From: Promethearchaeota archaeon
GTDB taxonomy: Archaea; Asgardarchaeota; Lokiarchaeia; Sigyniarchaeales; SOKP01
Reading direction: 5' to 3'
NCBI GenBank assembly: GCA_011364925.1
Contig: RDOA01000044.1
Span: 1-31,867 of the forward strand
DNA: 31,867 bases
Shown here: one piece after another, positions 1 through 31,867 of the stretch
Numbering within the stretch: the first letter of the stretch is position 1
Layout of the letters: every line of letters begins with the position of its first letter
Made by a program: the position numbers and the translations under genes
Notes under the pieces: model-generated
Told to the model about the DNA's origin: nothing
Databases searched by the model: none
What the model saw: only the letters and a program-made list of their open reading frames with translations

Positions 1-939
1 ATGTTTATTCTCTACCTTCTACAATTTTATCGTCCAATTATGGTTCTTTCCACATTCTTCCCACAGCTTAGTTCAGGAATGGCTGCATATGAGCGTGTTT
101 TAGATATACTTGATTCTGAGCCCAATGTAAAACAACATCCTAACGCGATTGATGTTGGTGTATTGAAAGGAGATATTACAATCAAAGAAGTGAACTTTCG
201 TTATAGAGAAGGAGATTGGATTTTTAACGGATTAAATTTACACATAAAAAAAGGGGAAAAACTCGCAGTGGTTGGCCACACAGGTGCTGGAAAAACATCA
301 CTTGTGTCCCTTCTTACACGCTATTACGAATTTCAGGGAGGAACAATAGAAATTGACGGGATAGATATTAGAAGTATGACATTAGAATCGTTGAGAAAAA
401 ATTTAGGAACCGTTCAACAGGATGTTTTTTTATTTTCTGGAACAATTGAGGAAAATATTAGATACGGTAGACAAGACGCGTCGGAAGAAGATCTTTGGAG
501 AGCGATAAAAATCGTCCACTTAGAAGAACTGATAGAATATTTACCCGAGGGACTTCAAACACAAATTGGCGAAAGAGGAAAAGGTCTTTCCGCAGGACAA
601 CAACAGCTCGTTAGTTTTGCTAGAGCGATACTAACAGACCCACAAATTCTTATTTTAGACGAAGCTACATCAAGCGTTGACGCATATACAGAAGCGATTA
701 TCCAGGAGGCTTTAGAAAGGCTTTTATCTAACAGAACCGCGATTATCATAGCTCACAGACTCTCAACAATCGTGAACGCTGACCGTATAATTGTAATGGA
801 TAACGGACGAATTGTTGAAGAAGGTACTCATGACTTTTTACTAAACCAGGGAGGAAAATACGCTAAGCTATATAAACAGTATTTTGAGCATCAAAGTCTC
901 GACTGGGAACCTTCTCAAGTAGCTATTGATGTCGAATGA
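1..939 (+). CDS. ABC exporter (MsbA/MdlB-like fused permease-ATPase), 5' part lies outside the window
   Basis: Walker A GHTGAGKT, signature LSAGQQQ, Walker B ILILDEATSSVD, H-loop IAHRLST; the N-terminus is the end of a transmembrane domain, so the ATG at position 1 is probably internal. Confidence 0.93.
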   Translation: MFILYLLQFYRPIMVLSTFFPQLSSGMAAYERVLDILDSEPNVKQHPNAIDVGVLKGDITIKEVNFRYREGDWIFNGLNLHIKKGEKLAVVGHTGAGKTSLVSLLTRYYEFQGGTIEIDGIDIRSMTLESLRKNLGTVQQDVFLFSGTIEENIRYGRQDASEEDLWRAIKIVHLEELIEYLPEGLQTQIGERGKGLSAGQQQLVSFARAILTDPQILILDEATSSVDAYTEAIIQEALERLLSNRTAIIIAHRLSTIVNADRIIVMDNGRIVEEGTHDFLLNQGGKYAKLYKQYFEHQSLDWEPSQVAIDVE

Positions 940-958
940 TTTTAGTTCTGATAGTATA

Positions 959-3046
959 TTAAATATTGATTTTCTTAGTGAGCAAATCTTCGTTCTTTGA
1001 AGAAGATCCAATATAGATTGTATATTCAATACTCTCGAGTTCCCATGCTTTATTATTAGGATTATACCATGCTAAATCCTTTTTAGCTAAATCTAATGAT
1101 ATAGTTTTTGTTTCATTAGGATTTAAAGCAATTCTTTTAAACCCTCGAAGCAGTTTCAATGGACGATCTATAGCAGAATTTTCAAAACCAACATATAATT
1201 GGGCTATTTCTTCGCCAGCAATAGGTCCAACGTTCGAAATTTCCACCTTTACGGTTATTTTCTCTTTGTTTGATTCTACTTCCATATTTTTATACGAAAA
1301 TTTAGTATAACTCAACCCAAATCCAAAGGGAAACTCAGGCTCGACATTTTTCTTTTCAAACAGAGTATAACCATGGTAATAATCGTATTCAATTTCATCA
1401 TCTTTTATATTAAAGTAAGGTAAATGAGCTGGATCCTCAGGTATTGTAAAAGGGAGTTTTCCGCTTGGGTTAACTTTACCGAAAATTATGTCTGCTAAAG
1501 CATGCCCTCCTTCCATACCAGAATACCACGCCATTATTATTGAAGGAACATTTTCTTTCCATTTTTCCATAAGGATAGCACTTCCTCCTACCAATACCAC
1601 TACGCATTTTTTGTTAACTTTTGATACAGCATCTATTAATATACCATCTCTCTCCTTTAATCCAAGGTTAATTCGGTCACCATATCCTCTTGACATGCGT
1701 GGGATGTATTCTCCCTCGTCCTTATATGTGTATCCAACAACAATGACTACAGCGTCTACGCTTTGAGCAATTTGTTGAGCAACATCAATGTCTATTGCGT
1801 TGTTATATATTACTTTAACCTTATTCTTTACATGATCTTTTATCCCTTCTAGTGGTGTCGCAATATTTCTTTGGCGAACATGGCTACTTCCATGATCTCC
1901 AGTATTTTTCATGTTAGCTAAGGCTCCAATTACGGCGAGAGTATTTATTTCTTCTGTAGAAAACGGAAGATTATCATCTTGATTTTTTAGGAGAACCATA
2001 CTTTTTTCAGCAACCTCTCGAGCTAAAAGAATATGATCAGAACAACCAATTAGATCAGGACTATAAGTCTGAGGGTCTTCTTTTGTGGTGAACTTAAGCA
2101 CTGTACGAAGTATTCTTCCTACTGCATCATCTAGGAGATCTTGAGGAACTTTTCCTTTTTTCACTGCTCTTCTCAATTTTCTGCCGTAATATTTCGCTCG
2201 GGGCATCTCAACATCCAATCCACCTCTAATCCCTTTTATAGTATCTTTAAGCCCATACATCCAATCTGAATGAATAAAACCCTTAAAATTCCATTCACCC
2301 TTTAAAATATCTCTTAATAAATAGGAATTATGACCACAATATTCTCCCCTAACTTTATTATAAGCTGACATAACAGTAGCGCATTCTTCTTCAACGCACT
2401 TTCTAAAATGAGGTAAATAAACTTCTCTTAAGGTCCTTTCATTAACTTGGATGTTGACCTTAAACCTTGAAAATTCAATACTATTAAGAGCAAAATGCTT
2501 AACCGTTGCCATCACGTTGTGTTTTTGAACACCACGAACTAAAGCGGCACCAAATTCACCAATATGAAACGAATCTTCTCCGTATGTTTCTTGAGCTCTT
2601 CCCCAAGCTGGATGACGTAAGAGATTTATACAAACACCACCAAAGAGATTAGCACCATGAGCACGAGCTTCCTTTCCAATGATTTCCCCGACTTTCTCTT
2701 CCAGTAATACGTCCCAAGACGCACCACGAGCCATTGATACCGGGAAACATGTAGAGCCAGGTATAATAACACCTCTGGGTCCATCAGTAAAATAAAAAGG
2801 GGGAAAATTTAATCGTGGAACGCCTCCACCTGGATAAGCGCGCACACCAAACTTAAGATCCTTTAACATTAGTAAATAAAAATTGTTTCCTGACATTGCA
2901 GCAACTTTCTCTTTCAATGTCATCATCCTTAATGCTTTGTTGACGATCGAATTAATTTCCTCTTCCGTCATACCTTTTTTAATCTCTAGCACTTCCAAAA
3001 ATTCTCCCTTAAAATCATTAGTAATTATAGCTTTAATATTTATCAT
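959..3046 (-). CDS. Glycoside hydrolase family 3 (beta-glucosidase/xylosidase, BglX-like) with C-terminal Fn3-like domain
   Basis: TDGPRG, WGRAQETYGED, KHFA, MSAYN, nucleophile motif HSDW, NPSGKLPFT, FPFGFGLSYT; no obvious signal peptide. Confidence 0.95.
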   Translation of the reverse strand: MINIKAIITNDFKGEFLEVLEIKKGMTEEEINSIVNKALRMMTLKEKVAAMSGNNFYLLMLKDLKFGVRAYPGGGVPRLNFPPFYFTDGPRGVIIPGSTCFPVSMARGASWDVLLEEKVGEIIGKEARAHGANLFGGVCINLLRHPAWGRAQETYGEDSFHIGEFGAALVRGVQKHNVMATVKHFALNSIEFSRFKVNIQVNERTLREVYLPHFRKCVEEECATVMSAYNKVRGEYCGHNSYLLRDILKGEWNFKGFIHSDWMYGLKDTIKGIRGGLDVEMPRAKYYGRKLRRAVKKGKVPQDLLDDAVGRILRTVLKFTTKEDPQTYSPDLIGCSDHILLAREVAEKSMVLLKNQDDNLPFSTEEINTLAVIGALANMKNTGDHGSSHVRQRNIATPLEGIKDHVKNKVKVIYNNAIDIDVAQQIAQSVDAVVIVVGYTYKDEGEYIPRMSRGYGDRINLGLKERDGILIDAVSKVNKKCVVVLVGGSAILMEKWKENVPSIIMAWYSGMEGGHALADIIFGKVNPSGKLPFTIPEDPAHLPYFNIKDDEIEYDYYHGYTLFEKKNVEPEFPFGFGLSYTKFSYKNMEVESNKEKITVKVEISNVGPIAGEEIAQLYVGFENSAIDRPLKLLRGFKRIALNPNETKTISLDLAKKDLAWYNPNNKAWELESIEYTIYIGSSSKNEDLLTKKINI

Positions 3047-3107
3047 AGCGAATTTTTATTTAACATTGTGATTTCTGACTAATTACATATATTTTAAACT
3101 TAAACTG

Positions 3108-4367
3108 GTGACATTTTTGTTCGATACTAGTTACATGCATAATTTTATAGAAGAAGTATGCAATGAAATTGGTCCACGGGAATCAGGGACACAACAAGAG
3201 ATACTAGCAGGAAATAAAATTGAATCAGAGTTAAAAAAGTTTTGCGACCAAACCCAACAAGAAGCATACACCAGCAGTCCTCACGCATTTTTGGGAGGAA
3301 TTAGGTATGGCGCAATCATAGTATTTATTACTGTAATATTCTATTGGTTGTCGTTATTAAACGATCTTGAGATTTTGTTGCTTAATCCTACTCTCAATAT
3401 CGCTCTATTGATTATATCGATAATTCTCATCGGAGTTACTATTAGTTATTTCATTTTAGAAGTAATGAAATACTACGAAACATTTGATTTCCTCTTTCCA
3501 AAAAAGGAATCGAGGAATATTATTGGTACTTTCATTCCAAAAAACGATGTCAAAAACATTGTAATTTTTTCAGCCCACCACGATTCTGCTTTTGAATTTA
3601 ATACTTTTTACTATTTGAAGCGCTTTGGGCAAGTTATTATTAATGTGGGATATTTAGGAGTCGGAATAATTTTAATAGCTATTATTTTGAAGTTAACTTT
3701 TTTCGTTTTGTTAATCGAACAACCGATTCTCTTTCTAATTTTTGGGATTTTCTTTATAATATTCATACCTATTATCATAGTTTACATTTTTTTCCATAGT
3801 TATAAGCCAGTTCTTGGCGCTTTCGATAACTTATCAGGAGTTTCAGTATTATTAGGAATCGCAAAATATCTTTCTGAAAACAAAACCAACGATGAGATCT
3901 TCCCTAAAAACACCAAAGTGAATTTAATATCTTTTGCAGGTGAAGAGGCAGGGTTAAGAGGTGCTAAACGATACGTAAACATGCATTACGAGGAATTACG
4001 ATCAGTTCCAACTACCGTTGTAAATATGGATAGTATTGCGAAAAAAGATTTTGTAATCATTCATAATAAAGAATCTGGAATAGGAGCTAAGCACGATCCT
4101 ATCGTATTCGAACCACTGCTAGACATAGCAGAGAACTTAAATCTTAACGCTAAATTAATGCCCCTTCCTTTTGGTGCAACCGATGGAGCTGCCTTTAGTA
4201 AAAAGAATATACCTGCTACTGCAATGGGCGGTTTGAACTTAAAAGAAGAATTAATGTCCTACTATCATACTAGAAATGACTGTCCAGCTGTGGTTGAAAA
4301 AGAAGCTTTGGGTCAATTTGCCCAGATTTGCATTGAGTATCTAAAGTTTGTTGACAATCAATCTTAA
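3108..4367 (+). CDS. M28 family metallopeptidase with inserted transmembrane hairpins
   Basis: SAHHDS, GAFDNLSG, GEEAGLRG, NMDS, TD, YYHT zinc/catalytic motifs; two pairs of long hydrophobic segments; GTG start. Confidence 0.85.
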   Translation: MTFLFDTSYMHNFIEEVCNEIGPRESGTQQEILAGNKIESELKKFCDQTQQEAYTSSPHAFLGGIRYGAIIVFITVIFYWLSLLNDLEILLLNPTLNIALLIISIILIGVTISYFILEVMKYYETFDFLFPKKESRNIIGTFIPKNDVKNIVIFSAHHDSAFEFNTFYYLKRFGQVIINVGYLGVGIILIAIILKLTFFVLLIEQPILFLIFGIFFIIFIPIIIVYIFFHSYKPVLGAFDNLSGVSVLLGIAKYLSENKTNDEIFPKNTKVNLISFAGEEAGLRGAKRYVNMHYEELRSVPTTVVNMDSIAKKDFVIIHNKESGIGAKHDPIVFEPLLDIAENLNLNAKLMPLPFGATDGAAFSKKNIPATAMGGLNLKEELMSYYHTRNDCPAVVEKEALGQFAQICIEYLKFVDNQS

Positions 4368-4386
4368 AATTTCTTTATCTTCCTTC

Positions 4387-4773
4387 CTAGTAAAGAAAAA
4401 TTATTTTACGAATATAGTCTTCCATTTTTTCTGAGATATTAGAAAATTTAGAATCGTAATTTAAATTTAAAACCAAAAATGTTTTCTCATCACATTCCAT
4501 AATGATAATAGTTTGAGTTCCTAACTCTGCGATTATCTTAGACGCTTTTCTGTCTCCCATTGTACGTCCTAAACCTATAGCACTTTCTAATACCGAAGCG
4601 CACATGGAAGTGAAGTTTTCAAAATCAATTTTTTCGTTGAAATTTTCAGCAATAAGACCTCCATCACGGTAAGCGACCAAAACACCTAGTAAATTTCCAT
4701 TCTCTTTAATTTGAGTTAGAATTTGATTTAATTTCTTCACTTTTTCAGTTTTAGAAAGTTCTAGCTCAACCAT
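4387..4773 (-). CDS. Roadblock/LC7 (MglB-like) domain protein
   Basis: GVLVAYRDGGLIA, then helix FTSMCASVLESA and strands IIAELG-TIIIM-FLVL, typical of the roadblock fold; ATG at 4773 (upstream TTG at 4785 possible). Confidence 0.82.
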   Translation of the reverse strand: MVELELSKTEKVKKLNQILTQIKENGNLLGVLVAYRDGGLIAENFNEKIDFENFTSMCASVLESAIGLGRTMGDRKASKIIAELGTQTIIIMECDEKTFLVLNLNYDSKFSNISEKMEDYIRKIIFLY

Positions 4774-4813
4774 ATCCGTCTTCAACCTTAGTTTTCAATA
4801 GTTAATTTAATTA

Positions 4814-6253
4814 ATGAGACTTAAAATTTTAATATATATGAATAACGAAAGCTCTGCACCCAGGAAAAATAAATTAAGGGAGCTAATCCAAAATAGTAAT
4901 GAAGAGTTCATTGAAAAAGATTTAATTCCATTTTTAAAAATTCCAAGTTTTAGTTTAAATCGCGAGGGGATCAGGGAAACCATAGATTTCCTTGCTTCGT
5001 ACCTTTCGAGTTTCTGCGAAAAAGTTGAGGAAATCGAAGGAAAAATCAATCCTTCTCTAATTGTTAAAATAAGCGGAGAAATCAAGGATAGATTATTAAT
5101 CTACATGATGTATGATACGCAACCTGTACATAATGAAAATGAATGGATCAAAAATCCCTTTAAAGCTGAACTCGTTGAATTACCAGAACCATTAGATCGT
5201 TTAGGGAAGGTAATTATTGCTAGGGGTGCTTACAATTCTAAAACTCCTTTAATGTGCTTCCTTAATGTGGTAAAGCTATTAAAAGAGAATGCAAAGCTTC
5301 CAATTTCTTTATTGCTACTAATTGACGGTGAAGAAGAGTTAGGTTCTCCCTCACTTGTTAATACTTTAAAGCTGAAAAAGACTGAATTTAAGTCGTGTAT
5401 TGATGCTTATTACCCCTCAATCAAGCAAGATTTAAACGGGAAATCAGTTTTAAAGCTTGGCTATAAAGGTATTTTATCTTTTAGTATTCATGTATCTTCC
5501 CTCAACAAAGAATCCCACTCTGCTTACAGTGGTATTATTCCTAGCCCCGCAAGCGATTTAATTTCTTTACTTAACACTATATACAACAATAATGAATTTT
5601 TGATTAATTCATTAAAGAAATCCTATGAAATCTCTAAGGACGAACTCCAACTTATCGATAAATTAATGAAAACAATTGATATAGAAAAAATCAAAGAAAA
5701 AGCAGGAATAGTAGAAGCTAATGAAATTAATTCAAGAACATTTTATGTTGATTATCTTTTTAAACCTACATTTAATGTCTCAACTCTAAAGTCTGGTTAT
5801 TTAAAAGATGGATTTAAAAACTATGTTCCTAATGAAGCTGTATGTAAGATTGATGTAAGATTTGCTCACAAAGTTTCTGTAAATACTTTATATAACGAAA
5901 TTAAAGAAAAAGTTGAAAAATTTGCTCAAAACTCAAAATCTAAAATTAAACTTATTAAAAATATCGGATATGAAAGCTCTCGGGTTAAAAGTGATTCAAT
6001 CTTAATAAAAAGTCTGGTTAAAGCTGCTGAACATTTAGGATTCGCTACAGAAATATGGCCATTAAGTGCTGCCGCTGCTCCATTAAGTATAATTCAAAAA
6101 GTCTTGGGATTAAATTTTATCACTGGTGGTTTAGGAATCGGAGGGTATGCTCACGCGCCAAATGAATTCGTTCAATTAAGTTCAATTAGAAACACAAGGC
6201 TCGCAAATTGCCTTTTTTTAAAAACCTATAGTAACTTCTATAACAAAATGTAG
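4814..6253 (+). CDS. M20/M25/M40 family metallo-hydrolase (dipeptidase/deacylase-like)
   Basis: YMMYDTQP, ARGA, DGEEELGSP, LGYKG, HSAY, PTFNV, IDVRF, HAPNE; alternative ATG at 4838. Confidence 0.88.
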   Translation: MRLKILIYMNNESSAPRKNKLRELIQNSNEEFIEKDLIPFLKIPSFSLNREGIRETIDFLASYLSSFCEKVEEIEGKINPSLIVKISGEIKDRLLIYMMYDTQPVHNENEWIKNPFKAELVELPEPLDRLGKVIIARGAYNSKTPLMCFLNVVKLLKENAKLPISLLLLIDGEEELGSPSLVNTLKLKKTEFKSCIDAYYPSIKQDLNGKSVLKLGYKGILSFSIHVSSLNKESHSAYSGIIPSPASDLISLLNTIYNNNEFLINSLKKSYEISKDELQLIDKLMKTIDIEKIKEKAGIVEANEINSRTFYVDYLFKPTFNVSTLKSGYLKDGFKNYVPNEAVCKIDVRFAHKVSVNTLYNEIKEKVEKFAQNSKSKIKLIKNIGYESSRVKSDSILIKSLVKAAEHLGFATEIWPLSAAAAPLSIIQKVLGLNFITGGLGIGGYAHAPNEFVQLSSIRNTRLANCLFLKTYSNFYNKM

Positions 6254-6504
6254 TTTAATAGGAATGAATTAAACCATTAGCGCCTTGCAATTTTGGTTTA
6301 CTTGCTTCTTTAGCGCATTTCCATACAACAAAGACACGAAAAATTTATTTGAAATTTTTCTTTTTGTACTTTTAAAAAAACAAATAATTATTCTTTTGCA
6401 AACCATTAATATTTTAATAATTTACTTTTATTATAATTATAATCATACTTTTCAAATAACTTAATTATAAAATTGGATGGAAAATCAATTCCATTTACGA
6501 ACTT

Positions 6505-7077
6505 ATGACACTTAATAACAATCAAGAACAACTTAACGGAATAGAACCCGATGTAATGTTTAAAGTTTGTTTTTTTGGGGATGGAGGCGTAGGGAAGACA
6601 ACACTGATTGATAGATACCTTACTGGAGTGTTTAAATCTGATCATACTTTAACCATTGGAGTTGATTTCCATATTAAAAAACTTAGAATTGGAGATAAAA
6701 TAGTTTCTCTCCAAATTTGGGATTTTGCCGGAGAAAGTCGATTTCGGTTTCTTTTACCGAGTTACGTTGTCGGTGCGTCTGGAGGGATTTTCATGTACGA
6801 TATAACGAGATTCTCCAGCTTGAAAAATTTTCCCGAGTGGATTGACATTTTTAAAAATGGGTTTGCAGGGCAAGGTGGAAAACAATTACCCGTTCTAATG
6901 GTTGGAAGCAAACTAGATTTGAGTTATAAACGGGCTGTTTCAAGCAAAGAAGCATACAAACTTGCAAAAGAAAAGAATTTATACGGATATATCGAATGTT
7001 CTTCAAAAGATGGGCGTAACGTAGAAGATATATTTACGGAAATAGCAAAGTTAATGTTGACCCGAGCTAAACTTTAA
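6505..7077 (+). CDS. Rab-like small GTPase (Ras superfamily)
   Basis: G1 GDGGVGKT, G2/RabF1 TIGVDF, G3 WDFAGE, G4 SKLD, G5 ECSSK; no C-terminal cysteine motif. Confidence 0.95.
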   Translation: MTLNNNQEQLNGIEPDVMFKVCFFGDGGVGKTTLIDRYLTGVFKSDHTLTIGVDFHIKKLRIGDKIVSLQIWDFAGESRFRFLLPSYVVGASGGIFMYDITRFSSLKNFPEWIDIFKNGFAGQGGKQLPVLMVGSKLDLSYKRAVSSKEAYKLAKEKNLYGYIECSSKDGRNVEDIFTEIAKLMLTRAKL

Positions 7078-7081
7078 AACC

Positions 7082-7939
7082 TTATTTAACAAAGATATCT
7101 TCGAGCGAATCAAAAACAAGATCGGGGTTTAGATCTTTATCAATCTCGTGAACTTGTAGAATATCTTCTCTTAATTTTATAACATCAGATTTTTTTGTAA
7201 CTCCTGTTAACACCAGTGCCGTAATAATTTTAGCTCGATTTCCGGCAATTATATCTGTATTTAATCGATCACCAAATATCACTGCTTGTTCGGGAGACAT
7301 ATCAGTGTCATTTAGCATTGCTATAATTCCAAATGGATTTGGTTTACCAAATATATCAATAGGCTTCCGGTTAGTACAAGTTTCGACTGCATTTACCATT
7401 ACACCCGCACCTGGTAATAAACCATTGGCAACGGGTAAAGTGCTATCGGCGTTTGTGGCATAGAATTTTGCGTTCCCTTGTAGAACGCAAGTTTGAGCGA
7501 AAGTTAGCTTTTCATAGTTAAACGCTCTATCTAACCCAACTATCACAAAATCTACTTTATCATATTCGTAGTCTACATTAACAACCGTATGGCCTCTCAT
7601 TTTTAATTCTTCTCTTAAACCAGTTTCACCAATAACAAAGATTATAGCATTCTGCTTTAATTTAGTTATTTCTTCTGCAGTAATCGACGCACTAGTATAA
7701 AAATCTTTGATTTCACATTGTATATTAAAATTTCTCAAACGATCAACATACATTTGTCTTGTGGCTGTAGAATTGTTTGAATTATATACAATCTTTACAG
7801 ATTTTTCTTTTAAGTAGCTAATTACCTTGTCACTGTTAGGTATTAATGTATGTCCCCTATACACGACTCCATCCAAATCAAATATAGCTAATTTAATATC
7901 TTTAAGTTCGTTAATTAATTCTAAATGAACGTCGTTCAT
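7082..7939 (-). CDS. HAD-superfamily IIA phosphatase (NagD-like)
   Basis: Motif I FDLDGV, SNNS, ATNAD, GKP, GDRLNTDI, LVLTG; ATG at 7939, 2 nt after the stop of the upstream kinase-like gene (track uses TTG at 7951). Confidence 0.93.
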   Translation of the reverse strand: MNDVHLELINELKDIKLAIFDLDGVVYRGHTLIPNSDKVISYLKEKSVKIVYNSNNSTATRQMYVDRLRNFNIQCEIKDFYTSASITAEEITKLKQNAIIFVIGETGLREELKMRGHTVVNVDYEYDKVDFVIVGLDRAFNYEKLTFAQTCVLQGNAKFYATNADSTLPVANGLLPGAGVMVNAVETCTNRKPIDIFGKPNPFGIIAMLNDTDMSPEQAVIFGDRLNTDIIAGNRAKIITALVLTGVTKKSDVIKLREDILQVHEIDKDLNPDLVFDSLEDIFVK

Positions 7940-7941
7940 AG

Positions 7942-9105
7942 TTAAAACCAACCTACAGGTACACCCAATAGAAATATCAGAAGTTGGATTCCAATTGGAA
8001 TGAAAATTGGATTTAATATATTATCTGCTGTAACCGATGGTAAATAATCCGTAAGGAAAAATATGAAAGCCCCCATTATCGCATATATAGGTCCTACAAA
8101 CACAAGACCTATTAAATATGCCACAACTACACCAGCTATAAATCCTTCAATCGATTTTACTTCCTTATTTCTCAAGGTTATCTTATGTTTTCCATATCTT
8201 CGTCCTATTAACGCAGCAGATGCATCTGACAAGCAAGCTATAAGCGTTCCTGCAAAAAACACGCGAGCGTCGGGTATAACCCTAGCCATATAAAGCATAT
8301 ATGAAAAAATGAACCCCGTCATAATGTAAATCTGAGGTCCTGCAGCGTTTTTTTCCTTATTTCTTAACATAGATTTCGTCAAGAAATTAAAAAAAGAATA
8401 TTCAGGCCCCCATATAATACGAATAATATCGGATATAATTGCGAACACTAACGAACCAATTATCCCAAACATGGTAATTTCAATAACAGCTTGAAATTCA
8501 CCTGGTACAAATGGATACGAGCTGGGACCCCAAAAGAAATTGTATGGTAGTGGAACTTGTTGGATCCCTAAGATAAGTGAATCGTTTACTAGGAGTGCGA
8601 ACGGAGGTATTGTAAGAATCCCGTAATAAGCTATAAGAAGCAATAATCCAGTTAAATGAAAGCTTTTTCTAACAATTTCCATCTTAAATGGAATCTCTTC
8701 CAGATAAGGATCCTCTCTAGTCATCCGTGCTATGTATCGTCTTAGAATTGATTTCTCTCTGGAAGGTTTCTTCTTTGAAATTCTACCTTCCGCCTCTTTC
8801 TTCATTCTCTTTATGTCTACCCTTATGATTGTTGTAAACACAAGATTAAGAATCAGAATCATGCCGATCCACCATACCATAAATCCATTGAAAGGATAAG
8901 TGAAAAATCCAAACACTGAGTTGTAATATCCATAAATCAAGAAACAAACCCCACAAAGCATTGATGAAATTCCACCGTATCTATTCTTTGATCGATAGCC
9001 TCTAATGCCAATATAATACATTAAACTCATTAAAATAAAAAAGAACAGCGAAAATGTTGTGTTGTAAAGGCTCTCTACAAATACCCAATACTCCATTATC
9101 AGCAC
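7942..9105 (-). CDS. CTP-dependent polyprenol/diacylglycerol kinase family membrane protein (dolichol kinase/phytol kinase/Dgk1-like) with extra N-terminal TM domain
   Basis: EIVRKSFHL, SDASAALIGRRYGKHK, KSIEGFIAG, DNILNP motifs; many hydrophobic segments. Confidence 0.82.
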   Translation of the reverse strand: MLIMEYWVFVESLYNTTFSLFFFILMSLMYYIGIRGYRSKNRYGGISSMLCGVCFLIYGYYNSVFGFFTYPFNGFMVWWIGMILILNLVFTTIIRVDIKRMKKEAEGRISKKKPSREKSILRRYIARMTREDPYLEEIPFKMEIVRKSFHLTGLLLLIAYYGILTIPPFALLVNDSLILGIQQVPLPYNFFWGPSSYPFVPGEFQAVIEITMFGIIGSLVFAIISDIIRIIWGPEYSFFNFLTKSMLRNKEKNAAGPQIYIMTGFIFSYMLYMARVIPDARVFFAGTLIACLSDASAALIGRRYGKHKITLRNKEVKSIEGFIAGVVVAYLIGLVFVGPIYAIMGAFIFFLTDYLPSVTADNILNPIFIPIGIQLLIFLLGVPVGWF

Positions 9106-9380
9106 ATTGACTTGGATAGTTATTTAACTTTACTATTAATCATCAATTAATTATTCTTATATTTTACCTTATCGCCAGAATCGAGGCTTTATCCACATAT
9201 TATACAATTTAATAAAGATATAATAAAGAAGTTTATTATATATATAACAAATAAAAAAAAATAAATAAATAGTACCAATCTATTTAAATTATAAGTGAAA
9301 ATATATCTTAATTGTCTTCCTATTATATTATATTTATCTAATAAAAATATTTAATTAATCCGAAGGAGAAAGTACCAGAA

Positions 9381-9746
9381 ATGGAGTCTGTCGATACTTT
9401 AGATGACCTTTTGAAAAAATTACTTGGAGCAATTCCAGAAGTAAAATCTGCTGCTATCGTGTCTGCTGAAGGACTTCCTATTGCTTCTGCGCTTCCCCAA
9501 GGTGTTGATGAGACAAGAATCGCAGCAATGACAGCAGCTTTACTTTCCTTGTCTGAAAGAGCTATCATTGAAATGGGAAAGGGTGATTTCGATCAATTAT
9601 ATATTAAAGGGAGCGAAGGTTATCTTTTGGTAATGCAAGCTGGCCCAAATGCGGTTTTGACAGTATCTACAACAAAGGATGTCAGACTTGGATTAATTCT
9701 GTTAGATTGCAGAAGAACTTGCGAAAAAATTGCCCAATTGATCTAA
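9381..9746 (+). CDS. Roadblock/LC7 (MglB-like) domain protein
   Basis: AAIVSAEGLPIASALP, RIAAMTAALLSL, GDFDQLYIKG, LGLILLD; near-consensus roadblock; GGAGA SD-like motif upstream. Confidence 0.93.
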   Translation: MESVDTLDDLLKKLLGAIPEVKSAAIVSAEGLPIASALPQGVDETRIAAMTAALLSLSERAIIEMGKGDFDQLYIKGSEGYLLVMQAGPNAVLTVSTTKDVRLGLILLDCRRTCEKIAQLI

Positions 9747-9866
9747 AGCCTCGTATTCTTTTCAAGACCCTCTAAGTTTAATCCGTTATTAAGTAAAAAC
9801 CACAAATTATTAATTTTATGCTTTATTTTGCACATCAATATTGACTCATTTTACTAGTGTAATGTA

Positions 9867-10469
9867 ATGTTTAAACTGATCCAGCTTAGTACTAAAGTGG
9901 AGATACCACCATTTCTCTTCGACCAACCTAAAGCAATCAGCTCTAGAATTATTCTAAGCGAAGAATACGAAGGAATAATTACCAGAGATTATGGTTTCAT
10001 TGTTGCGATAGTCGATATACTTGATGTAGGTCCGGGAATCATAATTCCTGGGAATGCCAACACGTTCCATCAAGTAGAGTTTTCCATTCTGACTTTCAAA
10101 CCAAATCTTGGAGAAGTAGTAGAAGGGGATATAGTTGAACTAGTAGATTTTGGCGCTTTCTGTCGATTAGGACCGTTGGATGGTTTAGTCCATGTCTCTC
10201 AAATTTGCGACGACTATATATCATACGAACAAGTTGGTAATCGATTTATCGGTAAAGAGACTGGGAAAATACTTGAAGTTAATAATGAGGTAAGGGCTAA
10301 GGTAATAGCAGTTTCCTTAGGCACTGGACGAAGCGGTAAATTGGGTTTGACAATGCGTCAAAAGTTTTTAGGTAAACACGATTGGATTGAGGCAGATATA
10401 GAAGAAGAATACGCTAGTGAAAAAGAAGAATCTCCTGGAGCCACTGATGAGGAAGATCTTGAGGAATAG
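9867..10469 (+). CDS. rpo7: DNA-directed RNA polymerase subunit Rpo7 (E')
   Basis: GEVVEG..VDFGAF..LGPLDGLVHVSQI S1 domain, KLGLTMRQ.FLGK; acidic tail; followed by spt4. Confidence 0.97.
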   Translation: MFKLIQLSTKVEIPPFLFDQPKAISSRIILSEEYEGIITRDYGFIVAIVDILDVGPGIIIPGNANTFHQVEFSILTFKPNLGEVVEGDIVELVDFGAFCRLGPLDGLVHVSQICDDYISYEQVGNRFIGKETGKILEVNNEVRAKVIAVSLGTGRSGKLGLTMRQKFLGKHDWIEADIEEEYASEKEESPGATDEEDLEE

Positions 10470-10504
10470 ATAACAATATCAAATCCATAAAGTGATAATT
10501 TAAA

Positions 10505-10699
10505 ATGAAGAAAATCGAAAAAGCCTGTAAAAATTGTCATTTAATAACGAAAAGTCAGACTGTATGTCCAAAATGTAAAACTCACAGTCTCAGTGACGAT
10601 TATACTGGTGAAGTAATAATAATTGATCCTAAAAACTCAGAAATGGCGAATTATTTAAAAATCCATTTTCCTGGAAAGTACGCTCTAAGAGTGCGCTAA
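10505..10699 (+). CDS. spt4: Transcription elongation factor Spt4 (RpoE'')
   Basis: KACKNC...CPKC zinc ribbon, G.VIIIDP.NSE.A, PGKYALRVR. Confidence 0.97.
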   Translation: MKKIEKACKNCHLITKSQTVCPKCKTHSLSDDYTGEVIIIDPKNSEMANYLKIHFPGKYALRVR

Positions 10700-10725
10700 C
10701 TGAATAAATTATTCTAAAGCTGTAA

Positions 10726-11310
10726 TCATTTTTTCATTATATCAATAAATTTGTTAACAACTTTTTGTATTCTTTTCTCGACATCTACCATAACAATACC
10801 TTCAGGAAGGGGTTTCTTTGAGTCGGTAATTGGCGGTTGACCATAAAAGACTAAACTTTTAATTCTGTCGTCTAAGGGAATGCTCAAAACTAGTGGTAAT
10901 ACAAGCAAATCTTCCTCACCTTCAATTATTTTGAGAAGAGTTCTTTTATTTGAACTTACAATATTTTTTAAAAGCGAGAAACTTTCCTCTCGAAATCCTC
11001 CTTGAGGATTCGCAAACTCAATAATTTCTTCGAAAAAATCTTCAGCCTCAATCTCAATTCGATTTCTTTGAGTTTTTTCGTCAATTACACATAATTTTAT
11101 AAACTCTCTGAGAAATTCATTTGATAAAAAATCTTGAGTAACAATGTCTCCTACTAGATATACTTTAACTTCGAAATTAGCTTTTAAAAAAACTTTTATG
11201 ACATTTTCAACCTCAAGAATAGTATCCTGTCTTGTTCCCGCAAAAAGTTTACCCAAAGGTTGAGAAAACTTATGCCTTTCTTCTTCTGGGATTTTATAAT
11301 TCTCACTCAT
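10726..11310 (-). CDS. GTP-dependent dephospho-CoA kinase (DUF359 family)
   Basis: PLGKL, VGDIVT, IDEKTQR, NPQG, EGEEDLLVLP, YGQP; usual neighbour of spt4 and rps24e. Confidence 0.92.
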   Translation of the reverse strand: MSENYKIPEEERHKFSQPLGKLFAGTRQDTILEVENVIKVFLKANFEVKVYLVGDIVTQDFLSNEFLREFIKLCVIDEKTQRNRIEIEAEDFFEEIIEFANPQGGFREESFSLLKNIVSSNKRTLLKIIEGEEDLLVLPLVLSIPLDDRIKSLVFYGQPPITDSKKPLPEGIVMVDVEKRIQKVVNKFIDIMKK

Positions 11311-11322
11311 TTAATTCCAATC

Positions 11323-11532
11323 TCAAATTTTTTTCTTTGCTCTTAAATAAAGCATGATAGTAAGGATCAATAATGTAATCCATAAAAATAAAGATACAAC
11401 AAACAAGGTATAATAGATTCCTACTACTATATTTTGTAAAATCTGGAAAATAATAACCGTAAAAACAAATAAGGTGAGTTCAATTATAATCATGATTCGC
11501 GATATCAAAATATACTTTTTAAAACCAGACAT
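11323..11532 (-). CDS. Small two-TM membrane protein, unknown function
   Basis: 69 aa with two hydrophobic helices and basic termini; 12 nt upstream of DUF359 gene; GAAGGA before ATG. Confidence 0.6.
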   Translation of the reverse strand: MSGFKKYILISRIMIIIELTLFVFTVIIFQILQNIVVGIYYTLFVVSLFLWITLLILTIMLYLRAKKKI

Positions 11533-11648
11533 TTATTCCTTCGAAAAAACCAAAATTTTATTTTTTACTCTTCGTTAATCTTTTATAACTCAGAATTATC
11601 TTTAAATTAACTGATTGACTGAGAAAAACTGTTGTTAGAAGGTTCAAA

Positions 11649-12005
11649 ATGTCGTTTACTATTGAGATTTTAGAAGAGAAGAAAAACCCATTAATTGATC
11701 GAACAGAATTAAAACTAAGAATTGATCACTTCAAGGAAAGCACGCCTAACAGGCTTGAAATAAAGAAAAAAGTAGCAGCAATGAAGAATGCGAACGAAAA
11801 ATTCACTATTATTCGCAAAATTCAAACTCAATTTGGTGGGACATACGATATAGGTCTGGTTAATATTTACGAAGACTCTAAAGAGCTTCAATTTTACGAA
11901 CCATTCCATATTCAAGTAAGAAACTTGCCAAAAGATACGCGAACAGAAGTGTACAAGCTCAAAAGAAGAAAAGAACCTTATACTCATTTATTTGGCTACG
12001 AGTAG
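11649..12005 (+). CDS. rps24e: 30S ribosomal protein eS24 (S24e)
   Basis: EEKKNPLIDRTE, TPNRLEIKKKVAA, IQTQFG, IYE..EP; context next to eS31. Confidence 0.93.
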   Translation: MSFTIEILEEKKNPLIDRTELKLRIDHFKESTPNRLEIKKKVAAMKNANEKFTIIRKIQTQFGGTYDIGLVNIYEDSKELQFYEPFHIQVRNLPKDTRTEVYKLKRRKEPYTHLFGYE

Positions 12006-12031
12006 ATAATTACATCAAAAAGTGAAAAGTA

Positions 12032-12253
12032 ATGACAAACGCATCAAAGTATTATAAAATTGAAGGGGGAAAAATAGAAAGAACCCATAGGGTTTGCCCT
12101 AAGTGTGGTCCTTCGTATTTCCTCGCGGATCACTACGATAGATCGTCCTGCGGGAAATGTGGATACACCGTATTTAAGAGAAAAGGTAAGAAAGGAGCTA
12201 CCACAGTTACAGGAAGTAGAAGGACTCCTCGAAAGCGTTCAAAATCGACATAG
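12032..12253 (+). CDS. rps27ae: 30S ribosomal protein eS31 (S27ae)
   Basis: [27 protein letters not shown]. Confidence 0.97.
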
Positions 12254-12533
12254 ATCCATTTAAATCCTTTTGTAACATTAAATCTTTAGAAGGCTTCTTA
12301 TTATCGTAATTTTTGTATATGTCTAATTTAGAGTTTCAAGTATACAATCATTAGTATTATATCAGGATATAACCTATTCACAGTTGCTTCTCTCCTTAAT
12401 TATAATCCAAAAACAATTAAGACATAATAATAAGAGATCAAATACAACATAAAAACGAAAAAAGAAAAGTAAATTAATACTCTAACAAATTAGAACCAAT
12501 TTTAGTTTCTATTCTTAAAAATTTAACTTTTAG

Positions 12534-13550
12534 GTGCACAATATTACGCGTCAATTTGCAATGGGGATAGAATCCACGGCACATACTTGGAGTGTAGGAA
12601 TCGTTGATTTTAGTGGGAATGTGCTTAGTCTCGTAAACGATATGTTTATTCCAGAAAAGGGAGGAATCCATCCCATACTAGTGAGAGAACAACACCTCAA
12701 CAATTTTATAAATGTAATAAATAGGACGTTATCAGAAGCTTCAATCTCAATAAGGGATATTGATTTAATAGCGTTTAGTAAAAGTCCTGGTTTAGGACCA
12801 ATATTGAAAATTGGAGCTCAAGTATCGAGACTCTTGAGTCAATTACTAGACATTCCCATAGTTGCTGTTAACCATTGCATAGCTCATGTAGAAATAGGAA
12901 GGCTGATGTGCAAAATTGAAGACCCTCTCACTTTGTATGTATCGGGAGGAAATACAATAGTAAGTGCGTTTGAGTCGGAAAGGTATCAGATTTTCGGAGA
13001 AACATTAGATATTCCTATTGGTAATTTAATTGATTCTTTTGCACGAGATGTTGGAATACCTCATCCCGGCGGACCAAGAGTAGAACAGTTAGCTAAAAAA
13101 TCATCAAAATATCTATCCTTACCATATGTCGTGAAAGGTATGGATTTATCATTTTCAGGGCTTTATTCAGCAGTAAAAAGATTATTAGAGTCAAAAGATT
13201 TCAGAAATAACTATAATTTAAATGATGTAGCTCACTCACTCCAAGAAACAGCGTTTGCTATGCTCACTGAAGTCACAGAGAGAGCATTAGCTCACACTGG
13301 AAAAAAGGAGGTTCTACTCACTGGAGGAGTAGCTGCTAATAAAAATCTACAAGAAAAGATAAAATATATTAGCGACGAACATGATGCTCGGTTTGAGGTT
13401 GTTCCCGTGAGATACGCAGGAGACAATGGAGCAATGATTGGATGGACGGGAATATTAAGATATAAAGCTTTAGGGGAAAACACTATATCAGATACTCAAA
13501 TTAATCCTAAAGAAAGAATGGATCAAATAACTATTCCTTGGAGAAGTTAG
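12534..13550 (+). CDS. kae1: KEOPS t6A synthase Kae1
   Basis: GIESTAHT, GGIHP, PGLG, VNHCIAHVEIG, LYVSGGNT, GETLD, KGMDLSFSG, GGVAAN, DNGAMI; GTG start (ATG at 12561 possible). Confidence 0.97.
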   Translation: MHNITRQFAMGIESTAHTWSVGIVDFSGNVLSLVNDMFIPEKGGIHPILVREQHLNNFINVINRTLSEASISIRDIDLIAFSKSPGLGPILKIGAQVSRLLSQLLDIPIVAVNHCIAHVEIGRLMCKIEDPLTLYVSGGNTIVSAFESERYQIFGETLDIPIGNLIDSFARDVGIPHPGGPRVEQLAKKSSKYLSLPYVVKGMDLSFSGLYSAVKRLLESKDFRNNYNLNDVAHSLQETAFAMLTEVTERALAHTGKKEVLLTGGVAANKNLQEKIKYISDEHDARFEVVPVRYAGDNGAMIGWTGILRYKALGENTISDTQINPKERMDQITIPWRS

Positions 13551-13562
13551 GGCGGATTTCTA

Positions 13563-14237
13563 ATGGAAAACGAAATTGTTATGGAAAAAGTTATTCATAA
13601 AGGTGCTGAGGCAAACCTTGTTTACGGTCATTGGTTTGGAAAAGAGGTTATCTTCAAACATCGGATTCCCAAAGGATATAGAATTGAACAAATTGATAAG
13701 ATGTTAAGAACCAAAAGAACTCTTAATGAAGGCAAAGCTTTAATTAGAGTTAAAAGTTATGGCATAAATGTCCCCCAAGTTTACGAAATTGACACTAAGA
13801 ATTCGACGATCGTGATGAAGCATATTAAAGGTCAAAAGTTAAAGGACGCTTTAAAATCATTAACAAACGAGCAAAAAGTGAATATTTTAAAAAATATTGG
13901 GAAAAATATCGCAATCTTACATAAAAATGGACATATTCACGGAGACATTACTACAAGTAATATCATTCTAACAAACACTGAAGAAATATTTATTATTGAT
14001 TTTGGTCTTCACGATTATTCGGACTATATAGAAGATAAAAGCACTGACTTACATCTATTTAAAAGAGTATTAATATCGTCTCATGGAAATGATTTTTGTT
14101 TGTGCTATGAGGCTTTTTTAGAAGGTTATCGCAATGGATACGAACCCGAAAACATAAAAGAATGTAAAGAAATAATAAAGAATATTAAGACAATCGAAAC
14201 AAGGGGTCGATACGTTAAAAAGGAAGATAGAATCTAG
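13563..14237 (+). CDS. bud32: KEOPS kinase/ATPase Bud32
   Basis: KGAEA, K.RIPKGYR, HGDITTSN, IDFGL, EDKSTDLH, RGRY; directly after kae1. Confidence 0.96.
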   Translation: MENEIVMEKVIHKGAEANLVYGHWFGKEVIFKHRIPKGYRIEQIDKMLRTKRTLNEGKALIRVKSYGINVPQVYEIDTKNSTIVMKHIKGQKLKDALKSLTNEQKVNILKNIGKNIAILHKNGHIHGDITTSNIILTNTEEIFIIDFGLHDYSDYIEDKSTDLHLFKRVLISSHGNDFCLCYEAFLEGYRNGYEPENIKECKEIIKNIKTIETRGRYVKKEDRI

Positions 14238-14478
14238 AGTAAAATATTTTCAATCAATCTTAAATTTATGATATCAAATGTTCATTTCACTGATAAAAAC
14301 ATCAAAACTAATTAACGCTTTAAGTACTGTTAAATTCAGAGAGATAATTTTATATACAAGGTAAACTTATAATTTATTATCAAAAAGTTGGATGTAGTTA
14401 AGGGTTTATAATATTACATAGTTTATACTACTAACTGATCCACTTTTCTGAACCTATATTTAAAAATTAATAATCTAA

Positions 14479-14691
14479 GTGAAATTAAAATTGCCGAATC
14501 CTAAAAAAGAGAAGAAAAAGACGATGCAAAATATCACTATTAACATTCCTGATATATATGATGTTAACATTCAAAAATTAATTGAAATGAAAGTGGTATC
14601 TAGTCGTTCAGAGGCAATTAGAACTGCACTTAAAGAATTTTTTCGTAATGAATTTGAGAATTTACGACTTTTAGGATACTTCGATGAGTAA
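14479..14691 (+). CDS. Ribbon-helix-helix (CopG/Arc/MetJ) DNA-binding protein
   Basis: QNITINIP strand, helix, SSRSEAIRTALKEF; true start uncertain (GTG 14479, TTG 14491, ATG 14524). Confidence 0.85.
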   Translation: MKLKLPNPKKEKKKTMQNITINIPDIYDVNIQKLIEMKVVSSRSEAIRTALKEFFRNEFENLRLLGYFDE

Positions 14692-14711
14692 TACCTAAAA
14701 AAATAGATATG

Positions 14712-14957
14712 TTATCTCCTTCTTCGAATTTTCCTTGCTTCCCGTTCTACTTCTCGTAAGATAACAATATCATTAACTTGTATGGGACCCTTAACATTTC
14801 TTGTCAAAATACGATTCCTATCGGGGCCTTCAAGGATTCTAACCTTAATCTGACTGATCTCACCTGTTAATCCCGTTCTGCCTACAATTTGAATTACCTC
14901 GGCAGGGATTGAATAATCCTGTACAGTCTTTTCTTTTGTTTTATCTATTTTTGCTAA
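14712..14957 (-). CDS. rps28e: 30S ribosomal protein eS28 (S28e); not in ORF track, no canonical in-frame start
   Basis: Manual translation of the minus strand gives ...[68 protein letters not shown]-stop(14712); directly downstream of rpl7ae; start placed provisionally at TTA 14957. Confidence 0.92.
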
Positions 14958-14970
14958 GATCTTTCACCGA

Positions 14971-15342
14971 TTACTTTTTTAGCGCTTCTAACTTTTTAAT
15001 AATATCTCCCAATTCTTTATCGTTCCCGGTACCTACATTTTCTATTGCTATTGCAGAAGAAGCAACATTAATGCGAGCAGCATTCCCTAATTCCTTTTTT
15101 GTTGAAACGTAACAAAAAGGAATGCCCTTCTCTTCGCAAAGTAATGGAATGTGAAATAAAATCTCTGGTGGGGATACGTCTTCTGCCATTATCACTAGCT
15201 TGGCTAAATTTCTCTCAATAGATTTAGTAACCTCATTCATCCCTTTTCTGATTTTAGCATCTCGAGTACTAGCTATTTTGTTTAAGGTATCCTTAATACC
15301 GTTTTTTAAATCGTCAGGAACTTTAAATTTAACATAACTCAT
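14971..15342 (-). CDS. rpl7ae: 50S ribosomal protein eL8/L7Ae (K-turn binding)
   Basis: SYVKFKVP, KIRKGMNEVTKSIER, AEDVSPPEILFHIPLLCEEK, KKELG.AA; ATG at 15342 (TTG at 15357 possible). Confidence 0.97.
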   Translation of the reverse strand: MSYVKFKVPDDLKNGIKDTLNKIASTRDAKIRKGMNEVTKSIERNLAKLVIMAEDVSPPEILFHIPLLCEEKGIPFCYVSTKKELGNAARINVASSAIAIENVGTGNDKELGDIIKKLEALKK

Positions 15343-15490
15343 TTTTTCTCTTTCCAATATATGTGTTTTAATATATTATCATAAATCATCGATTTTGAAT
15401 AGGTTATTTAATTCTTCATATAAATTAAAATTTCTGTTTCTAGTGTGATAGCAGACAATAAAATTTAGGAAACTTGATTATTCCTTTTAT

Positions 15491-15691
15491 TTACTGTAGT
15501 CGTGAGAATTTTAAAAGGTCATCTATTAAATCTACATTCGATATAATCATTCTCTTACAACAGAAGCGCTCAATCCCCAATTGTTTAAAAGCTTTTTCTG
15601 CACTCTCACCCTTTTCAATCATTTCTAAATAGGGTTCGTAGATATGGGCAATTAATTTGCCGCATGAAAAACAGCGAATTGGTATTATCAT
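15491..15691 (-). CDS. rpo10: DNA-directed RNA polymerase subunit Rpo10 (N)
   Basis: MIIPIRCFSCGK, LGIERFCCKRM. Confidence 0.97.
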   Translation of the reverse strand: MIIPIRCFSCGKLIAHIYEPYLEMIEKGESAEKAFKQLGIERFCCKRMIISNVDLIDDLLKFSRLQ

Positions 15692-15794
15692 TATAGATTA
15701 TGAAAAGAAGTATTCTAAAAAAATTTTACTAAAATGAATTAGTTTATTGACATAGTCTACCTTAAAAAAAATAATGAATTAAAGATGAGAAAAA

Positions 15795-16123
15795 ATGGCT
15801 GGTAGTGATAGCAAATTTGACACTAAGATGAGTATCGCCGATTTTTAGAACAGAAGATTAGAGATTTGTTAACTTGTAATATGAGTAATTTCGACGATCC
15901 TGCTTGGGTACAAGCTGCTGAATTATTTGTCGAGATAGTTATTCCATGTGAATTCTTTTTTGCAGATGGGCTGATGGTTTTAGGATTCGATATTATTAAA
16001 GAAGCTGAAAAATGTGACTGCCAAGTGATTTATCGAACGGGTTCAAAAAGTGAAGTCGTGGACTACACGAGAACTATAAATTCAATCAAAAATTGGATTG
16101 TTCAAAATAAAGAACTTATTTAA
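15795..16123 (+). pseudogene. Small hypothetical protein gene apparently split by a -1 frameshift (or indel error) at 15842-15846
   Basis: ATG 15795 frame reads MAGSDSKFDTKMSIADF then TAG at 15846; the -1 frame continues LEQKIRDLLTCNMSNFDDPAW... into track ORF 15866..16123. Confidence 0.5.
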
Positions 16124-16167
16124 TAACTATTCTATTCTCTTTGGGTAAGTTTCTTGTTCAAGAAACT

Positions 16168-16350
16168 TTATTCTTTCCCGTATAATGTTGTCCATCTAAC
16201 TTTACGGGGATTCCTCCGCTGAATCAACATTGCCGTACGACACTTATGCGTACAGAAGTTTAGAATAGTTCCATCCTTTTTAACGTACATATGTCCTTTC
16301 CCAATTGGAATATCATATCCGCAAAAGGAGCATCGTTTTACTTTAACCAT
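16168..16350 (-). CDS. rpl24e: 50S ribosomal protein eL24 (L24e)
   Basis: CSFCG..I..GKGHMYVKKDG....FC..KC, RNPRKVRWT. Confidence 0.97.
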   Translation of the reverse strand: MVKVKRCSFCGYDIPIGKGHMYVKKDGTILNFCTHKCRTAMLIQRRNPRKVRWTTLYGKE

Positions 16351-16388
16351 AGATTTTTCATCTCGCTTTGTTGCTACTCTCTACTATT

Positions 16389-16790
16389 TTATTCTTTCGA
16401 TTTAAAAAGTTCAGTTTCTCCATATTTTAATACTTTAAGGTTGATAAGTGTCATGTTGAGAGTAATCTCGTTCCCTCTTACGGTTCTTCTCCTCTTTTGT
16501 CCCTTTCTTGCTGGCTTGTAACCAATTCCTTTTTTGGATACTAAAATTTTCTTTTTCACAGGGCCATGAACATCCTTTCTCATAGGAAATCCGCTACTGT
16601 CAGAACCACCTGTAATTTCAAACTCGTAATTAGGAAATCCAATAAGTCCACCGTTGATGGTGTCCCCGATCGACATTCCTTCAAATCGAAATTTCTTTTC
16701 ATCTATCTCAATTAATTTAGATAATCCTTTGCCTGATCCCGAGTTCCCACCGGAAATATTCAGCTTATATACTCTCTTATCTGAGCTCAT
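16389..16790 (-). CDS. rps6e: 30S ribosomal protein eS6 (S6e)
   Basis: YKLNIS, IGD.I.G..IG, ITGGSDSSGFPMR.DVHG, RRRTVRGNEI. Confidence 0.97.
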   Translation of the reverse strand: MSSDKRVYKLNISGGNSGSGKGLSKLIEIDEKKFRFEGMSIGDTINGGLIGFPNYEFEITGGSDSSGFPMRKDVHGPVKKKILVSKKGIGYKPARKGQKRRRTVRGNEITLNMTLINLKVLKYGETELFKSKE

Positions 16791-16961
16791 TGTTATCGTA
16801 CTAACAAAAAGGAAATTACGATGAATAATATCCTAAAATTTAAAAATTTTATTGATTTAGTGTTCTTTAGAAAATTTCTGTGAATTTCATTATAAAAAAT
16901 ACAATTTATATTAAAGATCACCACCTATCAAATATATAGAACTAATGTGGGATTTATCTAA

Positions 16962-17777
16962 ATGGTACAGATTTTTGAAGCACTCGAAGTGAGAGAAGAA
17001 CCATATTATTTAACTGTAGAAGTCGAGGAAGGAGAAAAAGTTAGAGACATACTTACAAGCATAAATAGCTATAAAGTTTATTTGTTGGTAGACGACGATA
17101 CTAAGAGAATATGGACATATTATGGTCAGAATAGCCCTTTTAAGCTCCAAATCTTCGGTGGAATCCTAGCTGGGATGTTGCGTAAGAAGATTGGAATATT
17201 TTATAGAGTATTCCCGCTTAACAAATACTCCGAGGACGATCCCGAATTTCTTGCAATTTTAGATAAACCCCTTGGAAGTGGAAAAGCAACAACAATAGAT
17301 AAAAGTGATTTTTCTCGGTTGGCGACTCAAAAATTTTTTGCTGATATCAATACTCACAATCCAAGGCTTAGCAAAGCTTTAGAGAATATAAATTCTTATT
17401 CCAAACCAGAAGATTTTAAACGAATTTTCTTAATAGTTGCTGGAACTATTTATTCCGAGGAAGAAGTTCCAAAAACAATTCTCACTAAGGGAGAAAGTCC
17501 TGATAACTTGGTTAAAATGGGGCGCTTAAATAACGGATTTACCTTTTTTGGCGATCGGAATTATTCTACTCGAATTGTAATAAATAATAGGTCAATTCAA
17601 GGAATTGAACTATTCATCCACGAATCCGATGAGATACCTGTTGTTCAGATCAAATCTCCCATTATTAACGAAGAAAAGTTTAGCAACGAGGGGGATATGG
17701 ACAAACTTATCGCTGGATTTCATATCCCAGATTCGCTTCCAGATGTTGAATCCGCAGAGCATGAAAAACAAACCTGA
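16962..17777 (+). CDS. Gelsolin-like domain protein with a second, uncharacterised C-terminal domain
   Basis: INSYKVYLLVDDDTKRIWTYYGQNS followed by a long helix and EDDPEFL matches the gelsolin-repeat pattern (LNS..VFILD...IY.W.G..S ... E..EF); recognised by pattern only. Confidence 0.62.
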   Translation: MVQIFEALEVREEPYYLTVEVEEGEKVRDILTSINSYKVYLLVDDDTKRIWTYYGQNSPFKLQIFGGILAGMLRKKIGIFYRVFPLNKYSEDDPEFLAILDKPLGSGKATTIDKSDFSRLATQKFFADINTHNPRLSKALENINSYSKPEDFKRIFLIVAGTIYSEEEVPKTILTKGESPDNLVKMGRLNNGFTFFGDRNYSTRIVINNRSIQGIELFIHESDEIPVVQIKSPIINEEKFSNEGDMDKLIAGFHIPDSLPDVESAEHEKQT

Positions 17778-17785
17778 TCTCTAAT

Positions 17786-19117
17786 ATGATTCTGTTAATT
17801 AACCCTAAAACAACAAAATCTACCGAACCTCAAACAGAATTCTTTAGAGAACCAAACCTTGGAATCTTATATTTAGCTGCAATTTTGGACCAAAATAATA
17901 TTTCAGTAGAAACCCTTGACTTAGAACAGTACTACGGTTTGGAAACCGATGCAATTCACAAACTTATTATTGAAAAAGCTAGGCAAAACCAAATTATTGG
18001 AATCACATCGCTTACAAACACATATTATCTAGCTTTAGAGATTGCTAAATTAATTAAAAGCTATGATTCCACTAAGATTGTAGTGCTAGGTGGTCCTCAT
18101 GTATCATTTGAATACGAGAACATTCTTGAAAATGAAGATGCAATTGATTTCATTTGCGTAAAAGAATCTGAAACCTCCTTTCTGAAATTAGTGAGACTCA
18201 TCAATCGTGTGCTAAAAGAAAACGCGTCGATAAACAATTACGAAAAACAACTAACAAGTATTAAAGGGTTAGCGTTTAAAAATTCCAGAGGAGAAGTTAC
18301 CTTCACGGGATTTCCCCAAACAGTTAACATTAACGATCTACCTTTACCCGCTAGATATCTATTAACCCAAGAAAATTTCTACTATAGAGTAGCGAGCGTT
18401 ATTATTAATAGAGGGTGTCCAAACCAGTGTTCTTTTTGCTCCAGACAAAAAATGTCACCTGTCGTCCGCATAAGAAGTCTCGAATCGATCTATGCCGAAA
18501 TAAGAGATATCATAGCGTTCCAAACTTATAATTATATCAACTTTTACGACAATATTAACATTAATAAAAAGTTCTTTCATGATTTTTGTAGATTGTTCAT
18601 CGACAATAAGATTGAAATTCCGTGGGGTTGTGAATTACGCGTTGACACAATTTCCGCCAAAGAAGCGCAGTTATTAAAAGAAGCTGGATGTAGGCTGGTA
18701 GCAACTGGAATAGAATCCGCAAACATTATAGTGTTGGAAAGAAATTTAAAGTTCCAAGATCCCCTTAAAGTTGTTACAGGGATAAAACATCTTAAATCGG
18801 TTAATATCCCCATTCAAGCGTATTTTGTATTGGGTTTACCCGGTGAAACTGAAGATAGTTTTAAAGAGACAATAGAGTTCATAAAAAACTTACCTTTTAC
18901 TAACGATGACAAAATTAACTATTTTGTAGCTACGCCTTATCCTGGCTCTCGTTTATGGGACGAGAGAGAGATGTATAAATTAAACATCCTGGAACAAGAT
19001 TATACTAAATACGATTGTCAACATATCATCTTTGAAACAAGCGATTTGGATGTAAAGAAGCTTAGAAGTTTGTACGTCATCGCAAAAGAGATTGAAAAAT
19101 TGTATAATCCAACTTAA
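17786..19117 (+). CDS. Cobalamin-binding radical SAM protein
   Basis: PNLGILYLAA, VLGGPH B12-binding domain; RGCPNQCSFC CxxxCxxC motif; GIES, YFVLGLPGET, ATPYPGS. Confidence 0.94.
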   Translation: MILLINPKTTKSTEPQTEFFREPNLGILYLAAILDQNNISVETLDLEQYYGLETDAIHKLIIEKARQNQIIGITSLTNTYYLALEIAKLIKSYDSTKIVVLGGPHVSFEYENILENEDAIDFICVKESETSFLKLVRLINRVLKENASINNYEKQLTSIKGLAFKNSRGEVTFTGFPQTVNINDLPLPARYLLTQENFYYRVASVIINRGCPNQCSFCSRQKMSPVVRIRSLESIYAEIRDIIAFQTYNYINFYDNININKKFFHDFCRLFIDNKIEIPWGCELRVDTISAKEAQLLKEAGCRLVATGIESANIIVLERNLKFQDPLKVVTGIKHLKSVNIPIQAYFVLGLPGETEDSFKETIEFIKNLPFTNDDKINYFVATPYPGSRLWDEREMYKLNILEQDYTKYDCQHIIFETSDLDVKKLRSLYVIAKEIEKLYNPT

Positions 19118-19413
19118 AGTATCGTTCGATGTGGTAGACAATAAGGAAATGCCCTTGTAAAATTGGTAAACGCGACTTTTTCCTCGCCCTTTTTAATAAG
19201 GCTCTTTATATCTTCCAATTGTTCTTTTTGTTTTTTGTAAATTGTGGAATCTAATCCTTTCTCTTCTAAATCTGTTATTAGAGTGCTAAGGTACTTTAAT
19301 AAGACATTCCCTTCTTCTTCTTTAAACTTTTTAAAGTCTTCCCTACATATTGCCAAAACTGCCGATCCATCTGGCTGTCGTGGATATCTACCTTTTGATA
19401 ATGTATTTGACAT
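19114..19413 (-). CDS. Hypothetical protein (helical, 99 aa)
   Basis: Clean ORF with strong GGAGAG SD-like motif upstream; no recognised family motif. Confidence 0.7.
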   Translation of the reverse strand: MSNTLSKGRYPRQPDGSAVLAICREDFKKFKEEEGNVLLKYLSTLITDLEEKGLDSTIYKKQKEQLEDIKSLIKKGEEKVAFTNFTRAFPYCLPHRTIL

Positions 19414-19630
19414 GCTTTAATTTCTCTCCTCTATAGAAAATTTCATATCTGTATTCTTTAAAGTACATGGCAATTCTAATATTTATAATTATCTAAGAAG
19501 CTTTTTTTTCTAAATACGGGAAGGATAATTTTAATAATCTAGAATTAACTTTTATTTAATGTAGTAAGAAATATTTTGTAATATCTAAACCATATAAAAA
19601 AATAAATAAAAATTAGGTACTGTTTTTATT

Positions 19631-20914
19631 ATGGCAAAAAGTGAATACTACATCGGCGAAGCATTACTTGGAGCCGAGGAAAATTTAGCTCACATAGATT
19701 TGATTATTGGTTCTAAAGATGGCCCGGTTGGGGTATCTTTTGCAAACGCTCTCAGTTCACCTTCGATGGGACATGGAGGTCTTCTAGCGTGTATCAGACC
19801 AAATCTCCTTACAAAACCGGTCAGTCTTGTTATTCCTAAAGTTACTGTCTCAAAGATGGAAGAAGCAAACAAAATTTTTGGACCCGCTCAAGCTGCCGTT
19901 GCTAAGGCTATTGCCGATGCAGTAGAAGAAAATCTAATACCAATGAATAAACTTGACGAATGGGTACTTATTGTAAGCGTCTTTATTCACCCTGCTGCAA
20001 AAGACTATCGGAAAATCTATCAATATAACTATAGCGCTACTAAGCTGGCGATTCAAAGAGCTTTGAAACAATACCCTCCAATTGAGAAAATTTTCTACGA
20101 TAAAGATCGAGCAAAGCATCCAGTTGCTGGAATGAAAGTACCAAGATTATGGAGACCTCCATATATTCAAATAGCTTTGGATCATCCAGATTTAGAACAC
20201 CATATTAAAGTGGTTCAGCAATTACCGAAGAGCGACAGAATTATCTTAGAGATCGGAACACCATTTCTTAAAAAATATGGAATGGAAGCGATAAAAAAAA
20301 TACGAGAGCTTGTTCCTCAAAAATTTATCGTTGCAGATTTAAAAACCCTGGATGTTGGGAAGTTAGAAGTAGACTTCGCCTTTGATGCAACAGCTGATGC
20401 AGCTGTTGCAAGCGGATTAGCTGCAGCTTCATCCATTGATAAATTCCTTTTAGAAGCAAGTCGTATGGGAATTTATGGTTATGTTGATACCATGGAAGTA
20501 GACGATCCCGTCGCAAAATTAAGTAAGCTAAAACAGATACCCGATGTCGTCATTTTACATCGGGCTATTGATGTAGAACAATCTGCTGGAGCTGAAGCTC
20601 CAGATGCGGCTCAAAAAGCAAGATGGGCAGCTATACCTAAGATTAAGGAAATGTATAAAGGTCAAAAGCTAGCTTCTGGAAGAGATCGCGTTCTCGTTGC
20701 CGTAGCAGGAGGTATAGATCCAAGCACTGCCAATTATGCATTAGAGATGGGAGCAGACATTTTAATTGTAGGTAGGTTTGTGACATCATCTAAAGACATT
20801 GAAAATTCAATGCGAAGACTCCTTAACATCATTCCAGGTTATTCAGATATTGACCTAAAAAGAATTCACACCGAGGATGACGATGCTTCTGTAAAGAAGC
20901 CTAGATGGGATTAA
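19631..20914 (+). CDS. fae-hps: Bifunctional formaldehyde-activating enzyme / 3-hexulose-6-phosphate synthase
   Basis: Fae: IGEAL.G, AHIDLIIG, FGPAQAAVAKA, VFIHP, NY.ATKLAI; Hps: LWRPPYIQIALD, LEIGTP, ADLKTLDVG, LHRAID, VAVAGGI, ILIVGR. Confidence 0.95.
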   Translation: MAKSEYYIGEALLGAEENLAHIDLIIGSKDGPVGVSFANALSSPSMGHGGLLACIRPNLLTKPVSLVIPKVTVSKMEEANKIFGPAQAAVAKAIADAVEENLIPMNKLDEWVLIVSVFIHPAAKDYRKIYQYNYSATKLAIQRALKQYPPIEKIFYDKDRAKHPVAGMKVPRLWRPPYIQIALDHPDLEHHIKVVQQLPKSDRIILEIGTPFLKKYGMEAIKKIRELVPQKFIVADLKTLDVGKLEVDFAFDATADAAVASGLAAASSIDKFLLEASRMGIYGYVDTMEVDDPVAKLSKLKQIPDVVILHRAIDVEQSAGAEAPDAAQKARWAAIPKIKEMYKGQKLASGRDRVLVAVAGGIDPSTANYALEMGADILIVGRFVTSSKDIENSMRRLLNIIPGYSDIDLKRIHTEDDDASVKKPRWD

Positions 20915-21035
20915 ACTCAAATATAATGTTATCTTTTCTTGATAACAAATTTTCTTCTAAAATTAGTTTTTCATGTTCTTTAGAAATGGGTACACTGCTT
21001 TTCGAATTTAATTTTTAGATATTCTCGAAAGAAAC

Positions 21036-21554
21036 TTACATTCTAGAATCACTTGAAGGAGGATCTATTTCTACTCTTTTCTGCTTAAATACATCTAGCA
21101 TAATGTCTCCGAAATTTATTCTTCTTTGTTTAAAGTCAGATTTTTCCTCAAGTTTATTCCTGTTTAATGTGAGTTTCCACTTAATTAACTTGTAATTTCC
21201 CTTTTTATCCAATAGTATCGCCCCATCCTTTCTTTTTTTGAGATGAACCCATGTTTCGCCATAACCTGTTGGTACGATATTAGCTATGTCGTGCCATCTT
21301 ATCCATTTACCTCTCCATTTTTTGCTACTCAGATATGTTAGGCCTGTAATATCAACTCCAGCTCTTCTTCTCCAAACAAGACCATTGTCACTGACTACTA
21401 AGAACCCATCTCCATAATCAACAGTAGTCTTCTTTACTTCTCTAAGTTTACATTTTGAGGTGATTATTGGAGACCCTAATGGTTCAGTAGACGCAATTTT
21501 TTCATACATACCCAAGCAATCGGGTGAAATCTCCCAACCTTCGATTATTGGCAA
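21036..21554 (-). CDS. Hypothetical basic protein, possible PH/GRAM-like fold
   Basis: TTG start with GAGTGA upstream; GFLVVSDNGLVWRR...WIRWHDIANIVP pattern and C-terminal helix reminiscent of PH-like domains. Confidence 0.65.
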   Translation of the reverse strand: MPIIEGWEISPDCLGMYEKIASTEPLGSPIITSKCKLREVKKTTVDYGDGFLVVSDNGLVWRRRAGVDITGLTYLSSKKWRGKWIRWHDIANIVPTGYGETWVHLKKRKDGAILLDKKGNYKLIKWKLTLNRNKLEEKSDFKQRRINFGDIMLDVFKQKRVEIDPPSSDSRM

Positions 21555-21595
21555 TTAAAATCACTCTTATTTTTTAATAATGAGCAGTAAGATTC

Positions 21596-21609
21596 CTTTT
21601 ATATAAAAG
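21596..21609 (-). promoter_or_regulatory. Candidate TATA box of the 21036..21554 gene
   Basis: Palindromic CTTTTATATAAAAG preceded on the minus strand by an A-rich BRE-like run, about 40 nt upstream of the start. Confidence 0.45.
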
Positions 21610-21685
21610 TTTTTACATATCTGGCGTTAGTTATAGTGAAAAATTTTTTCTAAAACTTATCTAAAAATTCCGTCAGAAATTAATC

Positions 21686-21712
21686 AAAAAGGGAAAAAAA
21701 GAAGATAAAAAA
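21686..21712 (-). terminator. Oligo-T terminator-like tract after the TrmB-like gene
   Basis: Minus strand reads TTTTTTATCTTCTTTTTTTCCCTTTTT, about 50 nt downstream of the stop. Confidence 0.45.
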
Positions 21713-21760
21713 TAAATATTGTACGAGATTTGCCATTCTCTAATTCTGGCTAATCTCCTC

Positions 21761-24016
21761 TTACTTAATTGGACGACTATTAGCTTGAAAGATTGGTCCT
21801 ATAAACTGACTATAAAGAATACTGAAAGCAGATTGATTTGATATGACGCTAATCATCTCACTTTCTTTATCTGTCGCCGGGCCTATGATAACCTCTTCCG
21901 CGTCTCGTGTGAGTGCGAAGAATTCACCTGCACCGCTAAGTTGTCTGAACTGGATGTTTCCAAGTCCCATCATTTTGCGAATTATATCACCATATTGACT
22001 CATTTCAAAACGAGATGTAAGCATAAATCGCACAGCTTTCTTCTGATAAGCGTATTCACTGATTACTTGTAAAATTTCGGGAATTACATAAGGCATAACG
22101 ATAATAATTGAAGATTTAACCCTATAAATCGCATCTTTTATAGCTGCTATTAATGCATCTCGACCAACTACTTGCCATGTAGTAATGTTCTCAATTTCTG
22201 GTATAGAACTCGATGCAATGTGGATATCTCCTAATTTACTTTCGTTCTTTTCAGCAAACTCGGTAGCATCGTCAATTGAATTCATAAAATGTAGTGTAAA
22301 ATCCGCAATAGCGTCTTTAATATTTTGAGTGGTATCTCGAGTTGTCGTAGAAAGACTATTTTGTAACGTTTTCGCGTTATTTTCGTATTTTGTTTTATGA
22401 TCGATTAACATCTCACTTAAGTTCCTATCTAGATCTGCTGATTCATCGCCCCATAAATTAATTTCGGCAGTAATATTATCTGAAGCGTCTCGTTTACCTC
22501 CAGTAAATTTATCGTCGAGATCTCTTATCCAATCCTCCTTAATGCGTTTAACATCAGTGTCGAACGTACTGTAATTTCTCAAAGATTCCTCTTTGTGCCT
22601 ATTGATGGCATCGTCGTATTGTCTGTGGTGAGTTTTAAGCGAGTTTTCTAAAGAGTCTTTCAATTTTACTGTCGTATCTGAACAATCTTTTACACCATTT
22701 TGTAAAGTATTGTCAACTTCACCAGCCATATCCGATGCTAATGTTTCTAATTGAACATTGATTGTTTCTTGAGCTTTATGATCTAAATCTGTAGTTTCGG
22801 ATACTACATTGTCATTTTCAGTGGTCATAATCTGGGTAACGTCTGATTTTAAGCTATCTGTTGTTTCTCTGGTGTTCTTAATATAATCATCACTAGTGGT
22901 TGTAAAATCGTCTTTCATTGGTTCAGTGAATTTTAATATGTTTTGAATAGTTGTCTCGTGCCTTGCTTTGTATTTTTTCTTCTTCCCCATCCAGAAAAAG
23001 CCTTTTTTAGCCATATCCTCTGAAAAATCAGTGAATCTATTTGCATGCTCCAATAAGTTGTCGATTAATGTTAATGTCATACTTTTAAAATCGTTGGATT
23101 GAGTTGTTAACACTCTGTGTCTTTCGTCGACTGTAGATTTCAAGTTCGTTTGAAGTGTATCGGTGGTATTTTTAAGGTGGTTCAAGTGTTCTTTTAACAA
23201 GTGTGAAATTCTCTCTTTTAGATCGATAACGATTTTATCCATGCGTTCTAGATATTTTTCGAGAATTTGCTCCAATCTTGGTTTAAGGTCATTAGCGATG
23301 GTTTGATGTCTATCAACGTGATTATCTAAGTTACTTTTTAATTCTTTTTCTAAATCGTCTACTCTTTTTGTAAAATCTGCTAACAGATTTGCAATTAAAC
23401 CAGTCAAGCCTTCTTTAGTTCTATCTACCATCGATTCATTTTCTTTTACTCTGCCATCGCTGATATTTTTGATATCAGAATTTAGAGTATCCATAATAGA
23501 ATGTAGATTCTCTTCCAAAGACTTTGAAGTGTCTGTGAATCGATTTCTAGCGCTATTAATTCTATCTCTTTTATCATTATTCTTAGTATCTGAATCGCTG
23601 AAAAAAGAGGTAAGTTGATCACTAACAGCAGTTTCTACCTCGTTTATGCTTTTGTCTTGAATAGCTTCTAACTTTTCAAAACGGCTTGATTGATCCGCCA
23701 GGATGGAGTCCTTAATTTTGGCAATCTCGTCTCTAAAGACTTTAGATTCTCCAATATATAACTCAAAAAATGGTTCTAACGGAATGAATCGATCTACAAT
23801 CCCCGTTACCTTTTTGAGAAAGCCAGTTTCGACTAACCAATCAGTAATCTCTAGAACAGATTCATACGATAACTCTGGATGTTCTTCAGCTAAGCTGAGG
23901 TAAACTTCAGATGATGTCGCCCTTGGAACTCGAAGATAAACAAGGTATACATTGATCTGATCTTCTGTGAAACCATATCTCGTGAAAATTTCCTTCGTAA
24001 ATTCTTTTAAGCTCAT
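21761..24016 (-). CDS. TrmB-like protein: N-terminal wHTH, about 520-aa coiled coil, C-terminal PLD-like (TrmB effector) domain
   Basis: YGFTEDQINVYLVYL...TSSEV...L.ETGFL.....RFIPLEP is a TrmB-type HTH; TWQVVGRDAL...IYRVKSSIIIVMP...TRDAEEVIIGP matches the TrmB PLD-fold domain without HKD; middle region helical with only two prolines. Confidence 0.8.
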   Translation of the reverse strand: MSLKEFTKEIFTRYGFTEDQINVYLVYLRVPRATSSEVYLSLAEEHPELSYESVLEITDWLVETGFLKKVTGIVDRFIPLEPFFELYIGESKVFRDEIAKIKDSILADQSSRFEKLEAIQDKSINEVETAVSDQLTSFFSDSDTKNNDKRDRINSARNRFTDTSKSLEENLHSIMDTLNSDIKNISDGRVKENESMVDRTKEGLTGLIANLLADFTKRVDDLEKELKSNLDNHVDRHQTIANDLKPRLEQILEKYLERMDKIVIDLKERISHLLKEHLNHLKNTTDTLQTNLKSTVDERHRVLTTQSNDFKSMTLTLIDNLLEHANRFTDFSEDMAKKGFFWMGKKKKYKARHETTIQNILKFTEPMKDDFTTTSDDYIKNTRETTDSLKSDVTQIMTTENDNVVSETTDLDHKAQETINVQLETLASDMAGEVDNTLQNGVKDCSDTTVKLKDSLENSLKTHHRQYDDAINRHKEESLRNYSTFDTDVKRIKEDWIRDLDDKFTGGKRDASDNITAEINLWGDESADLDRNLSEMLIDHKTKYENNAKTLQNSLSTTTRDTTQNIKDAIADFTLHFMNSIDDATEFAEKNESKLGDIHIASSSIPEIENITTWQVVGRDALIAAIKDAIYRVKSSIIIVMPYVIPEILQVISEYAYQKKAVRFMLTSRFEMSQYGDIIRKMMGLGNIQFRQLSGAGEFFALTRDAEEVIIGPATDKESEMISVISNQSAFSILYSQFIGPIFQANSRPIK

Positions 24017-24290
24017 AAGCTTTTCTCCATTTCTAAAATTAAAATTTGTTGTAATTCACATTAAAATAAATTTAATCTGAATTTCTTATTAAGATTTTTA
24101 TAATATTTTAAAGTTATAATTATATCTTCAAAATTATTATATTAAAACTTAAGGTTACATACATCTCATATTTTGAGTTTTTCTTTCTCCCTCAAAAAAA
24201 GAAATGGAGATAATATCTAAGACAACAATGTATAAAAATTAGCAATTTCTTAGAGTTTAGTTAATTAGATATTTCTAAATTTATCAATCG

Positions 24291-24320
24291 GGAAAAATTA
24301 TTCCTCAATCCTTTTTATAT
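24291..24320 (+). promoter_or_regulatory. Imperfect palindrome plus TATA box upstream of the surface-protein gene
   Basis: GGAAAAATTATTCC (24291-24304; 12 of 14 positions symmetric) followed by TTTTATAT (24313-24320), about 30 nt before the start at 24352. Confidence 0.4.
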
Positions 24321-24351
24321 GGAATGATTTTGTAATAATTAAAACAATATA

Positions 24352-25050
24352 GTGAAAAAAACCATGAAAAAAGTAAGTAAAATTCTATTAGGCACTTTTT
24401 TCTTGATGCTTCTATTCTCGACGATTACATCGTTTAATGTTGTAGCGATTACTGATCCCGATGAAGTCATTGATGTTCCAGGTGACACAAATCAAGCACA
24501 AGTACAAGCGAACGTTGCAACGATGTTTCGATTTAGACAAAGAACTCAACTAAGGATACAAGCGAATGTCAATTTGAATCTTAATCTTGAATGTGATGCT
24601 TTAAGAATCGGGGATAAAGATTTTGTCCTTGAAATTGAAGGAAATGGTGACCTTCAAATGAACATGACCTGCACTCAAGAACAAGAACAATTGGGATTAA
24701 TGCTGGGAAATACATATCGGATAAGGAATCAAAACCAATACCAATATCAGGAAGGATTTGTCATTGATATCGAGTGCAATGGAACATTTACACAAGCAAG
24801 AATCAGAATAAGAGCAACCAATGAAAATCGATTAGGTCAATTTGCTTATCATGATGAAGCAACTGGAAATTGGGTGAATGTTCCTACAACTGTGGATGAT
24901 GGTTACTTAACAGCAGATGTATCACATTTTTCAACATGGACAATTCTCTTACCTGATTATACTCCATTAATCGTAGGATTCAGTATCGGTGGCGGCGTTG
25001 CTGCTTTAATAGTAATAGCATTGGTGTTTTACATAAAAAAGAGAAAATAG
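24352..25050 (+). CDS. Secreted, C-terminally membrane-anchored surface protein with juxtamembrane HFS motif
   Basis: Basic + hydrophobic signal peptide, beta-rich Q/N-rich ectodomain, AYHDEATGNW...LTADVSHFSTWTIL, TM helix, KKRK tail. Confidence 0.85.
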   Translation: MKKTMKKVSKILLGTFFLMLLFSTITSFNVVAITDPDEVIDVPGDTNQAQVQANVATMFRFRQRTQLRIQANVNLNLNLECDALRIGDKDFVLEIEGNGDLQMNMTCTQEQEQLGLMLGNTYRIRNQNQYQYQEGFVIDIECNGTFTQARIRIRATNENRLGQFAYHDEATGNWVNVPTTVDDGYLTADVSHFSTWTILLPDYTPLIVGFSIGGGVAALIVIALVFYIKKRK

Positions 25051-25072
25051 TGCAAAAATTAACATCTTTAAC

Positions 25073-25083
25073 TTTTTTTTTTT
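25073..25083 (+). terminator. Oligo-T terminator-like tract
   Basis: Run of 11 T, 22 nt after the stop of 24352..25050. Confidence 0.5.
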
Positions 25084-25128
25084 AATTTTTAAAAAAATAT
25101 TCTAAAGAACAAAAATTGGATTAATATA

Positions 25129-26382
25129 ATGGTTAAATTGAAAATTCCAAACAAAACAAAACTATATAGCATTTTTGTTTTATTATTCATATTCATTAAT
25201 TTTAACATTTTTATTTCTCAAGTTTTAGCTTATAGAACTGAGAATATCCCGGGATTTTCGACTCAGGATAATATTTATCCTAATGAGTCTGTAGAATACC
25301 TTTTTTATAACAATATAGTTTTCGATATTTCTACCGATACTTTTATCAATCTTAATATTCAATATGAGAATAACATCGAAAATCGTCAAATCTATTTCCA
25401 GATTAACAATAGTTTCCCAATTGCTCTTAATATTAGTTCCAAAACCTCTATGCAGAATTTTGGAATGCCTCAATCTCCTCAAGGACCAAGAAAAGACGAC
25501 AACCAATTTCGTTATGGATACAACTGTATACTTCAAATTAAGAGTAATACAACCATAGAACATTTGGTTATAAGTAGTGTTAAAAGGGCTTCATACGGAT
25601 TAAATCCTAATTTAAAGTATTCACTAGCGTTATACGAATCGTCGCAAGACTCATGGGAGCTTATTGATACGAGCGAGGTGTTAAATGAAACTACTTCAGA
25701 GTTTTCTTTAACTGGTACAGTTTCTAATTTACAAGCTGACACTGAATACTTTATTACATTTTACGAAGTTACTGAAATTTTTAACAATTGGATTTTAGTA
25801 ATTGTTTTAATTATAGGTGCGTTAGGTATTGCTTCTTTAGCTATCTTAATTTCAAAAAGTGATTATTTTCAATATCTTAAAACCAGGACGGTGCCAATTG
25901 AAAAAGGTGCGCATCGCTTAAGCTTGGAAGAAGTTTTAGAAAATGAAAACCGGAACAAAATTATTGATCTAATACTCAAGGAACCTGGAATCCATTTCAA
26001 CGAGTTGCTAAGAAAAACTGAATTAGCAGCGGGTAATCTCGTATGGCACCTCGATATATTAGAAACATACAAAGTTATAGGGAAAAAAAGAATAGGTAAC
26101 TTTATCGCCTACTTCCCGTACTACCAAAAAAATCCCATTTCAAATCTTGATCTTCAGTTAAGTAAGAGTAAATTAACACTAGAGATTTTAGAAATGATCG
26201 AAAAACAACCAGGTCTATGGAATAGCGTAATAACAAAACATTTTAAGGTAGATCATAAAACTATTCGATATCACATAGAAAAATTAAAGGATCTTAATCT
26301 TATTAATTTTAAAAGTGACGGTAGAAAGAAAAAGATTTTCCCTAATCTGGATTCAGAGTATTTTAATAATAAAAATTCTTAG
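25129..26382 (+). CDS. Membrane-spanning transcriptional regulator: ectodomain + TM + tandem winged-HTH (COG3398-like)
   Basis: N-terminal signal/TM, beta-rich ectodomain, TM WILVIVLIIGALGIASLAILI, then VLENENRNKIIDLILKEPGIHFNEL...LVWHLDILE and a second HTH ILEMIEKQPG...TIRYHIEKL. Confidence 0.88.
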   Translation: MVKLKIPNKTKLYSIFVLLFIFINFNIFISQVLAYRTENIPGFSTQDNIYPNESVEYLFYNNIVFDISTDTFINLNIQYENNIENRQIYFQINNSFPIALNISSKTSMQNFGMPQSPQGPRKDDNQFRYGYNCILQIKSNTTIEHLVISSVKRASYGLNPNLKYSLALYESSQDSWELIDTSEVLNETTSEFSLTGTVSNLQADTEYFITFYEVTEIFNNWILVIVLIIGALGIASLAILISKSDYFQYLKTRTVPIEKGAHRLSLEEVLENENRNKIIDLILKEPGIHFNELLRKTELAAGNLVWHLDILETYKVIGKKRIGNFIAYFPYYQKNPISNLDLQLSKSKLTLEILEMIEKQPGLWNSVITKHFKVDHKTIRYHIEKLKDLNLINFKSDGRKKKIFPNLDSEYFNNKNS

Positions 26383-26464
26383 AAGTTCTTTTTATAAGCA
26401 GAACATTACCGCAAATTGTTTATCCATAGGTTAATTTTTATACTAAAGTTAACTATTAGATTAA

Positions 26465-26983
26465 GTGTATGAAATTATGATAAATCCAGAAGAATTTTTG
26501 AAATTTCTTAAAGAACGAAGGAGTATTCGAAGTTTCCTCGATAAAGAAATCCCTGACAAAGAGATTGAAATGATACTTGAAGCGGGGAGATGGGCTCCAA
26601 GTGCTTCAAATAAACAACCTTGGGAATTTATTGTAATCAAGGACAAAGAATTCAAATTAAAAGTTTCTAAAACTGCTGCATACGGAAGGTTCATGAAACA
26701 GGCACCAGTATTAATTGCGATAATAGGAAAAACTCGAATTAGCCCAAAATGGTATATCATTGATACATCCTTAGTTACCATGAATATGATGCTAATGGCT
26801 TGGTCATTAGGACCAATTGGAACATGTTGGATTGGATCAATGAATAGGGAAAGGGCAAGAGACATTCTGAAATTAAGTGAAACGGATTATGTTGCAACTA
26901 TCTTGCCTTTTGGATATCCAGAAGGAGAAATTCCTAGCCCAACAGCAAGAAAAAGCAAAGAAAAATTAGTTAAAGAGATTTAA
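26465..26983 (+). CDS. Nitroreductase family protein
   Basis: RRSIRSF, ILEAGRWAPSASNKQPWEF, APVLI, MMLMAWSLG.IGTCWIG, PFGYP; start GTG 26465 or ATG 26477. Confidence 0.94.
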   Translation: MYEIMINPEEFLKFLKERRSIRSFLDKEIPDKEIEMILEAGRWAPSASNKQPWEFIVIKDKEFKLKVSKTAAYGRFMKQAPVLIAIIGKTRISPKWYIIDTSLVTMNMMLMAWSLGPIGTCWIGSMNRERARDILKLSETDYVATILPFGYPEGEIPSPTARKSKEKLVKEI

Positions 26984-26986
26984 TCA

Positions 26987-28159
26987 TTAATTTGAGATAT
27001 TTAATGTCAAATCTTCTATATTTTCTGGTGCTTTTGTTAACTTAATATATCCGTCATTCGTTATCAACACAGAATCAGAATGACGAAAACCTCCTATACC
27101 CGGAATATAAATCCCAGGTTCAATACTGATTAACATATTTGGCTCAAGTGGTTTGTCATAGCCTTCAGCTAAGTAAGGTGCTTCATGACCTGTGATTCCC
27201 AGACCATGTCCAGTTCTATGAATTATATAATCACCATAACCTTTGTCTGTGATAAATTTTCTTACTTTATGATCTATCTCACTCATTAATGTTCCAGGTT
27301 TTAACAAATTATAGGCTAATTCTCTAGCGTGGAACATCACCTCAAAAGGTTCCTTAACTTTTTCAGGCACATGTCCCAAGAAGAATGTTCTTTCTAACTC
27401 TACTCCATATCCATCTACTTGGGCAGATACGATAGACACATGTGGTCCCCCCTCTTCCATCTCAGCAAAAATCTTTGGGATAATATGTGGATCATGAGAA
27501 AAAGATGGTGGCCACACTGCTGCAACAGTTTTACAGACTATGAAATTTGCGTCTGGAATATCCATAATTATTTTTGAAGTCATAGACCCTGTAATTTTTT
27601 GATATAGAGCAAACTCGTGCATCCCTGGTTTACACATTTTCAGAAGTTCTTTATGTCCTTTATTTACAATTTTACAAGCATGCACGCATCTTCCCACTTC
27701 GTAATCTGATTTAATTATGCGGATCTCTTCTATTATATCTGTAATCACTTTAGTTCCAGGAGTTTTTTCGGCTATTCCTGAGGGCATTGCTGCTTCTATT
27801 CCAACAATTTTATCCTTTTCAAATAGACTACGGTAAATATCATACCAATTTTGCCCTTGAGGTGCTGGAAATTCGTAATAGCTGTGAAACTCGAGTTCTC
27901 CTAAAGCTCTCGATTCAACATGACTTTTTTCAAGAAGTGGTACAACCATTTTAGGTATTCCTTCTCTTTCTATAATGAGAATAAATGGTCGTTCGTGTAC
28001 GTTATTAGCAAAGTTTGTTAAGTAATAGATGTTAACCGGATCGAATGAAACATAGTAATCCAAATTTTCTTCAACCATCTTGTTTCTAACTCTCTCTAAT
28101 CTATCTGAGAGCTCGTCTATACTAGGTGGTGTAGTAATACCTTTAATTTTAATACTCAT
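26987..28159 (-). CDS. M24 family Xaa-Pro peptidase / creatinase-like hydrolase
   Basis: N-terminal creatinase domain (NIYYLTNF), RIIKS..E, ERTFFLG, HRTGHGLG...HEAP, ISIEPGIY, GGFRHSDSV. Confidence 0.9.
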   Translation of the reverse strand: MSIKIKGITTPPSIDELSDRLERVRNKMVEENLDYYVSFDPVNIYYLTNFANNVHERPFILIIEREGIPKMVVPLLEKSHVESRALGELEFHSYYEFPAPQGQNWYDIYRSLFEKDKIVGIEAAMPSGIAEKTPGTKVITDIIEEIRIIKSDYEVGRCVHACKIVNKGHKELLKMCKPGMHEFALYQKITGSMTSKIIMDIPDANFIVCKTVAAVWPPSFSHDPHIIPKIFAEMEEGGPHVSIVSAQVDGYGVELERTFFLGHVPEKVKEPFEVMFHARELAYNLLKPGTLMSEIDHKVRKFITDKGYGDYIIHRTGHGLGITGHEAPYLAEGYDKPLEPNMLISIEPGIYIPGIGGFRHSDSVLITNDGYIKLTKAPENIEDLTLNISN

Positions 28160-28274
28160 AATTTTCTCATAAATTACAATTAGAAAACTATTTTTGGATA
28201 GGAATTATTAACTATAAAACTTATTCTAAATCTATTAACTCTGCAAATTCAAGGAAATAATTATAGCAATAATC

Positions 28275-28345
28275 TTTATATAATGCCAAAATCGTTATTT
28301 ATTAATTTAAAAAAAACACTTAATTACTTAATACATATATGGAGG
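28275..28345 (+). promoter_or_regulatory. Candidate TATA box and SD sequence of the abfD-like gene
   Basis: TTTATATA at 28275-28282 and GGAGG at 28341-28345 upstream of ATG 28359. Confidence 0.45.
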
Positions 28346-28358
28346 TTAAGGTAAGAAA

Positions 28359-29903
28359 ATGAAAACTTTTGACGATTATTACAATAGACTTCTTAAAATG
28401 AAACCAAATATCTATATTGGAAAAGAAGTAGTCGGAAGAGACGACCCTAGATTAAGAGGAGGAATGAATATTATAAAGGTCACTTTTGATTGTGCTCATG
28501 ACGAAGATTACCAAGATTTATGCATAGCAAAGTCTCACCTAACAGGAAAGGAAATTAATCGGTTTACACACATTCATCAGAACGAAGAAGATTTATTAAA
28601 GAAACAATTAATGACTCGCCTACTCTGTCATCGAGTTGGGGGTTGTATTCAGAGGTGTATGGGAATTGATGCGCTAAACGCACTCTCGGTAATCACTTAT
28701 GAGCTGGATCAAGCTCTTGGTACTGACCATTACGAGAGATTTACAAAATATCTGGAGTATTTTCAAGAAAACGATTTAGTAGGAAGTGCAGCACAAACAG
28801 ATGCTAAAGGTGATCGCCTAAAGAGACCTCATGAACAAGTTGATCCAGATCAATATCTGCGAGTTATTGAAACGCGAGAAGATGGTATCGTTGTTCGGGG
28901 TTGTAAGATTAATATCACTAATAGCCCTTATGCCGACGAACTGATCGTAATCCCATGTAGGTATATGGGTCCAGATGATAAAGATTATGCCGTTGCATTT
29001 GCTTTACCCGCAGATTGGGATGGAGTAAAATTACTCACAAGACCAGCAAGTTTTAGGTTAGGTGAACATCTAGATTCACCCGCAGCAAAATTCGGGGACG
29101 CAGAAACTTTTATTATTTTTGATGATGTTTTTGTTCCAAATGAAAGAGTGTTCTTAAATGGTCATGGAGATCCCAGACAAACGGCATACGCTGGTTTTTT
29201 AGCGCTAATGTTTGCTCATTATCATCGACATAGTTATACAGGATGTAAGCCAGCTGTATCCGAAGTAATAGCCAGCGCAGCAGCGTTAGTAGCAGAATAT
29301 AATGGTATTGAAAAAACTTCTCATGTTCAAGATAAGATCTCCCATCTTATTGGTACTGCAGAACTTGTTTTTGCGGCAGGAGAATCGAGTGCAAAGCATT
29401 CCGAAAAAGCACCATCAGGTACTCAAGTCCCTGATGAAATTTTAACTAACGCTGGAAGAAGACTTGCTGGAGAAATGATTTACGAAGAATATAAGATACT
29501 AGCAGACCTCTCCGGTGGTTTGATTGCAACATTGCCTTTCGAAGATACATTCTTTTCTGAGGAGACTGGAGAACTTGCTATGAAATACATGCAAAGAAAT
29601 CCAAGAGTTAAACCTGAGAATGTTTTGCGTTGCTTCAAAGGCATTGAAGCTTTTGCGGTATCGGATATTGCTGGAGTTCTACAAGTTGCCGGTTTACACG
29701 GTGGAGGAAGTCCTGCTATGGAAACAATTACTATGATGATGAGATACGATCTTGAAAAATTGAAAGATATTTCGAAGTATCTTTTTGGAATCAAGCCTAA
29801 ACTAAAAAGATACGAAAGACCAACTGTCACTCCCCGAAAGCAACTCGAGAAGTTCCGAAAAGCTATGCAAGGAAAAAAATTAGAAAAAGATTTATGCAAT
29901 TAG
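28359..29903 (+). CDS. abfD: 4-hydroxybutyryl-CoA dehydratase / vinylacetyl-CoA isomerase-like protein (AbfD/HpaB family)
   Basis: INRFTHI, CIQRC (CxxxC), QTDAKGDR, FDDVFVP.ERVF, HYHRHSYTGCK (His and Cys Fe-S ligands), LHGGGSP; ligand set favours the AbfD branch over HpaB. Confidence 0.85.
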   Translation: MKTFDDYYNRLLKMKPNIYIGKEVVGRDDPRLRGGMNIIKVTFDCAHDEDYQDLCIAKSHLTGKEINRFTHIHQNEEDLLKKQLMTRLLCHRVGGCIQRCMGIDALNALSVITYELDQALGTDHYERFTKYLEYFQENDLVGSAAQTDAKGDRLKRPHEQVDPDQYLRVIETREDGIVVRGCKINITNSPYADELIVIPCRYMGPDDKDYAVAFALPADWDGVKLLTRPASFRLGEHLDSPAAKFGDAETFIIFDDVFVPNERVFLNGHGDPRQTAYAGFLALMFAHYHRHSYTGCKPAVSEVIASAAALVAEYNGIEKTSHVQDKISHLIGTAELVFAAGESSAKHSEKAPSGTQVPDEILTNAGRRLAGEMIYEEYKILADLSGGLIATLPFEDTFFSEETGELAMKYMQRNPRVKPENVLRCFKGIEAFAVSDIAGVLQVAGLHGGGSPAMETITMMMRYDLEKLKDISKYLFGIKPKLKRYERPTVTPRKQLEKFRKAMQGKKLEKDLCN

Positions 29904-29967
29904 AATTTTCTTATTCTTGTTAATTTTTTATTTTTAATATCCAATTGATCGGATTTAACCTAAATAA

Positions 29968-30735
29968 CTATTCTTTTTTAACAAACTTCTCTAATCTTTT
30001 TTTAAGCTCTTCTGATTGACCCGTTGTGATCATTGCGATGGACTCACGAGCTAAGACTGATTCAATGCTTAAATCTTGGTTTTCATGAATAAACGATTTT
30101 GTGTATTTTAATGCTAAATGATCCTTGGAAACTATCATATTTGCTGTTTTTTTAAGAATTCTTGGTAAACTTGGAGTAGGACATACTTGATTAACTAACC
30201 CTATTTTATACGCCTCTTCTGCGTTAACTTCTTTTCCCATAATCATTAATTCTTTGGCCCTCCCTTCCCCTATTATTCTAGGTAGAAGTTTAGTTGAAGC
30301 GTTTGAGAAAAATAAACCTATTCCTACTTCAGGGAGCATAATTCTTGTGTCTTCAGCCGCGATTTTATAATCGCAGACAAGAGTATGCTCGAAACCGCCC
30401 CCAATCACCCACCCATGATAACCTACTATTATGATACCGGGATGAGCAATCATTTTTCGGGTTAAAATTTGCCATGATTCAAGATACTCTACAGCTTCCG
30501 CTAGGCGCTCTTTACTTGTTAGTAACTCGAATCCATATTTTAGATCAGCTCCTACTGTAAAATGCTTACCATTAGCAGCATAGATAATGCAGACATCATT
30601 ATTCTCGATACTTGTTTCAAAGAGTTCAATTAGGTTCTTTAATACTTCTAATGTAATTGTGTTTCTTTCTTCAGGTTTATTTAAGGTAATCGTACCAATA
30701 TCTCCACTTTTTTCGTATAATACTATATCTTTCAT
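29968..30735 (-). CDS. Enoyl-CoA hydratase/isomerase (crotonase) family protein
   Basis: ITLNKPE.RN, FTVGADL, GGGFE, PEVGIG, LPRIIG..RAKEL, AEEAYKIGLVN. Confidence 0.93.
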   Translation of the reverse strand: MKDIVLYEKSGDIGTITLNKPEERNTITLEVLKNLIELFETSIENNDVCIIYAANGKHFTVGADLKYGFELLTSKERLAEAVEYLESWQILTRKMIAHPGIIIVGYHGWVIGGGFEHTLVCDYKIAAEDTRIMLPEVGIGLFFSNASTKLLPRIIGEGRAKELMIMGKEVNAEEAYKIGLVNQVCPTPSLPRILKKTANMIVSKDHLALKYTKSFIHENQDLSIESVLARESIAMITTGQSEELKKRLEKFVKKE

Positions 30736-30772
30736 AAATTAGCACTCTCTTTATCTTGTTTTGGATTATCTA

Positions 30773-31768
30773 TTATAATTCTTGTTTTTTATAATTTATT
30801 ACGATCATTGCTAAAATCACAATGAAGGAACCTATTATATTCCAAATCCCAATTACATCATATCGTTGAAATATAAATGAAAAAATAAGGGTTATGAATG
30901 GTTGCAAATAGAGAAATGAAGCAACGCTTGATGATCTCAACTTTTTAAGCGAGTAATTCCAGATATAATACCCAATTACAAAAGCTCCTAATCCCAAGTA
31001 TAAAGCGCACAGGAAGACTATAGGATTTAAGAGATTACTCAAAAAGATGTTAAAATCTCCCGTAATCAGATTGAGTATAATGAATTCTAAGCAACCCAGA
31101 ATGGAAATGTTCCTTAGGTTATGAAAATCTGATCTATTATTACTGAATTGGCTCGCTTTTTTGATTGCTATGGCATAAAACGACCACATCAATGGCGCTA
31201 AAAGGGCAAGAATATAACCTAAAAAATTAGGGGAAGTTGGCTGAAGAATTCCTATGTTCCCTCCCGTAATTAATAAAAAAGCTCCAAAAGAAGCAACAAT
31301 AAAACCCACTCCTTTGTTAATAGTTAATTTCTCTTTGAAAATAAAAAGTGAAAGGATCGTAATAAGAATTGGATTGATTAAACAATCAGTAAGAACGGGT
31401 AACGATGGGCCGATTAATGAAATTGCTGAATAAATAACAAATAGGTATAATGACACTCCTGCTAAACTTGCTAGTACTATACACAACCAGTAATTTCTCT
31501 CCGAATCTTTATTAATAGTATTGCCGATCGTTAAAGTCTCTTTATCGGATTTTTTCCTGCTAAGATATAAATCAATTAAAATCATCGTAATAGAGGCAAG
31601 AATTAACCGATAGAAAGCTATCGATAACGGTGTAACGAATTCTAGAGCTATATCTACTATAATAAACGAAAAACCCCAGAAAAATATCATTACAAAAAGT
31701 AAGGCATATATGAGTAGCATATTTTGCTTGAAAAAGTAACTAAGTTGTGATTTAATCAGATTAAACAA
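30773..31768 (-). CDS. DMT/EamA family transporter
   Basis: FWGFSF, P..IAFYRL, KEKL, G...A..G, L.WSFY, YYIWN..L, YLQP; about 10 TM helices in two repeats; alternative ATG at 31720. Confidence 0.92.
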   Translation of the reverse strand: MFNLIKSQLSYFFKQNMLLIYALLFVMIFFWGFSFIIVDIALEFVTPLSIAFYRLILASITMILIDLYLSRKKSDKETLTIGNTINKDSERNYWLCIVLASLAGVSLYLFVIYSAISLIGPSLPVLTDCLINPILITILSLFIFKEKLTINKGVGFIVASFGAFLLITGGNIGILQPTSPNFLGYILALLAPLMWSFYAIAIKKASQFSNNRSDFHNLRNISILGCLEFIILNLITGDFNIFLSNLLNPIVFLCALYLGLGAFVIGYYIWNYSLKKLRSSSVASFLYLQPFITLIFSFIFQRYDVIGIWNIIGSFIVILAMIVINYKKQEL

Positions 31769-31867
31769 GGATTCTTAAATATAAGATTAAATAACATAAG
31801 ACCAAAATATAATTTATGGTATTGGAAAATTTGGAACCTAAAATTGTATGGGATATTTTCGAAAATG

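Follow-up and report, generated by a model that had tools for sequence, protein, structure and literature searches.

Architecture of the locus

What could a protein do that carries a TrmB-type winged helix at one end of its chain, a PLD-fold domain at the other and some 520 helical residues between them? The question is raised by one gene in the 31,867-nt stretch of Promethearchaeota archaeon DNA that we analysed (GCA_011364925.1, contig RDOA01000044.1; hereafter the window). A first-pass annotation, made from the letters alone, had read its product as a hairpin that is a candidate tether of DNA to the membrane. The reading frame and both terminal domains (winged helix, aa 1–82; PLD-like domain) proved real, with weak Pfam matches and clear structure matches, and a GGAG ribosome-binding site 8 nt upstream of the frame is conserved across about 35 orthologous loci. 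Pfam shows no ATPase family in the protein, whose head is made of the winged helix and the PLD fold, which bears out the proposal that it works with no ATPase. The features of the gene, in window coordinates, are as follows.

21761–24016 (−): rod gene (P0001), ORF of 751 aa, the single copy of its subfamily in this genome
24024–24028 (−): Shine-Dalgarno-like site, conserved in orthologous loci, backing the start at 24016
23771–24016 (−): TrmB-type winged-helix domain, aa 1–82 (AlphaFold elements, Pfam and VIA matches)
23828–23866 (−): recognition helix, aa 51–63, acidic, with Ser53 and Leu55 at the TrmB Arg and Tyr positions
23768–23803 (−): wing and junction, aa 72–83, conserved family-wide (G72 85%, R76 89%, P82 98%)
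23006–23770 (−): arm 1 (outgoing), unbroken 11-residue-repeat helix, aa 83–337, net acidic (periodicity and AlphaFold)
23510–23512 (−): main insertion site of arm 1, about aa 169, mirror of the site near aa 510
22967–23008 (−): hairpin tip, aa 337–350, aromatic cluster between lysines, net +7; modelled loop at 338–347; candidate membrane-targeting sequence
22208–22975 (−): arm 2 (returning), unbroken 11-residue-repeat helix, aa 348–603, net acidic (periodicity and AlphaFold)
22487–22489 (−): main insertion site of arm 2, about aa 510 (pairwise alignments)
21764–22189 (−): PLD-fold domain, aa 610–751, equivalent to the first TrmB effector subdomain and the TrmBL2 C-domain (structure comparison)

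The linker almost certainly folds back as an antiparallel hairpin

The linker had been described as helical with 11-residue periodicity, and the hydrophobic period of both arms indeed peaks at 3.66–3.68 (11/3), with a power of 8.3 and 4.3 for the two arms against a shuffle 95th percentile of 1.2–1.4 and almost nil at 3.5. The hydrophobic positions named as examples (F160/L171/I182 and L167/L178) are as given, and P246 and P366 are the only prolines in aa 83–605. Self-similarity of the linker appears at lags 22, 44 and 66, the hydrophobic face is broad (about 5 of each 11 positions) and the arms are acidic (net charge −12 and −23).

An AlphaFold model built on 115 sequences (mean pLDDT 80, pTM 0.38, tip pLDDT below 50) places two helices at residues 83–337 and 348–603 and a loop at 338–347, so that the turn falls on the aromatic and basic motif, as had been anticipated. 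The Thermotoga chemoreceptor hairpin 2ch7 aligns by VIA with rod residues 180–501 (308 of 309 residues, Z 12.5, rmsd 10.4). The two ends of the chain are rejoined as had been proposed: residues 5–750 match a 251-aa TrmB-family model as a single unit (169 aligned, rmsd 3.8). Mutual information peaks weakly on the antidiagonals i+j = 675–686 (best z 3.4), and a homodimer prediction for aa 130–555 scored 0.29 against a mark of 0.42, which counts neither for nor against pairing.

Arm lengths had been expected to vary symmetrically among Asgard homologues, and they do so in a comparison of orthologues that measures the arms from anchors flanking the tip and is independent of the AlphaFold model. 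Although the 231 orthologues span 751–1050 aa and 12 arm lengths from 236 to 386 residues, arm 2 minus arm 1 equals 7 in 226 of them. The difference is 8 or 9 in four others, and the one value of 18 arises from an anchor misplaced by 11 residues (tip span 47, not 58). An earlier version of the comparison gave r = 0.999. The observed matching was equalled in 0 of 100,000 permutations, a figure that overstates the case because the orthologues are kin and not independent. In 19 of 19 pairwise alignments the insertion totals are equal in both arms (11, 22, 33, 40, 44, 84 or 150 residues), and the paired insertions lie mostly at aa 169 and aa 510, which are mirror sites. A tree built from heads and short arm stubs puts the arm-length changes in several separate clades. 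Such repeated, exact compensation is hard to account for without antiparallel pairing. This symmetric evolution in 11-residue units is unusually clean and parallels the heptad classes of chemoreceptors.

The AlphaFold turn and the mirror-site indels thus agree on the antiparallel hairpin with a central exposed turn that had been postulated, and on the strength of model and alignments we regard folding back of the linker as almost assured. That there is no hairpin, the linker forming instead a parallel extended coil or a multi-helix bundle, is very improbable: the low pTM would leave room for it, and a domain swap in which arm 1 of one chain runs antiparallel to arm 2 of another would give an identical indel pattern, but the equal indels lie at mirror sites and the model has a single turn between two unbroken helices. 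Given the hairpin, the length scale foreseen for its arms (about 260 residues, or 39 nm) stands, with the exact figure corrected to about 255 residues each and about 38 nm. Model and sequence alike give good support to predicted rod lengths of about 38 nm for this protein and as much as about 60 nm for relatives.

The same periodicity admits an apolipoprotein-like reading, in which the hairpin stores the protein in soluble form and opens to spread its 11/22-residue amphipathic arms along a membrane or a lipid particle, with the tip as trigger. PF01442 and apolipoprotein A-I/A-IV supply the top sequence matches of the arms, and the lags of 22, 44 and 66 and the broad hydrophobic face would suit such a role. 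The PF01442 score, however, is 33 bits against a Pfam cut-off of 90 bits and reflects periodicity, and exact arm matching suggests a permanent register; we hold this reading to be quite improbable.

A basic and aromatic tip at the midpoint

The motif at aa 337–350 lies at nt 23008–22967, as first reported. Eleven of its 14 residues are aromatic or basic, a composition matched anywhere in only 14 of 20,000 linker shuffles, and its net charge of +7 stands against acidic arms. It is also the best interface-partitioning window anywhere in the rod. Its position near the midpoint is general among Lokiarchaeia-type orthologues, where the tip lies no more than 5 residues off (3–5) in 231 of 231. Among these orthologues 69 tip variants occur, falling into three sequence types with a net charge of +1 to +8 (mean +5). 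The types have Lys/Arg, one to four aromatics and glycines in common, but do not share a sequence; one resembles the membrane-targeting sequence of Escherichia coli MinD (sequence from PMC5471200). The helical moment of the tip is low here (0.21), indicating a loop and not a classical amphipathic helix, and reaches 0.37–0.57 in several relatives.

A tip that keeps its aromatic and basic chemistry while its sequence shifts would fit a membrane-targeting loop. Aromatic/basic patches can bind nucleic acids and proteins too; on what the sequences offer, lipid binding is nonetheless the most economical reading and the one towards which we incline.

In an alternative, chemoreceptor-like lattice, the tip would bind protein or nucleic acid and the rods would pack tip-to-tip, with partner geometry setting their length. 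The structural match to 2ch7 speaks for it, and chemoreceptor hairpins obey the same rule, changing symmetrically by heptads on either side of a conserved tip (PMC5907407). In the rod protein, however, the chemistry of the tip is kept but not its sequence, with three types within one class, and no partner gene travels with the rod gene. Protein-binding chemoreceptor tips, by comparison, keep their sequence. We consider a lattice of this kind unlikely.

Conservation of a central tip, a further expectation, holds in Lokiarchaeia-type orthologues but does not extend to the whole family, since several relatives of 1000–1800 aa are without such a tip. Near their midpoint, forms of about 755 aa in other classes show breaks that are basic and contain Phe and Gly/Pro; for distant relatives the midpoint is calculated from length and not from a folded model. 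In the tip-less long relatives, length has changed in single blocks (−22, −26, +679) that fall at the midpoint, the cheapest place for altering the length of a hairpin. In Lokiarchaeia, length never changes at the tip, and this avoidance of the midpoint suggests that their tip is functional.

The head is a TrmB chassis with a decayed recognition helix

In the 751-aa protein the Pfam matches of the winged helix are marginal (PF01978, E=0.014; PF11495, E=0.06), and PF01978 rises above cut-off in orthologues (E=7.7e-8 in a 1050-aa orthologue). VIA matches the winged helix to Fur/MecI-type winged helices, and the best Foldseek matches are TrmBL2 and TrmB (E ~1e-7; TrmBL2 first, at 1.3e-7). The PLD-fold domain superposes on the first TrmB effector subdomain (2f5t) with a VIA Z of 17.6 and an rmsd of 2.0 Å over 131 residues, and on TrmBL2 (5bpd) with a Z of 15.0. 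The protein terminates at the equivalent of TrmB residue 242 and has no second, sugar-binding subdomain, the part that supplies six of the sugar contacts in TrmB (PMC4158304). Like TrmBL2, it has nothing beyond the first effector subdomain, and the TrmB sugar site is therefore absent. At the positions of the PLD catalytic motif HxK(x)4D stand E698, F700 and D705, of which the Asp alone is invariant; since the catalytic His and Lys are missing, we rejected activity as a PLD or nuclease.

The head had been expected to bind DNA. In TrmB, Tyr50 is a DNA-contacting residue of the recognition helix, and the TrmB-family regulator MreA likewise lacks it (PMC4158304). The recognition-helix Tyr and the Arg before it are kept in 8 of 8 ordinary TrmB controls from related genomes, a small set. 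They are not among the top residues at these positions in 94 representatives of the rod family, which mostly carry Lys/Glu/Gln and Glu/Gln/Lys instead. The recognition helix here has a net charge of −5 and is the most variable part of the winged-helix domain (net −6), and the conservation of the family is concentrated in the wing and at the point where the wing joins the rod. What remains of the expectation is the wing, which is still basic (+2, like the controls) and keeps K68, K69 and R76.

TrmBL2 is a chromatin protein that binds DNA with little sequence preference (PMC4877046), forming filaments on it and stalling SMC (PMC4877046, PMC11840125). Given this loose binding, the basic wing and the small control set, we call DNA binding by the head doubtful and go no further, a judgement made from sequence, and lean towards a head whose main role is not DNA binding. 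Archaeal ESCRT systems use winged helices as protein-interaction modules (PMC10936438).

Two alternatives turn on this point. In the first, the original proposal, the head would, like TrmBL2, bind DNA with low sequence specificity and hold the chromosome about 40 nm off the membrane. The shared architecture with a chromatin protein, the retained K68/K69/R76 and the presence of a single copy in nearly every genome of the taxonomic family (62 of 68) favour such a tether; an acidic and highly variable recognition helix without conserved Arg and Tyr, a winged helix of net −6 and the absence of segregation or division genes nearby weigh against it, and we judge it rather unlikely. In the second, a membrane-sensing transcription regulator would be kept at the membrane by its tip until released to regulate genes. 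TrmB ancestry, a divergent promoter with a weak inverted repeat upstream and the precedent of MatP, in which DNA binding and lipid binding can alternate (PMC6538776), can be cited for it. But the sugar-binding subdomain is absent, the recognition helix has decayed, and residue-exact matching of arms over 250–400 residues is unneeded for such a role, so that a regulator of this type appears improbable.

Comparison with known systems

TrmBL2 of Thermococcales (5bpd, 5box, 5bpi, 5bqt) shares the winged helix, the helix and the PLD-fold domain, again with no sugar subdomain, but has a single dimerisation helix where the rod protein has its 520-residue hairpin and basic/aromatic tip. The rod protein is nearly three times as long, lacks the conserved recognition-helix Tyr and is 12–13% identical. 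The sugar sensor TrmB (3qph, 2f5t) shares the winged helix and the first effector subdomain, and differs in its second subdomain and in Tyr50, which has no equivalent here. As the recognition Tyr, the short helix and the sugar subdomain are all wanting, we do not file the rod protein as a TrmB regulator, though it is homologous; a regulator fold has apparently been reused as a structural element.

The chemoreceptor (MCP, 2ch7) likewise has a long antiparallel hairpin with symmetric arm indels and a protected tip. The rod differs in its 11-residue rather than 7-residue units (period 3.67, not 3.5), in having no transmembrane or sensor domain and in a tip whose chemistry suits lipid; Pfam gives no MCP family match in it, and homology is not indicated. 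SMC, Rad50 and MukB arms share an intramolecular antiparallel coiled coil with N- and C-terminal parts joined as a head. The rod protein has no ABC ATPase, hinge or CxxC zinc hook, its apex being a 10-residue loop without Cys, and no kleisin gene lies nearby. Structure matches to cohesin, MukB and JetC coils are generic coil matches; the apolipoprotein, SMC and MukB matches were all rejected as periodicity or generic coil. The likeness to SMC arms and chemoreceptor hairpins is one of geometry only.

Noc and RacA-DivIVA are nucleoid-membrane linkers. Such linkers, MatP among them, and MinD-type sequences compare with the rod protein in a DNA-binding fold plus a short hydrophobic/basic membrane element, for which the rod has a candidate in its tip, but none has a fold-back spacer of 40–60 nm, and DNA binding of the rod protein is doubtful.

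A membrane-tipped spacer as the preferred explanation

The rod family is real and structurally well supported, its fold-back is close to certain, and the tip probably grips the membrane. We propose that the short dimerisation helix of a TrmB/TrmBL2 ancestor lengthened into an antiparallel coiled coil of two arms, built of 11-residue repeats, which in the model would join the winged helix and the inactive PLD-fold domain as one head at one end. The aromatic/basic loop at the other end would insert in the anionic inner face of the membrane, from which the acidic shaft would stand off. The head may oligomerise through its PLD fold in the manner of TrmBL2, and the conserved wing may bind the head itself or partner proteins, not DNA as in TrmB. 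The outcome would be a fixed-length, ATP-independent spacer that sets how far from the membrane a cytoplasmic assembly lies. The decay of the recognition helix favours a membrane-anchored spacer over a DNA tether. To the whole chain, a passive, membrane-tipped spacer or scaffold on a TrmB/TrmBL2 chassis, we assign a probability of roughly 0.4.

The first-pass annotation knew of no characterised protein with this layout, and literature searches (family, locus tag, archaeal hendecad coils; mostly non-subscription papers) likewise gave no description; the decayed recognition helix and the contrast between tipped and tip-less relatives are new here. The family bears on how Asgard cells arrange the space between membrane and contents; a spatial separation of DNA from ribosomes is reported for these cells (PMC8776820). 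Because the protein is soluble, has a defined tip and occurs in natural lengths of about 38 to 60 nm, the spacer model can be tested directly. As a tentative and rather speculative extension, this family, so far Asgard-only and with several paralogues per genome, may represent transcription-factor-derived rods that serve as ATP-independent molecular rulers.

Gene neighbourhood

The first-pass annotation had also suggested a segregation factor, for which the neighbourhood gave no backing: no conserved segregation or division genes lie nearby in about 90 loci compared. The rod gene stands alone among metabolic genes, its neighbours in these loci all being metabolic or translation genes confined to particular lineages (Fae-HPS fusion, MFS transporter, IF2/S6e, radical SAM), which therefore give no operon clue for the rod subfamily.

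Window 19631–20914 (+): Fae-HPS fusion (formaldehyde-activating enzyme and hexulose-phosphate synthase family), downstream neighbour in 23 loci
Window 24352–26382 (+): two predicted membrane or secreted proteins of 232 and 417 aa, divergent, adjoining the rod gene in about 30 Lokiarchaeia loci
Window 24053–24083 (−): AT-rich imperfect inverted repeat, lying between promoter region and start codon

The 417-aa divergent neighbour has two C-terminal HTH domains. The two short half-sites of the inverted repeat recur in orthologous loci with variable spacing, and its folding is no stabler than that of shuffles (z −1.7 to 0.1).

Two paralogues of 669 and 726 aa each lie less than 40 nt behind a gene for 370–430 aa, a pairing present in most Lokiarchaeia loci checked and not in other classes.

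L202:2800–4071 (+) and L201:12–1040 (+) (G000 C38, C12): longin and winged-helix-like protein genes, upstream of TrmB-hairpin paralogues in Lokiarchaeia

This longin and winged-helix-like family occurs Asgard-wide (102 of 151 genomes). The partner protein of the paralogues is modelled confidently (pLDDT 89) as a longin domain followed by winged-helix-like elements, and the best matches of its N-domain are a Lokiarchaeal longin and FLCN, Lst4, C9orf72-SMCR8 and GATOR1 chains (Z 11–12); Foldseek alone gave no match to it below E 0.001. By association only, the wider family is thus tied to small-GTPase and membrane machinery, a linkage that concerns the paralogues and not the 751-aa rod gene. No orthologue of a STAND-like ATPase was found in this genome with a query derived from L055 and L059, where such a gene (L059:1787–3694, +; L055:7412–9292, −) lies directly upstream of family members of 1110–1123 aa.

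Distribution and family members

Matches to the rod protein occur in 198 of the phylum's 301 genomes (73 of the 90 good ones) and in 62 of the 68 genomes of the taxonomic family. Close relatives are labelled Promethearchaeota or Lokiarchaeota, among them the orthologue Lokiarch_28300 (69% identical). Distant members with a taxon name belong to Jordarchaeales, Baldrarchaeia, Heimdallarchaeota, Hodarchaeales, Helarchaeota and Sigynarchaeota, and no non-Asgard names appear among the matches listed in sequence searches for family members. Five proteins in this genome carry the PLD-like domain (751, 726, 669, 660 and about 300 aa), and those other than the rod protein are located as follows.

L201:1076–3082 (+), L202:4109–6286 (+) and G000 C27:18156–20135 (−): three paralogues with shorter helical inserts
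G000 C63:14452–15402 (−): protein of about 300 aa, coiled coil and the same PLD-like domain, no winged helix evident

The recognition helices of the three shorter-insert paralogues also lack the Arg and Tyr. Those at L201 and L202 are interrupted near the middle by a short basic/Gly break and also carry a Pro-rich linker and a C-terminal helical domain, and the 726-aa paralogue begins with a Cys-x-x-Cys module. The PLD-like domain occurs stand-alone and TPR-fused as well. Lengths in the family run from about 330 to 1794 aa. At the upper end, P0233 and P0234 (1794 and 1788 aa) have inserts of about 1550 residues, would form rods of more than 100 nm if folded back, and have gained about 680 residues at the midpoint relative to a 1122-aa relative.

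What the first reader, a model, noticed from the sequence alone, without database searches (positions are those of the whole stretch)
24352..26382. Paired surface protein and transmembrane transcription factor with apparently paralogous ectodomains: candidate envelope signalling system
Seen: the two ectodomains align by eye along their length (ANVATMFRFRQRTQLRIQANVNLNLNL vs PNESVEYLFYNNIVFDISTDTFINLNI; FVLEIEGNGDLQMNMT vs IYFQINNSFPIALNIS; YQYQEGFVIDIECNGT vs FRYGYNCILQIKSNTT; FAYHDEATGNWVNVPT vs LALYESSQDSWELIDT). The first protein ends in TM plus KKRK; the second continues through a TM into two wHTH domains. A T11 tract separates the genes, so the first is probably expressed more strongly or inducibly. 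Inference: a receptor-ligand-like one-component system in which the regulator senses its paralogous partner, or a shared ligand, outside the cell and controls the partner's promoter, possibly after proteolytic release, loosely analogous to Notch or ToxRS.
Basis: partly seen in the sequence, partly recalled or inferred. Interest (0 to 1): 0.78.

Follow-up and report, generated by a model that had tools for sequence, protein, structure and literature searches.

The report
Self-cleaving surface protein with membrane regulator
An Asgard archaeon pairs a small surface protein that has the self-cutting fold of animal adhesion receptors with a membrane-anchored gene regulator, and a conserved DNA switch ties the pair, in relatives, to secreted protein-digesting enzymes, which may be the first link between this microbial domain and signalling into the cell.

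Summary
Confirmed and extended. In this Lokiarchaeia genome the two ectodomains are paralogues (hhalign 98.5%, E 2e-15). The regulator's copy lacks HFS but is under purifying selection. The pair is syntenic across four families, including cultured P. syntrophicum MK-D1. The 24291-24304 site belongs to an operator-like element beside the TATA box: conserved in 85 of 94 orthologous promoters, unique in this genome, half-conserved in 16 of 16 Hodarchaeales promoters beside a related membrane regulator. In relatives it also precedes secreted peptidases of three unrelated families. Natural fusions join a cleavable ectodomain to the DNA-binding domains. Best reading: a surface-sensing activator module with protein 1 as target and co-sensor. 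Cleavage, DNA binding and partner contact are untested. An obligate heterodimer is weakened: the regulator also occurs alone or with other ectodomains. This scan noted the pair before in other genomes; my searches of it found no operator, regulon or Hodarchaeales note.

The parts
24290..24308 (+). Operator-like element (GGGRA-n4-TRTWCCYYAA) directly upstream of the TATA box; candidate activator site of the regulator
   Evidence: Conserved in 85 of 94 orthologous promoters; best score among 415 other promoters 5.9 bits; unique in the genome, 41.7 bits against 23.7 inside an ORF
24312..24319 (+). TATA box (TTTTTATA) of gene 1
   Evidence: At a fixed spacing from the element in orthologues; function inferred from archaeal promoter anatomy
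24364..25050 (+). Gene 1: 228-aa type I membrane protein; signal peptide, one MAIN/GAIN-B-like beta-sandwich, TM, KKRK tail
24364..24447 (+). Predicted signal peptide of protein 1
   Evidence: Hydropathy peak near residue 11; cleavage site inferred, no SignalP run
24448..24957 (+). MAIN/GAIN-B-like ectodomain of protein 1
   Evidence: AF2 pLDDT 91; top structural rows BAI3 GAIN Z 7.1, CD97 GAIN 6.4, CARD8 FIIND 6.1, CELSR1 GAIN 6.0
24925..24933 (+). H-F-S predicted cis-autoproteolysis motif (cut F|S) before the last strand
   Evidence: 93 of 96 orthologues; F and S invariant in 56 of 56; register matches CD97 S531 and BAI3 L856/S857 by alignment range ends
24970..25047 (+). C-terminal TM helix and KKRK stop-transfer tail of protein 1
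   Evidence: Hydropathy 2.54; conserved in orthologues
25073..25083 (+). T11 tract, archaeal terminator-like
   Evidence: 7 or more T in 71 of 72 orthologous spacers against 24% background
25129..26382 (+). Gene 2: 417-aa single-pass transmembrane transcription regulator
25231..25776 (+). Regulator ectodomain: paralogue of protein 1's domain without the cleavage motif
   Evidence: hhalign E 2e-15; AF2 pLDDT 96; BAI3 GAIN Z 5.9, ZU5 5.7; dN/dS about 0.07-0.16
25741..25749 (+). T-E-Y in place of H-F-S in the regulator
   Evidence: Register from last-strand alignment and structural range ends; no HFS in the regulator orthologues inspected
25792..25851 (+). TM helix of the regulator, followed by a conserved juxtamembrane segment
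   Evidence: Hydropathy 3.06; alignment
25942..26346 (+). Two winged helix-turn-helix domains (HVO_0163-type, then ArsR/MarR-like)
   Evidence: Pfam PF24266 residues 272-330 and PF01022/PF25212 residues 348-406; dN/dS about 0.03

Best explanation
A dedicated cell-surface sensing module. The membrane-bound regulator binds the element next to the TATA box and activates gene 1 (binding and activation inferred from position and co-occurrence). In relatives it activates a small set of secreted and surface proteins, including peptidases. Protein 1 cuts itself at F|S and stays assembled through its last beta-strand (inferred from fold, register and motif). It carries no cargo, so the domain itself or the exposed membrane-tethered strand is the working part. 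When the outer fragment is pulled off or displaced on contact with a surface, polymer or cell, the change is passed in the same membrane to the regulator, whose uncuttable copy of the domain is the stable half (most speculative step). Protein 1 is thus both output and co-sensor, a feedback loop. In the fusion lineage both roles sit in one chain.
For: GAIN-type top rows and cleavage register. HFS in 93 of 96 partners, absent in the regulators inspected, whose ectodomain is still under purifying selection. Synteny across four families. Element conserved, unique, at fixed spacing and kept at 18 unlinked paralogues, at the fusions and at both genes when they are split. Four 94-99% complete genomes lack regulator orthologue, partner and a credible element together. 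In Hodarchaeales a TM-double-wHTH gene precedes a tandem-HFS gene whose promoter has the right half of the element in 16 of 16 loci, and exactly once per genome in 5 genomes. Further sites precede secreted HExxH/MAM, C13-like and clostripain peptidases. HFS-intact ectodomain-TM-wHTH fusions sit at the orthologous locus with dN/dS 0.06-0.19.
Against: No experiment on cleavage, DNA binding or contact. Best fold Z is 7.1, below the level that the tool calls distinctive. Three orthologues have lost the His, and one clade of Cys-array paralogues lost HF. G151 keeps the regulator with no partner found (96% complete, 280 contigs). Hodarchaeales and G276 regulators have unrelated ectodomains. Regulator-target adjacency is common and needs no protein contact. 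Protein 1 has no adhesion domain to take up force. Orthology of the Hodarchaeales wHTH is unresolved.
Confidence: 0.48

Rival explanations
1. Regulator and target only. The regulator is a modular one-component sensor that activates gene 1 and other surface genes through the element. Protein 1 is a sheddable surface effector and never signals to the regulator. The paralogy is a by-product of an old fusion between neighbouring genes.
For: The ectodomain on this wHTH has been swapped several times (Hodarchaeales, G276, the recent fusion clade). The regulator persists without a detected partner in G151 and unlinked in G138. The element also serves unrelated secreted proteins.
Against: The HFS gene is the only constant member of the regulon in two Asgard classes and is the only target in this genome. 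A cargo-less MAIN protein has nothing else to release. Fusions that make the cleavable domain the regulator's input are under purifying selection.
Confidence: 0.34
2. One reading: the shed or neighbouring paralogous ectodomain is an obligate ligand that binds the regulator's ectodomain, and a site-2 protease then releases the wHTH.
For: Paralogy and synteny. Two M50 (site-2) protease genes are in the genome, though these occur in all 14 control genomes. The regulator TM has glycines.
Against: The same gene pairing and half the element occur with non-paralogous ectodomains. The regulator lacks a site-1 motif. Many transmembrane regulators act from the membrane (PMC10269533).
Confidence: 0.1
3. 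The element is read by another factor, such as a TFB paralogue or a soluble regulator, and the membrane regulator has other targets.
For: The element abuts the BRE position. DNA binding was not tested. A TFB paralogue driving its own gene set is reported in Sulfolobus (bioRxiv 10.64898/2026.09.06.749720, abstract only).
Against: The conserved part reaches 22 bases upstream of the TATA box, beyond a BRE (established archaeal promoter anatomy). It is absent where the regulator is absent and lies in front of the regulator itself in G138 and G151.
Confidence: 0.08

Closest known systems
MAIN (Microbial Autoproteolysis INducing) domains, e.g. B. subtilis YfkN (Brogan and Rudner, bioRxiv 10.64898/2026.05.12.724683)
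   Same: GAIN-B-like sandwich, HFS before the last strand, signal peptide, C-terminal surface anchor. The profile of protein 1 reaches SLH-anchored bacterial multi-domain proteins with HFT/HFS (P0342, E 9e-9).
   Different: No adhesion or enzyme cargo (228 aa against a 158-kDa mean), a TM anchor, and a paralogous copy fused to DNA-binding domains. The preprint states that no signalling mechanism has been associated with the anchored MAIN fragment and does not mention Asgard archaea.
GAIN domain of adhesion GPCRs (BAI3, CD97, CELSR1) and ZU5/FIIND domains
   Same: Top structural matches; cleavage motif in the same place, followed by one strand and a TM helix.
   Different: No helical subdomain A, no 7TM, no G protein; output is a wHTH on a second gene; 12-14% identity.
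Co-component transmembrane transcription regulators (ToxR/ToxS, TcpP/TcpH, VtrA/VtrC; review PMC10269533)
   Same: Single-pass regulator encoded next to a small single-pass partner with an outer domain.
   Different: Reverse topology (DNA-binding domains C-terminal), double wHTH of the HVO_0163 type, partner paralogous to the sensor and predicted to self-cleave; archaeal promoter.
SigI/RsgI with autoproteolytic SEAL domain (bioRxiv 10.1101/2023.06.27.546760)
   Same: Self-cleaved, non-covalently held ectodomain proposed to gate transcription; in Clostridia the output is a polymer-degrading enzyme set, as the peptidase targets suggest here.
   Different: SEA-like, not GAIN-like fold; anti-sigma factor with RasP cleavage; the cleavable domain is on the signalling chain itself.

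Membership tests
MAIN domain | GAIN-B-like beta-sandwich fold | tested here: met
   Four of the top five rows among 48,161 chains are GAIN, the fifth FIIND/ZU5; best Z 7.1, rmsd 3.7, 123 aligned. Moderate Z, so support rests on rank plus motif register.
MAIN domain | Conserved H-X-S/T motif in the turn before the last strand | tested here: met
   Protein 1: HFS in 93 of 96, between strands 153-158 and 163-169 of the model. The regulator's ectodomain does not meet it (T-E-Y).
MAIN domain | Autoproteolysis with products staying associated | not testable with these tools
   Needs protein expression.
MAIN domain | Signal peptide and C-terminal surface anchor | tested here: met
   Hydropathy peaks at both ends; signal peptide inferred without SignalP.
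MAIN domain | N-terminal adhesion or enzyme cargo (typical architecture) | tested here: not met
   The domain fills the whole ectodomain; relatives carry 2-3 tandem copies or a Cys insert instead.
MAIN domain | Sequence homology to YfkN MAIN | tested here: inconclusive
   YfkN could not be fetched; the profile reaches other bacterial SLH proteins with HFT/HFS over the last 40-70 positions only.
Adhesion GPCR | GAIN domain fused to a seven-helix receptor | tested here: not met
   One TM after the ectodomain in both proteins.
Transmembrane transcription regulator | DNA-binding domain plus at least one TM | tested here: met
   Pfam PF24266, PF13412, PF01022 over cut-off; TM at residues 222-241.
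ToxR/ToxS-like co-component system | Adjacent gene for a small single-pass partner | tested here: met
   Synteny in four families.
ToxR/ToxS-like co-component system | N-terminal OmpR-type wHTH (Trans_reg_C) | tested here: not met
   wHTH pair is C-terminal and of HVO_0163/ArsR type; no Trans_reg_C hit.
ToxR/ToxS-like co-component system | Partner binds and controls the regulator | not testable with these tools
   Needs pull-down or reporter work.
SigI/RsgI (SEAL) | Anti-sigma domain and cognate sigma factor | tested here: not met
   The cytoplasmic part is a wHTH pair; archaea lack sigma factors (established knowledge).

The most novel reading that the evidence does not exclude
An Asgard signalling pathway in which a self-cleaved GAIN-like domain gates transcription across the membrane: contact or force strips the outer fragment and the paired, or fused, wHTH regulator switches on surface proteins and secreted peptidases. 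With the element and gene pairing shared by Lokiarchaeia and Hodarchaeales, it would be a prokaryotic precedent for cis signalling by GAIN domains in the lineages closest to eukaryotes.
Probability: 0.33. Interest if true: 0.92.

Novelty: new variant of a known kind. Interest (0 to 1): 0.76.

Why it matters
GAIN domains signal across the membrane in eukaryotes, but their microbial relatives are so far known only as release devices, and the paper that defines them leaves signalling open. This locus gives a small, testable case: a bare domain, an uncuttable paralogue wired to DNA-binding domains, natural one-chain fusions, and a predicted binding site with a short target list. It is present in cultured P. 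syntrophicum MK-D1 (DSAG12_02936 and 02937 plus the regulator), an amino-acid and peptide degrader, where the same element precedes two secreted metalloproteases. Even under the weaker reading it defines a predicted operator and regulon shared in part by two Asgard classes; I found none described in the papers searched.

Tried and rejected
Complex prediction of the two ectodomains returned no answer (score 0.00); it is evidence neither way. The one RNA run holding the MK-D1 locus was kept as contigs that cover the whole stretch, so it cannot rank expression. Pfam, NCBIfam and PDB sequence searches name neither ectodomain. Foldseek gave no E under 0.001. MK-D1 locus tags were not in the supplements held. 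Liao et al. 2014 on GAIN/ZU5/Nup98 was not available, so I could not check whether it lists such fusions. COG3398 gave no papers; HVO_0163 gave one proteomics paper, not read. No SPP/presenilin-type protease was found with PF06550. The wHTH tree could not resolve orthology of the Hodarchaeales regulators (long branches). One operator pattern was mis-specified and missed most sites (corrected). The sigma-70 scan is irrelevant to archaea. A perfect palindrome at 24291-24304 was rejected as the conserved unit: relatives keep an asymmetric element. No match to the protein 1 profile in 7 genomes of other Lokiarchaeia orders or in several other Asgard families, e.g. f13, f18, f19: not found with this query, not shown absent. 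A Bathyarchaeia homologue had no regulator beside it.

Full report
Observation. The window comes from a Lokiarchaeia (Promethearchaeota) genome: close homologues of both proteins are mostly named from that group. Gene 1 (24364-25050, 228 aa) and gene 2 (25129-26382, 417 aa) are as described. The model of protein 1 matches an Atlas model of a regulator-type cluster at TM 0.85. The paralogy is real. In a tree, 30 of 31 regulator ectodomains from all four families form one supported group (98/95) apart from the partners, so the duplication is old.

What the domain is. Protein 1 ends its ectodomain with H-F-S, one more strand, a short linker and the TM. HFS is present in 93 of 96 orthologues; F and S are invariant in the 56-row alignment. 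The AF2 model (pLDDT 91) puts the motif in the turn between the last two strands. Against 48,161 solved chains the best rows are BAI3 GAIN (Z 7.1, rmsd 3.7, 123 aligned), CD97 GAIN (6.4), CARD8 FIIND (6.1), CELSR1 GAIN (6.0) and CD97 again. These Z values are moderate, but the range ends place the Ser on CD97 531 in two entries and the Phe on BAI3 856, if the last strand aligns without gaps. S531 is the CD97 cleavage residue (PMC12519206) and L856 is at the BAI3 cleavage site (PMC3321182). The profile also reaches SLH-anchored bacterial proteins with HFT/HFS. This fits the MAIN family of Brogan and Rudner (bioRxiv 10.64898/2026.05.12.724683), which self-cleaves at HF|S; that paper reports no signalling role and does not mention Asgard archaea. 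The regulator's ectodomain has the same fold (pLDDT 96; BAI3 Z 5.9, ZU5 5.7) but T-E-Y at the motif. It is not decaying: dN/dS is about 0.07-0.16, like the partner's, and the cytoplasmic part is at about 0.03.

Synteny and variants. The order partner-then-regulator holds in all four families of the order wherever contigs are long enough, with second copies and G138 as exceptions. It includes P. syntrophicum MK-D1, which has two tandem partners (DSAG12_02936, 02937), and Sigynarchaeum. Four 90%-identity clusters are fusions of a partner-type ectodomain with intact HFS, a TM and the wHTH pair. The three whose contigs were read lie before the nitroreductase gene, one also beside the usual upstream gene, so at the orthologous locus. 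They nest inside the partner clade and have dN/dS 0.06-0.19. A further regulator, P0292, also has HFS and keeps a partner. In the other direction, G151 has the regulator with no partner found, and G276 has the wHTH on an unrelated ectodomain.

The promoter element. Orthologous promoters share GGGRA-n4-TRTWCCYYAA three bases before the TATA box. A matrix seeded on 39 of them scores over 15 bits in 85 of 94; the best of 415 other promoters here scores 5.9. The site is unique in this genome. It is kept at 18 unlinked Cys-array paralogues, at the fusions, at both genes in G138 where they lie 2.9 Mb apart, and in front of the lone regulator in G151. G234, G174, G220 and G228 (94-99% complete) lack the regulator orthologue, the partner and a credible element. 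Its place just upstream of the BRE is where archaeal activators bind (established knowledge), so activation is the likely sign. The T tract is conserved (71 of 72 against 24% background) and fits a terminator that lowers read-through into gene 2; levels were not measurable.

A second Asgard class. In Hodarchaeales (names) and one related family, a protein with two or three HFS domains and a TM lies directly behind a TM-double-wHTH gene whose ectodomain is unrelated. All 16 such promoters carry AAAGTGTT(C/A)C(T/A) before a TATA-like box, with only 18 occurrences in 200 kb; the exact 16-mer occurs once per genome in five genomes. This matches the right half of the Lokiarchaeia element. The gene pairing and part of the site therefore cross classes, while the paralogous ectodomain does not.

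Targets. In 15 genomes, 14 of them Promethearchaeaceae, an exact pattern has 22 hits against 1 for the reversed control. They lie at partner genes, at the split regulator, and at secreted peptidases: HExxH proteins, one with an InhA-like MAM domain (two in MK-D1, one of them not used to build the pattern) and Ig-C13-like proteins (two genomes, independent). In this window's family, 57 hits in 47 genomes (control 1) include clostripain-family proteins, beta-helix surface proteins, secreted Asp/Gln-repeat proteins, a Cys-array paralogue and a small cytoplasmic Cys protein; a few hits look like chance. Kin are not independent, but three unrelated peptidase families in separate lineages is a pattern. 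MK-D1 lives on amino acids and peptides (PMC7015854). In this genome the partner is the only target found.

Mechanism. Shown: paralogy, fold class, motif conservation, synteny, selection, fusions, element and co-occurrence. Inferred with good odds: self-cleavage of protein 1 (about 0.8) and binding of the element by the regulator (about 0.8). Inferred with lower odds: that protein 1's state controls the regulator (about 0.5). I favour it because the HFS gene is the one constant target in two classes, has no cargo to release, and can replace the regulator's own ectodomain in fusions that selection keeps. The main rival, regulator plus sheddable target with no back-signal, explains the ectodomain swaps and G151 as well and remains open. 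The strict Notch-like reading has the least support.

Comparison and verdict. It works like a co-component transmembrane regulator (PMC10269533) and, in logic, like SigI/RsgI with its self-cleaving SEAL domain. It belongs to neither family. Protein 1 meets the testable fold, motif and anchor features of MAIN domains but lacks cargo. I class it as a new variant of a known kind, interest 0.76. This scan had already noted the pair, with the same MAIN reading, in other genomes; I had reached that reading before looking, and those notes are not independent support.

Noticed in passing
window 21761-24016 (-): 751-aa protein with a long central coiled-coil (weak Pfam Apolipoprotein, ZorA-like scores far under cut-off), transcribed away from gene 1 and kept beside it in most genomes of the family; no family named.
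   Followed up: partly
window 26465-26983 (+): Nitroreductase gene follows the regulator in many genomes of the family, including the fusion loci; no operator found before it.
   Followed up: partly
L180-L198 (e.g. G237:C28, G177:C18): Unlinked paralogues of protein 1 carry 21-62 cysteines in an inserted CxC array and keep the promoter element; one clade has replaced H-F of the motif.
   Followed up: partly
L270, L272, L273, L275: Small secreted proteins made of Asp/Gln(/Cys) repeats lie under the same promoter element; no Pfam family for the one tested.
   Followed up: partly
L075, L076, L082: Three orthologues of protein 1 lack the His (E, D or G before F-S); L076 and L082 have a second element before a 132-aa ORF downstream of the regulator.
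   Followed up: partly
L155 and L199 (G138, one 6,035,313-base contig; size recalls Ca. Lokiarchaeum ossiferum, from memory): Partner has two tandem HFS domains and lies 2.9 Mb from the regulator; both promoters keep the element.
   Followed up: yes
L243 (Bathyarchaeia contig JAOZIC010000020.1): Stand-alone homologue of protein 1 outside Asgard archaea, without an adjacent regulator; Atlas clusters also point to Bathyarchaeia.
   Followed up: partly
L079 (G150:C43): Regulator gene appears in two ORFs (295 and 153 aa), a frameshift or assembly error.
   Followed up: no
window 6505-7077 and 9381-9746: Ras-family small GTPase and a Roadblock/LC7 protein, typical Asgard eukaryotic-signature genes.
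   Followed up: no
window 19631-20914 (+): Fae-HPS fusion (formaldehyde-activating enzyme plus OMPdecase/HUMPS domain), also near the locus in L122.
   Followed up: no
G000:C82:1947-2672 (-): Paralogous 241-aa protein with a related double wHTH (37% identity over the TM and cytoplasmic part) and no matching ectodomain.
   Followed up: partly
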